DNA of 64,000 nucleotides from an uncultured delta proteobacterium (GTDB lineage: Bacteria > Desulfobacterota > Desulfobacteria > Desulfobacterales > B30-G6): positions 1,888,001-1,952,000 of the forward strand of contig CAWGLD010000001.1 of the NCBI GenBank assembly GCA_963823335.1. The letters run 5' to 3'. Both the position numbers and the translations under genes were made by a program. The notes beneath the pieces were generated by a model, which was not told where the DNA came from, did no database searches, and worked only from the letters and a program-made list of their open reading frames with translations. Of this stretch, positions 1 to 64,000 are shown one piece after another. Each line of letters opens with the position of its first letter. The first letter of the stretch is position 1.

Positions 1-121
1 TCCAAACTAGACAGAATTCCTTACGGTCGAAGATTCCTCGCAGCTTGCTGCGAGGTTCTTCAAAATCTATGCCAAGCAGAATAATCACCAACCGGTCCTT
101 TATTTGTGGAGCAATGTCGTC

Positions 122-805
122 ATGGATAAAATACTGAAAATTATCTCCCAGATACCGCTTTTCCAGAATGTTCAGGAGCAAGATCTGAAAAAAATCCGGG
201 CCATCGCCGTGGATAAATTCTACAATAAAGGACGGACCGTATTTTCAGAGGGCGACAAGGGTATCGGTTTCTACGTGGTTGCAGATGGGAAGGTTAAGAT
301 CTACAAGGTTTCCATGGACGGCAAGGAGCAGATCCTGCATATCTATGGGCCTGGAAGTCCTTTTGGCGAAGTGGCTGTCTTTGCAGGAAAAAATTTCCCG
401 GCAAATGCCGAAACCTTGCTAAAAAGCCATCTTCTTTTTTTTCCGAGAGCCGCTTTTGTCGAACTGATCTCCAAAAATCCATCCCTCTGCCTGAATATGT
501 TGGCCATGCTTTCCATGCGGCTACGTCAGTTTACCCTTCAGGTGGAAAATCTGTCTTTGAAAGAGGTTCCCGGTCGTCTTGCCTCCTACCTGATCTATCT
601 TGCCCGTGAGCAGGGCGCCGAAGAAATGGTGACCCTGCCGGTTTCAAAGGGGCAGCTTGCAAGCCTGTTGGGTACCATCCCCGAAACATTGTCCCGTATT
701 CTCGGCAAAATGAGCATGAGTGGACTCATCTCTGTGGATGGGCACGAAATCAAGCTGCTCGATTCGACAGGCCTGGCAGATCTGGCGGAAAATGGAAAGC
801 TGTGA
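122..805 (+). CDS. Crp/Fnr family transcriptional regulator (HcpR-like)
   Basis: cNMP-binding domain (FSEGDK..FYVV..GKVKIYK..DGKEQIL, FGEVA) and C-terminal HTH (LASLLGTIPETLSR); ATG at 122 preferred over the ORF-track start at 104. Confidence 0.9.
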   Translation: MDKILKIISQIPLFQNVQEQDLKKIRAIAVDKFYNKGRTVFSEGDKGIGFYVVADGKVKIYKVSMDGKEQILHIYGPGSPFGEVAVFAGKNFPANAETLLKSHLLFFPRAAFVELISKNPSLCLNMLAMLSMRLRQFTLQVENLSLKEVPGRLASYLIYLAREQGAEEMVTLPVSKGQLASLLGTIPETLSRILGKMSMSGLISVDGHEIKLLDSTGLADLAENGKL

Positions 806-940
806 TTGTTTCTATTTTTTTGCCACAAAATACACAAATTTTGCAGTTAAAGGGCTAAAAGGCTAACTATGTTTCGAGGGAAATAGCCGTAAGCTTTAAA
901 CCATTAGCTGTTAGCAGCATCACAGTCTCCCAGCATAAAA

Positions 941-1144
941 TCACGTTGCAGGGTAGTTGATTTCCTTGAGCTGAGCCTTGATAATCTCCAGCGTCGCAGG
1001 TGCTTCCCATGCCACTGTCATGGATTTCATTTCTGGATCGCCATCCACCGTACGGACACCTTCCAACTCACTCAGTTCGTTTTTAATACTCATCACACAG
1101 TGTCCACAGGATATATTCGGTATGGTAAAGGTTGTTTTTTCCAT
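941..1144 (-). CDS. CopZ-like heavy-metal-associated (HMA) protein or domain with its own start signal
   Basis: MEKTTFTIPNISCGHC metal-binding motif; AGGAGA Shine-Dalgarno just upstream of ATG 1144, in frame with the upstream ORF. Confidence 0.8.
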   Translation of the reverse strand: MEKTTFTIPNISCGHCVMSIKNELSELEGVRTVDGDPEMKSMTVAWEAPATLEIIKAQLKEINYPAT

Positions 1145-1948
1145 GGTATCTTCTCCTAATGTATTTACCAAGAAGTCAAAATCAGATTTCTTGAAAATTT
1201 GTGCGAAACGTTCGCCGTGTCGACTGTTTCGTTTGTAGAAAGTAATGCAGTATTGGATAATATCAAGAACCTTTTTCTCCGTGTACACCCCCGGCAGTTC
1301 CATTGCCAATCGAGGATGCCTCCCTAACTTTCCACCGAGCAGAACCCTGAATCCGCTTTTCCGTTCCTGAATGGTTTGGGTGGGGCACACCCGTATGCAT
1401 TTCCCACAGGACATACATCGTTGCATGTCGATGTCTGGTTTTTCAGGGGTGCTGTGAAGATGGATGCAGTTGTCCGGACAGGCCTCAACACAAGCCTCGC
1501 AAGCGGTGCAGACTTCATCTGTAACATCGGGAATCTGGGCAGCGATGATACCGATGTCCTTGATCTGGGGTTGAGAGCATGCATTGGGGCATTCTGCAAT
1601 GGTGATTCTGAACTCATGGTGGTATTTGAGATCTCCCTGGACATGATGTTTCAAGAAAGAGAGAAGATCTTCTGTTATCATCATTTTCTCTATCCGTTCG
1701 AGAAGTTTTTCCGAAGGAATCGTCCGGTTGGGACAGCCGCTCGACCCAAAACAGGTATCGAGCTGATAGCCCTTGATTTCCTCACTCATCATTTGCAGAT
1801 GCCGTTTCTGGGCTGTTTTGACATCCGCCAGGGTAACGGTTTTCTTTCCTGTCTCCGCCACCTGTGCTTCGATGCGTGCCCGAACTTTTTTTCTGACAAA
1901 AAATGGTACTTTTTTTACTGCGTTTTCAGCTTCTTTTGTCCACTCCAA
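941..1948 (-). CDS. Nitrite/sulfite reductase-like 4Fe-4S protein: N-terminal PCP-reductase-like domain, NIR_SIR motifs, 2x4Fe-4S ferredoxin, in-frame C-terminal HMA domain
   Basis: WTKEAENAVKKVPFFVRKK N-terminus; TCFGSSGCPN and CPNACS motifs; CTACEACVEAC and CMSCGKCIRVC; TTG start at 1948 preceded by GGGGG. Confidence 0.8.
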   Translation of the reverse strand: MEWTKEAENAVKKVPFFVRKKVRARIEAQVAETGKKTVTLADVKTAQKRHLQMMSEEIKGYQLDTCFGSSGCPNRTIPSEKLLERIEKMMITEDLLSFLKHHVQGDLKYHHEFRITIAECPNACSQPQIKDIGIIAAQIPDVTDEVCTACEACVEACPDNCIHLHSTPEKPDIDMQRCMSCGKCIRVCPTQTIQERKSGFRVLLGGKLGRHPRLAMELPGVYTEKKVLDIIQYCITFYKRNSRHGERFAQIFKKSDFDFLVNTLGEDTMEKTTFTIPNISCGHCVMSIKNELSELEGVRTVDGDPEMKSMTVAWEAPATLEIIKAQLKEINYPAT

Positions 1949-2150
1949 GGCATTGCCCCCTATGACAACCACACGGTTGCCGGTATCAGTTATACTGTTT
2001 GTCAGAATAACGTTCCGAAGCGTTAGCCGAAAGCCAAACGGAACATACTTATGAGAACGGCCATATCTATATTGTATGCCAAAATAGCGACAATGTCGCG
2101 TCATATAAAATCGTATAACGATATTATTATCACAACGTGGTATGCAGGCA

Positions 2151-2164
2151 TTGATTTAAGTCAA
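2151..2164. promoter_or_regulatory. FNR/Crp-type palindromic box TTGATTTAAGTCAA
   Basis: One mismatch from TTGAT-N4-ATCAA; lies in the divergent intergenic region near a Crp/Fnr regulator gene. Confidence 0.5.
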
Positions 2165-2220
2165 AAATATGATATACGTGATTTCTGTGGCATCGTATGC
2201 GGTCCTCCGGCGATTTAATT

Positions 2221-2249
2221 TTGACATAATTAAAGACGATACCTATTTT
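2221..2249 (+). promoter_or_regulatory. Sigma-70-type promoter upstream of the resB-like gene
   Basis: TTGACA-N17-TATTTT. Confidence 0.55.
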
Positions 2250-2297
2250 AGCGGGTACGTTTTACGAACTCCACTGGAAAGGTGATTCAGACAATCC

Positions 2298-3713
2298 ATG
2301 GCAGACAAGAACCCCATATGGAAATTTTTTGTGTCGATTCGACTGACCGTTGTGTTGCTGCTGTCTCTGGCGGCTACATCTGTCATTGGTACCCTTGTGC
2401 CACAGAATGCGAATCCTGAGAGCTATTTTCATCAATACGGCGCGTTTTTCTATCGTTTATTCGACATCCTCAATGTTTTTGACATGTATCACTCCTGGTG
2501 GTTTCAGCTATTGTTGTTGTTGCTCATCTGCAACATTATTGCCTGTTCCATCGATCGGATCGGCAGTACCTGGAAAATAGTGTTCCCCAAAGAAATCACA
2601 TTCAAACTCAGCCTGTTTCAAAAACTGAAACAAAAAGAGAGTTTCACTGACCCACGGCTGCCGCAAGAACTGGAAAATGACTTTACCGCCGTTTTTACCA
2701 AGGCGTTTGGCCCCCCCAGAGTTGAAAAAACAGACCAGGGTTTTTCCTTGTTTGCGGAAAAAGGACGCTGGACCCGATTAGGTGTCTATATCGTGCATTC
2801 GAGTATTCTTTTTCTCATCGTCGGCGCCATGATCGGATCGATGTTTGGGTTTGAGGGCTATGTGAACATTCCGGAAGGTGAGCGTGTCGACCATGTGCAA
2901 CTCAGGAATACAGACCGGAGTCAGCATCTTGGTTTTGAAATTCAATGCAACAAATTCAGTTTGACTACCTATAAGAATGGTGCGCCAAAAGAATACCGCT
3001 CCAGTCTGACGATTCTGGAAAACGGAGAACCCGTTTTTACGAAAGACATTATTGTCAATGATCCCCTGCAGTACAAGGGGATTAGCATCTTCCAGTCGAG
3101 TTACGGAGAAATGTCACCCCAACGAACCGAGACGCCGGTGTTTTCTCCTGACGATATCCAGCTTGCCTTTTTCGTGAATGCATCGGGGATGGTTTACAAA
3201 CGAACAGTCGAGCTTGGAAAACCCCTGGAAATCCCGGAGGGAATGGGCAAGTTCGTTGTCATGGATTTCATGGAATCGGCTTCATTTATGGGGCAGAATA
3301 TCGGAGCGGCCTTGATAGGAATCCTGACGCCAGTGGGCGGTGAACCCACAGAGGTTACCTTGCCGATCGAATTCCCCAATTTCGATAAAATGAGAAAAGG
3401 GGATGTGATTATTTCGGTTGTCCATCAACATGAAAAGCAGCCGCTTGAAAAGAACCCTGGAAACAGGCAATATTATACCGGGCTGCAAGTGGTCAAAGAC
3501 CCCGGTGTGTGGGTCGTTTATTCAGGATTTATTGTCATGATCGTCGGTATTATCATTACTTTTTTTATGTCTCACCAGCGTCTTTGCGTTGACGTCAGCC
3601 GCAAAGGAAGTAAAAGCTGGATAATGGTCGCGGGGACAGCCAACAAGAATAAATTGGGAATGGGGATAAAGACAGAAAAGCTGGCACGACTTCTGGGCAA
3701 ACCCGATAAATGA
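2298..3713 (+). CDS. resB: Cytochrome c biogenesis protein ResB/CcsB (System II)
   Basis: N-terminal TM with IGTLVPQN, MYHSWWF, LGVYIVHSS, IIVNDPL, C-terminal DPGVWVVYSGF. Confidence 0.9.
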   Translation: MADKNPIWKFFVSIRLTVVLLLSLAATSVIGTLVPQNANPESYFHQYGAFFYRLFDILNVFDMYHSWWFQLLLLLLICNIIACSIDRIGSTWKIVFPKEITFKLSLFQKLKQKESFTDPRLPQELENDFTAVFTKAFGPPRVEKTDQGFSLFAEKGRWTRLGVYIVHSSILFLIVGAMIGSMFGFEGYVNIPEGERVDHVQLRNTDRSQHLGFEIQCNKFSLTTYKNGAPKEYRSSLTILENGEPVFTKDIIVNDPLQYKGISIFQSSYGEMSPQRTETPVFSPDDIQLAFFVNASGMVYKRTVELGKPLEIPEGMGKFVVMDFMESASFMGQNIGAALIGILTPVGGEPTEVTLPIEFPNFDKMRKGDVIISVVHQHEKQPLEKNPGNRQYYTGLQVVKDPGVWVVYSGFIVMIVGIIITFFMSHQRLCVDVSRKGSKSWIMVAGTANKNKLGMGIKTEKLARLLGKPDK

Positions 3714-3777
3714 ACCGCATAGAGCGACGCTGTCGCGCTCGATAAAATCGTTGCACGATTATATTCTGAGGTTGGAT

Positions 3778-4617
3778 ATGAACAGTTCTGAATTATTGTC
3801 TGTCGTAACATTTGGTTATGGGATAGCAGCGACGCTGTATCTGGTTTCGTGGATATTTCAAAAACCATTCCCCAGCCAGCTTGCCAAAGGGGCTGCCATT
3901 TTGACGGTCATCGCTAATCTGGCTGGATTTTTCATGCGTTGGGCAGAGTCGTATGAACTTGGCATTGGCCATGCTCCCTTGTCGAACATGTATGAATCGC
4001 TGGTTTTTTTCGCTCTGACCATCGGTGTTATCTACCTGTTCATCGAAATCCGTTATCGAAACCCCGTGATCGGGGTTTTTGCGACACCGATTGCGTGTCT
4101 GGCTATGGCTTATGCGTCCATGTCTCCCAATGTCAGCGATCGCATCCAGCCACTGGTTCCGGCCTTGAAGAGCAACTGGCTCATTGCGCACGTTTTTACC
4201 TGCTTCTTTGGTTATGCCGCCTTTACAATCGCGTTTGGTGTCAGCATCATGTATTTGTTAAAGCAACAGGAGCGCACGGATGGAACGGGACTGCTGGTAA
4301 GGCTTCCGCACTTGAATATACTGGATGACCTGACCCACCGCATGGTTTTGTTCGGGTTTCTGTTCCTTTCCGTCGGTATCATTACCGGGGCTGTATGGGC
4401 CAACTCGGCCTGGGGGAGTTATTGGTCCTGGGACCCCAAGGAAACCTGGTCTCTCATTACCTGGTTTGTCTATGCAACGCTTCTGCATGCCAGGCTGGTA
4501 CGGGGGTGGCACGGCAGAAAGATTGCCTACCTTTCGATTGTCGGGTTCATGGCCATGCTGTTTACCTACTTTGGTGTGAACTACCTGCCGGGGCTGCACA
4601 GTTACGGTTCCTTCTAA
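3778..4617 (+). CDS. ccsA: Cytochrome c biogenesis protein CcsA/ResC
   Basis: HAPLSNMYES, WLIAHV, WWD domain GAVWANSAWGSYWSWDPKETW, C-terminal GLHSYG. Confidence 0.95.
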   Translation: MNSSELLSVVTFGYGIAATLYLVSWIFQKPFPSQLAKGAAILTVIANLAGFFMRWAESYELGIGHAPLSNMYESLVFFALTIGVIYLFIEIRYRNPVIGVFATPIACLAMAYASMSPNVSDRIQPLVPALKSNWLIAHVFTCFFGYAAFTIAFGVSIMYLLKQQERTDGTGLLVRLPHLNILDDLTHRMVLFGFLFLSVGIITGAVWANSAWGSYWSWDPKETWSLITWFVYATLLHARLVRGWHGRKIAYLSIVGFMAMLFTYFGVNYLPGLHSYGSF

Positions 4618-4642
4618 AAGGTATTTTACACTTGGAGGGATA

Positions 4643-4960
4643 ATGATTGAAATTCATCTGTATGGCAAATTACGTGAGGTGCTGGGCGATGACATTCTTT
4701 CAGAAAGCAACGTTCTGAGGCTTTCTCCCGAACCCGGTGAAACTATGGCATCTGTTTTGGTGCGTATCGGCATATCGTCGGGAGATGTCTACAGTCTTTT
4801 TCTGAACGCCAGACTGCTGGCTGCCCGAAGCAATATGGCGCGCTGGCTCGGATACCAGCAGGCTGGGGTTGATCCCTTGTCCTGGGATCTGAATGTTCCG
4901 GTTTCTTCAGGTGATCGAATCGGTGTTTTCGGGCGCGACATGGCTGCCCTGGTGGTATAG
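4643..4960 (+). CDS. Small MoaD/ThiS-like (ubiquitin-like fold) hypothetical protein
   Basis: MIEIHLYGKLR N-terminus and GDRIGVFG near the C-terminus; GGAGG SD; no terminal GG. Confidence 0.55.
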   Translation: MIEIHLYGKLREVLGDDILSESNVLRLSPEPGETMASVLVRIGISSGDVYSLFLNARLLAARSNMARWLGYQQAGVDPLSWDLNVPVSSGDRIGVFGRDMAALVV

Positions 4961-5071
4961 AGGTGAGCGATATGCCTGGTGACACCATCTTTAAAAGGCT
5001 TGGATGGAATGATGTTTGATCAGGTACTTGCGTTGACGCTTCTGCCTGAAGGTCAATCCTTCAAAAAGGAA

Positions 5072-8032
5072 TTATCTGGTGCTGTGCGGGGACAGGGGTG
5101 AGAAATCGAACAGCAGGATTTCCTTCTCGAGAATAAGGTTGTCGCGATTGATCTGCAAGGGATAGCTGCGCCCCGGATCCGCGGTGAAAAGCCCGTATCT
5201 CAAATCGGCCAGGGAGTGTATGACAATATGGTTGAAGCGGGTAATGATGTCATCTTTTTCCAGACCGGACCTTTGGGCGGGGCTGTTATCTGCCACGCTC
5301 TTAACCAGAAGCCCCGTTTCTGTATTTTCCACGGCAACGCCCAGTTTTGACGATCGGGCCCCTTCGATTTTGTTGGTCTGCAGCACATAGTCCGCGATAC
5401 CGTTTTCCAGGGTTTCGTCCTGCAGTATAATGACGGAAGAGGTCATGATACGACGGTGGAGCCGCTTGGGAATCCCATAACCATGCCGCAGATGGCCATT
5501 GCCTGCCAGAACAATCAGTTTTCGTTGGGGGAATTTCTGGAGAAACCGATACGCCGTCTCGGCCATTGTTTCATCCCACAAGACCTGTGCCTGATAGAAA
5601 TAATTGAAGGTTTGGAGAGCTTCCTGGTCCTTGTGAAGGGTAAAGACTTCTCTCAGATCATAGGCATAACGATTATCAGAAAAATCAAGATCTTCAGGTA
5701 TGAGATCTTGATCTGCAGGGTCAAGCCCGTCAATTCCGGATCGAGATACCTGCCGGGTGATTTTCTCGGGCAAATTGAGCGCGACCAGAGGGATGTGATT
5801 TGTTTTGATGAAATCGATGATGGGTTTGTAAAGATGAAAGTCGTAGCCCCATTCTTCAAAATAGTGGGTCTGATTGAGAAATGCCTGCTCATCGATATCA
5901 TCAGAGAGATAGGCATCGATAATACTCTGAAAGGGTTTCTTGAACATTTCCATACCGACACCGAAATCAGCGCCGGCTTCGTGGAACTTCTGGATGATCT
6001 GAAGTTGGTTGATATGGTGTTCGAACCGATTATGTTGCTCCCCGACAAAGATGACCCGTTTGTCCATAAGCTCCGGGATAATCTTGTCGAGGGTTGGCAT
6101 TTGGCCCGGCAAGACGGCCGTGGTGGGTGTTGGTTCGAAAATGACGATGCCATTTTGGGTCTCGGCAAGCTCTTTGTGGATATTGTGGCCCTGGTTGAAT
6201 GCCAGATCCGAATACTGACCGTAATGGCGCAGCTTTTGCCGGATGGCTTCTGCTTCAGCCTTGTTGGTAACATCGGCCAGCAGAATCCGTTGGGCCGCAT
6301 GGAAGGGGTTTTTGAAAATTCTCAGACGAACACCCGCCCCGGGCGGGTCCAATTTCCCGAACAGCCTTTTTGCGAGCTCGCTGTTGGAATCGGCGATGAG
6401 AAGATTCTGTTCATTCAGGCCGGTGATTTGTATTTTGTCGGATGTCATGTAGATGATGTCCGGAATAGCGAGTGCCTCCATAAGGGGTTGGAAGCTGTCT
6501 CTTTTTTCGGGCGGAACAACTGCCACGATCTCAGGGTTCCCCAATAGGGCGGCCAGCACCGGCGGTGTTTCGGCCTCGGTAAGGTGGCGCATGACATGAT
6601 AGTGCTCATCCAGAACTACGCTGGAGGGGAGTGCCTCCAGGGGCAGGTCGATGTTTCCGGAGGTTATCTTGTCGATCAACCTCACAGATACTGTATCATC
6701 GGTGTAAATCGATATGGGTAGTGTCAATGGCGGTGGGTCTGGTTCACGGTTTAGATCGAATGCCAGGTGTAGTTTTCCTTTGTTCACGGAAAGGTGGGCA
6801 TTTTCGATGTCAAGCACGGGTATGTCGTTTGAGCTCAGCCAGGCAGCAAAGGTTTCTTCCAGGGGTACTCCCGCAATCGTTTCAAACGATGTCTGTACAT
6901 CCTGCCACGATGCCCTGCGAAAGAGATGTTGTTGGAAAAAATCCCTCAGGGCAAGACGGAATCGATCCGGGCCGAGACGATTTTGAAGCTCATGAAAAAA
7001 CATGGCGGCTTTGCCATAGCCGATCACCCCCTCGGAACGGTTTCTGCGATATTGGAAAGCGCTCAAAGGGATGACGGTCTCCGGCCGGATATAGGCCTTG
7101 TAATCCACCATGATCTGTTTTCGATAGGCAGTGTCCCGGCCATCTTCGGCGGCAGTGTCATGGTCTGACAGATAGGTGGTGAGTCCTTCTGCCCAGTTAC
7201 CATATGTGCTGTCGATATAAACAGCATTTCCGAACCATTGATGAAGTATCTCGTGTCCCAATGAGGTCTTGACGATGAAGGGCAGGCGGACGACATCTCT
7301 GCCCAGCAGGGTAAAGGTTGGCAGGGATATGCCTGTGGGGAGGATGTTTTCCACAATGGCAAAGCGGCGGTAGGGGTAAAAAGTCAGCAGTTCCTGATAT
7401 TTCTGCAAGAATGCAATAGCATGGCGGATGTAAATTTCAGCCAGACCGGCATCTTCCTCAAAAAAACAGGCTTCTATTTCGATGCCTTGGTAATAGTCTC
7501 TTTGAACCGTAAATCGGCTCGAAGCCACTAGATGAACCGCATCCACAGGATGCTGAAAATCAAACGTATAGGTGGCCATACTGCCCGATCGTTCTCGATG
7601 GATGGTGTCGGCTTCCGATACAGCGACGAATTCGTGGGGAATCTTCAGGGTCAGTCGATATTCGGCCAGAGACGAAGGCAGGGGATACCAATGATTGGTC
7701 AGGAAAACATGTTCCGTATCCAGGAAAGACTCTGTCATATCCGTCGATAAGACCTGAAATGAGAGGTGTGTTTCCACACCTTTGGTCACTTTCATTACCA
7801 TGGTGTTTTCAGATTGTGTTATGACGCTGCCCGTGTGAACAATGAGATTGTCAAGGTTCGTTATGCCGAGGGTTACTTGCCTGTCATGTTGTGACGATAT
7901 GTGTGCCGTGCCGGAAATTATTTTTCGAGAGGGGTCGATATGGACATCCAGGGCATAGCGCAGATCTGCACACAGACCGGTTGCAGGTATTGTGAGCAGA
8001 CAAGCGATTATCAGTCTTTGTATGATCCGCAT
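5072..8032 (-). CDS. Secreted M1 family aminopeptidase - ChaN (heme-uptake-like) - PDZ fusion protein
   Basis: Signal peptide; HEILH-x18-E zinc motif and YGKAAM Tyr; ChaN-like VIFVGEQH..GMEMF..QVLWDETMA..LAGNGH; C-terminal PDZ (SPAQRSGLEKDDIIT). Confidence 0.85.
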   Translation of the reverse strand: MRIIQRLIIACLLTIPATGLCADLRYALDVHIDPSRKIISGTAHISSQHDRQVTLGITNLDNLIVHTGSVITQSENTMVMKVTKGVETHLSFQVLSTDMTESFLDTEHVFLTNHWYPLPSSLAEYRLTLKIPHEFVAVSEADTIHRERSGSMATYTFDFQHPVDAVHLVASSRFTVQRDYYQGIEIEACFFEEDAGLAEIYIRHAIAFLQKYQELLTFYPYRRFAIVENILPTGISLPTFTLLGRDVVRLPFIVKTSLGHEILHQWFGNAVYIDSTYGNWAEGLTTYLSDHDTAAEDGRDTAYRKQIMVDYKAYIRPETVIPLSAFQYRRNRSEGVIGYGKAAMFFHELQNRLGPDRFRLALRDFFQQHLFRRASWQDVQTSFETIAGVPLEETFAAWLSSNDIPVLDIENAHLSVNKGKLHLAFDLNREPDPPPLTLPISIYTDDTVSVRLIDKITSGNIDLPLEALPSSVVLDEHYHVMRHLTEAETPPVLAALLGNPEIVAVVPPEKRDSFQPLMEALAIPDIIYMTSDKIQITGLNEQNLLIADSNSELAKRLFGKLDPPGAGVRLRIFKNPFHAAQRILLADVTNKAEAEAIRQKLRHYGQYSDLAFNQGHNIHKELAETQNGIVIFEPTPTTAVLPGQMPTLDKIIPELMDKRVIFVGEQHNRFEHHINQLQIIQKFHEAGADFGVGMEMFKKPFQSIIDAYLSDDIDEQAFLNQTHYFEEWGYDFHLYKPIIDFIKTNHIPLVALNLPEKITRQVSRSGIDGLDPADQDLIPEDLDFSDNRYAYDLREVFTLHKDQEALQTFNYFYQAQVLWDETMAETAYRFLQKFPQRKLIVLAGNGHLRHGYGIPKRLHRRIMTSSVIILQDETLENGIADYVLQTNKIEGARSSKLGVAVENTETGLLVKSVADNSPAQRSGLEKDDIITRFNHIVIHSLADLRYGLFTADPGRSYPLQINRDNLILEKEILLFDFSPLSPHSTR

Positions 8033-8042
8033 GGATTTGTTC

Positions 8043-8498
8043 TTACGATTTTATTTCCTGAAGTGTTTCAATGTGCTGGTATTCTTCGGCAATAATCTGG
8101 TCGAGGATTTTAAGAACCTTCCGGTCTTTGATAAAGGTTCGCAGCATCTCATAGAACAGGATGCCGTCTTTTTCGAACTCGATAAAAATGTTTAGGAGCT
8201 TGCGCATGTCGCCCACTTCAGTGAAATCGATGTCCTGCAGCGTAAAACTCTGTTTGCCGATGATATCGTGCAGTATATCACTGTTCATATCATTCACGGT
8301 AATGCTGTTTTTATGGGTGTCAGGATCGGATTGCAATTTCATGAACCATTCTGCGTGACGGGCTTCCTCGTCCGCCATCCAGGTCAAGCGTTTGGCCATG
8401 TCCGGGTTCATTAAATCCTGAACAGCCCGGCGATAGACGGCTTCACCGTTTTGTTCTAGCTTGAGTGCCATGTCCAATATTTCTTTGGAGGTAAACAT
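8043..8498 (-). CDS. Rubrerythrin/ferritin-like family protein
   Basis: EILDMALKLEQNGE, ADEEARH, IEFEKDGILFY, IAEEYQH di-iron motifs. Confidence 0.85.
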   Translation of the reverse strand: MFTSKEILDMALKLEQNGEAVYRRAVQDLMNPDMAKRLTWMADEEARHAEWFMKLQSDPDTHKNSITVNDMNSDILHDIIGKQSFTLQDIDFTEVGDMRKLLNIFIEFEKDGILFYEMLRTFIKDRKVLKILDQIIAEEYQHIETLQEIKS

Positions 8499-8623
8499 AG
8501 ATTTCCATCCTTGGTCAAAAATCTGCTTGATATTCAAGATCGAAGGCTTAGAGTGATAGAATAAATACTTGATTTTGAACGAAATGGCAAAAGAAACTTT
8601 ATAATGAACAAAGGGACCATGGG

Positions 8624-9757
8624 ATGCGAAAACTCATCTTTGGCATATTGCTTCTGACGGTTGTTGGAATCGGTCTGCTACACATAGTTACACCTGGTGA
8701 GCTTGTTTTCTATCATGATACCTATCGGCGTCTGAGCTATTTCCCCATAGCGGTAGGGGCGATTCTCTTTGGTGTCACGGGTGGTCTGACACTGGCTATC
8801 CTGACGTCCCTGGCATTTATTCCCCATATTCTTCTATTTATAGGTGCAGGGGCTGACGCATATCTCAGTGAATTGACCGAGATTCTGCTCTACCTTGCCG
8901 TGGCTGTGGTTATCGGGTTTATCGCATCCAGAGAGCGGCGCTTGCGGGAAGAGTATGAGCGCTTGTCCGCAAAGCTGAAACGCTCTTATGCCACTCTTCA
9001 CAGTGAGACCGAACTTCTGTTGGAAGTGGAAGAACAGCTGAAAGCCAGTCAAAAGCTGTCGATTCTTGGCAATCTATCAGCCTCTCTGGCTCATGAGATA
9101 AAAAATCCCCTGGGCTCCATAAAGGGAACCGCCGAGATTCTTCTGGATGATTTTCCAGAGGGTCATCCCAAGCATGAGTTTGTCAAAATCCTGATACAGG
9201 AGGTGGACAGACTCAATCTGTCTGTGGATGAGGTTCTCAGATTTTCCAGGCCGCCCCAGAAAGTCGAACGCAAAAGAGACTGGGAACCCCTGCCAAACGT
9301 CATCAAACGTGTTTTCGATCTGACAAAGAACAGAATAGACAAAAAAAATCTTGTATTCGGGCTGACAAAAATTGATGACTGCGAGGAGTGCCTCGTGGAT
9401 GGCCATCACTATTCACAGGTGTTGTTGAATATCGTGTTAAATGCCGTCGATGCCGTGGAAAACGACGGTCGTGTGGAGATCGGATGTCAACGGGTGGCGG
9501 GGTCGTGGGCTGTGGTTTCCATTTCAGACGATGGCCCGGGTGTTGCTGACGCTGATCTGGAAAGGGTGTTTGAGCCGTTTTATTCCAGAAAAGAGACCGG
9601 AACGGGTCTTGGCCTGTCCATCAGTAAGAAGATCGTCGAGAGCTATGGAGGCAAATTGGATATCCAAGCTTCCAGATGGGGCGGGGCCTGCTTCAAGGTG
9701 TGGGTGCCGCTGTCCTCACCAACCACCTATTTGCCGGACCAGGGGTCTGACGTGTAA
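8624..9757 (+). CDS. Membrane sensor histidine kinase
   Basis: Several TM segments; H-box LAHEIKNPL; N, D/G1 (ISDDGPG), F and G2 (GTGLGL) boxes. Confidence 0.92.
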   Translation: MRKLIFGILLLTVVGIGLLHIVTPGELVFYHDTYRRLSYFPIAVGAILFGVTGGLTLAILTSLAFIPHILLFIGAGADAYLSELTEILLYLAVAVVIGFIASRERRLREEYERLSAKLKRSYATLHSETELLLEVEEQLKASQKLSILGNLSASLAHEIKNPLGSIKGTAEILLDDFPEGHPKHEFVKILIQEVDRLNLSVDEVLRFSRPPQKVERKRDWEPLPNVIKRVFDLTKNRIDKKNLVFGLTKIDDCEECLVDGHHYSQVLLNIVLNAVDAVENDGRVEIGCQRVAGSWAVVSISDDGPGVADADLERVFEPFYSRKETGTGLGLSISKKIVESYGGKLDIQASRWGGACFKVWVPLSSPTTYLPDQGSDV

Positions 9758-9803
9758 GACATACGCATGGTTTCTCAAAAAATCATGTCAGAGAGGTATT
9801 GCA

Positions 9804-11144
9804 ATGCCTGCCAAAATATTGATTATCGATGACGATAAAAGCCTGCTGCGGGTGACGGAATACAATTTAAGCGATGTCGGTTTTATGGTGGACACGGCAG
9901 CTTCAGGTATCGCTGGTTTGGAAAAATTCAGGAAGAACCTGCCGGACCTGGTTATCACGGATGTCAAACTGGGCGACATGACCGGTCTGGAGGTTTTAGA
10001 ATCCATCAAACGGGAATCACCTGATACCCCGGTAATTGTCTTCACGGCCTTTGGATCCATCGATCTGGCTGTAAGGGCCATGCAAAAAGGGGCTTTCCAT
10101 TTTATCACCAAACCCTTTGATCGGGAGACCTTGAGGCAGTCCTGCTGGAAAGCGCTGGAACTGCGGACACTCAAAGAACAGAATCGATTTCTTTCGGCGG
10201 AGGTTGACCGCCTTACCGGCACAACCGGGATCGAAACCGCTAGTGCCACCATGCGTGACCTTCTGGATACCGCCATCAAGGTTGCAAACAGCGAAGCGAC
10301 CGTGCTGATCACGGGGGAGTCCGGTACTGGAAAAGAGGTTCTGGCCCGTTTGATCCACATGAGCAGTCATCGCGGGGGTCATCCCATGGTCACTGTCAAT
10401 TGTGCGGCCATTCCGGAAAATTTGATTGAAAGTGAGTTGTTTGGCCATGTAAAGGGGGCCTTCACAGGTGCCATCGCTGATAGAAAAGGACGATTTCAGG
10501 CAGCATCCACTGGAACACTCTTTCTGGACGAAATTGCAGAGCTCAAACTCGACATGCAGGCCAAACTGCTGCGGGTGATTCAGGAGCGGGAAGTGGAACC
10601 CGTGGGATCTGAAAAGCGTGAAACAGTTGACATCAGAATCGTTGCCGCCACCAACAAGGACCTGGTGCATCTGGTTCAGAAAGGAATGTTTCGTGAAGAT
10701 CTTTTCTATCGTCTCAGTGTGATCCCCCTCCACATTCCACCACTGCGGGAGCGTACGGAAGATATCGAACAACTGCTATCTCATTTTCTGAAACAGTTTA
10801 ATGCACCCCCTGGCGTGCATTTCAGCCAGTCAGCCCTGACTGAGATGAAGATGTATGACTGGCCCGGAAATATCCGTGAGCTGCAGAATATGGTGGAGCG
10901 GTGTGTGATCCTGAGACAAGACCTCGCCATCGGGGTATCCGATCTGAAACTCAAGCCCATGGATACCTGCAAAGAAACAGAGATTCCCGAGATTCCCGCC
11001 GGCGGTCTTTCGCTCGAATCCATGGAAAAAGGACTTGTCCTTAAAGCACTTCAAAAGAGTGGTGGAAACCGGTCGGAAGCTGCCAGGCTTCTGCATATCC
11101 CCAGGCATGTGCTGATATACCGTATCGAAAAATATGGGTTATAG
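9804..11144 (+). CDS. Sigma-54-dependent response regulator (NtrC family)
   Basis: REC domain (ILIIDDD), GESGTGKE Walker A, GAFTGA, WPGNIREL, Fis-type HTH. Confidence 0.95.
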   Translation: MPAKILIIDDDKSLLRVTEYNLSDVGFMVDTAASGIAGLEKFRKNLPDLVITDVKLGDMTGLEVLESIKRESPDTPVIVFTAFGSIDLAVRAMQKGAFHFITKPFDRETLRQSCWKALELRTLKEQNRFLSAEVDRLTGTTGIETASATMRDLLDTAIKVANSEATVLITGESGTGKEVLARLIHMSSHRGGHPMVTVNCAAIPENLIESELFGHVKGAFTGAIADRKGRFQAASTGTLFLDEIAELKLDMQAKLLRVIQEREVEPVGSEKRETVDIRIVAATNKDLVHLVQKGMFREDLFYRLSVIPLHIPPLRERTEDIEQLLSHFLKQFNAPPGVHFSQSALTEMKMYDWPGNIRELQNMVERCVILRQDLAIGVSDLKLKPMDTCKETEIPEIPAGGLSLESMEKGLVLKALQKSGGNRSEAARLLHIPRHVLIYRIEKYGL

Positions 11145-11263
11145 CCCAGCAATGTACCATAGCCGCTCAAGCAATTTCGGAACCAAAGGATTTGCATCAA
11201 ATGACTTGATATGATATTTGGTTCTTCTCCAAAAAGACAGTGCAACCCAGAAAGGATATCCGT

Positions 11264-12184
11264 ATGGGCAAGGTCATCCTAACAGCAGCGATTACCGGAG
11301 GGATTCATACGCCAAGCATGTCTCCCCATCTTCCGATTACACCCCAGCAGATCGTTGACGATGCGGTGGGTGCCTGGCAAGCTGGCGCCGCCATTGTCCA
11401 CATCCACGCCCGTGACCCGGAAACCGGCAAACCGTCATCCGATACAAGGCTGTTTGGAGAAATTATTTCCCAAATCAAGACCCGATCCGATCTCGTGGTT
11501 TGTATTACCACTGGCGGTGGGTTGGGTCAGACAACTGAGGAGCGGGTTGCCGCGGTCAAGGCATACAGCCCGGAACTTGCATCACTCAATGCGGGATCTC
11601 TCAACTTTGCCCTTTTTCATGCCCTGGATGCTTACAAAGAATTCAAACATGATTGGGAAAACACATATCTGAATATGACGGAAGATTATATTTTCCCAAA
11701 CACGTTCAGGACATTGCGAGAATTTAATCAGCACTTCAGCAAGGAAGGCACAAAACCCGAGTTTGAGGTCTATGATGTCGGGATGATAAACAACCTGGCA
11801 TTTCTTATTGAAAAGGGTCATGTTAAAAAACCGGTATATATCCAGTTTGTGATGGGGATTCTGGGTGGTATTCCGGCTACGATGAATAATCTGCAATTTC
11901 TGTACAATACCGCCAGGGATGCCATCGGGGATTTTCAGTGGTCGGTGTGTGCTGCCGGAAAACACCAGTTCAGAATGTGTACCGGTGCCCTGCTTATGGG
12001 AGGCAATGCAAGGGTGGGGCTCGAGGACAATCTTTTCCTGGAGAAGGGTGTGAAGGCCAAAAGCAGTGCCGAACAAGTGGCGAAGATCGTTCGAATCGCC
12101 AGGGAACTGGGTGTCGAGCCGGCAACACCTGACGAGGCGCGTCAACTGTTGCATCTCAAAGGACTGGATAAGGTCCGGTTCTAG
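11264..12184 (+). CDS. Beta-keto acid cleavage enzyme (3-keto-5-aminohexanoate cleavage family, DUF849)
   Basis: ILTAAITG, GAAIVHIHARDP, TTGG, RVGLEDN, ATPDEAR motifs. Confidence 0.92.
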   Translation: MGKVILTAAITGGIHTPSMSPHLPITPQQIVDDAVGAWQAGAAIVHIHARDPETGKPSSDTRLFGEIISQIKTRSDLVVCITTGGGLGQTTEERVAAVKAYSPELASLNAGSLNFALFHALDAYKEFKHDWENTYLNMTEDYIFPNTFRTLREFNQHFSKEGTKPEFEVYDVGMINNLAFLIEKGHVKKPVYIQFVMGILGGIPATMNNLQFLYNTARDAIGDFQWSVCAAGKHQFRMCTGALLMGGNARVGLEDNLFLEKGVKAKSSAEQVAKIVRIARELGVEPATPDEARQLLHLKGLDKVRF

Positions 12185-12222
12185 GCCGTGCTAGGTATAG
12201 ATAAATATTGAAAGGAGTGATC

Positions 12223-14178
<1,956 letters not shown>

Positions 14179-14199
14179 AACCTATCTTTAAAGTATCTT

Positions 14200-15145
14200 T
14201 TGCCCAATCGTTCTCCTGTATCTGCGAATAATCTTGTGGGTATTCGTCCAAGCATTGGACTCGTAAGTCGTAATGGAATCATCCCCTATTCCTTTACCCA
14301 GGACACGGCAGGACCCATCTGCAGGACGGTTGAGGATGCTGTGCGCGTGTTGGATGTGATTGCGGGGTATGATCAAGCAGATGACGAAACAGCCTGGTCC
14401 ATCAATCGAAAACCAATATCTTATATGGGGTGTTTGAAAGAGGATGGACTTAAAGAGAAACGCATTGGTGTCCTGGAAAGTTTCTTTGGTATGGATGCTA
14501 TTCATAAAGATACGAACAAGGCTGTGAAAAGCAGTATTGAGACCATGCAAAAACAAGGTGCCGAGATGGTATCTTTAAACGGCAGAGATTGATTCCGACC
14601 ATCTTGTCAATGACGTCAGTGTTCACCTGCACGATCTTAAAGATCATCTGAACGTTTACCTGGGAGATCTTCCAGAGCAGGCTTGCGTCCATTCGGTTGA
14701 AGAAATTCTGGTGTCAGGTAAATACCATGCAGGTATCGAAGAAAACTTGAAGAAGGCAATGGTTTTAAGTACCGGGACAGCGGAGTACAATAAACGACTT
14801 GTCGAAAGAAATAAGCTTCAAACCCGGGTTATGAAACTGATTGCCGATTACCAGTTGGATGCACTGGTTTATCCACATCAAAAGCAGTTGGTATGCAAGG
14901 TTGGTGGAAGCCAAAATGAGCGCAATGGGGTTTTAGGCTCTGTAACGGGATTTCCGTCAATCTGTGTTCAGGCCGGCTTTTCAACCCCTTCGGAAACAGC
15001 ACCCATTGGTGTACCCATCGGCATGGAAATTTTAGGGCGACCTTTCAGTGAAGCAACGCTCATCGAAATCGCCTATGGTTTTGAACAGGCAACACACCAC
15101 CGTAAGCCACCATTAAGTGTGCCACCACTTGGCGGCAAAACTTGA
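14200..15145 (+). pseudogene. Amidase-signature family remnant (N-terminally truncated, frameshift near 14590)
   Basis: Begins at RSPVSANNLVGIRPSIGLVSR and ends ...PIGMEILGRPFSEATLIEIAYGFEQAT; catalytic Lys and GGSS region absent. Confidence 0.8.
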
Positions 15146-15158
15146 TCATAAAGGAACA

Positions 15159-16769
15159 ATGATGAATTCAATTCGCGATAATCACAACGCAAACAAGGTT
15201 GTTGTGCCGCAGGATGCAAAAAAACTGCTCCTGTCGGTTATTCGGTCCGGTGACCGGGTCGTTCTGGAGGGAAACAATCAGAAACAGGCCTTGTTTCTTT
15301 CAAAACAGCTGGTGGATTTGTCCGCATCGGATATCAAGGATCTGCATATCCTGATGTCGTCGGTAACCCTGGACGAGCACCTGGATCTTTTCCGAAAGGG
15401 GATTGCTTCCAGACTCGACTTTGCCTTTTCAGGACAGCAGGCGGTGCCCCTGGCAAAGCTTGTTCAGGACGGAAGGGTTGTTATCGGGTCGATTCATACC
15501 TATTCCGAGCTGTTTAGCCGCTATTTTACGGATCTGACACCCAATGTCGCATTGGTTTGCGCGGAAACGGCAGATGCCCAAGGCAATTTATACACCGCTG
15601 GCAATTCAGAGGAGACACCGGTTTTGTGCGAAGCGACTCATTTTGGTAAGGGGATCGTCATTGCCCAGGTCACAAAAATAGTGGAAAAGGTGCCGCGTGT
15701 GGATATTCCCGGAGATCAGATCGACTTCGTGATCCCCACGGGTGAGCCCAACCAGATTCAGGCTCTCTTTACCAGGGATCCCGCCCATCTCACCACGACC
15801 CATGTGCTCATGGCACTGATGGTAATAAAAGGTATCTACGCCGAGTACGGGGTCCAGTGTCTGAATCATGGCATCGGCTATGCAACGGCAGCCATTGAAC
15901 TCCTTTTACCGACCTTTGCCATGGACCTCGGTCTTAAGAGAAAGATCTGCTCCCACTGGGCCCTCAACCCCCACCCCACGTTAATTCCCGCCATCGAGTC
16001 CGGTATGGTGAAATCCATCTATTCTTTTGGAAGCGAGCCGGGAATGGACGACTACATTGCAGCAAGAAAAGACATTTTTTTTACTTCCCCGGACGGTGTG
16101 CTCAAGTCGAGCCGCTGCCTGGCTCAGCTTGTCGGATATTACGATTGCGAGTGTTTTGTCGGCGCAACGCTCCAGATCGATCCCGACGGTAACAGCTCGA
16201 CAGCCATAAGCGGACGCATCAGCGGGTTCGGGGGAGCGCCCAACCTGGGGTCGAACGCAACCGGCCGCCGTCACGTTACGCCTGCCTGGTTAAAAGTGGG
16301 CCAGGAAATTTCTGCTGCCGGTGGTAGTGGAAAGATTAAACGTGGCCACAAGCTGATCGTGCAGCTCACGCCGACTGTCAGTGCCAAAAAGGACATTCCG
16401 GTCTTTGTAAAATACCTGGATGCCACCCTGATGGCCGATCAGGGCTTGTTCGAGCTTCCTCCGGTGATGATTTATGGAGATGACATCACCCATATCGTCA
16501 CGGAGAAAGGAATTGCCTACCTGTGCCGGTGCGGTAGTCTCGAAGAACGCCGCGCCGCTATTCGTGCCATAGCCGGCCGGACGCCTGTGGGAGAAGAAGA
16601 GGTTGCTTCAGAAACGGAGGCACTCCGGAAAAAAAGAGCCGTGGCCTACCCCGAGGACCTGAACATTCAAGCTGAAATGGTGTCGAGGGACATGCTTGCG
16701 GCAAAGAACATGCAGGACCTTGTGGATATCTCGGGAGAGCTTTACCGACCACCCCGGAAGTTTCTATGA
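15159..16769 (+). CDS. mdcA: Malonate decarboxylase alpha subunit (acetyl-S-ACP:malonate ACP transferase family)
   Basis: GDRVVLEGNNQKQA, IHTY.EL..RYF.DLTP, LNHGIG, LNPHPTLIP, GFGGAPN, PVMIYGDD. Confidence 0.9.
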   Translation: MMNSIRDNHNANKVVVPQDAKKLLLSVIRSGDRVVLEGNNQKQALFLSKQLVDLSASDIKDLHILMSSVTLDEHLDLFRKGIASRLDFAFSGQQAVPLAKLVQDGRVVIGSIHTYSELFSRYFTDLTPNVALVCAETADAQGNLYTAGNSEETPVLCEATHFGKGIVIAQVTKIVEKVPRVDIPGDQIDFVIPTGEPNQIQALFTRDPAHLTTTHVLMALMVIKGIYAEYGVQCLNHGIGYATAAIELLLPTFAMDLGLKRKICSHWALNPHPTLIPAIESGMVKSIYSFGSEPGMDDYIAARKDIFFTSPDGVLKSSRCLAQLVGYYDCECFVGATLQIDPDGNSSTAISGRISGFGGAPNLGSNATGRRHVTPAWLKVGQEISAAGGSGKIKRGHKLIVQLTPTVSAKKDIPVFVKYLDATLMADQGLFELPPVMIYGDDITHIVTEKGIAYLCRCGSLEERRAAIRAIAGRTPVGEEEVASETEALRKKRAVAYPEDLNIQAEMVSRDMLAAKNMQDLVDISGELYRPPRKFL

Positions 16770-16811
16770 GTAGCGAATAGCCATCCGTACAACGATGTAT
16801 GTATATTTATC

Positions 16812-16840
16812 TTGACATACCATCTCCGATTATATATTAT
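16812..16840 (+). promoter_or_regulatory. Sigma-70-type promoter about 280 nt upstream of the acidic protein/kamA cluster
   Basis: TTGACA-N17-TATTAT. Confidence 0.55.
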
Positions 16841-17123
16841 CCGCCGTCCAAAATGAGTGATGCCGTTGTAACCTTGAGCTCTTTTTATTAATTTGCCAAT
16901 TATATTAAACTGTTATGTTTTTTCTGGCGTGGCGAATGACCGGTTCCGAAGTTGCCGGTTTCTTAAAAGGAACTTGGGGTTTGTTGGTTTTGGGATAAAT
17001 TGCCAGTATATATAATTAAAACAGAATGTTAAATTAAAACAGTCGCTATGCTATCAATTTGCAGAAAAAATCAACGCCGTTGGTTTGTGGACGGGCAGGA
17101 AACTGGTCGAGCAGGGAGGTTAT

Positions 17124-17471
17124 ATGAGAAAGGGGCATAAAACTGACACCATCATCGGTTATGTGGGCGAGACGGAAGATGACGATAGTATCAGACTGAC
17201 GATATTTGCGGAAGAAGAGGACTATCTGGTCGAGATGAACAAGCAGGGAAAGAAACTGCTGCAAGTGTTGGATTCCGAAGTCAAGGCTACCGGGGAAATT
17301 GAGCAGGACAGCGATGGCAGAAACGTGATTTGCATCACGAAATTCGAGATAATCGATGACGATTATACCGATGAAAATTTTGACGATGAAAATTACGATG
17401 ATGACGATGACGATTTCGATGACGGTGATGCCGATGATTACAACGACCATGGGGACGATTGGATCGAATGA
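17124..17471 (+). CDS. Small hypothetical protein with an Asp-rich C-terminal tail
   Basis: GGAGGT SD before ATG; globular N-terminal ~75 aa followed by DDDYTDENFDDENYDDDDDDFDDGDADDYNDHGDDWIE. Confidence 0.8.
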   Translation: MRKGHKTDTIIGYVGETEDDDSIRLTIFAEEEDYLVEMNKQGKKLLQVLDSEVKATGEIEQDSDGRNVICITKFEIIDDDYTDENFDDENYDDDDDDFDDGDADDYNDHGDDWIE

Positions 17472-17710
17472 CGGTTTCCCGCAAAAATCCTGTGATAACG
17501 GGTAGATACTCATGGATAAATATCTTGGCAAACCGTCTCGATTGCAGAAATTAAAAAAATGTTTTGTTGTATTGAAAAAAAACCTTGTATTGTACCTTTG
17601 TATGATTACTCTTGCGCATTACACCCTTGCTTGAAAGATCTTGCCGATTTGTTTTCGAAGCAAGGTATAACGTTGTTCAACAAGGAATTTATTCCGAAAG
17701 AGGTTGAAAA

Positions 17711-19024
17711 ATGATACAGCAAATTACGGTCAGACCAAAAGAACGTCATACCGTTCCAAGTCAAGTTCCTCTTGCGGATGTTGAAGAGGAACCTCCAAGC
17801 CAGTGCCTTCCTTCTTTCTCCGCTCCAACCACTTTCCAACAATTATATCAAGATATTGAAACAAATAAAATCTTGTCTTTCCCCCAGTTCAAAACCGGTT
17901 TTTCCCCTGGGCGAACGCAGTTCAGACGAAAGTTCTTTCCTGGAATATCGACCAAGCAGTGGAACGACTGGCACTGGCAGGTGAGCCATCGAATCCGCAC
18001 CGAAGCCCAACTCAAAGAAATGCTGATCCTGTCTGAGGACGAGGCGCTTGCCCTAACACAGAGGCAGGCTAAATTACCTTTGGGTATTACGCCTTACTAC
18101 ATGAGCCTGGTAGCCCGGGACAATCCCATGCAAGCATTGCGGCGAACCGTCATTCCGACCTGGCAGGAAAATCTGCAGATGCCGGGGGAGGCGGACGACC
18201 CCCTTGGTGAGGAATCCCAGAGCCCGGTTCCCGGTCTGATTCACCGTTATCCGGACCGTGTGCTGCTGCTGCTGTCCGATTTTTGTTCTACCTACTGCCG
18301 GTATTGTACCCGCTCGCGCATGGTGGGGCATGGGGGAGTGACCCCCAGCCGGTCCCGCTTGGAGCGTGCTTTCGACTATATTCGGTCTAAACCTTTGGTT
18401 CGGGACGTACTCCTGTCCGGGGGTGATCCCTTACTGCTCAGTGACGAGCGACTGGCCTGGATCCTTTCACGTCTGCGCCAGATTCCGCATGTGGAGATCG
18501 TGAGGATCGGGACTAAAGTTCCGGCGGTACTGCCCCAGCGGATCACACCTCAACTGGTGCGCATACTGCGACGCTATCATCCTTTGTGGATGAGCCTGCA
18601 TTTTACCCATCCCGATGAATGCACGGCAGAGTCTTACAGGGCGTGCACACAGCTTGCCGACGGCGGTATTCCTCTGGGCTCCCAAACGGTACTTCTCAAA
18701 GGGATCAATGATGACGTGCAGATCATGACCCAGCTGGTGCATCATTTGATGAAAATGCGCGTGCGTCCCTATTATCTCTATCAGTGCGACCCCATCACAG
18801 GCTCGTCTCATTTCCGGACACCGTTGGAAAAAGGGATTGAGATTATCCGTGGAATGCGTGGTTTTACGACCGGCTATGCGATTCCAACATTTGTGGTGGA
18901 TGCTCCCGGCGGTGGCGGCAAGATTCCGCTGATGCCTGATTACATGAGTGGCCGGGATGATGACGGGTTTATTTTGAAGAACTACGAAAACAGGCTGTAT
19001 CATTATCCGGACTGCTCTGCATAA
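17711..19024 (+). CDS. kamA: KamA family radical SAM enzyme, lysine 2,3-aminomutase type
   Basis: HRYPDR, CSTYCRYCTR radical SAM motif, SGGDP, YQCD, VDAPGGGGKIP PLP-lysine motif. Confidence 0.92.
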   Translation: MIQQITVRPKERHTVPSQVPLADVEEEPPSQCLPSFSAPTTFQQLYQDIETNKILSFPQFKTGFSPGRTQFRRKFFPGISTKQWNDWHWQVSHRIRTEAQLKEMLILSEDEALALTQRQAKLPLGITPYYMSLVARDNPMQALRRTVIPTWQENLQMPGEADDPLGEESQSPVPGLIHRYPDRVLLLLSDFCSTYCRYCTRSRMVGHGGVTPSRSRLERAFDYIRSKPLVRDVLLSGGDPLLLSDERLAWILSRLRQIPHVEIVRIGTKVPAVLPQRITPQLVRILRRYHPLWMSLHFTHPDECTAESYRACTQLADGGIPLGSQTVLLKGINDDVQIMTQLVHHLMKMRVRPYYLYQCDPITGSSHFRTPLEKGIEIIRGMRGFTTGYAIPTFVVDAPGGGGKIPLMPDYMSGRDDDGFILKNYENRLYHYPDCSA

Positions 19025-19102
19025 GGAAAGTGACGCTGATTTTCACCCGGCTGTCTGTAGGGTTGGATTGTTTTGGCATTTTGACTGAGGAGAAATTGTT
19101 CG

Positions 19103-20101
19103 ATGGGTATGACAATTGGATTGACCTACGATTTGCGGTCCGAGTATCTGGCCATGGGTTTCAGTGAGGATGAAACAGCCGAGTTCGATCGGGACGACAC
19201 CATTGAAGCGATCGAGTCGGCTCTCCAGACCCTGGGTCACCGGACAGAGAGGGTGGGAAACGCAAAGCAGCTGGCGGCGGCCCTGGTGGAGAAGCGGCGC
19301 TGGGACATGGTTTTCAACATTGCCGAAGGATTGCACGGTATAGGACGTGAGGCGCAGGTGCCGGCTTTGCTGGATCTTTACGAGATTCCCTATACCTTTT
19401 CAGACCCGCTTGTCATGTCTCTGTCCCTGCACAAGGGAATGACCAAACATGTTGTACGCGATGCCGGTGTGCCAACGTCCGATTTTATCGTGGTGGCGTC
19501 TGTTCAAGATGCCGGAGCCATTTCGTTTGATCCGCCTTATTTTGTAAAGCCCGTGGCCGAAGGCACCGGCAAAGGTGTGTCGCCAGAATCCATCGTCCAG
19601 GAGCGGGAGGATCTGCCGGAAGTGTGCAAACGGTTGATCACGGCTTACGGCCAGCCCGTTCTTGTGGAATCCTTTCTACCCGGACGGGAGTTTACCGTAG
19701 CCATCCTGGGTACCGGCCGCAAAGCGTCGTCCCTGGGAACCATGGAAGTTCATCTTTTATCCAAGGCAGAGCAGGGCATCTATTCCTATGTGAACAAGAA
19801 GCTTTGGGAAGATCGGGTTAAATATGAATTGGTGCTTCCTGATGCGGACTCTGTTGTGGCCGAAGCAGAAGATGTGGCCCTCGAGGCCTGGCGGGTCTTG
19901 GGATGCCGGGATGCCGGCCGCGTGGATATCCGATGTGACCAACAGGGTGCGGCCATGTTTATAGAAGTCAATCCTTTGGCCGGCATTCACCCCAACCACT
20001 CGGATCTTCCCATCATCTGCAACCTGCAGGGGATCCCCTATGTCAATCTAATCGAGCGTATTGTCGCCTCGGCGGCACACCGTATGCGGACGGTTTCCTG
20101 A
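19103..20101 (+). CDS. D-Ala-D-Ala ligase-like ATP-grasp enzyme 1
   Basis: VFNIAEG..GREAQVPALLD..IPYTFSD, KPVAEGTGKG, LPGREFT, GRVDIR, EVNPLAG. Confidence 0.85.
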   Translation: MGMTIGLTYDLRSEYLAMGFSEDETAEFDRDDTIEAIESALQTLGHRTERVGNAKQLAAALVEKRRWDMVFNIAEGLHGIGREAQVPALLDLYEIPYTFSDPLVMSLSLHKGMTKHVVRDAGVPTSDFIVVASVQDAGAISFDPPYFVKPVAEGTGKGVSPESIVQEREDLPEVCKRLITAYGQPVLVESFLPGREFTVAILGTGRKASSLGTMEVHLLSKAEQGIYSYVNKKLWEDRVKYELVLPDADSVVAEAEDVALEAWRVLGCRDAGRVDIRCDQQGAAMFIEVNPLAGIHPNHSDLPIICNLQGIPYVNLIERIVASAAHRMRTVS

Positions 20102-21111
20102 TGCAGGTTGCTGTGGTCCACAACGCCGTTGACGAATCTGACGGACCGGACGCAAAGGACGTGCTTACACAGGTGGAAACCGTTTGTGATGCCCTGGGGG
20201 TTCTGGGCCATGACACCGAAACCATTGCCTGTACTTTAGACCTTGACCGATTTCAACGGGTCCTCACGCTAATATCTCCGGATGTCGTCTTTAACCTGGT
20301 GGAATCCCTGGCTGGAACAGGACGTCTCATTCATCTGGCCCCATTTGCGATGGATGCCATGGGTCTGCCCTATACCGGATCGAGCGCCGAACAGATTTTC
20401 ATGACATCCAACAAGGTGATGGCCAAGCATCACATGCTCGTGCAAGGCCTACCCACCCCAGTCTGGCTGGGGCCGTATCCGGAGGGCTCCCTGGGAAAAT
20501 ACCCGGTGGAGGCCGACGGAATCTGCGAGGAGACCTGGATCATCAAATCCGTGTGGGAACATGCCTCCATCGGTCTCGATGAAACCAATATCGTGAAGGG
20601 AGAAGACAAAACCAAGCTATTGTCGCTTTTAAGGCTTCGGGCCGGGAGTTTAGGTGGTTCCTGTTTTGCCGAGCGATTCGTCGATGGACGTGAATTCAAT
20701 CTTTCGCTTCTTGGCGGCAGAGCCGAAAACCCCGTGGTGCTGCCGCCTGCTGAAATTGTTTTTGAGGATTACGGCCAGGAAAAACTCCGCATCGTGGACT
20801 ATCAGGCCAAGTGGGATGAGACGTCTTTCGCCTATCAACACACCCCCAGACGGTTTGACTTCGACCCTGACGATGACCACCTGTTAGAAACCCTCAAGGG
20901 CTTGGCAAAGAAATGCTGGATCGGTTTTGGATTGAGGGGATATGCCCGGGTTGACTTTCGTGTCGATCCAGCCGGGAATCCGTGGATATTAGAGATCAAT
21001 GCAAACCCATGCCTGTCGCCGGATGCAGGCTTTGCTGCAGCCCTGGCGCAAGGGGGGCTGGCATTTTCCGAGTCGATACGGTATATTTTAGAAGATGTCC
21101 CGATATATTAG
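20101..21111 (+). CDS. D-Ala-D-Ala ligase-like ATP-grasp enzyme 2
   Basis: VFNLVES, PYTGS, KSVWEHASIG, DGREFN, YARVDFR, EINANPCL; TGATG stop/start overlap with enzyme 1. Confidence 0.85.
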   Translation: MQVAVVHNAVDESDGPDAKDVLTQVETVCDALGVLGHDTETIACTLDLDRFQRVLTLISPDVVFNLVESLAGTGRLIHLAPFAMDAMGLPYTGSSAEQIFMTSNKVMAKHHMLVQGLPTPVWLGPYPEGSLGKYPVEADGICEETWIIKSVWEHASIGLDETNIVKGEDKTKLLSLLRLRAGSLGGSCFAERFVDGREFNLSLLGGRAENPVVLPPAEIVFEDYGQEKLRIVDYQAKWDETSFAYQHTPRRFDFDPDDDHLLETLKGLAKKCWIGFGLRGYARVDFRVDPAGNPWILEINANPCLSPDAGFAAALAQGGLAFSESIRYILEDVPIY

Positions 21112-21348
21112 CCCCCATGATTGAAGAACCTGATCAACGCTGGCGCTATCATTTCAGCCTGAAGTCGCAGTTTCGCGGGTAGAGACTTATTGGGTCTCTT
21201 AACCAAAAGTTTATATATTTGGATCATCCCCTAAAGAGTTGAACCCTTTTTCCCAACTAATTGGGAGAGGGTTTATGCATTTTGTGATAAAAGATCTTTC
21301 TCCTTTCCGGTTTATCCGGGTTGGAAATTGCCAAGAGGTTTATAAACA

Positions 21349-23601
21349 ATGCTTCGAATTCGTCGTATCTATGATGATGCCCTGCCGATAAACAAGGAAA
21401 TTATCAGGAAGGTCCGTGAGATCCTGAAAAGCCGTTTTAAAGATGTTCCTGAAAATGAGATTGATAATCTGGGCGAAAATTTGCGCAATCCCTTTAAGAA
21501 GAGGTTTTGTACCAGTCTTTTCGTGGCGGAAACTCTGAAGGGAAAGGTACAAGGTTTTGCCACCCTTCTGCATGAACCGGAGATCGGGTTTGTCTTTCTG
21601 GACTGGATCGCCATGGCGAGCGGCAAGGGCGGCGGAGGGGTCGGAGGTGCTTTGTATGAACGGGTTCGTCAGGAAGCGGCGGCCCTACATGCAAGCGGAC
21701 TTTTTTTTGAATGCCTCCCTGATGAGCCTCAAGACTGCCCCCAGGACGACCTCCTGAAGCAAAACCGTTCCCGCCTGCGGTTCTATGAGCGTTATGGTGC
21801 ACGGCCCATTATCCGCACCGGTTACGAAACAGCGGTGAATCCAGACGACACATGCATGCCCTACCTGGTTTATGACGGTCTCGATCGGCAGCACCCCCTG
21901 AGGCGGGCTTTTGTCAGGAAAGTTGTGCGGGCCATTTTGGAACGGAAATATGCCGATCTTTGCCCACAGGCATATGTAAATCGGGTCGTCGCATCTTTCA
22001 AAGACGACCCAATCCAGATCCGGGATTTTCGTTATGTGAAACCGGAGGCGATCAAGACAACCGTGGAGAGCCATTCCCTGGAGCAGGTTGCCCTGGTGAT
22101 CAACGAGCAGCATGTCATTCATCATGTTCATGAGAGGGGTTATGTAGAATCTCCCGTGCGGGTTCGCAGTATCTTGAAAGAGCTGGCACTGGGGGGCTAT
22201 TGTGCGCAGATCAAACCGAGACATTTCGGGGACAAGTATATTTATGCCGTTCACGACACCGATTTTGTCAATTACCTTCGACGCGCCTGTGCCGAAATGG
22301 AAGAGGGTAAATCGCTATACCCCTATATTTTCCCCATACGGAACAAGACCCGGCCGCCAAAAGAACCTTCGGTGCTTTCCGGGTATTACTGCATCGACAC
22401 ATTTACACCCATCAACAAAAATGCCTATCCCGCAGCCAGGGGGGCGGTGGACTGCGCTCTGACGGCGACCAGGGAAATCCTGAGTGGCAGACGGATTGCT
22501 TACGCGTTGATACGACCGCCAGGGCATCATGCCGAGCGGCGGGCCTTTGGAGGTTTTTGTTATTTTAACAACAATGCCATTGCGGCCCAACACCTGAGCG
22601 CTTACGGCAAGGTCGCCATTTTGGATGTGGACTACCATCACGGGAATGGCCAACAGGAGATTTTCTACCGACGCTCCGATGTGCTGACCGCATCCATTCA
22701 CGGTCACCCGGCATTTGCCTATCCTTATTTCAGCGGCTTTGAAGATGAAAAGGGGGAAGGGGAGGGCGAAGGTTTCAACATGAACCTGCCCTTGTCTGAA
22801 AAGACCGGTGGTGTTCAATACCGAAAGGCCCTGGAAAAGGCCCTCAGACGAATCAGTGTGTTTGGTCCACAGTTCCTCGTTGTGGCCCTGGGTCTTGATA
22901 CGGCCAAGGGGGACCCCACAGGAACCTGGAGCCTTTCACCGAAGGACTTTGAGGAAAACGGTCGATTGATCGGCGGCATGGGTCTTCCCATCGTGGTCAT
23001 TCAGGAAGGGGGCTATCGCATTGCGACTTTAGGGAAAAATGCGCGGCGATTTTTTAAGGGCCTGGTAGAGGCCAGTGCCAGCTGGGATACCAGCAGCCCC
23101 GCGGCCAAGGCGGTACCACTCGGTGTCGAGTTTCGTAATGAGCTTAACACCGGTGACGCGAAACGGATCCATGATCTCGTTCAGGTCACCGGCTATTTTT
23201 CTGATGAAGAAGTGTCTGTGGCTGAGGAGCTGGTGACGGAACGCTTAGCCAAGGGACCGGAGAGTGGTTACAATTTCTTGCTGGCGGAACAGTACGGCCG
23301 ACTCATCGGCTACACCTGCTACGGCATGATTCCAGGTACCACAGGCAGTTATGATTTGTACTGGATCGCCGTGCATCCTGATTTTCACCGGCATGGGATC
23401 GGCCGACGTTTGATTGATAAAACCGAAAGCAGCATCAAGGAGACTGGCGGCACCCGAATTTATGTGGACACTTCTCAAAGGGTTCAGTATGCCAGCACCC
23501 GGGCCTTTTACGAAAGCTGCAGGTATCGGTTGGAATCTGTCCTGGCAGACTTTTATGCTCCCGGAGATGGAAAGGCTATATACTGCAAAGAGCTGGTCTA
23601 A
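21349..23601 (+). CDS. GNAT - histone deacetylase/acetylpolyamine amidohydrolase family - GNAT fusion protein
   Basis: N-terminal GNAT-like region (GKGGGGVGGALY, RLRFYERYG); deacetylase motifs RPPGHHA, GFCYFNN, DVDYHHGNG, GLD, QEGGY; C-terminal GNAT (YWIAVHPDFHRHGIG, TRAFY). Confidence 0.9.
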   Translation: MLRIRRIYDDALPINKEIIRKVREILKSRFKDVPENEIDNLGENLRNPFKKRFCTSLFVAETLKGKVQGFATLLHEPEIGFVFLDWIAMASGKGGGGVGGALYERVRQEAAALHASGLFFECLPDEPQDCPQDDLLKQNRSRLRFYERYGARPIIRTGYETAVNPDDTCMPYLVYDGLDRQHPLRRAFVRKVVRAILERKYADLCPQAYVNRVVASFKDDPIQIRDFRYVKPEAIKTTVESHSLEQVALVINEQHVIHHVHERGYVESPVRVRSILKELALGGYCAQIKPRHFGDKYIYAVHDTDFVNYLRRACAEMEEGKSLYPYIFPIRNKTRPPKEPSVLSGYYCIDTFTPINKNAYPAARGAVDCALTATREILSGRRIAYALIRPPGHHAERRAFGGFCYFNNNAIAAQHLSAYGKVAILDVDYHHGNGQQEIFYRRSDVLTASIHGHPAFAYPYFSGFEDEKGEGEGEGFNMNLPLSEKTGGVQYRKALEKALRRISVFGPQFLVVALGLDTAKGDPTGTWSLSPKDFEENGRLIGGMGLPIVVIQEGGYRIATLGKNARRFFKGLVEASASWDTSSPAAKAVPLGVEFRNELNTGDAKRIHDLVQVTGYFSDEEVSVAEELVTERLAKGPESGYNFLLAEQYGRLIGYTCYGMIPGTTGSYDLYWIAVHPDFHRHGIGRRLIDKTESSIKETGGTRIYVDTSQRVQYASTRAFYESCRYRLESVLADFYAPGDGKAIYCKELV

Positions 23602-23775
23602 ACTTGATCCGGTCCTGTTGCCGATACCACATTATGAGACATAATCATCTTGACAACCCCTCAGCACCTTTCTATATCATATCCATATCATAACAAATCG
23701 ATCCAAAATGACGCCACCAGGGAAAATGCACAGAATCCTTGCCGGTCAGCCGGCGTGTGCCAAAGGGGGCAGTTT

Positions 23776-25329
23776 ATGGAAAGTGTTAGAGCCGACGAGC
23801 AATATTTACTGCTCAAAGTGGCTGTGGTCGCCAGAGGCTACCGCGCGCTGTCTGTGATGCGAATGCTCAGCGAAATCAAACCGGGCAGGCTGCGCTTGCA
23901 GCTGGTGGCGATTGCCACGGTCAATAAATCCATTGCCTGCTCCAAATTCGCCGGTGACGTGGGTGTAGCGGTTTATGACGATCCCATGGATCTGCTGGCT
24001 GTGGAGCACCTGGATTTGATTCTCGAGATGACCGGAGACGCACAGACACTGGCCCGCATAGTCACGAACAAGCCACCTTCCATCGGCATATTGGACCGTC
24101 AGGCGTCAATGCTCATTTTCGATATCGCCGGGTTGTACCAACAGGTATCAGCACGTGAATCAGAAATCAGCCTGGCTTCCTCCTTTGCTTCCGCGTTGTT
24201 GGAGGCTTCGCCGGACGGGGTTATGGTCCTTGACCGCGACTATCGGATTATCAATTGCAATGAATCACCCATCATCACCGGCGGAAAAGGACGAGAATTC
24301 GCCCTTGGAAGATCTTGCTTTGACCTGATCCATAATTTCAGAGACGTATGTAGTAACCAAGAGCTGAGATGTCCGATGGAGGAAGTGCTCAAGACCGGTC
24401 GACCAGCCCGGACAGTTCACGAGACCCAACCGGGCAGCCCGGATACCCGGGTCCACCAATCCACAGCCTACCCATTGACCAACTCCGTTGGTGAGATCGT
24501 ACAAATCGTGGTCTCTATCCGGGACATTACCCAGGAATTGACGGACAGGGTAGAACAACGCACCCAGGTCATCAAAAATGATCTTGTACAGTTTGTACGT
24601 GAAGATCGCCTGGCCTCTCTCGGTCGGCTTGTGGCTTCCGTATGCCATGAAATCAACAATCCCATTGCCAGTATCCTGACATTCAACAAGCTCATCTTAC
24701 GCTGTATTCAGGAAGACGAGTTGCCGGAGGAAGGTATGCAAGCCTTCAGCCACTATCTGGATATCTGTGTCCGGGAGGCCCTGCGCTGTGGTCAGATCGT
24801 CAAAAATCTGCTTACTTTTGCCAGACAAAAAAACATCGAACTCATTCAGATCGACCTGAAAGAAATGATTGATACCATACTGGTCCTCACGGGTCATCAA
24901 TTGGAAATGAACGGTATTGCCTATGATCTGAATCTGCCGGAAACATCCTTCATTGCAAAAGGAGATTATACCCAGATTCAACAGTGCCTGATGAATCTCA
25001 TTTTCAATGCCATGGAGTCTATGACGGACGGTGGAACATTGACCTTGGCGGGCGGACAGGACCGTAAAATGAAAACAGTCTGGGTGACCGTGGCCGACAC
25101 CGGCTACGGGATTGATCCGGAAGACCTGCCCCGTATTTTCGAGCCTTTCTATACCACCAAAAAAGAAGGTAAAGGTGTCGGGCTTGGACTGTCAATGGTA
25201 TATGGAATTATCCGCGAACACCAAGGGACCGTTGAAGTCCAAAGCGAACCAGGCCAGGGATCCCTGTTCAAACTCACCTTGCCCGCTGGTGTTGAAGCCC
25301 TTCAGGAAACCAAAGGAGAAGACACATGA
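23776..25329 (+). CDS. Cytoplasmic PAS-domain histidine kinase with an N-terminal Rossmann-like domain
   Basis: KVAVVARG N-terminus; PAS (SPDGVMVLD..IINCN); HEINNP H-box; DTGYG and GVGLGL boxes. Confidence 0.9.
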   Translation: MESVRADEQYLLLKVAVVARGYRALSVMRMLSEIKPGRLRLQLVAIATVNKSIACSKFAGDVGVAVYDDPMDLLAVEHLDLILEMTGDAQTLARIVTNKPPSIGILDRQASMLIFDIAGLYQQVSARESEISLASSFASALLEASPDGVMVLDRDYRIINCNESPIITGGKGREFALGRSCFDLIHNFRDVCSNQELRCPMEEVLKTGRPARTVHETQPGSPDTRVHQSTAYPLTNSVGEIVQIVVSIRDITQELTDRVEQRTQVIKNDLVQFVREDRLASLGRLVASVCHEINNPIASILTFNKLILRCIQEDELPEEGMQAFSHYLDICVREALRCGQIVKNLLTFARQKNIELIQIDLKEMIDTILVLTGHQLEMNGIAYDLNLPETSFIAKGDYTQIQQCLMNLIFNAMESMTDGGTLTLAGGQDRKMKTVWVTVADTGYGIDPEDLPRIFEPFYTTKKEGKGVGLGLSMVYGIIREHQGTVEVQSEPGQGSLFKLTLPAGVEALQETKGEDT

Positions 25330-26678
25330 TACAATCGATGCGGATACTCATTGTGGATGACGAGGAGCCGATTCGCGAGGCTTTGGGTGCCTGGCTTGTC
25401 AAAGATGGATATCAGGTCGACACAGCCGATTCAGGACAGACGGCCTTGGTGTGTATTGAAAAAGGCTTGTTTGATCTGTATCTGGTGGACATTAAGATGC
25501 CGGGGATGGGCGGGATCGAGCTCCTCGGGAGGATCAAGGAAATTCAAGCGGATGCCAACGTCATTATGATCACCGCTCACGGGTCTATCCAGACAGCTGT
25601 GGAAGCCATGAAACGCGGTGCCTGCGATTATATCTGCAAACCTTTTGATCCGGACGAACTGTCTTTGATGACTGAACGGGTGTCGGCCAACCAGGCTCTG
25701 AAAAATGAAAACCTGGTGTTGCGTGAACAGCTCATGGAGCAGCAGGAAACCTCTTTTGAGGGTATCGTGGTGGCCTCTGATGCGCTGCAGGAGGTGTTCA
25801 ACAGTCTGGTGGAGGTGGCACCGTCGTCGGCACCGGTGCTTATCACCGGCGAAACAGGTGTAGGCAAAGAGATGGTGGCCCGGGCAATTCACATGCAGAG
25901 CGGCAATGCCTATGGACCCTTTGTTGCCATCAACTGCGGTGCTCAATCTGAAACGCTTCTGGAGAGCGAGCTCTTCGGTCATGAACGTGGCGCGTTTACA
26001 GGCGCAGTCAAAGCCCGCCGGGGAAGATTGGAAATGGCCAACAACGGAACCCTGTTTCTGGACGAAATCGGGGAGATTTCACCAAAAATGCAGATCAGTC
26101 TGTTGCGTGTTCTGGAAGAAAAACGTTTTCAGCGGCTTGGGGGGAGTCAGGAGATCAGTTCGAGTTTCCGACTGATATGTGCGACACATCGCAATCTCCC
26201 TCAGCTGATCAAAGAGGATCAGTTCCGCGAGGACTTCTATTATCGCATCAATGTTATCTCCATCGACATTCCTCCCTTGCGTGAGCGACTGGCTGACGTC
26301 CCGGTGCTTGCTGATCACTTTCTTGTTCAATTTGTCCAGGAAACAGGCAAACGCCTGGAAGGGTGGACCCAACGGGCCATCGGGATGTTGATGGCTTATC
26401 ACTGGCCGGGAAATGTCCGTGAGTTGCGCAACGTGGTGGAAAGGGCTGTGGTGCTTGCCCGGGGTCGAATGATCGGTGCCGATGAGCTCTCGTTTCTTCA
26501 GCCCGGTAAAGATGATTGCCATTTCGGGACCATGACCCTCAAAGAAGTGGAGGTCAGTCATCTAAAGATCGCTCTGGACGCTACGGGCTGGAACATTTCA
26601 AGAGCTGCAGAGCAGTTGGACATCGACCGGGGCACGCTGGCCAGAAAAATAAAACGTTACCAACTGACCAGGACCTAA
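25326..26678 (+). CDS. Sigma-54-dependent response regulator (NtrC family)
   Basis: REC domain, [29 protein letters not shown] overlap with the kinase. Confidence 0.95.
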
Positions 26679-26679
26679 A

Positions 26680-26822
26680 TAGCCCATCCACAAAGGGCTC
26701 TTTGCGCGATTTCTGCGTTGAGCGTCATGATTAGAATCCTCAAAATAGCCAGCTATTCCTGCGGTTCAAATCTGACGCCCGCCTTAAACTCACGCAAAAT
26801 TTCTCATCCGTGGATGGCACTA
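26680..26822. repeat. MITE/REPIN-like structured repeat, copy A
   Basis: Terminal inverted repeat TAGCCCATCCAC/GTGGATGGCACTA; internal stem GCGTCA..TGACGC; shares internal motifs with 38983-39135 and 54416-54612. Confidence 0.65.
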
Positions 26823-26838
26823 ACTAAACTTATGCCGG

Positions 26839-27408
26839 GTGAATGATTTGGCCAGTGATCAAGCGAAATCCAAAACCAGGGCCCTCATCGATTTAATCCC
26901 GCTTGGACGTGTCGATCAGCTGGCAGTTTCCATCGTAGCGGCAAATCTGCAGGCCATCCTCGGTTTGAACAGCAATGTTTCAGAGCCCAGGCAGGATCCG
27001 GAATACGCATTGCTGCCACAAAGGAAGCAGTTCGATGCTCTGAAAATTATTAAAGAACTTTCCAGAGAAACACACGGGGCTCCGTTCAAACTGGGTGTAA
27101 CGGCCCTCGACATCTGTACGCCTATCCTTACGTTTGTCTACGGTGAATCGCAGCTTGGAGGGAACATCGCGCTGATTTCCCTGAATCGGCTTGAGGGGGA
27201 TCGTGCTGAGTTGGCATATGAACGGGTGGTAAAAATCGGTGTTCATGAAGTCGGACATATACTGGGACTGGAGCACTGCTGGGAAGTCCGGTGTCTGATG
27301 CATTTCAGCCGCAATCTCGAGCAGCTCGATTCCCTGCCGCTGCAATTCTGTTCTGCCTGTGAATTTGAAACCACCCGGCGCATCAAGTCTTTGAACGGCA
27401 GGTGCTAA
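26839..27408 (+). CDS. Archaemetzincin family Zn-dependent metalloprotease (M54)
   Basis: RKQFDA, FVYGE, HEVGHILGLEHC, CLM Met-turn, FCSAC Cys4 site. Confidence 0.9.
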   Translation: MNDLASDQAKSKTRALIDLIPLGRVDQLAVSIVAANLQAILGLNSNVSEPRQDPEYALLPQRKQFDALKIIKELSRETHGAPFKLGVTALDICTPILTFVYGESQLGGNIALISLNRLEGDRAELAYERVVKIGVHEVGHILGLEHCWEVRCLMHFSRNLEQLDSLPLQFCSACEFETTRRIKSLNGRC

Positions 27409-27466
27409 CCCCGAAGGTTGCAGCGGAGTTAGCGAGTGAATCTGATTATAAAATCGTTCTGTGATT

Positions 27467-28378
27467 TTATTTGAGGAACGTTTTTACCAGACGATCCCAG
27501 CCGATTTCGGGCACCGCTCCATAGATATCGTCGATTGCCTCACCACCGGTTGCTGCCATCCGGTAGTCTCCCCCCTCGTCCAGCAGGGTGGTCAGTCGTG
27601 ATGCTTCGTCATCGGTCCACGCCAGGCTTTCAACGCCGAACAAGAGGTTCTTGAGACTCTTACGAAGATTGTTCGGCTGAACAACCATGAGCCACCCTTC
27701 AGCGTAGGGAGACGTATTGACGTCTTTGGAATTGCCGCTAATTCTCGGGTTAACCGCAACCACCGTACCATCCAGAGGACTCAGTGTTTCAGCTTCGTTG
27801 TTTCCTCTGACCATTGTGGCTTGGGGTCTGTTTTGTTCCATGGATGCTCCGAGCCGCGGAAGCTTGATTTCATCCTGGGGGCCGAGCAATCTCAGAGCAA
27901 AATCGTCGATTCCCACCCGGACCCGACCACCATATTCAACGCGCGCCCAGGTATGACCGTAATGGTAGTAGTGATCCCTGGCGACAGAAAAGCCGGATAC
28001 GTGATCACAGACCGGTGGTGTCAGAGCAGGCATCACGGCTCCGTCTTCTATCATCTGGTCGTAAGGGCATTTTACACAATTGTAATTGTGGGCACACATT
28101 TTATAATCCACCCGACCGCTCAACATGTGCCGGCATTTTCCCTGGTTTTCCAGCAAACCCATTCGAGGCGTGCGGAAGTCAGCCCTTGAACGTCCGGCCG
28201 CATTTTCCCTGGCCTGGAAATCCGCCTGAACTTTCTGATCGAAGGCACAGCCGAGGCAATCAAAAGCATTGATGCACATCAAGGACTTCACCACACCTGC
28301 TTTAGCCCAGACACACTGATTGTTTGAGAGACCGAAAACATTTGGGCGTCCGGCTTTTTTTCTAGTGTTCTCAACCAT
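27467..28378 (-). CDS. Glycine cleavage H-protein-like protein with two N-terminal Cys-rich repeats
   Basis: YHYGHTWAR..VRVGIDDFA, SPLDGTVVAVN, SPYAEGW; two CX12CX5CX2C repeats; AAGGAGG SD. Confidence 0.85.
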   Translation of the reverse strand: MVENTRKKAGRPNVFGLSNNQCVWAKAGVVKSLMCINAFDCLGCAFDQKVQADFQARENAAGRSRADFRTPRMGLLENQGKCRHMLSGRVDYKMCAHNYNCVKCPYDQMIEDGAVMPALTPPVCDHVSGFSVARDHYYHYGHTWARVEYGGRVRVGIDDFALRLLGPQDEIKLPRLGASMEQNRPQATMVRGNNEAETLSPLDGTVVAVNPRISGNSKDVNTSPYAEGWLMVVQPNNLRKSLKNLLFGVESLAWTDDEASRLTTLLDEGGDYRMAATGGEAIDDIYGAVPEIGWDRLVKTFLK

Positions 28379-28452
28379 GACTTCCTCCTTTTGTTGATGA
28401 TATTTGAGATGTATATTTGCGTTGTCTGTTTACCTATTTGCCTATCACTAAG

Positions 28453-28469
28453 AGCATAAACCAGGCCAA
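28453..28469 (-). promoter_or_regulatory. Sigma-54 (-24/-12) promoter of the H-protein-like gene
   Basis: TTGGCCTGGTTTATGCT with exact GG-N10-GC spacing, about 75 nt upstream of the ATG, with an AT-rich region upstream. Confidence 0.7.
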
Positions 28470-28657
28470 ACCATCCAACCCAGCGTGGATTATTTTTAAT
28501 TGTCTTAAATTACAGTGAATAATTATTTAAACCAGGATTGGTTGAAAACATACAGGATGGCGGATAAAAGCGGCGAAATGCAGCACCAAAAACTATTATA
28601 ATTAAAAATAGGATAAAAAATCGGTTAGTTATGTCTGTGGGGCAAAATGTCTGGGTA

Positions 28658-28690
28658 TGCGGCATGTTGCAGCAGCTGCATTCTGCCGCA
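28658..28690. promoter_or_regulatory. Candidate upstream activator sequences for a sigma-54 enhancer-binding protein
   Basis: Nested palindromes TGCGGCA-tgt-TGCAGCA and GCTGCA-ttc-TGCCGCA, about 200 nt upstream of the sigma-54 promoter; related half-site TGCAGCA near 28579. Confidence 0.5.
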
Positions 28691-28718
28691 CAGTCCTATA
28701 CTGCATGCTTGCTATACA

Positions 28719-29240
28719 TCAACGATGTTTCGACGTTCTTGTTTTCGCCGGTTTTGTTTTCACAGCAGTGGCGGGGTTGTTCTGGGGGCTTTGCAGCCGG
28801 ATGCCGTCTTTCTCGAGGGTGATCAGTCTTCTCTTGTACAGATTACCGATACTTTTCTTGAAGGTTTTTTTGCTGACACCGAAAAGATCAGCGATTACCT
28901 TGGGTCGGCTTTTATCGGTGACGGCAATAAACCCATCCTGCTGAAGCCTGCTCATAATTTTCTTGGACAGCATATCGATGGTTTTGTAGCCGGATTTTTG
29001 CAGGCTGAGATCCAATTTTTGATCGTCACGTATTTTTTTGATAAACCCGTCAATTTCCTGACCGATTTTCAAGGGCTGAAACACTTCATTCTTGTACAGG
29101 ATTCCCTTGTGAGTGCCATTGACCACGGCGACATAACCCATCTCGGTTCGCGTGGATATGAGCAGCGCTACTTTCTGGCCTTCCCGAAAACCGGTCGGCT
29201 CTTTTTGGGGGGTATCTTTTGCATGTTCACGCATTTCCAT
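28719..29240 (-). CDS. CvfB-like S1/winged-helix RNA-binding protein (short form)
   Basis: GILYKNEVFQPLKIGQEIDGFIKKIRDDQKLDLSL, TDKSRP..I..LFGVSKKTFKKSIGNLYK; start uncertain. Confidence 0.8.
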   Translation of the reverse strand: MEMREHAKDTPQKEPTGFREGQKVALLISTRTEMGYVAVVNGTHKGILYKNEVFQPLKIGQEIDGFIKKIRDDQKLDLSLQKSGYKTIDMLSKKIMSRLQQDGFIAVTDKSRPKVIADLFGVSKKTFKKSIGNLYKRRLITLEKDGIRLQSPQNNPATAVKTKPAKTRTSKHR

Positions 29241-29283
29241 TGCCTGCTGGGGCAATGGGCGCCGGTGGTCCGGCTTAGCGGTC

Positions 29284-29427
29284 TTACGTTGAAGGGGTCG
29301 GGTCGTTTTCGGTTTCATCGGTTTCAACCATCTTGTTTTCCAGCTTACGCTGTTTTTTTTCTTCTTTCTTCATTTTTTTGTCCAATTCTTTCTGACGCTT
29401 TTTGAACTGGTAATAGGATTTTGCCAT
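29284..29427 (-). CDS. Small Lys-rich hypothetical protein
   Basis: MAKSYYQFKKRQKELDKKMKKEEKKQRK; AGGGA SD. Confidence 0.7.
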   Translation of the reverse strand: MAKSYYQFKKRQKELDKKMKKEEKKQRKLENKMVETDETENDPTPST

Positions 29428-29526
29428 GTCGTATGTTCCCTGTTTGGTTGCCGTCTCGACACATTTACTGATTGCAGTCAATAGGATATGGAACGGTAAA
29501 GTTGTGGTTTGAGACCATGGAACATT

Positions 29527-29561
29527 AAAAAAGGCATCCCCGTTTCACAGGAGATGCCTTT
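29527..29561 (-). terminator. Intrinsic terminator after the minus-strand csp gene
   Basis: AAAGGCATC..GATGCCTTT hairpin followed by a U-run on the minus strand. Confidence 0.65.
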
Positions 29562-29578
29562 CATTGTCTCAAAACAGG

Positions 29579-29779
29579 TTAGACAACACTCACATTGGCA
29601 GCAGCCGGGCCTTTATTCCCTTGCTCAATGTCAAACGTCACGCTCGCACCTTCATCGAGAGATTTAAAACCGGTTGCATTGATTGCGCTATGATGCACAA
29701 ATACATCCGGTCCGTCTTCCTGCTCTATGAATCCAAAACCCTTGCGGTCATTAAACCACTTAACAATTCCATTTGTCAT
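29579..29779 (-). CDS. Cold-shock protein (CspA family)
   Basis: [12 protein letters not shown] (RNP1), DVFVHHSAI (RNP2). Confidence 0.97.
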
Positions 29780-30177
29780 AATATCATCCTCCTTTCAAAA
29801 TATTTCAACGTTGCAGACTGAAGGATGATAGCGTTTACAAAACGGATAGTTCCTGCAGAAAGAAACATTCCCTCCAATTTACTGTGGGATTTGATTGATA
29901 GGATCATACTAAGCACCTTTTAAGACAATAGCAAGGCCATTAACGTAAATATCCGTTTCAGGGTAGGAATCGGGCGCCATCCGACACCGGAGAAAAAGAA
30001 TCCTAAAAAAAATAAATAGCTTGCATTCGCAATAAAACGTGTTAATATAACTGGATTCAACATGGCTCCGCTTTTAGTTATGGCGGGGCGGTTTTTTTCT
30101 GAAGGAACAAATCATCTTTTGGCGTTTCATCCTCCAGTTTAAAATTTTGAGCATTTCATTGAAAGGAGGATGACACC

Positions 30178-30378
30178 ATGGCCAACGGAACAGTTAAATG
30201 GTTTAACGACCAAAAAGGATTCGGCTTTATTGAACAGGAAGATGGACCGGATGTATTTGTGCATCATAGCGCAATCAATGCAACCGGTTTTAAAAGCCTC
30301 AGTGAAGGCGATCGGGTTTCTTTTGACATTGAGCAGGGAAATAAAGGCCCTGCTGCGGCAAATGTTACCGTCGTCTAG
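30178..30378 (+). CDS. Cold-shock protein (CspA family)
   Basis: [30 protein letters not shown]. Confidence 0.97.
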
Positions 30379-30394
30379 AGTTCAACATCTGTAG

Positions 30395-30424
30395 AAAAAG
30401 GGCATGCCTTCAGGGGTGCCCTTT
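30395..30424 (+). terminator. Hairpin/intrinsic terminator after the plus-strand csp gene
   Basis: AAAGGGCAT..GTGCCCTTT stem directly after the stop codon. Confidence 0.55.
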
Positions 30425-30633
30425 ATCATTTTTGAGTGATTTCCGGGGAAGAAGACCACACGCCCGCTCTCGCCTTTAACGTTGCTTCGGACATCTCACT
30501 CTTTTAAATCATCTCAAAAATAGAATTTTGTCCAAATCCTGTGTGCGAACCACAACGTGCCCTTTGATGATGGGTACTGCTTGCTTTTCCAGTGAAAAAT
30601 AAGCAAAAAAATGAAAGGCAAAAGGTATGTTGC

Positions 30634-30918
30634 ATGAATATCTATATCGGAAATTTATCTTTTAACACCACCGAAGAGACCTTGAAGTCTTTGTTCGTAG
30701 CCTTCGGCGATGTCGAAAATGTCAAAGTGATCAAGGACAGGTTTTCCGGCAGATCAAAGGGATTCGGTTTTCTTGAAATGCCCAGCAACTCCGAAGCGGA
30801 CCAGGCAATCAAGGCCTTGAATGGAAATCGCATTGACGGCAACAACATAAAAGTAAAGCCCGCAGATTCGGGCGGGAAAAAAAAGAACAAACGCTCCTTT
30901 CGAAAAAGGAATTATTAA
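30634..30918 (+). CDS. RRM (RNP-1) RNA-binding protein
   Basis: MNIYIGNL (RNP2), GRSKGFGFLEM (RNP1), basic tail. Confidence 0.93.
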   Translation: MNIYIGNLSFNTTEETLKSLFVAFGDVENVKVIKDRFSGRSKGFGFLEMPSNSEADQAIKALNGNRIDGNNIKVKPADSGGKKKNKRSFRKRNY

Positions 30919-30956
30919 AACAGTAACGGTTTTATTTACATAAGGAACATAATCAT

Positions 30957-32261
30957 TTGAATTTTAAAAAATTTTTGTTTCATCCCCCCATTGCGGCAGG
31001 TATTGAAGCCGCCGGTTATTCCACACCAACCCCCATTCAAACCCAAGCCATTCCCAAGGTTATGCAAGGCCGTGACTTGATGGGACTGGCCCAGACCGGC
31101 ACAGGAAAAACAGCTGTCTTTGTGTTACCGATTTTACATCGATTGTTGCACGGCAAGCGTGGACGGGTCCGCGCTTTGATCGTTGCTCCCACCCGTGAAC
31201 TGGCCGAACAGATTCATGAGGCCATTGAAGTTCTGGGATCTAAAACCGGTTTGCGAAGCGTTACGGTTTATGGCGGTGTTGGCATTCAGCGGCAGATTCA
31301 GTTACTGAAACATGCCGATATCGTTGTTGCCTGCCCCGGGCGACTTCTGGACCATATTGGACGGCAGACCGTCGATCTTTCACACGTGGAAGTGCTGGTG
31401 CTCGACGAAGCCGACCAGATGTTCGATATGGGATTTTTACCGGACATTCGCCGGATTTTAGGCCACCTGCCAAAATCGGATCGCCAGACCTTATTGTTTT
31501 CGGCTACCATGCCCAGTCAAATACGTTGTCTGGCAGATGAGGTTTTAAAAAATCAGGTCAGAGTGCAGGTCGGGCATGATGCGCCTGCAGAAACGGTCAG
31601 TCATGCCTTTTATCCTGTGGCTCAGCATTTGAAGACGGCACTTCTGCTCAAGCTGCTTGGCAACACGAGTACCGACGCTGTCCTGGTTTTCACGCGTACC
31701 AAACATCGCGCCAAGCAGTTGGGAGGAAAACTGGCCAAGGCCGGTTATCGTTCGACCTCATTGCAGGGGAACCTGTCCCAGTCGCGGCGCCAGGACGCCA
31801 TGAACGGTTTCAAATCAGGTAAATATCAGGTGCTGGTGGCAACCGACATTGCAGCCCGCGGTATCGACGTATCCAATATTTCCCACGTCATTAACTATGA
31901 TATGCCCTCTACCCCCGACACCTACATCCACCGTATAGGGAGAACCGGCCGGGCCGAAAACAGCGGTCAGGCATATACCCTGATAACCGATGAAGACAGA
32001 CAGATGGTAAGGGCCATCCATGGGGTTATGGGGATGCCGGTGGAGCAGCGCACCTTGACGGACTTCAATTATCGTACCCCCATGACCCATCCCACCGGTC
32101 AACCTGGACCCCGCCGAGCAAAGTCTTTGCCAACCAGCCGGAGCAGACCTCAGGGCGGGAACGGCCGCAAACGAAATGGCCGGGCCGCTAAAGGGGCTTT
32201 TGCATGGCTTTCGCCTCAAAAGACAAGCAGAAGCAGTGGGTGTGCCGGATCGTCTGCCTAA
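30957..32261 (+). CDS. DEAD-box RNA helicase (RhlE-like)
   Basis: PTPIQ Q-motif, AQTGTGKT, PTRELA, DEAD, SAT, ARGID, HRIGRTGR; TTG start. Confidence 0.93.
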   Translation: MNFKKFLFHPPIAAGIEAAGYSTPTPIQTQAIPKVMQGRDLMGLAQTGTGKTAVFVLPILHRLLHGKRGRVRALIVAPTRELAEQIHEAIEVLGSKTGLRSVTVYGGVGIQRQIQLLKHADIVVACPGRLLDHIGRQTVDLSHVEVLVLDEADQMFDMGFLPDIRRILGHLPKSDRQTLLFSATMPSQIRCLADEVLKNQVRVQVGHDAPAETVSHAFYPVAQHLKTALLLKLLGNTSTDAVLVFTRTKHRAKQLGGKLAKAGYRSTSLQGNLSQSRRQDAMNGFKSGKYQVLVATDIAARGIDVSNISHVINYDMPSTPDTYIHRIGRTGRAENSGQAYTLITDEDRQMVRAIHGVMGMPVEQRTLTDFNYRTPMTHPTGQPGPRRAKSLPTSRSRPQGGNGRKRNGRAAKGAFAWLSPQKTSRSSGCAGSSA

Positions 32262-32325
32262 CCCATACAGTGCTGCGGTTCAGACAGACAATAAATAATT
32301 GCCACGCATACAGTGAGGAGGAAAA

Positions 32326-33096
32326 ATGGCTGAACAGGATTTGTTATACAGGGTCGAGAATCGGATCGCCTATCTCACCATCAATCGGGAGACCCAGCGA
32401 AATTCCATCAGTGGCGATGTTGTCGCGTTATTTTTTAAATATCTGGACATGGCTAAAAGCGATCAGGCGGTCAGGGCCGTTTGCATCACGGGTGCCGGTG
32501 AAAAAGCGTTTTGTGTGGGAGCCGATCTGGGTGGCAGCATGAGTGGCGACGGTCAAGATGGTTTTCAGAAGTATGCCGACCTGATGAAATATATCGCTGC
32601 ATTCCCAAAGCCTACCGTGGCGCGGGTCAACGGCTATTGCCTGGCGGGCGGAACCGGATTCATGCTGGCCTGCGATATCGTTATCGCAACTGACAAGGCC
32701 CGCTTTGGGACACCGGAGGTCAATGTGGGTCTGTTCCCCATGATGATCGGTGCCTTGATTTTCAGAAATGTTCTCAGAAAAAAAGCCATGGAAATGGTTC
32801 TTCTTGGAGAAAAAATGACAGCTGAGCAGGCCCTGGAAATGGGCATGATTACGCGGGTGGTTCCAGCGGACAGACTGGATGAGGAAGTTGACAACGTTCT
32901 TCAAGTGCTGTCCCAAAAGAGCCCCATCGGGATAAAGATGGGCAAGGAAGCCTTTTATCAAATGGCCGACATGCCGTTTGAAAAGGCAGTCGATTATCTT
33001 TCCGGGCAGTTAAGGGCGGTGGTGGCCACCGAAGATGCCAAAGAAGGGATTAGCGCCTTTATTGAAAAGCGACCACCTGATTTTACCGGAAAATAG
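32326..33096 (+). CDS. Enoyl-CoA hydratase/isomerase family protein
   Basis: AFCVGADL, VNGYCLAGG, FGTPEVNVG, AFIEKRPP. Confidence 0.92.
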   Translation: MAEQDLLYRVENRIAYLTINRETQRNSISGDVVALFFKYLDMAKSDQAVRAVCITGAGEKAFCVGADLGGSMSGDGQDGFQKYADLMKYIAAFPKPTVARVNGYCLAGGTGFMLACDIVIATDKARFGTPEVNVGLFPMMIGALIFRNVLRKKAMEMVLLGEKMTAEQALEMGMITRVVPADRLDEEVDNVLQVLSQKSPIGIKMGKEAFYQMADMPFEKAVDYLSGQLRAVVATEDAKEGISAFIEKRPPDFTGK

Positions 33097-33108
33097 TCCG
33101 TCCATAAT

Positions 33109-34764
33109 TTATTTGGAAATTTCCTCATCCCGCAATATTTTTCTCAGGATTTTCCCCACAGCAGATTTGGGCAGCTCCCCACGAAATTCTACCATTTTTG
33201 GCACCTTGTAGATGGCCAGTTTTGTTTTGCAGAAATCAATGATCTCTTCAGCCGAGGCTGTTTCTCCAGGTCGTAAAACGACAAAGGCTTTCACGGTTTC
33301 ACCTCGGTACTCGTGGGGTATCCCGACAGATACTGCATCCAGCACTTTGGGATGCTGGTAGAGCACTTCATCGATATCCCGCGGATAGATGTTGTAGCCC
33401 CCGGCAATGATCATGTCTTTTTTACGATCCACGATATAAAAATAGCCGTCCTCATCCATCTTGGCGATATCGCCTGTGTGCAGCCAACCATCTTTGAAGG
33501 TTTCGGCCGTTTTTTCAGGGTTTTCCCAGTATTCCTTCATTACCAGGGGACCCTTTATGAGCAATTCCCCCGGCTCACCCTGCGGTACTTCTTTTGTTCC
33601 GGTATCGATATCCACCAGTTTTACATCCATCCCGGGAAAAGGGATGCCGATGGAACCGAATTTTTTCAGACCCATAACAGGATTTGCGATACCCAGGGAG
33701 GTGGTTTCGCTCATCCCCCATCCTTCGCTGTAGGCGATACCCAAATCCTCCACCTGATCGATGAGTTCCACCGGAATCGGTCCACCGCCACTGTTCAGCA
33801 GGTCAAGTTTTTTGGGCAGGTCTATTTCCGCGGCCCGGGGGTGGTTGACAATGGCATTGATCATGGTGGGAACCGCCGGTAAAAAGAAGCTTTTTTCAAG
33901 CCCTGCTATCAGATCCATGAAAGGATCTATTTCAAAGCGGGGGACCAGAATCATGGTGGCACAATTTAACATGCCCCAGTTCAAGCAGACAATGTTGGCG
34001 TACACGTGAAAGAACGGTAATACACACATGACAACCCTGTCCGCGGGTGACGAATACTGCATGGATGCGGAACCCCACAGAAAACAGAGGTGTGCTGCGG
34101 CCACCATGTTGGCATGGGTCAATACGGCCCCCTTGGGAATACCGGTGGTGCCGCCGGTAAACTGAATCAAGGCAGCATCTTCGAGGTTTATTTCCACCTT
34201 GGGTCTTTTCAGATTTTGACTGTTGTCCAACAACTGGGAGAAATGGTGCCACTGATTGTCCATCTGCAGGGTTTCCGGTGTGCTGATGTCCACGCCATCC
34301 ATGAAATCAAAGACAGATGTGGCAATCACCCTGGGGATCTCTACTTCCGCGGTAACAGCTTTAACGTTGGGGATCACCATATCAAAGGTGATAAATGTCG
34401 AAACCCCTGTTTGCTTGACCAGGGCAATCAGTTCTTCCGGAGTGTAAAGAGGATTAAAATTGACAACGATGGCACCCACATAGAGCGTGGCATAATAGGA
34501 AATCAGGTACTGGGGGATGTTGGGTAGATGGAGTCCCACTCGATCTCCTTTTTTGATACCCAGTTCAGAAAAAGCATTGGCCAGTCGAACAGCCTTTTCA
34601 CGTAATTCCCAGAAGGTTATCTCTGATCCATAATAATTGAGGGCCGGTTTGTCCGGAAAAGCGTTGCAGGGTATATCCAGCAGGGCCTGAACAGGTATGC
34701 GTGGGAACCGATAACTGGTTAGAACGTTATAATCATAATGTTGATGCCATATGCGCTCTTCCAT
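33109..34764 (-). CDS. Long-chain-fatty-acid--CoA ligase
   Basis: FTGGTTGIPKG, GWGMSET, WLHTGD, DRKKDMII, PKSAVGKIL; GGAGGAG SD before ATG 34764. Confidence 0.93.
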   Translation of the reverse strand: MEERIWHQHYDYNVLTSYRFPRIPVQALLDIPCNAFPDKPALNYYGSEITFWELREKAVRLANAFSELGIKKGDRVGLHLPNIPQYLISYYATLYVGAIVVNFNPLYTPEELIALVKQTGVSTFITFDMVIPNVKAVTAEVEIPRVIATSVFDFMDGVDISTPETLQMDNQWHHFSQLLDNSQNLKRPKVEINLEDAALIQFTGGTTGIPKGAVLTHANMVAAAHLCFLWGSASMQYSSPADRVVMCVLPFFHVYANIVCLNWGMLNCATMILVPRFEIDPFMDLIAGLEKSFFLPAVPTMINAIVNHPRAAEIDLPKKLDLLNSGGGPIPVELIDQVEDLGIAYSEGWGMSETTSLGIANPVMGLKKFGSIGIPFPGMDVKLVDIDTGTKEVPQGEPGELLIKGPLVMKEYWENPEKTAETFKDGWLHTGDIAKMDEDGYFYIVDRKKDMIIAGGYNIYPRDIDEVLYQHPKVLDAVSVGIPHEYRGETVKAFVVLRPGETASAEEIIDFCKTKLAIYKVPKMVEFRGELPKSAVGKILRKILRDEEISK

Positions 34765-34805
34765 ATTTTCTCCTCCAGGGATAGGAATTTTTGTTTTTGT
34801 TCTGG

Positions 34806-34847
34806 AGCGACAATGTCGCGTTCGATAAAATCGTCCTACGATTTTAT
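34806..34847. repeat. Double-hairpin REP-like repeat (reference copy; others at 2086-2127, 3723-3764, 43650-43692, reversed at 60411-60452, half copies at 27448-27470 and 44292-44314)
   Basis: AGCGACAATGTCGCGTTCGATAAAATCGTCCTACGATTTTAT: two adjacent palindromes recurring in intergenic positions. Confidence 0.8.
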
Positions 34848-35614
34848 TCACCCGAAAACACGGGATCTCTCTTTTCTAGAAAGGCGGTAAACCCTTCCAT
34901 GCAGTCCTTGGACTTGCTGACGACTGCCGAACCCTGGGTTTCGACCTCGAGCCCTTCATCGATACCTTTATACGCACCGGCGGCAATGGCTCTTAGAACA
35001 CAACTGACAGCAATAGGGGGTCTCTGGGCAAGTTTTTCAGCAAAAGCAAACACGTCTTCCATCAGTTTTTCCGGAGGGGAGATTTGATTTACCAGCCCGA
35101 TTTCGAGCGCTTCTCTGGCATTGATTTTTTTGCTGAACAGGATCATGTCCAGGGCCTTGGCTTTTCCGATAATCAGGGGCAGACGCTGTGTCCCGCCCCA
35201 CCCGGGAATGATACCAAGATTCAATTCTGTAAGACCCAGCATGACCTTGGGTCCGTCTGCCATGATGCGAAAATGGCAGCACATGGCCAGTTCAAGGCCG
35301 CCACCCAGGGCAAAGCCGTTAATCGCTGCAACAACCGGTTTGGGAAAGCGGTCGATCCGCCGCCACAATTCCCGTCCCTTGGGGCTGGTTTGATGGCTGT
35401 TGGCAGCATCACTCACATCGAATCCCGCTGAGAAGCATTTTTCACCGGCACCGGTGAGAACGACGACCCGGACATCCTTATCGTTTTCGACGCCATCGAC
35501 CACTTTTTCAAAATCCAGCATGGTGGCCAGATTCCATGCGTTTGCAGGGGGGTGGTTGATGGTAATGACGGCCACGTGGCCCTTTTTTTCGAGGTTGATA
35601 TTTTCAAGTTCCAT
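34844..35614 (-). CDS. Enoyl-CoA hydratase (crotonase family)
   Basis: FSAGFD, INGFALGGGLELA, LTELNLGIIPGWGGTQRL. Confidence 0.93.
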   Translation of the reverse strand: MELENINLEKKGHVAVITINHPPANAWNLATMLDFEKVVDGVENDKDVRVVVLTGAGEKCFSAGFDVSDAANSHQTSPKGRELWRRIDRFPKPVVAAINGFALGGGLELAMCCHFRIMADGPKVMLGLTELNLGIIPGWGGTQRLPLIIGKAKALDMILFSKKINAREALEIGLVNQISPPEKLMEDVFAFAEKLAQRPPIAVSCVLRAIAAGAYKGIDEGLEVETQGSAVVSKSKDCMEGFTAFLEKRDPVFSGE

Positions 35615-35656
35615 GACTAACTCCTAACCCGGAAAACCGGTAAAGAAAAAAGTATT

Positions 35657-35730
35657 ACGAAAACACGAAAATAGGAAATCATGAAAAACTGCAAGAATAA
35701 TTTTTTGCTTTTAAGATTTCGTGTTTTCGT
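35657..35730. repeat. 14-bp perfect inverted repeat element
   Basis: ACGAAAACACGAAA ... TTTCGTGTTTTCGT in an intergenic region. Confidence 0.6.
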
Positions 35731-35737
35731 GATTTGA

Positions 35738-36922
35738 TTATTTATAGTCCCCATCCTTGATCATCTGCGTAGGCTTGAAGATCTCCTTGTTGAATCTTTC
35801 TGCAAGACCTTCGAGTCGTTTGGTCAGATCTGCAGGTTCGATACCCTTGACCAGGGCCATGGGGCCAAACGGGCTTCCAGTGGCATTCATGATGGCCGTG
35901 TCCACATCTTCGAGGGCGCAGGCCCCTTCGGCGATGATCTTGGTGGCCTCGTTGGCATTGACGGCCACCAGGTCCATGGGGTCCAGCTTGTCGGTTGCCT
36001 TGGAAACGTCGATTGCCGGGCGGCCGGCTGACCAGTCAAACAGGCCTTTGCCCGTTTTCTTGCCCAGTTCGTTGGCTTTGAATTTTGCAGTAAGGACTTC
36101 CCCGGCACGAAAATCTTCGTGGATAGCTTCCGCGAAATAGGCGCTGCCATGATATGAGATGTCGAGCCCTGTGTAGTCCATGGTTTCGTAAGGACCCATG
36201 GGGGATCCCATCTTTCGGAAAATGGCATCCACCGCTTCGGGCTCGGCGATTTTTTTGTCCAGGATACACCCCAGCAGTACGCCGCTGGGGGCCTGACACC
36301 GGTTTACGATAAATCCGGGAACATCCTTGTGGACTCTTACGGGGACTTTGTTGATTTTCATCACAAAGTCGTAGCCGATCTGCATGGTTTCGTCGGTGGT
36401 CTTTTCGCCTTTGATCACCTCCACCAGTTTCATGATAACGGCCGGGTTGAAGTAGTGCAGACCCAATACTTTTTCCGGTCTGCTGGTGGCCGATGCAATC
36501 TCGGTAATTTTCATGGTGGAGGTGTTGGATGCGAAGATGGTGTGGGCCGGGGCTGCCGCATCCATGGTCTTGAATGTTTCCTTTTTCAGGTCCATAATCT
36601 CTGGAATGGCCTCGATCACCAGGTCGGCCTCTTTGACGGCTTCTTCCAGATCCGTACACGGAACCATCAATTCGGATTTGATTTTTTCGAAATGGTCGGC
36701 CGGAACTTTTCCCTTGGATACCAGTTTTTCCAGACTGGCATTGATGCGTCCCACACCCCGGTCCACAAATTCCTGGTTGATGTCCCGTAGAAAAACCTTG
36801 TAACCGGCAATCAGGGCCACTTCCGCAATGCCGTGTCCCATATCCCCTGCGCCGATGACCGCAATTGTTTTGATGTCGTCGATGTTCAGATGTTGTCTAT
36901 TTCCTCCTTGATTATTCGGCAT
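35738..36922 (-). CDS. 3-hydroxyacyl-CoA dehydrogenase
   Basis: VIGAGDMGHG, IEAIPE, ASNTST, GLHYFNP, PGFIVNR; true start probably near 36889 (AAGGAGG SD). Confidence 0.93.
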   Translation of the reverse strand: MPNNQGGNRQHLNIDDIKTIAVIGAGDMGHGIAEVALIAGYKVFLRDINQEFVDRGVGRINASLEKLVSKGKVPADHFEKIKSELMVPCTDLEEAVKEADLVIEAIPEIMDLKKETFKTMDAAAPAHTIFASNTSTMKITEIASATSRPEKVLGLHYFNPAVIMKLVEVIKGEKTTDETMQIGYDFVMKINKVPVRVHKDVPGFIVNRCQAPSGVLLGCILDKKIAEPEAVDAIFRKMGSPMGPYETMDYTGLDISYHGSAYFAEAIHEDFRAGEVLTAKFKANELGKKTGKGLFDWSAGRPAIDVSKATDKLDPMDLVAVNANEATKIIAEGACALEDVDTAIMNATGSPFGPMALVKGIEPADLTKRLEGLAERFNKEIFKPTQMIKDGDYK

Positions 36923-37069
36923 TTCGCGTTACGCTAGGGCTCACAGAACGCAATGAACAAGCCGATTGGAATCCAACCGTTAACCTTATGGCCAGCGCTG
37001 ATGTTAGGAGTCCTTGCGGCGAGTTCGCAAAGTGCCAGGGAATATTCATTCGCGTTCGCGCCCAAGGAG

Positions 37070-37115
37070 TAAGCTGTAAGCGGTCGACTGCTCAAGGCTC
37101 AAGGCTTACAGCTTA
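37070..37115. repeat. 12-bp perfect inverted repeat hairpin
   Basis: TAAGCTGTAAGC ... GCTTACAGCTTA just downstream of an acyl-CoA dehydrogenase stop codon. Confidence 0.55.
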
Positions 37116-37122
37116 TCGCTGA

Positions 37123-38940
37123 TTATAACCCCCCAAACCCGTCATCCTCGATTTCTATGGCTGCGGCGCATCCGGCTTCAATGGCATTCATCTTGCCCAT
37201 GACTTCCGGAAGGATGGTTTTGATATAAAATTCTGCCGTCTTGACCTGTCCGCCATAAAAGGCCATATCCTTTTTCTTGGCTCCCTTGGCAAGCTGGGTG
37301 GCTGCCACGGTTGCGCGCCACAGAAGCATCCAGGCCATGATGGTGTCCCCGATGACATTCAAAAAGGGGAGTGAGTGTGCAAACGCCACCTTGAATTCGA
37401 GTGACATGGCTCTCTTGCCCATGGCCATGGAGATTTCTCCCAGGCGGTTTGCCGCAGCTTCCACGTCTCCTGCAAGTGCTGCTGGTCCTTCAAGCTCTTT
37501 GGCCTGGGCAATGGTTTTGTGAATTTCCTGGAGCAGGCTCATAAACACCCGTCCTTCTTTCTTGCCGAGCTTTCGGGCCAGCATGTCCATGGCCTGGATG
37601 CCGCTGGTGCCTTCATAGATGGAAGTGATCTTGCAGTCCCTGGCATACTGTTCCGTCAGATAGTCCTGGCAGTACCCGGCACCGCCATACACCTGGATCG
37701 CCTGGATACACACCTCATGACCACGCGTGGCCAGATAATCCTTGATGGACGGCGTGAGCATGTCGAAAAGATCCGCAAAGTATTCCCGCTTTTCTTCGGT
37801 TTCTTCGAGCGCCCCCCTGGTGGCACAGGATATCAGGTAATGGAAAAAACTGCGCATGCCATCCACATAGGATTTCATCCATAAAAGATTGCGGCGTACA
37901 TCCGGGTGTTTAATAATGGGAACCGAGGGTGCTGACTGGTTTTTAAAATCCTCCAGATTCCGGCCTTGCGTTCTTTCCCGGGCATAATTGACCGCCAGCA
38001 TATAAGCGGCGGATGCATAGGACATACCCTGCAGACCGGTACTCATACGGGCGCCGTTGATCATATTGAACATCACTTTCATGCCTTCCTTGGCGTTACC
38101 CAGGAGGTAACCCGTGCACGCACCCTTGCTGCCCATGGCCATGCTGCAGGTGGCGCTGCCGTGAATACCGTGCTTCTCTTCAACACCAGTGCAGACAACA
38201 TCGTTACGCTCGCCCAGACTGCCGTCATCATTGACCAGATATTTTGGTACGATGAAAATGGATATACCCTTCGTGCCGGGAGGATCTCCTTCGATACGCG
38301 CCAGGACCGGGTGAATAATATTTTCACATAAATCGTGTTCACCATTGGTTATAAAAATTTTATTGCCGGACAGACTGTAGGTGCCGTCATCGTTCTTTTT
38401 AGCCGTGGTTTCTAGCGCGCCCACGTCACTCCCGGCCTGGGATTCGGTGAGCAGCATGGTGCCGCCCCATTTTCCTGCAACGATATTAGGGATATATTTT
38501 TCTTTCTGCTCGGGGGTACCATATAGGTCGATCATTCTTGCCGTACCGGTTCCCATGCTGGCATAGGTAAACAGAGCCCAGTTGGCGCCAAGAAAGTATT
38601 CGGCGCAGGCGACACCCACAAAACCGGGCACGCCCTGACCGCCCAATTCGGGGGATACGCCCAGACTCTGCCACTCACCCTCCAGAATCAGGCGGTGGGC
38701 ATCGTGAAAACAGTCGGGGACTTTGACGCCGCCCTTGTCAAACCGAACGCCCTGCTTGTCGCCCTCAGCAAGGGTTGGAAGCATCTCCTTGATAGCAAGA
38801 GCGCGTGCTTCGGTGATGATCATGTCGCAGGTTTTTTTATTGAACTCTTTGTAAACACCCTTGCCGAGAATCGACTCTGCCTTCATCTGTTCCCAGATCA
38901 CAAAATCGAGGTCGCGTCTGTCCACCAGTTGTTGTGCCAT
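37123..38940 (-). CDS. Acyl-CoA dehydrogenase (long, ~600 aa type)
   Basis: GTMLLTESQAGSD, GNKIFIT, EEKHGIHGSATC, QVYGGAGY, IYEGTSGIQ. Confidence 0.95.
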   Translation of the reverse strand: MAQQLVDRRDLDFVIWEQMKAESILGKGVYKEFNKKTCDMIITEARALAIKEMLPTLAEGDKQGVRFDKGGVKVPDCFHDAHRLILEGEWQSLGVSPELGGQGVPGFVGVACAEYFLGANWALFTYASMGTGTARMIDLYGTPEQKEKYIPNIVAGKWGGTMLLTESQAGSDVGALETTAKKNDDGTYSLSGNKIFITNGEHDLCENIIHPVLARIEGDPPGTKGISIFIVPKYLVNDDGSLGERNDVVCTGVEEKHGIHGSATCSMAMGSKGACTGYLLGNAKEGMKVMFNMINGARMSTGLQGMSYASAAYMLAVNYARERTQGRNLEDFKNQSAPSVPIIKHPDVRRNLLWMKSYVDGMRSFFHYLISCATRGALEETEEKREYFADLFDMLTPSIKDYLATRGHEVCIQAIQVYGGAGYCQDYLTEQYARDCKITSIYEGTSGIQAMDMLARKLGKKEGRVFMSLLQEIHKTIAQAKELEGPAALAGDVEAAANRLGEISMAMGKRAMSLEFKVAFAHSLPFLNVIGDTIMAWMLLWRATVAATQLAKGAKKKDMAFYGGQVKTAEFYIKTILPEVMGKMNAIEAGCAAAIEIEDDGFGGL

Positions 38941-38982
38941 TTTTTTCTTTTCTCCTATTCAGACCAAACAAGTTCTGTAAAT

Positions 38983-39135
38983 TAAAACATCTTTCGGAAT
39001 AGAAATGAGATATTTTTTTCAAGATCAAGGATGCTCTGGAAATGCGCGGAGGCATACTGCAGTATGTCGCACAAGCAATTTCCAGAGCAGACGTAGAGAT
39101 TGAGAAAAATAGCCATTTCTAACCGAAAGAAGCTA
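38983..39135. repeat. MITE/REPIN-like structured repeat, copy C (reverse orientation)
   Basis: Imperfect terminal IR ATCTTTCGGAATAGAAATG/CATTTCTAACCGAAAGA; internal stem TGCTCTGGAAAT..ATTTCCAGAGCA; overlaps the thiolase stop codon. Confidence 0.65.
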
Positions 39136-40344
39136 CAATTGGAGGTTTTCGATGACCGTAGCCACCCCCAGCCCACCGCCGCAGCAGGAGCCGAACACGC
39201 CGTAGCGGCCACTTGTTGCGGATCATGTGCCGCATGGCAAACATACCGATCCTGGCGCCGGATGCACCATTGGGGTGGCCAAACGCTATGGCGCCCCCCA
39301 TGGGATTCCACTTGTCCATATCCACTTTTTCACCGGTCTGTTTTTCGATCTCTTTGATAACGGCCAGATTCTGTACGGCAAAGGCTTCGTTGCATTCCAT
39401 GACATCCATGTCGGAAAGTTTCAGGCCTGCCCGCTCGATGGCCATGGGCATGGCGTACGCCGGTCCGATGCCCATGATTTTGGGATCGCAGCCATAGTCT
39501 GCACCGGCCAGCCATTTGGCCATGGGTTCGTATCCCAGTTCCTTGGCCTTTTCCGCACTCATCATGAGTACGAAAGCTGCGCCGTCGTTCTGGCCCGATG
39601 AGTTGCCGGCTGTGACGGTGCCGCCCATTTTGAAGACCGGCGGCAGTTTGGCCATGCCTTCCAGGGTTGAACTGGGGCGCGGGTGCTCGTCCACCTTGAA
39701 TTCGTATTCGGGTGTTTTGCGGGTGGCAGGAATGGTGACCGGAACGATTTCGTCTTCAAAATAACCGGCTTCCATGGCAGCCTTGGCCCGCATCTGGCTG
39801 TTGTAGGCAAATTCGTCCGATGCCTCCCGGGGGATGTCGTACATCTCCTGGAGATTTTCAGCCGTGATGCCCATACCGATGCACTCTTCAGCCACCGGGG
39901 ACAACTGGGGCGGGATCGGCATGGGCGGTATCAGCTTGATAGGGCGGTGTGGCCATGGAAAACTTTGATGGCCATCTGGCTGTAGGACTCCATGCCGCCG
40001 GCGATGATGATGTCGGCCTGGTTGGCCAGGATTTTCCAGGCCGCATGGTTGATGGAATCGATGGCGCTGCCGCACTGCATTTCAACATAGGAGGCAGATG
40101 TTTCGTAGCCCAGGCCGGACGCCAGCATGGCATGACGGGCCGGATTACCAGCTTTAGAACAGCCGGTGGCTGAACCCAGAAACACGCTGTCCACATGGGC
40201 CTTTTCCTTGATTTTTGTTTTTTCAAGGAGGCCGTCGATCCCGATACCACCCAGTTTGGATGCATAAATGTCCTTCAGGGTTCCGCCCATGCGGCCAAAT
40301 GCCGTACGAACACCGTCAACGATTACCACTTCTCTTTGTGCCAT
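39133..40344 (-). CDS. Thiolase (acetyl-CoA C-acyltransferase), frameshifted near 39955 and 39212
   Basis: VRTAFG, MQCGSA, GGMES, TAGNSS..NDGA, NEAFA, GHPNGASG; CCGGGLG is recovered in a third frame ending at TAG 39133. Confidence 0.9.
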
Positions 40345-40463
40345 GGGTTTATTCTCCTTTTTTATATTCCAAAGTGGTTGCCAAAGGTGAAAATTGAGTT
40401 ACAAGCCGGAATCTTTTACATACGATTAATTAAAAACGGTTGTCAAGAAAATAAAAACATACA

Positions 40464-40480
40464 ACATAGCAGTGCTATGT
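40464..40480. promoter_or_regulatory. Palindromic operator ACATAGCAGTGCTATGT overlapping a minus-strand TTGACA
   Basis: Perfect 8-1-8 inverted repeat between the divergent thiolase and MerR-family genes. Confidence 0.6.
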
Positions 40481-40515
40481 CAATAATGATTTAATATTAA
40501 ATAATATATTAAAGA

Positions 40516-40543
40516 TTGACAAGTATTAAATAATAATTATACT
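40516..40543 (+). promoter_or_regulatory. Sigma-70-type promoter for the MerR-family gene/operon
   Basis: TTGACA-N16-TATACT. Confidence 0.55.
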
Positions 40544-40618
40544 GATGGTCGAATCAATGGGATTTCAACACGTTCGGCAAGTGAAAATCCTTATTCATCA
40601 ATGGGGCTGGGAGGCCGT

Positions 40619-41343
40619 ATGAAGTTAAGGGAACTCGTCGAGAAAACAGGTGTATCCACGGAGACGATCCAGTTTTATCTTCGGGAGGGTGTTCTTCCCA
40701 AGCCGCGCAAACGCGGCAGGGCCCAGGCAGACTATGGTGAGCACTATGTGGATCTCATCAGTCTGATCAAGAATCTCCAGGAAAAGCACTTTCTGCCCCT
40801 CTCCATCATCAAAAAGACCATCAAGCGACTGAAAAAACTCAGTCCCCAGCCAGGAACACTACTTTCACATGCAGAGTGAATTTTTCAGCCCTGTGGGGCA
40901 TCTTCTTTCCCAGCAGGAAGTGACCGGTGAAGCGCAATTTTTGGAAATAACAGGTTTGGGAAAAAAATGGCTGGCCAGAGCTGAGACCTGGGGAATTATC
41001 ACGGCTGAAATCCACAACGGCGAAAAAACATACGCATCAGATGATGTGGCCATCGGAAGGTTGATGGTGGAGATGGATCATGTGGGTATGGGACCCAAGG
41101 ACGGTTTCAACCCCGAAGTGCTTCGGCACTACAAGGATCGTCTGCAGGAAATGATCCCTAGTCTCAATCGTCAGTTCGCAGACCACTTCTACGGGAAAAG
41201 TGTCAGAGGATGAATTCGCTGAAATAGGGTTTAGTGCCCTGAATCTGATGGGCTTCTATTTCTTTTTCCTGTTTCGCAAACTGGCGCACAAAGATACTCT
41301 TGCCCGGATCGTGCAACTGGAAAAAAGAAAACCGACCCCCTGA
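40619..41343 (+). CDS. MerR family transcriptional regulator, frameshifted near 40860 and 41200
   Basis: MKLRELVEKTGVSTETIQFYLREGVLPKP HTH; a second HTH-like region continues in other frames to TGA 41343. Confidence 0.8.
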
Positions 41344-41408
41344 GAAATGTCTCAAAAGGGCGATCAACCAACCATGTAAGATCCGAATCTCGGTATAAGG
41401 AGAAAAGA

Positions 41409-43635
41409 ATGGATTCTTCAGATATGGTAGATGAGAGAGCGGATGGGGTTACCATCGTCCGTACCACATCCACCTTTGATTGCGGGGGTCGATGCCCCAT
41501 CAAACTACACGTAAAGGACAACAAGATACTGCGTGTTGAAGGTGACGACATCGCGGGTACCGACCAACAGCTCAGGACCTGTCTGCGCTGTCGGGCCTAC
41601 CGCCAGTATGTCCACCATCCGGAACGGCTCATGCACCCGCTCAAACGTGTGGGGGAGAAGGGTGAAGGCAAATTTGAAAGAATTTCCTGGGACGAAGCCC
41701 TGGATACGCTGGCGAACAAACTCAAAAAAGTCAAGGAGACGTATGGGAATGCAGGTATTCTTCTGGCTACGGGAGGCGCCTACATTGCCGGGCTTCACAA
41801 CGGCGGGTTTGCCGCAGCCCGATTGCTGGGACAGTTTGGCGGCTATACCACCCACTACGGCAACATCTCGTCCGAAGGGGCTGTGTGGGCTTCCCTGACC
41901 CAGTATGGATCCGTGATGGTGGGCAACAGCCGGGAAGACATGCTCAATTCAAAACTGATTATCCTGTGGGGTTGGGATCCGGCCCGCATGATTTCCGGCA
42001 CCAACACCATGTACCACCTGATAAAGGCCAGGGAGAACGGTGCCAGAGTGATCGCCATCGATCCGCGCTATCACGACACCGCGGCAGCCGTAGCCGATGA
42101 GTGGATTCCCATCTACCCCAGCACGGACACGGCCATGATGGTGGCTATGGCTTACGTCATGATCAAAGAGGACCTGCACGATCAAGCATTTCTGGATAAA
42201 TACACACTGGGGTTTGAGACGTTCCGGGCCTATGTCATGGGTGAGGAAGACGGTGTGCAGAAAACACCGGCCTGGGCAGCGGAGATTACGGGTGTCCCGG
42301 CCGGAACCATCGAGCGGGTTGCCAGACTGTATGCCCAAACAAAACCGGCCGCTCTGATGGACTGCCAGGGGCCTGCCCGGAGTGCCATGGGGGAGCAGTA
42401 CAACCGTTGTGCGTCTACCCTGTGTGCCATGACAGGCAACGTGGGCCGACCCGGCGGCAGTGCCGGCGGTGGTCTCATGGGGATTCCCATTGGTCACATG
42501 TTCCGCATGTCGGCCATCCCGCCGGGCAAGAATCCCGTGGAACAGGATGGTCCTAAAGTCAAGGGGACCCTGGACATCCGACTGCGCGTGGCCAAACGTA
42601 TCCACATCAACAAGCTGTTCGACGCCATTTTAAAAGGCAAGGCCGGCGGGTACCCGGCCGATATCAAGATGATGTGGTCCATGTGCAACAACTACATCAA
42701 CCAGACCGGCAACAGCAACAAGGCCCACCGTGCGCTGAAACAGCTGGATTTTCTGGCCGTGAACGAGCTTTTCATGACCGCTACGGCCCGATACGCCGAT
42801 ATTGTTCTGCCGGTGACAACGGCAGCCGAACGTTCCGATCTGACCAGACCCTGGCCGTCGGGTCCCTATTTTACATTTGTCAACCGGGCCCTGGAACCCC
42901 TGGGTGAGTGCAAATCCGACCTGGATATTGCCGGCGAACTGGCAGAGCGTCTGGGAATCGAAAATTTCAACCCCTTTACCGAAGACGACATCCTGCGCAT
43001 GTTTGTGGAACAGAACCCGGAGACAGCCCCGCTGATTCCCGACTTTGATAAATTCCGGCGTGAGGGCATCCACCGGGTGACACTGGAAAAGCCCATCGTG
43101 GCCTTTCAGGCGCAGATCGAGGACCTGGAAAATCATCCCTTTGAGACGCCTTCCGGAAAGATCGAGATTTATTCACAGCGTGTCGCAGACCTGGACACCC
43201 CCTTGTGTCCCCCTATTCCCAAGTACATGCAGGTCCCGGAGGATCGCAGCGACCCTCTGGCTGAAAAATACCCGCTGCAGCTGCTCACGCCCCATCCCAG
43301 AAACCGGGTGCATTCCGAACTGTACAAGGTGGAATGGTTGCGGGAGGTTGAACGCACCGGGCCTGGATCAACCCTGTGGACGCAGACGGCACGGGGCATA
43401 ACGGACGGTGATGAGATTTTTGTGTTCAATGATCGCGGCAGGGTGTTGATACCGGCCTGGGTGACGGAGAGAATCATACCGGGGGTTATCTCCATATTCG
43501 AAGGCGCCTGGTACACCCCGGATGAACAACGGCATCGACCGGGGCGCCTGTGCCAACACCCTGACCCGGGACGCCTACTCGGGTGGTGGGGCGGCGGTGA
43601 TGAATACGTCTCTGGTGCAGGTTGAGAAAGTATAG
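41409..43635 (+). CDS. Molybdopterin oxidoreductase catalytic subunit (DmsA/YnfE-like), frameshifts near the 3' end
   Basis: DCGGRC..CLRC, RLMHPLKRVG..GEGKFERISWDEA, GNISS, WGWDP, TPSGKIEIYS; the C-terminus (CANTLT..NTSLVQVEKV) is in a shifted frame. Confidence 0.9.
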
Positions 43636-43708
43636 CTATTTCATAAAAGAGCGACAATGTCGCGTTTCAAAAATTCGTTTCCACGAATTTATTAAAGTGG
43701 AGAGTATC

Positions 43709-44278
43709 ATGCAAGTAGGATTTTACTTTGACCAGACGCGCTGCACCGGCTGCAGTGCATGCCGTGTGGCCTGTAAAGACTGGAACGATATCCCGGCCGG
43801 ACCGGAAAACTGGATGAACGTCCATTATTCGGAAAAAGGAAAATGTCCGGATGTATTTGTCAGCTACACTGTCGCCGCCTGCTGGCATTGTGTTGATCCG
43901 GTCTGTATCCCGGCCTGCCCGGAAGGCGCCATTTCCAAAAGAGAACAGGACGGCATCGTTCTGGTGGACAGGGAGGCCTGTATCGGCAATGAGAAATGTG
44001 ATGCCAAATGCCTGAAAGCATGCCCCTACGATGCGCCCCAGTTCGGTCCTGAAAAAGGGGCCAGGATGGGAAAGTGTAATTTCTGTGTCGACCGCTGGGA
44101 GGCCGGCAAGGTGCCGGACTGCGTGGAAGCCTGCCCGGTGAGGGCTCTGGAGGCCGGCCCCTGGATGAACTGGAGAAAAAATATGGAAAAATCAGGCAAG
44201 CCGAAGGCTTCAGGTACTCCAAGCCGGACCAAACCGGCGGTAATCTTTAAACCCAAGCAGAACCCTCAGGATCAATAA
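43709..44278 (+). CDS. 4Fe-4S dicluster subunit (DmsB-like)
   Basis: GFYFDQTRCTGCSACRVACK, CWHC..PVCIPACP, CLKACPY, KCNFC..CVEACP; probable local frameshift near 44160. Confidence 0.9.
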   Translation: MQVGFYFDQTRCTGCSACRVACKDWNDIPAGPENWMNVHYSEKGKCPDVFVSYTVAACWHCVDPVCIPACPEGAISKREQDGIVLVDREACIGNEKCDAKCLKACPYDAPQFGPEKGARMGKCNFCVDRWEAGKVPDCVEACPVRALEAGPWMNWRKNMEKSGKPKASGTPSRTKPAVIFKPKQNPQDQ

Positions 44279-44328
44279 TTTCATCACGAAAATAAAATCG
44301 TCCTACGATTTTATTAATGGAGTAAACC

Positions 44329-45159
44329 ATGCCCAAAGTTGATTTGAGTGTGATCGGCAAAAAGAACGATCCCGTTGAATTTGAATATACCTGGAAAGAC
44401 GTGGTGTTGTACGCCTTGAGCGTGGGTGCCACCGCACAGGAGTTTTCACATGTTTACGAACACGCACCCGATGGGTTGAAGGTTCTGCCGAGCTTTTGCG
44501 TGATCCCCTCCCTCAAAGCCTTTCCCTATGTGGGTGATGTGGACTGGCCTTTGTTCTTGCACGGCGAACAGCGTATTCGTCTGCACAGACCTTTACCGCC
44601 GGAAGGAAAAGTCGTGCAGGTGGGCGAGGTAAAAAATATTTATGACAAAGGCAAGGGCGCGGTGTACGATATTCGCATTACCGGCCGCACAACGGACGAT
44701 GAACTGCTCTATGAAGCCGGGTATGTCAATTTTTATCTCGGGGCAGGCGGCTTCGGGGGAGACCCGGGGCCCAGGGGTGAGCGGCTTGAACCGCCGGAAG
44801 GCGCGGGCCCCGATTTCAGTGTGACGGAAGCCGTACCGGCATCGCAGGCCGCCCTCTATCGCCTCAACGGTGATCTCAACCCGTTGCATATCGATCCTGC
44901 GGCAGCCAAAAGGGCCGGATTCGAGCGTCCGATTCTGCATGGTCTCTGCACCTATGGTTATGCTGTCCGGGCAGTGATCAATGGCGGTCTGAATGGTGAT
45001 TCCGAGCGCCTCAATGGGTTCAGTGCACGATTTTCACGTCCGGTTTACCCGGGAGAAACATTGACCACTGAAGGATGGAAAGCAGACAAGGGCTATATCG
45101 TAAGGGTGAGTTCGCCTGCAGACACGGTGATCACCAATGCATATGCAGAGATCGCTTGA
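44329..45159 (+). CDS. MaoC-like (R)-specific enoyl-CoA hydratase, double hot-dog (MFE-2 type)
   Basis: LYALSVGA, LHGEQ, YRLNGDLNPLHIDP..A..AGFERPILHGLCTYG. Confidence 0.92.
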   Translation: MPKVDLSVIGKKNDPVEFEYTWKDVVLYALSVGATAQEFSHVYEHAPDGLKVLPSFCVIPSLKAFPYVGDVDWPLFLHGEQRIRLHRPLPPEGKVVQVGEVKNIYDKGKGAVYDIRITGRTTDDELLYEAGYVNFYLGAGGFGGDPGPRGERLEPPEGAGPDFSVTEAVPASQAALYRLNGDLNPLHIDPAAAKRAGFERPILHGLCTYGYAVRAVINGGLNGDSERLNGFSARFSRPVYPGETLTTEGWKADKGYIVRVSSPADTVITNAYAEIA

Positions 45160-45272
45160 CCCTATAGTGGCATGAACAACATGGCAAGGTATCGATAGGG
45201 TTAATACTTCAATTTTCTTTTATCGCAAAAAGAACCGTGAAAAGTTTTGGCTGAACAGATACAGGAGGAAGC

Positions 45273-47081
45273 ATGGCTACCAAATTTTTTAGCGAAAGAA
45301 ATCTGAAGTTTATGTTGTACGAAGTGCACGACGTGTTGTTGCTCACGCAGTACGACGTATTACGCGGAACACAACCGGAAAATGTTTGATATGGTCCTGA
45401 AGGCTGCCGGACAAGGTCGGCAAGGATCTCCTTTTTCCCGATATTTGAGGAGATGGACCGCAAACAGCCGGAGCTGGTCAACGGCGAGGTCAAAGTCCAT
45501 CCCGCCGTTCGTAAAATAATGAAGGAATTCGGGGAAGGCGGCTGGATCACCGCCCGGGTCCCCTTTGATCTGGATGGCGAGCAACTGCCGCACCTGATTG
45601 CCGACACCTGCGAATATCTTTTCCAGTGTGCTAACTACTCTGCCAACGCTTATCATGGACTAACAGCCGGCGCGGCCAATTTGATTGAAACTTTTGGCAG
45701 CAAAGAACTGTATGACACCTACACACCGAAAATGTATACGGGGGAATGGCAGGGGACCATGGCTCTGACCGAGCCCGAAGCCGGTTCTTCGCTGTCCGAT
45801 ATCACCACCATGGCCGAACCAACTGATGAGGGCTATTATCGCATCAAGGGTCAAAAAATATTTATTTCCGCCGGGGACCATGATGGTGTCGATAACGTGG
45901 TACATTTAATGCTGGCCAAAATTGAAGGTGCGCCAGCAGGTGTGAAAGGCATTTCCCTGTTTGTGGTACCCAAGAAGCGTTTGGATGACAAGGGCGAGCT
46001 CGTTTCCAATGACGTTGTAACCTCCGGTATTTATCACAAGCTGGGGTATCGGGGATGTCCCATTGCGCAGCTCAGTCTGGGAGATAAAAACGACTGTCGC
46101 GGTTGGCTGGTGGGGGAACCCCATAAGGGTTTGAAATACATGTTTCTAATGATGAATGGTGCCCGAATTGGTGTCGGTTTGGGTGCCGCTGCCATGTCCA
46201 CCGCGGCCTATTATGCCGCCCTGGAGTATGCAAAGACCCGTCGCCAGGGCCGGATCGTCTCACAAAAGGATCCGAGCCTGCCGCCGGTTCCCATCATCGA
46301 GCACGCGGATGTCAAACGCATGCTGTTGTTTCAGCGTGCCGTGACCGAGGGAGGATATTCCATTCTGATGCAGTGCAGCAAATACCTGGATCTGCAGCAC
46401 ATCGTCAACGATGAAGAAAAAGAAAAATACAACCTGCTGCTGGAAATTTTGACGCCGGTCGCCAAAAGCTATCCATCGGAAATGGGTGTTCAGTCCATCA
46501 GTCAGGGATTGCAGTGTCTGGGAGGGTCGGGTTATTGTGACGATTATCCCCTGGAGCAGTATTATCGTGATGCCCGCATTCATCCGATTCACGAAGGAAC
46601 TACAGGTATTCAGGGCATGGATCTTCTGGGTCGCAAGGTGCTCATGCAGAACGGCCGCGCTTTTGAACTGCTGATAACAGAAATTCAGGCAACCGTCGCG
46701 GCTGCATCGGATTTCTCAGAACTTCGGGACCCTGCCCGACAGCTTGGCGAGGCTTTGTCGGATCTGCAAAAAGTTACCGAACATTTGGTTGCCATTGCCC
46801 GGACAAAAGGCCCTGAATACTTTCTGGCGGACGCCACCCTGTATTTGGAGCTTTTCGGTATCGTCGCTGTGGCCTGGCAGTGGCTGCTGCAGGGCAGCGC
46901 CATTCAAAAAGCCTTGAACAATGGCGCAAAAAACAAGGAGTTGAATTTTTACCACGGGAAAATGGCTGCTCTACGATATTTCTTTGGTTACGAACTGCCC
47001 AAAACACTGGGGCTGGCCGAACGCCTCATGCATACGGATGGGTTGACCGTGGACATGCGAACCGAACTCTTTAATGACTGA
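45273..47081 (+). CDS. Acyl-CoA dehydrogenase (long type), N-terminal frameshifts at about 45358-45440
   Basis: AGGAGG SD and MATKFFSERNLKFMLYEV at 45273; GTMALTEPEAGS, GQKIFIS, IHEGTTGIQ. Confidence 0.9.
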
Positions 47082-47115
47082 TTTCACAAATAAAGATAAA
47101 ATTGAGGAGGCAGCG

Positions 47116-48837
47116 ATGAAAATTTTAAGGGTAAACATGACAGAGGCAAGCATAACCGTCGAAGATCTGCCCCGGAAATATATGGGCCTGGGGGGCAGGG
47201 GCCTGACCTCGGTCCTGATCAACGATGATGTGCCGCCTTCCTGCGACCCGCTGGGACCGGACAATAAACTTATATTTGCACCCGGTCTTCTCACCGGAAC
47301 CATGTTGGTGAACACGAGCCGGCTGTCAATCGGCGCCAAAAGCCCGCTGACCCGGGGGATTAAAGAAAGTAACGCAGGTGGAACCGTGGGAGCCTCGTTG
47401 GGCAAGCTGGGAATTGCCGCAATCATCGTCGAGGGTCAGGCGCCAGAGGGTGCATACCATCTCTTAACAATCGATGCAAAGGGTGATGCTGCCCTGGAAT
47501 CCGCCAAGGATTACACAGGTATGCGGACCTACGCTCTGGTGGAAAAACTGCTTCAGGTATATGACGAGAAAAGTGGTGTGCTGTGTATCGGGCCCGCCGG
47601 TGAATTCAGAATGGCATCGGCCTCGATCCAGAGTTCGGATGCCGATGGCCGGCCATGCAGAGCCGCAGGGCGGGGAGGTCTTGGCGCGGTCATGGGTGCC
47701 AAGGGTTTGAAAGCGATTGTTGTGAGCCCCTTTGGTAAGGGTGCCGATGCCCTGGCAGATGCGGATGGGTTCAAAGAAGCTGCCAAGGCATTTGCAGCGG
47801 CCGTCCAGGCCGACCCTTTTGCCAGCCAGATACTGCCGGCCATGGGAACGGCTGCGCTCACATCGATGGTCAACGCCATGGGCGCCTTTCCCAGTCGAAA
47901 TGCAACCCAGGGCGTCATGAAGAACCATGAGAAAATCAGTGGCGAAAAGATGGTGGCACTCATCAATGAAAGAGGTGGCAAAGTGGGCCATAGGGGTTGT
48001 TCCCAGTGCATCATTCGCTGTTCCAATGAATTTGTGGATCAGGAGGGGCAATACATAACCGGTTCCCTGGAATATGAAACCATCTGGGCCATGGGGGGCA
48101 TGACCGACATCGATGATTTGGATACCATTGCCAGGCTCGATTTTTTGGCGGATGACATCGGGCTGGATACCATGAATACGGGTGTGGCCATGGCTGTGGC
48201 TATGGACGCCGGTTACAGGGAATTTGGTGATGGCCGGGCGGCCATTGAAATGATGGAAGAAATTGCCCGGGGCACTGAGATTGGGAAAATACTCGGAAAC
48301 GGGCCCGCATCGGTGGGAAAACACTTCAATCATCATCGTGTGCCGGTAGTCAAGGGCCAGAGCATTGCGGCATACGACCCCCGGGGCATGCAGGGAAACG
48401 GTGTTACCTATGCCACCTCACCCATGGGAGCGGATCACACGGCCGGGAACCTGATCGGCAGCTATCTGACCGGTGTTCTCAACCCTCTTGAAATCGATGG
48501 GCAGGTGGCGGCTTCCCGAAATGCCCAGATTTTTATGGCCTATCTCGATTGCACGGGGCTTTGCCTTTTTACGGCCGGTGCGATGGCAAGCCAGGAGGGG
48601 GCCCAGGCATTGGTTGATATGATTAACATCAAGTGTGGTACGCAGTTGGGAACCGGGGAAGCTGTCGGTATGGGCGCCCAGGTATTGAAAGCCGAGCGGG
48701 ACTTCAATTTCAAAGCCGGTTTAACCAGGAAAGACGATCGCCTGGCCAGATTTTTCTATGAGGAACCCTTGCCACCTCACAACAAGGTATTTCTTATGAG
48801 TGATGACGACCTGGACAGTGTTCATGACCCTGTTTAA
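47116..48837 (+). CDS. Aldehyde:ferredoxin oxidoreductase (tungsten AOR family)
   Basis: MKILRVNM, GLGGRGL, AKSPLT.GIKESNAGG, GRGGLGAVMGAKGLKA, CSQCIIRC, EYET, DDIGLD, YDPR, GADHTAG. Confidence 0.93.
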   Translation: MKILRVNMTEASITVEDLPRKYMGLGGRGLTSVLINDDVPPSCDPLGPDNKLIFAPGLLTGTMLVNTSRLSIGAKSPLTRGIKESNAGGTVGASLGKLGIAAIIVEGQAPEGAYHLLTIDAKGDAALESAKDYTGMRTYALVEKLLQVYDEKSGVLCIGPAGEFRMASASIQSSDADGRPCRAAGRGGLGAVMGAKGLKAIVVSPFGKGADALADADGFKEAAKAFAAAVQADPFASQILPAMGTAALTSMVNAMGAFPSRNATQGVMKNHEKISGEKMVALINERGGKVGHRGCSQCIIRCSNEFVDQEGQYITGSLEYETIWAMGGMTDIDDLDTIARLDFLADDIGLDTMNTGVAMAVAMDAGYREFGDGRAAIEMMEEIARGTEIGKILGNGPASVGKHFNHHRVPVVKGQSIAAYDPRGMQGNGVTYATSPMGADHTAGNLIGSYLTGVLNPLEIDGQVAASRNAQIFMAYLDCTGLCLFTAGAMASQEGAQALVDMINIKCGTQLGTGEAVGMGAQVLKAERDFNFKAGLTRKDDRLARFFYEEPLPPHNKVFLMSDDDLDSVHDPV

Positions 48838-48899
48838 GATCAACTAAAAGCAACTCCCGGTTATCCGGACCGGGATTATTTGCTTGGAGGAATTCGTTC

Positions 48900-49130
48900 A
48901 TGTTTCAATTCAACCCAAAAGAGCGCTACACCATGCCGGCCCACTTTGGACCCCGAACCAGCAAAGTACCTTCGGGCTGGTATCACAATGTCACCAATCT
49001 GGTCATATCCTATCGGACCGACAGGGATAAACTGGCGGCCTATGTGCCGGAACCCTTTGAGATTGCCGAAGAGGCCATTGTATCGGTGACGTATGCCTGT
49101 AACAAAGAGGTGGACTGGCTGGCCGGGCAT
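48900..49130 (+). pseudogene. Acetoacetate decarboxylase-like family, N-terminal fragment
   Basis: YTMPAHFG, ISYRTDRDKLAAYVPEPFE, EVDWLAG, then an abrupt loss of similarity. Confidence 0.65.
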
Positions 49131-49353
49131 GGATGTTTTTCTATCGGAAATAGAATCTGAAACGCGCAATATCTTGTTTCCCAGGTACGATCATGACCTG
49201 GTCAGAAACTATCTGGACCCTTATATCAAAAAAGGACATACAGGGACAAACGCTTGGAAAGGATTTTATTCCTACCCCAACCCCATATACGAAAAAGCCG
49301 ATTTCCTGGTGAATCCCTTTAACATTTATACCATAAGGGTTGTAAACGAATGA
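49131..49353 (+). pseudogene. 3-hydroxyacyl-CoA dehydrogenase C-terminal fragment
   Basis: YLDPYIKKGHTG..KGFYSYPNPIYEKADFL resembles the C-terminus of the 57877-59155 gene. Confidence 0.65.
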
Positions 49354-50837
49354 ACAGTCCAAATGATGTTGCTTTTCAATCGGCCACCGAATTGGTTAGG
49401 GCCATTCAGGACCGGCGTATCAGCTCCCTTGAACTGCTCGAGTTGTATATAGAAAGGTTTGAGCGCTTGAACCCGGTCATCAACGCCATTGTGGCCACTG
49501 ACTTCGAGAACGCCCGCCGGCGGGCCCGTCAGGCCGACGATGCGCTTTCAAAAAATGAATACTGGGGAGTGTTGCATGGACTTCCCATAACCATCAAGGA
49601 TTCCATCGAAGTCACCGGTATGCCCTGCACGTCAGGGGCGCCTGAATTGAAAAACAACCTGCCGGGCAGGAATGCCGATGTTGTTCAGGCATTACTCGAT
49701 GCCGGGGCGATCGTATTCGGGAAAACAAACCTGCCTTTTTACGCCATGGATTTTCAAAGTTATAACGATGTATATGGCCAGACAAACAATCCATGGGATG
49801 TTTCAAAAATCCCGGGTGGTTCGTCGGGCGGTTCGGCGGCAGCCCTGGCGGCAGGTTTGACCGGGCTCGAAATAGGCAGTGATATCGGCGGTTCCATCCG
49901 TAACCCGGCCCATTTTTGCGGGGTTTTCGGTCTCAAACCTTCTTTTGACATCATCCCCATGCGGGGGCATATCCCGCCGCCTCCCGGTGTATTTAAAGGT
50001 GCATACTCACTGCCGGGGGATATCGCGGTCGTCGGTCCCCTGGCCCGAAGCGCCAAAGATCTGGACTTGATTTTAGATTTGATTGTCGCTCCACCAGAAT
50101 ACCTGAAAACGGCCTGGAGTGTTCATCTGCCTCCGGCGCGAAAAAAGCGTCTCCAGGACTACAAAATAGCCCTATGGCTGGATGACCCTGTTTTTCCTGT
50201 CGACACCCTTGTGGGCGACGCTATCCAGAAGACCGCAGATGAACTGGTGAAGTATGGGGCGAAGATCCAGGAAGAAAAACCGGATATCGATTTTGCCAGG
50301 AGCCATGAAGTTTACACGCAGCTGCTTTCGGCGGTATCCAGCCCTGGTTTGCCCCGGGACATTTTCGAGCAGGCCCTGGGAGAGGTCCCGAATCTGGTGG
50401 AAACGGATAAAGGTTATCAGGCCCAGTGGGTAAGAGGAACGACGATGTTGCACCGCAACTGGCTGTCCCTCAATTACGAGCGATTGAAATTGAGGCAGAG
50501 GTGGGCCGATTTTTTTACGGAATTCGACATATTTCTATGTCCGGCCGCACCGGTAACGGCCTTTGCGCATGACCACAGCCCTTTTTTTGAACGAACCCTG
50601 GCCGTAAACCAGGAGCACAGGCCTTATGCGGACACGCTTCTGGGTTGGGCGGGGCTGACCTGCGTGGCTTATCTGCCGGCCACAATCGCTCCGATAGGTC
50701 TGGCGGAAAACGGGATGCCGGTGGGGGTTCAAGTTGTCGGTCCCTATCTTGAGGACAAAACATCGATCCATTTTGCCGGTTTGTTGGAAGAAACAATTGG
50801 CGGGTTTATGGTGCCTGCAGGATTTAAAACATCATAG
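49350..50837 (+). CDS. Amidase (amidase signature family)
   Basis: LHGLPITIKD, GKTN, PGGSSGGSA, GSDIGGSIRNPA: intact Lys-cisSer-Ser triad. Confidence 0.95.
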   Translation: MNSPNDVAFQSATELVRAIQDRRISSLELLELYIERFERLNPVINAIVATDFENARRRARQADDALSKNEYWGVLHGLPITIKDSIEVTGMPCTSGAPELKNNLPGRNADVVQALLDAGAIVFGKTNLPFYAMDFQSYNDVYGQTNNPWDVSKIPGGSSGGSAAALAAGLTGLEIGSDIGGSIRNPAHFCGVFGLKPSFDIIPMRGHIPPPPGVFKGAYSLPGDIAVVGPLARSAKDLDLILDLIVAPPEYLKTAWSVHLPPARKKRLQDYKIALWLDDPVFPVDTLVGDAIQKTADELVKYGAKIQEEKPDIDFARSHEVYTQLLSAVSSPGLPRDIFEQALGEVPNLVETDKGYQAQWVRGTTMLHRNWLSLNYERLKLRQRWADFFTEFDIFLCPAAPVTAFAHDHSPFFERTLAVNQEHRPYADTLLGWAGLTCVAYLPATIAPIGLAENGMPVGVQVVGPYLEDKTSIHFAGLLEETIGGFMVPAGFKTS

Positions 50838-50972
50838 CCAATCAGGTCGACAAGGGAATGGATCCGGTCAAATTCCTGTCGATGGTCCTAGCGGCCATCG
50901 AAAGGTGATAAACCCCCAAGAGGTTAGAAACGCGGTCGTGCCTACAATTCTATCAACAGGAAAGGAAACCCT

Positions 50973-51587
50973 ATGAAGGTTATTGGAATTAATGCGAGTC
51001 CGAGAAAGAAGGCAAACACCCAGACATTGGTTGAAGCCGTGTTGGCAGGGGCGGCAGAGAGCGGCGCGGAAACCCGTCTTGTGAATTTAAGGGAGTTGAC
51101 AATACATGGATGCCTGGGGTGTGAAGGATGTAAAAAACAACTGGGTCAATGTGTTCAGAAAGATGACCTGACCACATTGCTTAAGGACATGACAAGCTAT
51201 GATGCCATCGTAATGGGAACACCGGTTTACTGGTACCATGTGTCAGCGCAGCTCAAGATGCTGGTGGATCGCCTTTACTGCTTTTTTGAATTTGGAGAAA
51301 ACCCGGATACTGGCGAACAGACTATCCACTCGGTGTTTCCGAGCGGGAAAAAGCTTCTGTTTATCATCTCCCGTGGCGATCCTGAGCCACCAAAGTTTTT
51401 TTCACAATTTTACGATCATTTGAACGAATGGCTCACTTTGATCCCGCTTTCTCTAGGCGTTGCGAAGCATAAATTTTTGCATCAATATGAAACAGGTAAT
51501 GACCGGAAATCGGCGGTAAATGATCCCGAGATACTGGGAAAAGCCAAAGCATTGGGTGCCGGTTTTTTGTCAACGGCGTCCCTGTAG
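50973..51587 (+). CDS. Iron-sulfur flavoprotein / flavodoxin family
   Basis: ASPRKKANT, CLGCEGC-x5-C, GTPVYW..VSAQLKMLVDR. Confidence 0.9.
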   Translation: MKVIGINASPRKKANTQTLVEAVLAGAAESGAETRLVNLRELTIHGCLGCEGCKKQLGQCVQKDDLTTLLKDMTSYDAIVMGTPVYWYHVSAQLKMLVDRLYCFFEFGENPDTGEQTIHSVFPSGKKLLFIISRGDPEPPKFFSQFYDHLNEWLTLIPLSLGVAKHKFLHQYETGNDRKSAVNDPEILGKAKALGAGFLSTASL

Positions 51588-51610
51588 AAACACCGACAGG
51601 AGGCAACGAC

Positions 51611-51832
51611 ATGTCAAATTTCGAAGCAATATTGCGCCTGGATGCGACAGCCCAGGCTGAGCTGATACGCCGCAGAAAAATAAAGCCCTTGGAATTGGTG
51701 GAAGCCGCGATAGAAGGGGTCGAAAAGGTGAATCCAGACCTGAATCTGGTCATCACAACCCTTTTTCGCCTGGCGGTACAGCTCGAAGAAGCAAGACCAT
51801 GGGCTGCCCGGCGGCCACCGGTATGTGCTTGA
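51611..51832 (+). pseudogene. Amidase N-terminal fragment
   Basis: LDATAQAELIRRRKIKPLELVEAAIEGVEKVNPDLNLVIT, then truncated before a large hairpin. Confidence 0.75.
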
Positions 51833-51844
51833 AGGTCAGCTGCA

Positions 51845-51883
51845 ATTGAAGGACCTCGTAGCTTGATGCGAGGTCCTTCAATT
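51845..51883. repeat. REP-like palindrome family CCTCGCAGCTTGCTGCGAGG (copies near 29-61, 51845-51883, 56019-56048, interrupted copy at 57652-57727)
   Basis: AATTGAAGGACCTCG..CGAGGTCCTTCAATT; core shared with the other listed sites. Confidence 0.65.
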
Positions 51884-52037
51884 AATGGGGGTAGGAAATG
51901 ACGACCGGAACCCAGAGGATATAGATCCCGGACGCCAGCATTGCCGTCATCAGCCATAAAAAGGCTTTTGATATATTTATGCAAAAAAAGTAAAATCGAT
52001 ACCACTATTTTTCTTGAGAACATGAAAAGGAGGACGG

Positions 52038-53132
52038 ATGTTTAGTTTTGCATTGTCTAAAGAACAGAAAATGGTCAAGGACGAGGTGTCAAAACTCGTT
52101 AAAAGCATGCTGGTGGACACGGCCCACGATATGGATGAGCAGCGGGCAATACCGCCGGAAGCGATTCAAAAAGTGTGGGAATTGGGATTTTCGATTTCCA
52201 TGGTTCCTGAATCGTACGGGGGGTTCGGCCTGAAGGACTCACCGATTGAGACCACATTAATTCTGGAGGAACTGGCCCGGGGTGATATGGCCTTTGCCCT
52301 GGGGGTCATGATGCCGTCTCTTTTCATCCACCCCTTGGCTGAAATGGGCACCCAGGAGCAGAAAGAGATGTATCTGCCCCGCTATTGCGGCGACACTTTT
52401 AAGCCGTGCACCCTGGCCATCCAGGAACCCCACGTAGGTTTCGATCCGTTTTCCCTGAGAACCACCGCCGTTCGTAAAGAGGGTGGCTATCTCCTCAACG
52501 GGAAAAAATGTTTTGTGCCCGGCGCAAAGGCATCCGGACACATGCTGGTAGCGTCAATGCTGGATGACGAACCCGCTCTGTTTATCGTCCCTGGGAATGC
52601 CCCGGGAATGACCGTGGGGGAGAGAGAAAAAAACCTTGGTCTGTATGCCCTCGAGACTTTTGAAGTGGTTTTCGAAAACTGTCAAATCCCGGTGAAAGAC
52701 CGTCTGGGAGGGGAAAACGGGTGCGATTACAGCCGCTTGATTCAAAAATCCCGGGTGGCCATGTCAGCCATCGGTACCGGGGTTTCCCGGGCATCCCTCG
52801 ATTTCGTTAAAGCGTATGCACGGCAGCGGGTACAGTTTGGGGAACCGATTGCCCACAAGCAGTCCATCGCCTTCATGCTGGCGGAAATGGCCTACGAGGT
52901 CGATGCCATGCGGCTCATGACCTGGAAAGCGGCATCGAGACTGGAGGCAGGTAAGGATGCGGCACGAGAATCCTACCTGGCGAAGCTTTACGCCGGAGAA
53001 ATGAGCATGAAAATTACCGATCACGGCGTCCAGGTGATGGGGGGGCACGGGTACATCCGTGATTACCCGGTTGAACGATATTTCCGCAATGGTCGCGGCG
53101 TCGGTATTCTGGAGGGCATTGCAACGCTATAA
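52038..53132 (+). CDS. Acyl-CoA dehydrogenase (FadE24-like short subunit)
   Basis: EELARGD, NGKKCFV, RVQFGEPI, QVMGGHGYIRDYPVERY; ends shortly after ILEG. Confidence 0.9.
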   Translation: MFSFALSKEQKMVKDEVSKLVKSMLVDTAHDMDEQRAIPPEAIQKVWELGFSISMVPESYGGFGLKDSPIETTLILEELARGDMAFALGVMMPSLFIHPLAEMGTQEQKEMYLPRYCGDTFKPCTLAIQEPHVGFDPFSLRTTAVRKEGGYLLNGKKCFVPGAKASGHMLVASMLDDEPALFIVPGNAPGMTVGEREKNLGLYALETFEVVFENCQIPVKDRLGGENGCDYSRLIQKSRVAMSAIGTGVSRASLDFVKAYARQRVQFGEPIAHKQSIAFMLAEMAYEVDAMRLMTWKAASRLEAGKDAARESYLAKLYAGEMSMKITDHGVQVMGGHGYIRDYPVERYFRNGRGVGILEGIATL

Positions 53133-53217
53133 TCTCTGTCCCCACAAGGGTAGATAACCGGGAATGATAAACCCGATTTCAATTCAATCACAGCAACGGA
53201 TTTAGGGAGAAGACAAC

Positions 53218-54417
53218 ATGATCAACCTGGAATTGACCGACGAGATAAAAAAACTCAAGCATGACCTGAATAACCTTTCCCTTTCGCTTTTCAGGCCCAT
53301 CTCAAGAAAATACGACGAGGCCGAGCACGCATATCCAAAGGAGCTGGATGTTCTCAGGGGGCTCAGGGAGCAAAGAAAGCCCAAAACAAAAGGGCAAGAA
53401 GAGAAAAAGACCAAGAGCGCAAAGAAACCCGGTATGGGTAAAAATCTCCAGGCGGTCATTTCCATAGAAGAACTGTGCTGGGGCGATACGGGTTTGACGC
53501 TCAGCTGGCCGGGTGCAGGGCTGGGTAATGCCGCCATCGATGCGGTAGCCACAGAGGAACAGCTGGAGCGCTTCGGGCACAAGTGGGCTGCCATGGCCAT
53601 TACCGAACCAGAGGCGGGTTCCGACACAGCCTCGATTACCACCACTGCGGAACTCGACGGAGAGGAGTGGGTTCTCAACGGCGAAAAGATATTTGTCACG
53701 GCTGCCGACAGGAGTGAAGCCGTTGTCGTATGGGCCACCATAGACAAAAAAGCCGGCAGGGGAGGTATCAAGTCATTTGTGGTGGAAAAGGGATCCCCGG
53801 GCTTCAAGCTGGATCATCTGGAAAAGAAACTGGGCATCCGTGCCTCGGACACCGGTGCGTTTGTTCTCAATAACTGCCGGATACCAAAAGACAACATCCT
53901 GGGCAGCAGCGAAGTGAAGCAAGAAAAGACCACGGCCGGGTTCAAGGGTGTCATGAAAACCTTTGACAATACGAGACCTCACGTGGCCGCCCAGGGTCTT
54001 GGCATTGCCCGGGCCGCCCTGGAATTCACCAAAGGAAAACTGGAAGAGGACGGCGCCGTTTTCGATTACCGAAATCATCCCAACCGTATTGCCAGCCGTG
54101 AAAAAGAGTACTACCTTATGGAAGCCCACCTGGAGGCGGCCAGACTTCTCACCTGGCGGGCCGCATGGATGGCCGACAACGGGGAGAGAAACAGCATGGA
54201 GGCTTCCATGTCCAAGGCCAAGAGCGGCCGCTCGGCGACGCTGATAACCCAGAAGTGCTGTGAACTGCTGGGGCCTGTCGGCTTTTCCTGCCGTGAACTG
54301 GCCGAGAAATGGATGCGGGATGCCAAGATCATCGATATATACGAAGGAACGGGTCAGATACAGCACCTGATCGTTGCCCGTCAGTTTTTGGGACTGAGTA
54401 GCAAGGAACTCAAGTAG
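53218..54417 (+). CDS. Acyl-CoA dehydrogenase (FadE23-like)
   Basis: MINLEL..RPISRKYDEAEHAYPKELD, AMAITEPEAGSD, GVMKTFDNTRP, IYEGTGQIQ. Confidence 0.93.
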   Translation: MINLELTDEIKKLKHDLNNLSLSLFRPISRKYDEAEHAYPKELDVLRGLREQRKPKTKGQEEKKTKSAKKPGMGKNLQAVISIEELCWGDTGLTLSWPGAGLGNAAIDAVATEEQLERFGHKWAAMAITEPEAGSDTASITTTAELDGEEWVLNGEKIFVTAADRSEAVVVWATIDKKAGRGGIKSFVVEKGSPGFKLDHLEKKLGIRASDTGAFVLNNCRIPKDNILGSSEVKQEKTTAGFKGVMKTFDNTRPHVAAQGLGIARAALEFTKGKLEEDGAVFDYRNHPNRIASREKEYYLMEAHLEAARLLTWRAAWMADNGERNSMEASMSKAKSGRSATLITQKCCELLGPVGFSCRELAEKWMRDAKIIDIYEGTGQIQHLIVARQFLGLSSKELK

Positions 54418-54612
54418 AATCTGTCTAAAAAAAGATTTTTGGCCCAATTCCTGTGTTGGGTCCGAACTTCAACTCCTCGGAATACAACAGTATGCACCCC
54501 AAGGGCACTTTCTGTGGGCGCCTGCGGGTTGAAGTACGGACCCGCCTTGAACTTGACGAAGATCCCGCTCTTTTTGCGGGGAACCAAAACCCATTTTTTG
54601 AGATCAGATTCT
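54416..54612. repeat. MITE/REPIN-like structured repeat, copy B
   Basis: Terminal IR AGAATCTG(-)TCTAAAAAA/TTTTTTGAGATCAGATTCT; internal stem GGGTCCGAACTTCAAC..GTTGAAGTACGGACCC; begins in a stop codon. Confidence 0.7.
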
Positions 54613-54646
54613 TTAATAATAATTTTCTAATGCCGGAGTGGAATCA

Positions 54647-55084
54647 ATGTCAGATGAAGCAACACTGAATCCTAAATTTAAAGAAGCCTTGCTGACCCGA
54701 CTGCCGGACAGGATGCCGTTCTGGAAACTGCTTGGCATCGAGTTTGTGGATGTGGGCAAGGGCTGGGCCAAGATGCGCATGCCCTTTTCCCACAAACTGA
54801 CCAACTCTACGGGAGTTGCTCACGGGGGTGGGCTTTTTTCACTTGCCGATTCTGCCGGCAGCATGGCCCTGGTGAGCATGATAGATAAGGGAGAGGTCGT
54901 TACAACGGTGGAAATGAAGATCAATTTTCTCCGGCCATTGCAAAAGGGGGAGGCTCTAGCGGAAGCACGGATTATTCACTGTGGTAGAACCACCGCCCTC
55001 GGGGAGGTCGAGGTGAAAGACGCTTCTGGAACTTTGATAGCCAAGGGCATGGCGACGTTTCTGCGAAAAACAGCGGCTGAATAG
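54647..55084 (+). CDS. PaaI family thioesterase
   Basis: PFWKLLGI, NSTGVAHGGGLFSLADSA, TVEMKINFLRP. Confidence 0.9.
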   Translation: MSDEATLNPKFKEALLTRLPDRMPFWKLLGIEFVDVGKGWAKMRMPFSHKLTNSTGVAHGGGLFSLADSAGSMALVSMIDKGEVVTTVEMKINFLRPLQKGEALAEARIIHCGRTTALGEVEVKDASGTLIAKGMATFLRKTAAE

Positions 55085-55089
55085 ATGCT

Positions 55090-55253
55090 GGCTCCAAAAA
55101 GAATTTATGGGACCGTTCTCCGGCCAGGCTTCCGGTTTGATCAAGGAGATCAAACCGGCGGCCGAGATTCTTGAAGGCATGGCTGAAGAAGCGGCCGAGA
55201 TTCTGACCGAAAGACTTCCGGCAGAAGTCACCATCGTTTTTTTCAAGCCGTGA
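55090..55253 (+). pseudogene. C-terminal remnant of a nitronate monooxygenase/FabK-like flavoenzyme
   Basis: Manual translation gives EFMGPFSGQASGLIKEIKPAAEILEGMAEEAAEIL..., matching the family's GQxxGLIxEIKPAxEI C-terminal motif; not in the ORF track. Confidence 0.6.
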
Positions 55254-55293
55254 AAAGAAGCAAAGACAGAACATCTCACGCTGGAATGAGATC

Positions 55294-55863
55294 TCAGGTC
55301 AATATCTTCAGAATCCGAGGTGCCATTCTTTCGGGTATGCCGGGTATGGCCTTGGGATAGCCGATGATAAGCGGTGCGACAATCCGGTGATCTTCAGACA
55401 TGCCCATGAGATTAAGCAACTCAGGATCCTGAATGCTTGTTCCCAGACCGATCCAGCAGGTTCCCAGTCCTCTTGCCGAGGCACCAAACATGAAATAACA
55501 GGCCGCCAGGGAGCAGTCCACGTAAAGGTTGTTTATCTCCCTGGATCCGACAATATACACCAGGCTGGGGGCGTTATAAAACACGTTGAAATGCGGATTT
55601 CGCATGGCGGCCTCGTATTTCTTGCTCGGGGCTTCCGGATTTGCCTCAATAAATGCAAGTATATTTTTTTTGCTTTCATCTGAAAGCCTTTTGATCAGTT
55701 CCTTGTCGTTGATGACGATAAAATTCCATGGCTGCCCGTTACCCGCGCTGGGCGCAAGACAACTGTCGTGGATGATTTCCTGAATCGTTTCCATCGGTAC
55801 TGCTTTGTCCTCGAAGTCCCTGATGGCGCGTCTGTTTTTTAAAAGTTCACTAAATTGGGTCAT
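55294..55863 (-). CDS. Nitroreductase family protein
   Basis: RRAIRDF, LAPSAGNGQPWNF, ARGLGTCWIG, IIGYP. Confidence 0.93.
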   Translation of the reverse strand: MTQFSELLKNRRAIRDFEDKAVPMETIQEIIHDSCLAPSAGNGQPWNFIVINDKELIKRLSDESKKNILAFIEANPEAPSKKYEAAMRNPHFNVFYNAPSLVYIVGSREINNLYVDCSLAACYFMFGASARGLGTCWIGLGTSIQDPELLNLMGMSEDHRIVAPLIIGYPKAIPGIPERMAPRILKILT

Positions 55864-56052
55864 GGTGTGTTCCTTTCTTTAAGCATACAGGTTAGTGCAT
55901 TTGCCAGAGTAACATTCCGAAACTGCTCCGGCAAATAAAGATTCTGTTTCATGCTTCGTTGTGATCGCTCGCGCATGAAAATTTATGACAATAGCTATAA
56001 TGAATAGCAACCGAAAATGAACTACCCCGCAGCAAGCTTCGGGGTATCTATT

Positions 56053-56143
56053 GTCATGCCGGACACGATCCGGCATCCAGAAAGAGACTGGATGCTCCCG
56101 GCTCAATTACTTGCCGGGGCAGGCTTATCAAGTCCGGCATGAC
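56053..56143. repeat. REP/BIME-like nested palindrome
   Basis: GTCATGCCGGAC ... GTCCGGCATGAC 12-bp terminal IR with internal hairpins (GCATCCAG..CTGGATGC). Confidence 0.7.
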
Positions 56144-56168
56144 GGATTTTGGCTGTTTCGTCGCCGAG

Positions 56169-57611
56169 TTAATAAGATCGCCTGAGATACCGACCGTACT
56201 GTGCCAGATAGGCGATGACCTTGGCACCAACTTCCGGGCTGCGGTAGGTGTATATCCCCAGGTCCGCTAGCCTGCCAATGGGTTTGGATTTCCGGCGATC
56301 GTTGACGGCCGTCACGATGACCGGCTTGCCGTAGCGGGCGATTCGATCGAAAAGCCCTTCCACCATTTTCAGCTCGCCTTCCACCATTGCCTTATGGTAT
56401 TTTTTCACGTTCTCGGCGGCTTCGAACGGCAATCCAGCGGGCAGACGCGGCACATACCCGATGCAGCTGATAACCAGCACGGCATCGATACCGTCGGTTT
56501 TCATCATATTTCCGATGCAGGCATAGGAACTGTGCACGGTTCCGGCCATGTCGACGGGGTTTGCATGAGACCAGCGGGATGGAAGGATGCGATCCAGCCT
56601 CGCTATGGTTTCATCAGACAAGGGCGGTACTTTCAAGCCCAATTCGCGACAGGCATCGGCTGCCACCACGCCGAAACCACCACCCACCGTAACAATCCCC
56701 ACCCGGTTGTTTTTCGGGATGGGTTGCCCGATCAACGCCGAGGCGGTATCCACCATGTCATCGACGGTATTTACCCGGATGACGCCTGACTGTTTAAAAA
56801 CCGCATCGTGGATTCTGTCCGAGCCGCTGAGGGAAGCTGTGTGAGACATGGCAGCGCGCGCACCTTCCGGACTGCGGCCGGCCTTCAATACGATGATGGG
56901 TTTTTTGCGCGTTACCTGTTTGGCCAAATCGAGAAACCGGCGTCCATCTTTCAGCCCTTCGATGTAGGCACAGATTATTTTCGTTTCCGCATCTTCGGCC
57001 AGATACTCGATATAATCCTCGATGGTCAGGTCGGCTTCATTACCGCTGCTGACATATTTGCTGAACCCGAACCCTTTATCAGTGCCCTGCCGGATTATAT
57101 ATCCTCCAAAGTTTCCGCTATGAGAGACGATTCCCACGGGACCGGGCTTGATATCCTCTTCTCCCGTTGTGAACAGACCGGATGATGTATTGAAGTGCCC
57201 GTTGCAATTAGGGCCGACGACCCTGATTCCCCCGCTTCTTGCGACCCTGACAATCTCCGCTTCGTGTTCGGCACCCGCGCTGCCGGTTTCCTTGAAACCG
57301 GCGGTAATGATCAGGACGGACTTTACATTTTTGGTGACACAGTCCTGAATGGCCGCCGCCGTGTGGGCCGGTGGAATGACGATGACCGCGAAATCGACAT
57401 CCCCGGGTACTTCCGTTAAACGGGCATAGGCAGGCCTTCCAAGTATCTCCTTTTCCTTGGGGTTGATGGGGTAAACCTTGAACGGGGTCTTTTTTCTGAC
57501 CATGCGGCTCATGACACCGAAGCCCCATTTGTCGGGGTTGTTACTGGCGCCGATTACCGCAACCGAGCGTGGTGAAAAAAGATAGTCGATATTTTTGAGT
57601 GATGGATGCAC
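56169..57611 (-). CDS. NDP-forming acyl-CoA synthetase alpha subunit (CoA-binding protein)
   Basis: SVAVIGAS, TAGFKE, GPNCNG, SHSG, SSGNEAD, YIEG, SHTASL phospho-His, NPVD; no ATP-grasp domain. Confidence 0.9.
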   Translation of the reverse strand: MHPSLKNIDYLFSPRSVAVIGASNNPDKWGFGVMSRMVRKKTPFKVYPINPKEKEILGRPAYARLTEVPGDVDFAVIVIPPAHTAAAIQDCVTKNVKSVLIITAGFKETGSAGAEHEAEIVRVARSGGIRVVGPNCNGHFNTSSGLFTTGEEDIKPGPVGIVSHSGNFGGYIIRQGTDKGFGFSKYVSSGNEADLTIEDYIEYLAEDAETKIICAYIEGLKDGRRFLDLAKQVTRKKPIIVLKAGRSPEGARAAMSHTASLSGSDRIHDAVFKQSGVIRVNTVDDMVDTASALIGQPIPKNNRVGIVTVGGGFGVVAADACRELGLKVPPLSDETIARLDRILPSRWSHANPVDMAGTVHSSYACIGNMMKTDGIDAVLVISCIGYVPRLPAGLPFEAAENVKKYHKAMVEGELKMVEGLFDRIARYGKPVIVTAVNDRRKSKPIGRLADLGIYTYRSPEVGAKVIAYLAQYGRYLRRSY

Positions 57612-57876
57612 TGTGTCAAACTTTTTTAAAACGTCTTCATTATATTAAAGATTGAAGAACCTCGCAGCATGCGAAGCACTGCCGAACGGCAGAACCTACG
57701 GGGAATGCGCTCGCTGTTGCGGTTCAAATGATCTAACGATATAGGTGATCAAAAGTTGATGTATCGCTTTGTTCTATCGTTTATACAGCAGATAGAATTC
57801 CGTAACAAGGCACTTAACGGTCATGGCAAAACTTTCTACCAGGGGGCAAGCGGCAAGGGCCATACGGGACGGGTAT

Positions 57877-59155
57877 TTACGTTAAAAATCCCGGTTTCTG
57901 ATAGTCCGGGTCAGGGTAACGGTAGAATCCTTTTCCGGATTTCAGACCCAGTTCGCCTTTCTGGATATATGAATCCAGAAAATCTGTGGCTAATTTTGTG
58001 GTTTCAGCTACCGTCCCGGGATTTCCCATCATGGCCTCGATTTGTTCAGCCCGTTCTTCCAGTTCCTTTTTGACAATATCCAGGCCGATGACGTCCATGG
58101 TTCCAAAAGGACCGCATTGCGGGTTGTGGGTCAGCATCCATGATTTGTCCACGTCCTGCGGGTCCGCAAAACCTTCGGCGACAAGAACCAGGGCAGTAGA
58201 GAGAACTGAGCTGACCATGGGGCCGCTAAGCGATTTATCCTCTTCTGCATTTGCCAAAAACGCGGGCTTTTGAAAATCCGGCTCGGGATATTCATAAAAT
58301 CCTGTGCCGGTTTTGATGCCCAGATTCCCCCTGTCGATGTATGGCTGCAGAAAACTGTGGATAGCCGCTACGATCGCGGGGCTGCTGGGGGCTTTCTCTC
58401 GATTGAGACTTTCCGCCAGGACGTCCATCACCAGGTTTAACCCCACACCGTCCAGCATGCCAAAGGGGCCGATGGTATCGTTCTGGTTCAGCATCCAGGA
58501 TCGATCGATTTCCTTGAAGTCAACGCCCACAATCGCTGCCTAGCACCTGGGCGGTTCCCAGGAGTCCGCCAAACATGGTGTTGTGAAGATATCCTTCACG
58601 CTCTTTTTTGAGCACGACACACACTTGCCCCTGGCTTTTAACGAATCGCTGGACGATGTCCATGGTTTCGGGTGATGTTCGGGGTCCGGCCACGATATCG
58701 ACCAGGGGCCTCGTTTGGTGAAAATGCATGGCCGCAAATCTGTCTCCCCGTCTCACCGCACTCTCTATCTTGGAAGGCAGCAGGGTCGAGGTATTGGTGG
58801 TCATGATGGCGTGCGGGGCAAGCAATTGGTCGAACTGCCGGTGGGTCTGGCGCTTTAACGCCAGTCTCTCGAACACGGACTCACTGAGAAGATCGGCATC
58901 CCGCGCCGCTTCCTTCGGATTGGTTGTCCGGGTAATGCGGGCCGATGCGTCTTTGATGACCTTGTGATCGGCCACACCCAGTTCCACCAGAGCCTGGCCC
59001 CAGTTCAACTGTCTTTCCGGTACCATATCGAGTGCCTGCTCCGAAATATCATAGAGGGTCGCCTGGTATCCGGCCACAGCGGTGATCAGGGAATTGTAAC
59101 ACCCCATGGTGCCGGCACCCACGAAGCACACCTTTTTGATTTCAGTAATTGGCAT
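57877..59155 (-). CDS. 3-hydroxyacyl-CoA dehydrogenase family with a duplicated C-terminal domain, frameshift near 58530
   Basis: VGAGTMG, ESVFE, TNTST, AMHF; two GPFG.(L/M)D..GL / KGFY.YP repeats. Confidence 0.85.
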
Positions 59156-59412
59156 TGTCTTCCTTCAATGATAATCTTTCTTTGTGTTTCGTTGTGTGCT
59201 TATGGACATGACACGCTATTCGAATTCGATATGACAAATTTTATCAAATGATTGCAGGATAATCAAAGTGTTTGGCGTTTCAGATCTTGCTTTTTATTCA
59301 GGTTTTTAAGAAGGCAGCAGGCTTTCGTGTTCAGGAATACTGGCAAGAATTATGAATTCATGCTAATACATCACGGTATGAATTAAATTCATGAACTGAG
59401 GAGGAATAATCG

Positions 59413-60414
59413 ATGACAGACATGAGCTTGTACCGACAGCTGGCGGCGGATATCGGTTTCCCCGAGTCAAAAATGATGCCTGAAATGTTTGCATTTGTTG
59501 CCGATGAAGACGAGGCAAAGTTAATGCTGGCCGCCTCGCCGCCGGCTACTGTTGAGGAAATATCAGATAAAACCGGTTTTCCCGTCGATACAGTTAAATC
59601 GATGATAGAGGCATTGTTTAACAAGGGATTGATCTTTAAATCCAAGAAACCGGATGCAACCCGTTACTACAAAGTGCGGCATTATATGCAGTTTCACGAT
59701 GCCACCGTCCTCACGCCGGGCATAGACAAGGCCTACCTGGAGCTCTGGAAAAAATTTGAAGCCACCGAGCTGCGGACTTTTCAGGAAATGGCCAAGAATA
59801 ACGACTTCCCCCAGGGGATGCGGGTGGTGCCGGTGAACGTGACCATCGAAGCACAGAACCAGGTCATGGCTTTCGAAGATGTGAAAAACATGGTGGAGGA
59901 AGCCCATGCCATAGCGGTTACCAATTGTTCCTGCAGGACCATTCACGGAATTACGGATGTACCCATGGAAGTTTGCATGCAGCTCAACAAGGCCGCTGAT
60001 TACGCCCTGGAACGGGGTACCGGGCGGGCGCTGACCAAGCCTGAAGCTATCGAGATGCTCAAAATGTGTGAGGAGGAGGGTCTGGTACACTGTGTTGAAA
60101 ATAAACATGGTCTGGGGCATGTCATCTGCAACTGTGACAATGTGGGCTGCAGCAACTGGGGACACGACCGGGTCTATGTCAAGAAATTTACGGCGCCCAG
60201 CCGCTTTAAAGCCCGGGTCGCGCCTGAGCTGTGTACCTCCTGCGAGACGTGTGTGGACCGCTGCTTTTTCGATGCCGTAACCATGGAAGGGCCGGACGAT
60301 ACCGCCCTCATCGACGCCGCCAAGTGCATGGGTTGCGGCATTTGCGTGCCGACCTGTCCCGGAGAGGCTATCGCATACGAAGAAATCAGGCAGAAGACGT
60401 TTATACCCCAATAA
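59413..60414 (+). CDS. 4Fe-4S binding protein (HTH-like N-terminus, Cys-rich middle, C-terminal 2x4Fe-4S)
   Basis: CSCR, EEEGLVH, ICNC, CTSCETCVDRC, CMGCGICVPTC; GAGGAGG SD. Confidence 0.88.
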   Translation: MTDMSLYRQLAADIGFPESKMMPEMFAFVADEDEAKLMLAASPPATVEEISDKTGFPVDTVKSMIEALFNKGLIFKSKKPDATRYYKVRHYMQFHDATVLTPGIDKAYLELWKKFEATELRTFQEMAKNNDFPQGMRVVPVNVTIEAQNQVMAFEDVKNMVEEAHAIAVTNCSCRTIHGITDVPMEVCMQLNKAADYALERGTGRALTKPEAIEMLKMCEEEGLVHCVENKHGLGHVICNCDNVGCSNWGHDRVYVKKFTAPSRFKARVAPELCTSCETCVDRCFFDAVTMEGPDDTALIDAAKCMGCGICVPTCPGEAIAYEEIRQKTFIPQ

Positions 60415-60518
60415 AATCGCCATACGATTTTATGAAACGCTACGTTGGCGTTTCTTTCAGCAGCTTACAGGTGCTTCTAAACTGTGATGGGACAATGCGT
60501 CAACCCTTGGACAACATC

Positions 60519-61474
60519 ATGAACAATGAATATGTGTCTCGTTTGAATCGAACCATTGATTATATTTACAGCCATAGTCATGAGGAGTTGAACCTGGCGA
60601 AACTGTCCGAAGTTGCCTGTTTTTTCAAAATATCATTTCCATCGCATATTCCGCGCCATTCTGGGTGAAACCGTCAACGAGTTCGTGCAGAGAATTCGGC
60701 TGGAAAGGTCCATGGGTCAGTTGATGCTGTACAAATATAAATCCATCACCGAGATTGCACTGGATACCGGTTTTTCAAGTTCCCAGAACTTTGCCCGATC
60801 CTTTAAAGCGCAATATGGCATTACACCCTCCCAGGCAAGAGCCGATTATTACTGGGACAGCTATCTGAAGAAAATGCAGAAAATAAAGGGCCCTGATATC
60901 GATGTCTTGCAGTCTGATGAGATGGGTCCGGTGGACCATTACATCCTGCAGCTCAAACAGTCCCTTGAAAAGAGATTGACTGCCTCACCCGAGATGCATG
61001 TGACCATAAAAAAACTTCCGTCCTATCGCGTGGCTTACATCAGAACCTGGGGTCTTACAGTGTCGAAGCCGGCAGTGCCGCTTTGCAAAATTACGGCAGT
61101 GGGCGAATTCCAAGGGATATCTCAATGACGATGCGATTGTCATGGGGGTTGCGGGTAACAGCCCCTATTTTACACCGCCGGAAAAACTGATTTTCGATGC
61201 CTGTATTACGGTGCCAGAGGCCACACCGGCAGATCGATGTGTCAATATTCAATCGCTCCAGGGGGGCGATTTTGCGGTTCTCCATTGTGATATTGACATT
61301 CATCGCCTGGAAGAAGAGTGGCTGCGTTTTCTGCTTAACTGGCTGGTCAAAAGCGATTACCAACCGGATGATCGCCCTTCCTACAGCATTTATTATAGTA
61401 CACCGGAAGAGCCGTTGGTTGCAAAACGGGTTCTTGTTGATCTTTGTCTGCCCGTTACGTCTTTGATGCGATGA
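60519..61474 (+). CDS. AraC family regulator with a GyrI-like effector domain, frameshifted near 60620 and 61050-61090
   Basis: RLNRTIDYI, SKYHFHRIF, ITEIALDTGFSSSQNFARSFK, VAYIR, WLVKSDYQPDDRP. Confidence 0.88.
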
Positions 61475-61587
61475 AAGCAAGCGTTGAAACACCAATAGCA
61501 AAGATATGGATATTAAATCGTATTAGGTAATAAATAAGATCATAAATCACCTTTGTACCAACACCAGACCACAAGGAGGGAAGGGGC

Positions 61588-63186
61588 ATGAGAAGACAGA
61601 TTTCAATGATAGCAATGATAGCAATATGTGTCGTATGCCTCGCAGGAGCCATTGCTTTGGCCGGTCCCAAGGATGTCGTCAAAATCGGCCTGCAGTACGA
61701 CCCCGGTACTTTGAACATGTTTCAGATGAAAACGGGCATCGAAATACCGGCGATTTTGCCCATGTATCAGTTGTTGATGGTCACCGACCCATTTACCGGG
61801 GAACGCACCTTTGAATCTTCCTTGACAGAATCGGCCGAGGTTCTGGAAAACGGCAAGGATGTCAAGTTTAAAATAGTCAGGGGCAACACCTTCCACACCG
61901 GAGATCCGGTGACGGCCCACGATGTCAAGTTTACCTACGAACAATGCGCCAACCCGTCCAACGCCAATCTGATGGCCGGACCGCTGGACGAGATCGAGGA
62001 CATCGAAATCATAGATGACTACACTTTTATTTTCCGCTTTTACGAACCCTATGCTGCCTGGCAAGAACTGCTGTGGATCGGGATCTGTTCCCAGAAATAC
62101 TACGAAAAAGTGGGTCCGGAAGAATTCGGCAAACGTCCGTGGGCAGCGGTCCCTTTAAATTTGTGGAACGCAAAATCGGCGAGTTCATCACCCTGAAAGC
62201 CGACCCGAACTATCGTTGGACATTACAGGTGCCCTACACCGACCCGAATACCGGGGAGAAAAAGACAAAAGCCGTGGAAGAAAAGGTCGATTTCGGCACG
62301 CTGATGTTTATTACGGTGCCCGACGATGTCACGCGTATGGCCATGCTGGAAACCGGTGAACTGGATCTGATAACAGACATCCTTCCCCAGCATGTGAAGA
62401 GGCTCAAACGGAACAAAAACGTTGTCATCAAGAGAGACACCACCCAGCCGAGTTTGTATGCGTTGTTTTCCAAGGCGGATAATTATCCCAATATTCAAGG
62501 ATGGTAAATTTGCATTGTCCTTTACCTACGCAATTAACCGGCAGGAGCTCGTTGACAGAATATTTCTAGGAGAAGGCTACCCCCTGTACATGTTCGCCAG
62601 CAAATCCGAGTTGGGATACGACACCGAACGTTGTATACGAATTCGATCCGGACAGGGCCCGACAGTTGGTCCAGGAATCCAGTTACAAGCCCGGCATCCC
62701 CCATCATTTTGACCTATACCAGCGCGGTTCCCAATGCCGACCGGTGGCGGCGACCATTCGAAATATATGAAGGACGTGGGGGTCACGATCAAACTGCAGA
62801 AGCTGGAAGCCGGTACGCAGGCCACCTATTCCAGAAACAGGGATCCAAGAGAGGGGCACATGACACTGGGTATGCCTGGGCCGGCGGACGAGACCGAGCA
62901 CACGGCTGTTGCTGACGATGCCGTCCAACAGCATTTATAATGCCTGGAAGACGCGCAAAGCCCAGAAACAGATCGATGAGCTGACATGTGCCAGGCAAAG
63001 GAAACCGACAAGGAAAAACGCCTGGCCCTTTTGAATGAGCTGCACGCCTTGCTGAGAGAGGAACCCTCGGCCCCGGTGCTGTTCGGCTTGAACGAGATCT
63101 ATGCCATGCAGGACAGGATTGACTACGACTGGCTGCCAGGGGACTCGTTTGTGTTGAATGTGAATCGGATAAAAATTGTCAAGTGA
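61588..63186 (+). CDS. ABC transporter substrate-binding protein (peptide/nickel family 5), multiple frameshifts
   Basis: Signal peptide; FHTGDPVTAHDVKFT, VGSGPFKF, RMAMLETGELD, YAINRQEL in successive frames. Confidence 0.85.
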
Positions 63187-63325
63187 GGGTATTTCCGGCT
63201 GACCATAAAAAGCAAGAATTGAAACGCCAATAGCAAGGATGGAAAAGACATTGTATTCCAATCGTATTAACATGTCTTCTTACCAAATTAGCTAACTTCT
63301 ATAGCAATGAATACAGGAGGGATCT

Positions 63326-64000
63326 GTGGCCTGGTTAGAGTATGGACATGTGAAGATCTATTATGAAGACGTGGGTGAAGGCGAACCGATTATCACCAGT
63401 CACGGTCTGATGGAGGACTGCGGGTATTGGAGCGAGACCGGGATGACTACCAGACTGGCCGAAGGCTATCGAGTGATTTCCATGGATATGCGGGGCCACG
63501 GGCGCACCGTGGTCGACGGTGAGCCTTACGGCTTCGATGTTGGGACCATAGCCAATGATTTCAGCGTTCTGGCGGATGCCCTCGGTCTGGACCGCTTCCA
63601 CATACTACTCACGCCACCGGCGGCATGGCTGCCGTGCGGTATGCCATGACCACCTCGGAGCGATTCGTCAGCCTGATGCTGACCGACACTAGTTCGGCCA
63701 CGGCTGGGGAGTTTCCCGGTGTTAGGATACGGATGAGATGCGCAAGGGTCATCAAATGGTGGCCGAGCCCGTAAAGCCGCCACGGTTGAGGAGTGGATGA
63801 CCCTGGCCATGCCGATCCCGGCCCGTTTCTTTTCAAGATGGCCAAACATCCCGACCGTGAGCGCATGTGGACACTGTGTGGGGTTTCCGCGCACGATGCG
63901 GTGGCCATCAGAACTTCATGATGAGTTTTTATACCGATCCCAGCCCCATGGTGGAGGGCCTCCGGCAGATCCAGTCCCCGACCCTGGTACTGCTCGGTGA
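63326..64000 (+). CDS. Alpha/beta hydrolase, frameshifted and running off the window end
   Basis: IYYEDVGEGEPIITSHG, RVISMDMRGHGRT; AGGAGG SD before GTG. Confidence 0.85.

Follow-up and report, generated by a model that had tools for sequence, protein, structure and literature searches.

What is beta-lysine made for when the gene for its synthase lies beside two ATP-grasp ligase genes and an acetyltransferase? To our knowledge, beta-lysine has three settings so far, namely the fermentation of lysine, the modification of EF-P and a single osmolyte. The locus that raises the question lies in a 64,000-nucleotide stretch of DNA (the window) from an uncultured delta proteobacterium of the Desulfobacterales. 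A check of its open reading frames, together with Pfam domains, bore out the gene arrangement claimed by a sequence-only reading, with four co-oriented genes on the plus strand. These encode KamA, a radical SAM/PLP enzyme of the lysine 2,3-aminomutase type (437 residues; 17711..19024), two ligases resembling Ddl, AG1 (ATP-grasp 1; 332 residues; 19103..20101) and AG2 (ATP-grasp 2; 336 residues; 20101..21111), and a fusion of a putative GNAT, an acetylpolyamine-amidohydrolase-like deacetylase and a second, clear GNAT (21349..23601). The AG1 stop and AG2 start overlap in the sequence TGATG, in keeping with the claimed coupling of the pair, and GAGGAG precedes the AG1 start. No sigma-54 promoter match was found upstream of kamA. 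Contigs from estuary RNA libraries, 95–99% alike, span the kamA–AG1 and AG1–AG2 junctions; DNA carry-over is possible in these libraries, and transcription is not provable from them. Literature searches found no published description of the gene set. With moderate confidence, we favour the view that the genes form a conserved cassette that probably converts lysine to beta-lysine, incorporates it by two ATP-dependent amide bonds into a small compound, a cationic peptide or amide, and neutralises an amine by acetylation.

KamA comprises Pfam Radical_SAM and LAM_C domains and aligns through residues 72–432 with the Clostridium LAM (PDB 2A5H) at 468 bits. Both aspartates that had been associated with lysine binding are kept in this alignment, D293 in YQCD and D330 in VVDAPGGGGK, along with Lys337 and the CxxxCxxC motif. 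We take D293 and D330 to bind the epsilon-amine of lysine and K337 to be the PLP lysine. The best NCBIfam model is AblA (TIGR03820), with a score of 480.5 bits that falls under the equivalog cut-off of 525.4, and the subfamily model TIGR00238 is passed (344.8 against a cut-off of 199.2). A separate, true AblB is encoded elsewhere in the genome, on contig 4 (TIGR03827; 316.3 against 205.1), so acetylation of beta-lysine is not unique to the cassette. Partner genes for EF-P modification and lysine fermentation are missing at the locus, as had been claimed; elsewhere in the genome, however, an EpmA homologue scores 314 bits, over the NCBI cut-off of 286.9. No EpmB-like gene was found in the genome, whose KamA-family genes are the cassette KamA and one 827-residue form only.

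Both ligases match Pfam Dala_Dala_lig_C (AG1, 92.6 bits; AG2, 59.3 bits), and their best family and structure matches are to Ddl. These matches are what would favour taking AG1 and AG2 for spare cell-wall D-Ala-D-Ala (or D-Ala-D-X) ligases that adjoin KamA by coincidence. Like the Ddl/VanA family, the two proteins have a full-length ATP-grasp fold and conserve its R-x-D and its ATP- and Mg-binding residues. Across 49 AG1 and 48 AG2 sequences, the ATP-binding lysines, the R-x-D and the Mg-binding E-x-N are invariant or nearly so; the invariant residues are K111, K149, E189, R273, D275, E288 and N290 in AG1, the better conserved of the two, where they fit ATP-grasp catalysis, and K149, E191, R283, D285 and N300 in AG2. 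AG1 and AG2 share 25–29% identity with each other and differ from the Ddl/VanA family in several respects, beginning with an identity of only ~25–30%. On the NCBIfam Ddl subfamily model, with a cut-off of 243, AG1 scores 164.4 bits and AG2 83.8 bits, both far under, whereas the genome's own true Ddl scores 349 bits. In Ddl, the GGxSxE motif holds the amino group of the first D-Ala. An alignment of six Ddl, eight AG1 and eight AG2 sequences confirmed that this N-terminal motif (LSGGxSxE) is absent from both ligases, as the sequence-only reading had noticed, and that the omega-loop K-Y and the carboxylate-binding TSL stretch are replaced, by HSDLP in AG1 and PDAGF in AG2. By phylogeny, the ligases form separate clades apart from true Ddl (SH-aLRT 100 for AG1 and 96 for AG2); grouping with canonical Ddl had been named as part of one of the results that would undo the proposed pathway. 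Together with the persistence across phyla of synteny and fusions with KamA and GNAT, and the dispensability of all four cassette genes in Desulfovibrio alaskensis G20, both described below, these differences leave the spare-ligase explanation barely conceivable.

The fusion protein has a clear central domain and one clear GNAT. The deacetylase domain (residues 266–571; 22144..23061) matches Pfam Hist_deacetyl at 259.8 bits (cut-off 27.9), and its best solved relative is the acetylpolyamine amidohydrolase 6PHR (252 bits, E 8e-74), followed by 3Q9B at 228 bits. Alignment to 6PHR shows the motifs PPGHHA, DVDYHHGNG, LGLDT and EGGY, which presumably correspond to the zinc-binding and catalytic motifs of the HDAC type. 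Unlike those amidohydrolases, the domain sits between two GNATs and is tied to a beta-lysine cassette. The C-terminal GNAT (residues 618–750; 23200..23601), the conserved acetyltransferase of the cassette, scores 62.1 bits with Pfam Acetyltransf_1 (cut-off 20.7) and matches PDB 2R7H with an E of 5e-37. The N-terminal 254 residues (21349..22110) form a putative, divergent GNAT, for which Pfam scores are sub-threshold (20.6 against 27 and 17.4 against 20.7) and profile matches to GNATs in the PDB are weak. Foldseek nevertheless assigns a GNAT fold to their AlphaFold model (pLDDT 86.3): 266 PDB entries match at E<=0.001, and a match to GNATs reaches E 1.4e-6 with a TM to target of 0.75. The fusion protein had no match to the AblB model TIGR03827 at E<=0.01.

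We compared 80 loci, from Desulfobacterales, Syntrophales, Bacteroidales, Acidobacteriota, Planctomycetota, Bdellovibrionota, Alphaproteobacteria and others. The conserved core comprises KamA, AG1, AG2 and a GNAT of the C-terminal type. KamA lies directly upstream of AG1 at 78 of the 80 loci, AG2 lies downstream of AG1 at 76 and a GNAT follows AG2 at 65; since the order recurs at 78/80 loci of other genomes, the arrangement is far beyond chance. Among closer genomes the distribution is patchy, with AG1 orthologues in 14 of 41 relatives and in 3 of 10 genomes of the genus. The module of N-terminal GNAT and deacetylase is accessory, occurring at 23/80 loci. The three-domain fusion of the sequence-only reading is therefore real at this locus but is not a conserved unit, as the C-terminal GNAT alone belongs to the core. 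Where adjacent, the N-terminal GNAT is fused to the deacetylase at 23 of 23 loci, and the deacetylase is fused to a GNAT at 14 of 17; AG2 is fused in frame to GNAT at 6 of 48. A search for further fusions gave 1032 longer proteins at E<=1e-40, and BLASTP verified natural fusions of AG1 with AG2 (P0029), of AG1 with AG2 and GNAT (P0059), and of KamA with AG1 (P0074). Lack of co-occurrence in other genomes had been named as a ground for giving up the pathway; the gene set recurs, and even fuses, across phyla. At one locus (L030), a CitMHS-type ion transporter lies within the cassette. The PAS histidine kinase and sigma-54 response regulator that follow the fusion gene (23650..26678, plus strand; Pfam) are neighbours within the genus only; in the locus comparison, L013/L027 and L014/L028 alone have them 3′ of the cassette.

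Upstream of kamA lies another neighbour, a small acidic protein of 115 residues without a Pfam match (17124..17471, plus strand), which ends in GDDWIE. It raises the alternative that the ligases load beta-lysine onto a protein, with the acidic protein as a LysW-like carrier acting through its C-terminal Glu, or that KamA mainly feeds EpmA for EF-P. LysW has a conserved C-terminal acidic motif ending in Glu, zinc-ribbon cysteines and linkage to the gene of its ligase, and the acidic protein resembles it in its tail, which reads DDWIE, DDWIE and GDWNE in the three congeneric genomes. An RNA-library contig also spans the acidic gene to kamA, and the EF-P variant gains from the presence of EpmA, and from the lack of an EpmB-like gene beside the two KamA-family members. 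However, the acidic protein adjoins the cassette only in its own genus and, divergently, at L055, outside the cassette proper; EpmA occurs in 35 of 41 relatives against 14 of 41 for the cassette; and KamA is naturally fused to AG1. The sequence-only reading had left protein modification open as one use of beta-lysine, and the deacetylase argues against it, because its nearest relatives are acetylpolyamine amidohydrolases, which act on small molecules. We consider a protein target very improbable. As a LysW-type carrier, the acidic protein was set aside: the tail motif is confined to its own genus, homologues elsewhere are unlinked to the cassette and lack the C-terminal DWxE, and no zinc-ribbon cysteines were seen in its sequence.

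The small-molecule cassette that we favour has a counterpart in a cultured organism, D. alaskensis G20, as Dde_3041–3044, a probable orthology based on the GNAT match to 2R7H, annotations and gene spacing. The crystal structure 2R7H is that of DDE_3044, the G20 cassette GNAT. The four genes are annotated as aminomutase, Ddl, Ddl-domain and GNAT, and are consecutive, on the plus strand and dispensable (supplements, PMC4045070). In published fitness data, the lowest of 82 conditions for three strain measurements of Dde_3044 mutants was 800 mM NaCl, at −1.00, −1.63 and −1.29 on chip 492, with −0.57, −0.77 and −0.97 on NaCl chip 440 and low pH as the next-worst condition; mean fitness of Dde_3041, 3042 and 3043 mutants at NaCl was neutral, between −0.02 and −0.24 (supplements, PMC4215793). 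The effects on Dde_3044 are moderate (log2 −0.6 to −1.6, from two NaCl experiments) and are not discussed by the authors of that study (PMC4215793). The NaCl experiments used a defined medium whose listing has no undefined nutrients. The defect is thus confined to the GNAT mutants. Because these alone are impaired and mutants in the aminomutase and ligases are not, acetylation may be a detoxifying last step, and we read the data as indicating that an unacetylated intermediate or product is harmful and that the cassette runs under salt and acid stress. Alternatively, the GNAT could serve a purpose independent of the cassette, and the upstream insertions may be polar.

The salt phenotype bears on a further alternative, in which the product is a compatible solute, analogous to N-acetylglutaminylglutamine amide. 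It would be a beta-lysine di- or tripeptide, acetylated and either zwitterionic or neutral, required for growth at high osmolarity and recycled by the deacetylase after down-shock. The closest precedent is AblA/AblB, which makes N-epsilon-acetyl-beta-lysine in methanogens and some bacteria and likewise has a lysine 2,3-aminomutase with the lysine-binding Asp and a GNAT in one operon, with a link to salt. AblAB, the nearest known beta-lysine pathway, yields an osmolyte (PMC3543383). Sequencing runs containing the DNA of this locus come from metagenomes of marine sediment, estuary and aquatic type, which would suit a solute, as would the condition at which the G20 GNAT mutants fare worst and the ion transporter at L030. 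Unlike AblA/AblB, however, the cassette adds two obligatory ATP-grasp ligases, its GNAT falls outside the AblB family and its KamA under the AblA equivalog cut-off, and its G20 aminomutase mutant has no salt defect. The neutrality of the kamA and ligase mutants at 800 mM NaCl in defined medium argues against a need for the product in G20 salt tolerance; the G20 data give no ground for calling it an essential osmolyte. By their labels, many hosts of the cassette are MAGs from lakes, soils or digesters, a true AblB is already present in the genome, and no Rfam match, and hence no riboswitch, was found in 16500–24000. We regard the compatible solute as rather unlikely.

An unacetylated polycation would account for the toxicity in GNAT mutants if the ligases alternated to build a polymer, such as a beta-lysine polyamide akin to cyanophycin, serving as a nitrogen store or cationic agent whose ends are capped, or whose charge is set, by acetylation and deacetylation. 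Cyanophycin synthetase uses two active sites. Alternation would need both ligases, and AG1 and AG2 are distinct, always paired, catalytically intact as judged by their residues, and sometimes joined in one polypeptide. Nevertheless, Pfam found no primer-binding or additional domain in either, the locus comparison found no exporter or depolymerase conserved with the cassette, and the deacetylase belongs with enzymes for small-molecule polyamines. A polymer is, in our assessment, distinctly improbable.

Returning to a small peptide or amide, we infer all chemical steps after KamA, which itself would make beta-lysine. AG1 would take beta-lysine directly from KamA, as the existence of KamA–AG1 fusions suggests, and each ligase would form one kind of amide bond, with the AG1–AG2 fusions pointing to the two working together. 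The GNAT, in some genomes joined to AG2, would then acetylate the product. In this genome, the second GNAT and the amidohydrolase-like domain would allow removal of the acetyl group, and with it turnover or re-use of the compound. The logic is that of Ngg, the GNAT and ATP-grasp enzyme for N-acetylglutaminylglutamine amide, in which acetyltransferase and ATP-grasp peptide ligase, at times combined on a single polypeptide, give an N-acetylated small peptide. The cassette differs in its ATP-grasp subfamily, in having two ligases and no amidotransferase partner, and in a building block, beta-lysine, supplied by a dedicated radical SAM enzyme. The earlier proposal of an undescribed beta-lysine ligation and acetylation pathway is partly supported: the separation of the ligases from Ddl, the co-occurrence, the fusions and the negative literature searches speak for it, and its accounts of the fusion protein and of protein modification are amended.

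The question is now directly testable in G20, for which archived transposon mutants covering each of the four genes, a GNAT crystal structure (2R7H) and a GNAT-specific salt and acid phenotype are at hand. A broader possibility, which we hold to be speculative and somewhat doubtful, is that the cassette, in more than 10 phyla, makes beta-lysine peptides of a new class by an NRPS-independent route; these would be intrinsically toxic polycations, caged by acetylation and, where the amidohydrolase is present, open to uncaging on demand. If true, a small stress metabolite or antimicrobial would be switched reversibly by its acetyl group. A fourth, widespread use of beta-lysine with two dedicated ligases would give a new metabolite to sulfate reducers, syntrophs, Bacteroidales and many uncultured lineages.

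Four genes on one strand at 17711–23601 had been read from the sequence alone as a beta-lysine pathway, and ORF and Pfam analysis bore out both their coordinates and their content. The first (17711–19024, + strand) encodes KamA, a protein of the lysine 2,3-aminomutase type with Radical_SAM and LAM_C domains. Residues 72–432 of KamA align with the Clostridium lysine 2,3-aminomutase 2A5H (468 bits), and in this alignment the aspartates of the YQCD and VVDAPGGGGK motifs are both in place, as that reading had held, together with the cluster cysteines and the PLP lysine. AblA, of the known N-epsilon-acetyl-beta-lysine osmolyte route, is the top NCBIfam model for KamA, yet its score of 480.5 bits falls below the equivalog cut-off of 525.4. 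Two genes for Ddl-like ATP-grasp ligases follow, AG1 (19103–20101, + strand; Pfam, 92.6 bits) and AG2 (20101–21111, + strand; Pfam, 59.3 bits), with a TGATG stop/start overlap between them; their products are 25–29% identical. The fourth gene (21349–23601, + strand) encodes a fusion protein of 750 residues in three parts. Its central domain is a deacetylase of the histone-deacetylase type, with acetylpolyamine amidohydrolases as the nearest solved structures (6PHR, 252 bits, E 8e-74), and Pfam identifies a GNAT acetyltransferase domain at the C-terminus. The N-terminal 254 residues gave sub-threshold Pfam matches; a predicted model of this domain (pLDDT 86.3, pTM 0.85, built from a 21-sequence alignment) matches GNAT folds in 266 PDB chains at E ≤ 0.001, the best being the GCN5 HAT domain.

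Could the two ligases simply be cell-wall Ddl enzymes? Their closest solved structures are indeed Ddl (80 and 51 bits for AG1 and AG2, respectively). The resemblance is weak: the NCBIfam Ddl subfamily model, with its cut-off of 243, scores them at 164.4 and 83.8 bits, respectively. A true Ddl encoded on the cassette's own contig reaches 349 bits. In an alignment of six canonical Ddl, eight AG1 and eight AG2 sequences, both ligases lack the N-terminal LSGGxSxE motif of Ddl, as had been proposed. In place of the omega-loop K-Y of Ddl, AG1 has N-K-E/K and AG2 has A-K-W, and in place of the TSL stretch they have HSDLP and PDAGF, respectively. Both retain the lysines typical of ATP-grasp enzymes as well as R-x-D and E-x-N, which vary little or not at all across 49 AG1 and 48 AG2 sequences. 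A quick maximum-likelihood tree of 47 rows (each third row of the AG1 and AG2 alignments plus 14 paralogues from relatives) recovered AG1 as monophyletic (SH-aLRT 100) and AG2 as a second clade (96), with which a single long-branch paralogue groups (support 89). Neither ligase groups with canonical Ddl, which forms a separate clade (99) that includes the genome's own Ddl. The same genome, G000, has a third Ddl-like ATP-grasp (contig 6, L108:180–3432; 80.5 bits to the Ddl model), preceded by a racemase-like gene and a gene weakly like the lasso-peptide epimerase MslH; relatives of this third ATP-grasp make up a separate clade in the tree.

Orthologues of AG1 (E ≤ 1e-80) occur in 14 of 41 genomes of the same order and in 3 of the 10 of the genus, a patchy distribution among same-order relatives. 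A scan of GTDB species representatives returned 441 stretches encoding relatives, and we analysed the best 80, determining gene order by tblastn. Their hosts include Desulfobacterales, Syntrophales/Smithella, Bacteroidales, Acidobacteriota, Planctomycetota, Bdellovibrionota, Alphaproteobacteria, Krumholzibacteria, Spirochaetales and Acidimicrobiia; two of these best 80 of 441 come from isolates, Desulfosarcina cetonica and Virgifigura deserti. KamA lies directly upstream of AG1 in 78 of the 80 loci, across many phyla, so the genes do co-occur in other genomes. The commonest order is KamA-AG1-AG2-GNAT (41 of 80), followed by KamA-AG1-AG2-NGNAT-deacetylase-GNAT (17) and KamA-AG1-AG2-GNAT-NGNAT-deacetylase (6). 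Seven loci have KamA-AG1-AG2, three have KamA-AG1-AG2-NGNAT (in one of which, L093, the N-GNAT is solitary), four have KamA-AG1 only and two are without KamA. Among the KamA-AG1 loci, the sequence stops within about 600 bases past AG1 in L067 and L085; L042 and L100 have room after AG1, yet no match was found there by tblastn at E ≤ 1e-8. From these counts the core comprises KamA, AG1, AG2 and a GNAT of the C-terminal type, and the N-GNAT and deacetylase are accessory, being present in 23 of the 80 loci. Comparison of the loci revealed no further conserved neighbours beyond lineage-specific synteny. Among local variations, a DUF486/DMT_6 membrane protein of 116 residues lies between AG2 and GNAT in 11 Smithella-clade loci (e.g. 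L068:10025–10375), and a CitMHS-family transporter and an IF-2B-family gene lie inside the cassette on a Desulfobacterales contig (L030:10127–11434). In L026 (G037, contig 56; 5029–8280), AG1 is down to about 70 codons (query residues 3–69) beside intact KamA, AG2 and GNAT, and this cassette is possibly decaying.

Natural fusions, counted over the 80 loci with a reading-frame check, join AG2 to GNAT in 6 of 48 loci, N-GNAT to the deacetylase in 23 of 23 and the deacetylase to GNAT in 14 of 17; KamA-AG1 and AG1-AG2 fusions were found in 0 of 78 and 0 of 76, respectively. A seeming AG1-AG2 fusion in L056 proved to be a high-GC open-frame artefact. A large protein collection held 1032 proteins of 582–2000 residues at E ≤ 1e-40; among the 120 of these that were listed, 13 had KamA Pfam domains, 2 had GNAT and 105 had ATP-grasp alone. 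BLASTP confirmed three of the long proteins: P0029 combines AG1 and AG2 and shares 42% identity with AG2 in its AG2 half, P0059 combines AG1, AG2 and GNAT, and P0074 combines KamA and AG1, with 63% identity to KamA in its KamA half. Together with the fusions at the loci, these three proteins mean that each adjacent pathway pair occurs somewhere as a single polypeptide, which argues for one pathway in which the two ligases would cooperate closely. Support for the proposed heterodimer of the two ligases comes from the AG1+AG2 fusions.

Known uses of beta-lysine were also sought in the genome. A minus-strand locus on contig 4 of G000 (about 207800–211300; L109:2328–5770) encodes a true AblB, which scores 316 bits with TIGR03827 (cut-off 205), beside a divergent KamA-like radical SAM protein of 827 residues. 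An Amidohydro_3 gene is close by, and this separate pair suggests that the known osmolyte route may exist independently of the cassette; the locus may be a second, different one for beta-amino-acid acetylation. An EpmA/GenX homologue (314 bits against a cut-off of 286.9) lies about 770 kb before the window (G000, contig 1, 1132565–1133428), and EpmA occurs in 35 of 41 relatives. G000, G001 and G005, the three members of the genus that carry the cassette, yielded no EpmB-like gene; elsewhere in the genus, such genes were seen close to epmA only in G006 and G008. KamA could conceivably have a side role in EF-P modification. As for lysine fermentation, the best-scoring model for the BKACE gene upstream of the cassette is 3,5-dioxohexanoate:acetyl-CoA acetone transferase (426.7 bits against a cut-off of 430) rather than Kce. 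The gene lies in 11240–16769 (+ strand) ahead of genes for an AMP-forming ligase and for a malonate-decarboxylase-alpha-like CoA transferase (760 bits, cut-off 789); the region looks like a separate catabolic set rather than lysine fermentation. Lysine 5,6-aminomutase (PF09043) gave no match in the genome, but neither did it in the control genomes, so this negative carries no weight. ORFs at 14200–14592 and 14711–15145 (+ strand) match positions 156–274 and 337–444 of the 445-position Pfam Amidase model; 14200–15145, between the acetyl-CoA-synthetase-like and MdcA-like genes, looks like a broken amidase gene. Downstream of the cassette, a kinase and a regulator are present within the genus only. 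Further along are an archaemetzincin-family metalloprotease (26839–27408; 131.5 bits against a cut-off of 145) and, within 26839–28378, a minus-strand protein of 303 residues with a GcvH-like domain in residues 131–246 only.

No Rfam family matched in 16500–24000 and no sigma-54 promoter match lay upstream of kamA; across the window, sigma-54 matches numbered 39 against 36 expected by chance. A near-consensus sigma-70-like site, TTGACA-17-TATTAT, lies at 16812–16840. Sequencing runs containing the window's DNA came from marine sediment, estuary, aquatic, sediment and soil metagenomes, and six estuary RNA libraries held 20–41% of the window's words. Contigs from four RNA libraries, 95–99% alike, span the junctions between the acidic ORF and kamA (17096–17986, run X11, record 1), kamA and AG1 (18900–19795, X11, record 2), AG1 and AG2 (19673–21033, X12, record 11) and the fusion gene and kinase (22222–23918, X11, record 4). 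DNA carry-over is possible, and these contigs cannot establish a single transcript; equally, the lack of RNA-library contigs on 16000–16767 is not evidence of silence. The acidic ORF (17124–17471) encodes a small protein with a tail of variable length, X11 record 1 having six more bases (TGACGA) after 17380, and its C-terminal D-W-x-E is kept in the genus's three genomes. The idea that it serves the cassette generally as a LysW-like carrier was rejected: outside its own genus it is unlinked to the cassette, save for a divergent neighbour in L055, and the tail motif is not conserved.

The C-terminal GNAT matches PDB 2R7H (E 5e-37), which the entry title gives as DDE_3044 of Desulfovibrio G20. 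In the tables of Kuehl et al. 2014 (PMC4045070) for D. alaskensis G20, Dde_3041–3044 are consecutive and all on the + strand: Dde_3041, annotated as an aminomutase, is followed by Dde_3042 (D-alanine--D-alanine ligase, beginning at 3033768), Dde_3043 (Ddl-domain protein, 3034819) and Dde_3044 (GCN5-like acetyltransferase, 3035859). Each is classed 'Dispensable', and archived insertions are available. Their spacing agrees with the window's protein sizes; the GNAT match, annotations and spacing fit a correspondence between the two cassettes. Main texts of the literature searched do not mention the locus tags Dde_3041–3046, and none of these genes has an entry in the supplements of PMC6052904 and PMC4001038. 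For D. vulgaris Hildenborough, no lysine aminomutase is listed among the genes tabulated in PMC10102598.

Data Sheets 1–3 of Price et al. 2014 (PMC4215793) give mutant fitness as log2(end/start) over 82 conditions. For all three strain measurements of Dde_3044, the minimum across these conditions was 800 mM NaCl on chip 492 (−1.00, −1.63, −1.29); chip 440, the second experiment with NaCl, gave −0.57, −0.77 and −0.97, and the next-lowest conditions, 'pH' and pH 6.0, gave −0.73 to −1.02. 'Good' insertions in Dde_3041, Dde_3042 and Dde_3043 averaged −0.15/−0.24, −0.08/−0.08 and −0.06/−0.02 in the two NaCl conditions, and a Dde_3043 'edge' insertion gave −0.39/−0.50. Both NaCl conditions used lactate/sulfate MO basal medium supplied with vitamins, the undefined-nutrients entry being empty. 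The Dde_3044 effects are moderate and the salt part comes from two NaCl experiments only; the authors of PMC4215793 leave these genes undiscussed.

In G20, then, the final enzyme appears to be needed and the upstream enzymes apparently are not. This argues against a compound indispensable for salt tolerance. Impairment of GNAT mutants only is the expected outcome of a harmful intermediate: with the pathway active, as it apparently is when salt or acid stress prevails, the product lacking its acetyl group would be harmful, and a block at an earlier step would prevent its accumulation. Such a pattern is consistent with a cationic amide or peptide of beta-lysine, the GNAT neutralising its free amine. 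We infer every step downstream of KamA, as well as the order AG1, AG2, GNAT. The accessory amidohydrolase, nearest to deacetylases of small aliphatic amines, could make the acetylation reversible.

A full-text search of literature outside the subscription journals found no published description of the cassette. New here are the accessory GNAT-amidohydrolase module in two arrangements, the finding that this genome also encodes AblB and EpmA, both apart from the cassette, and the tie to Dde_3041–3044 and 2R7H, with a salt and acid phenotype specific to the GNAT.
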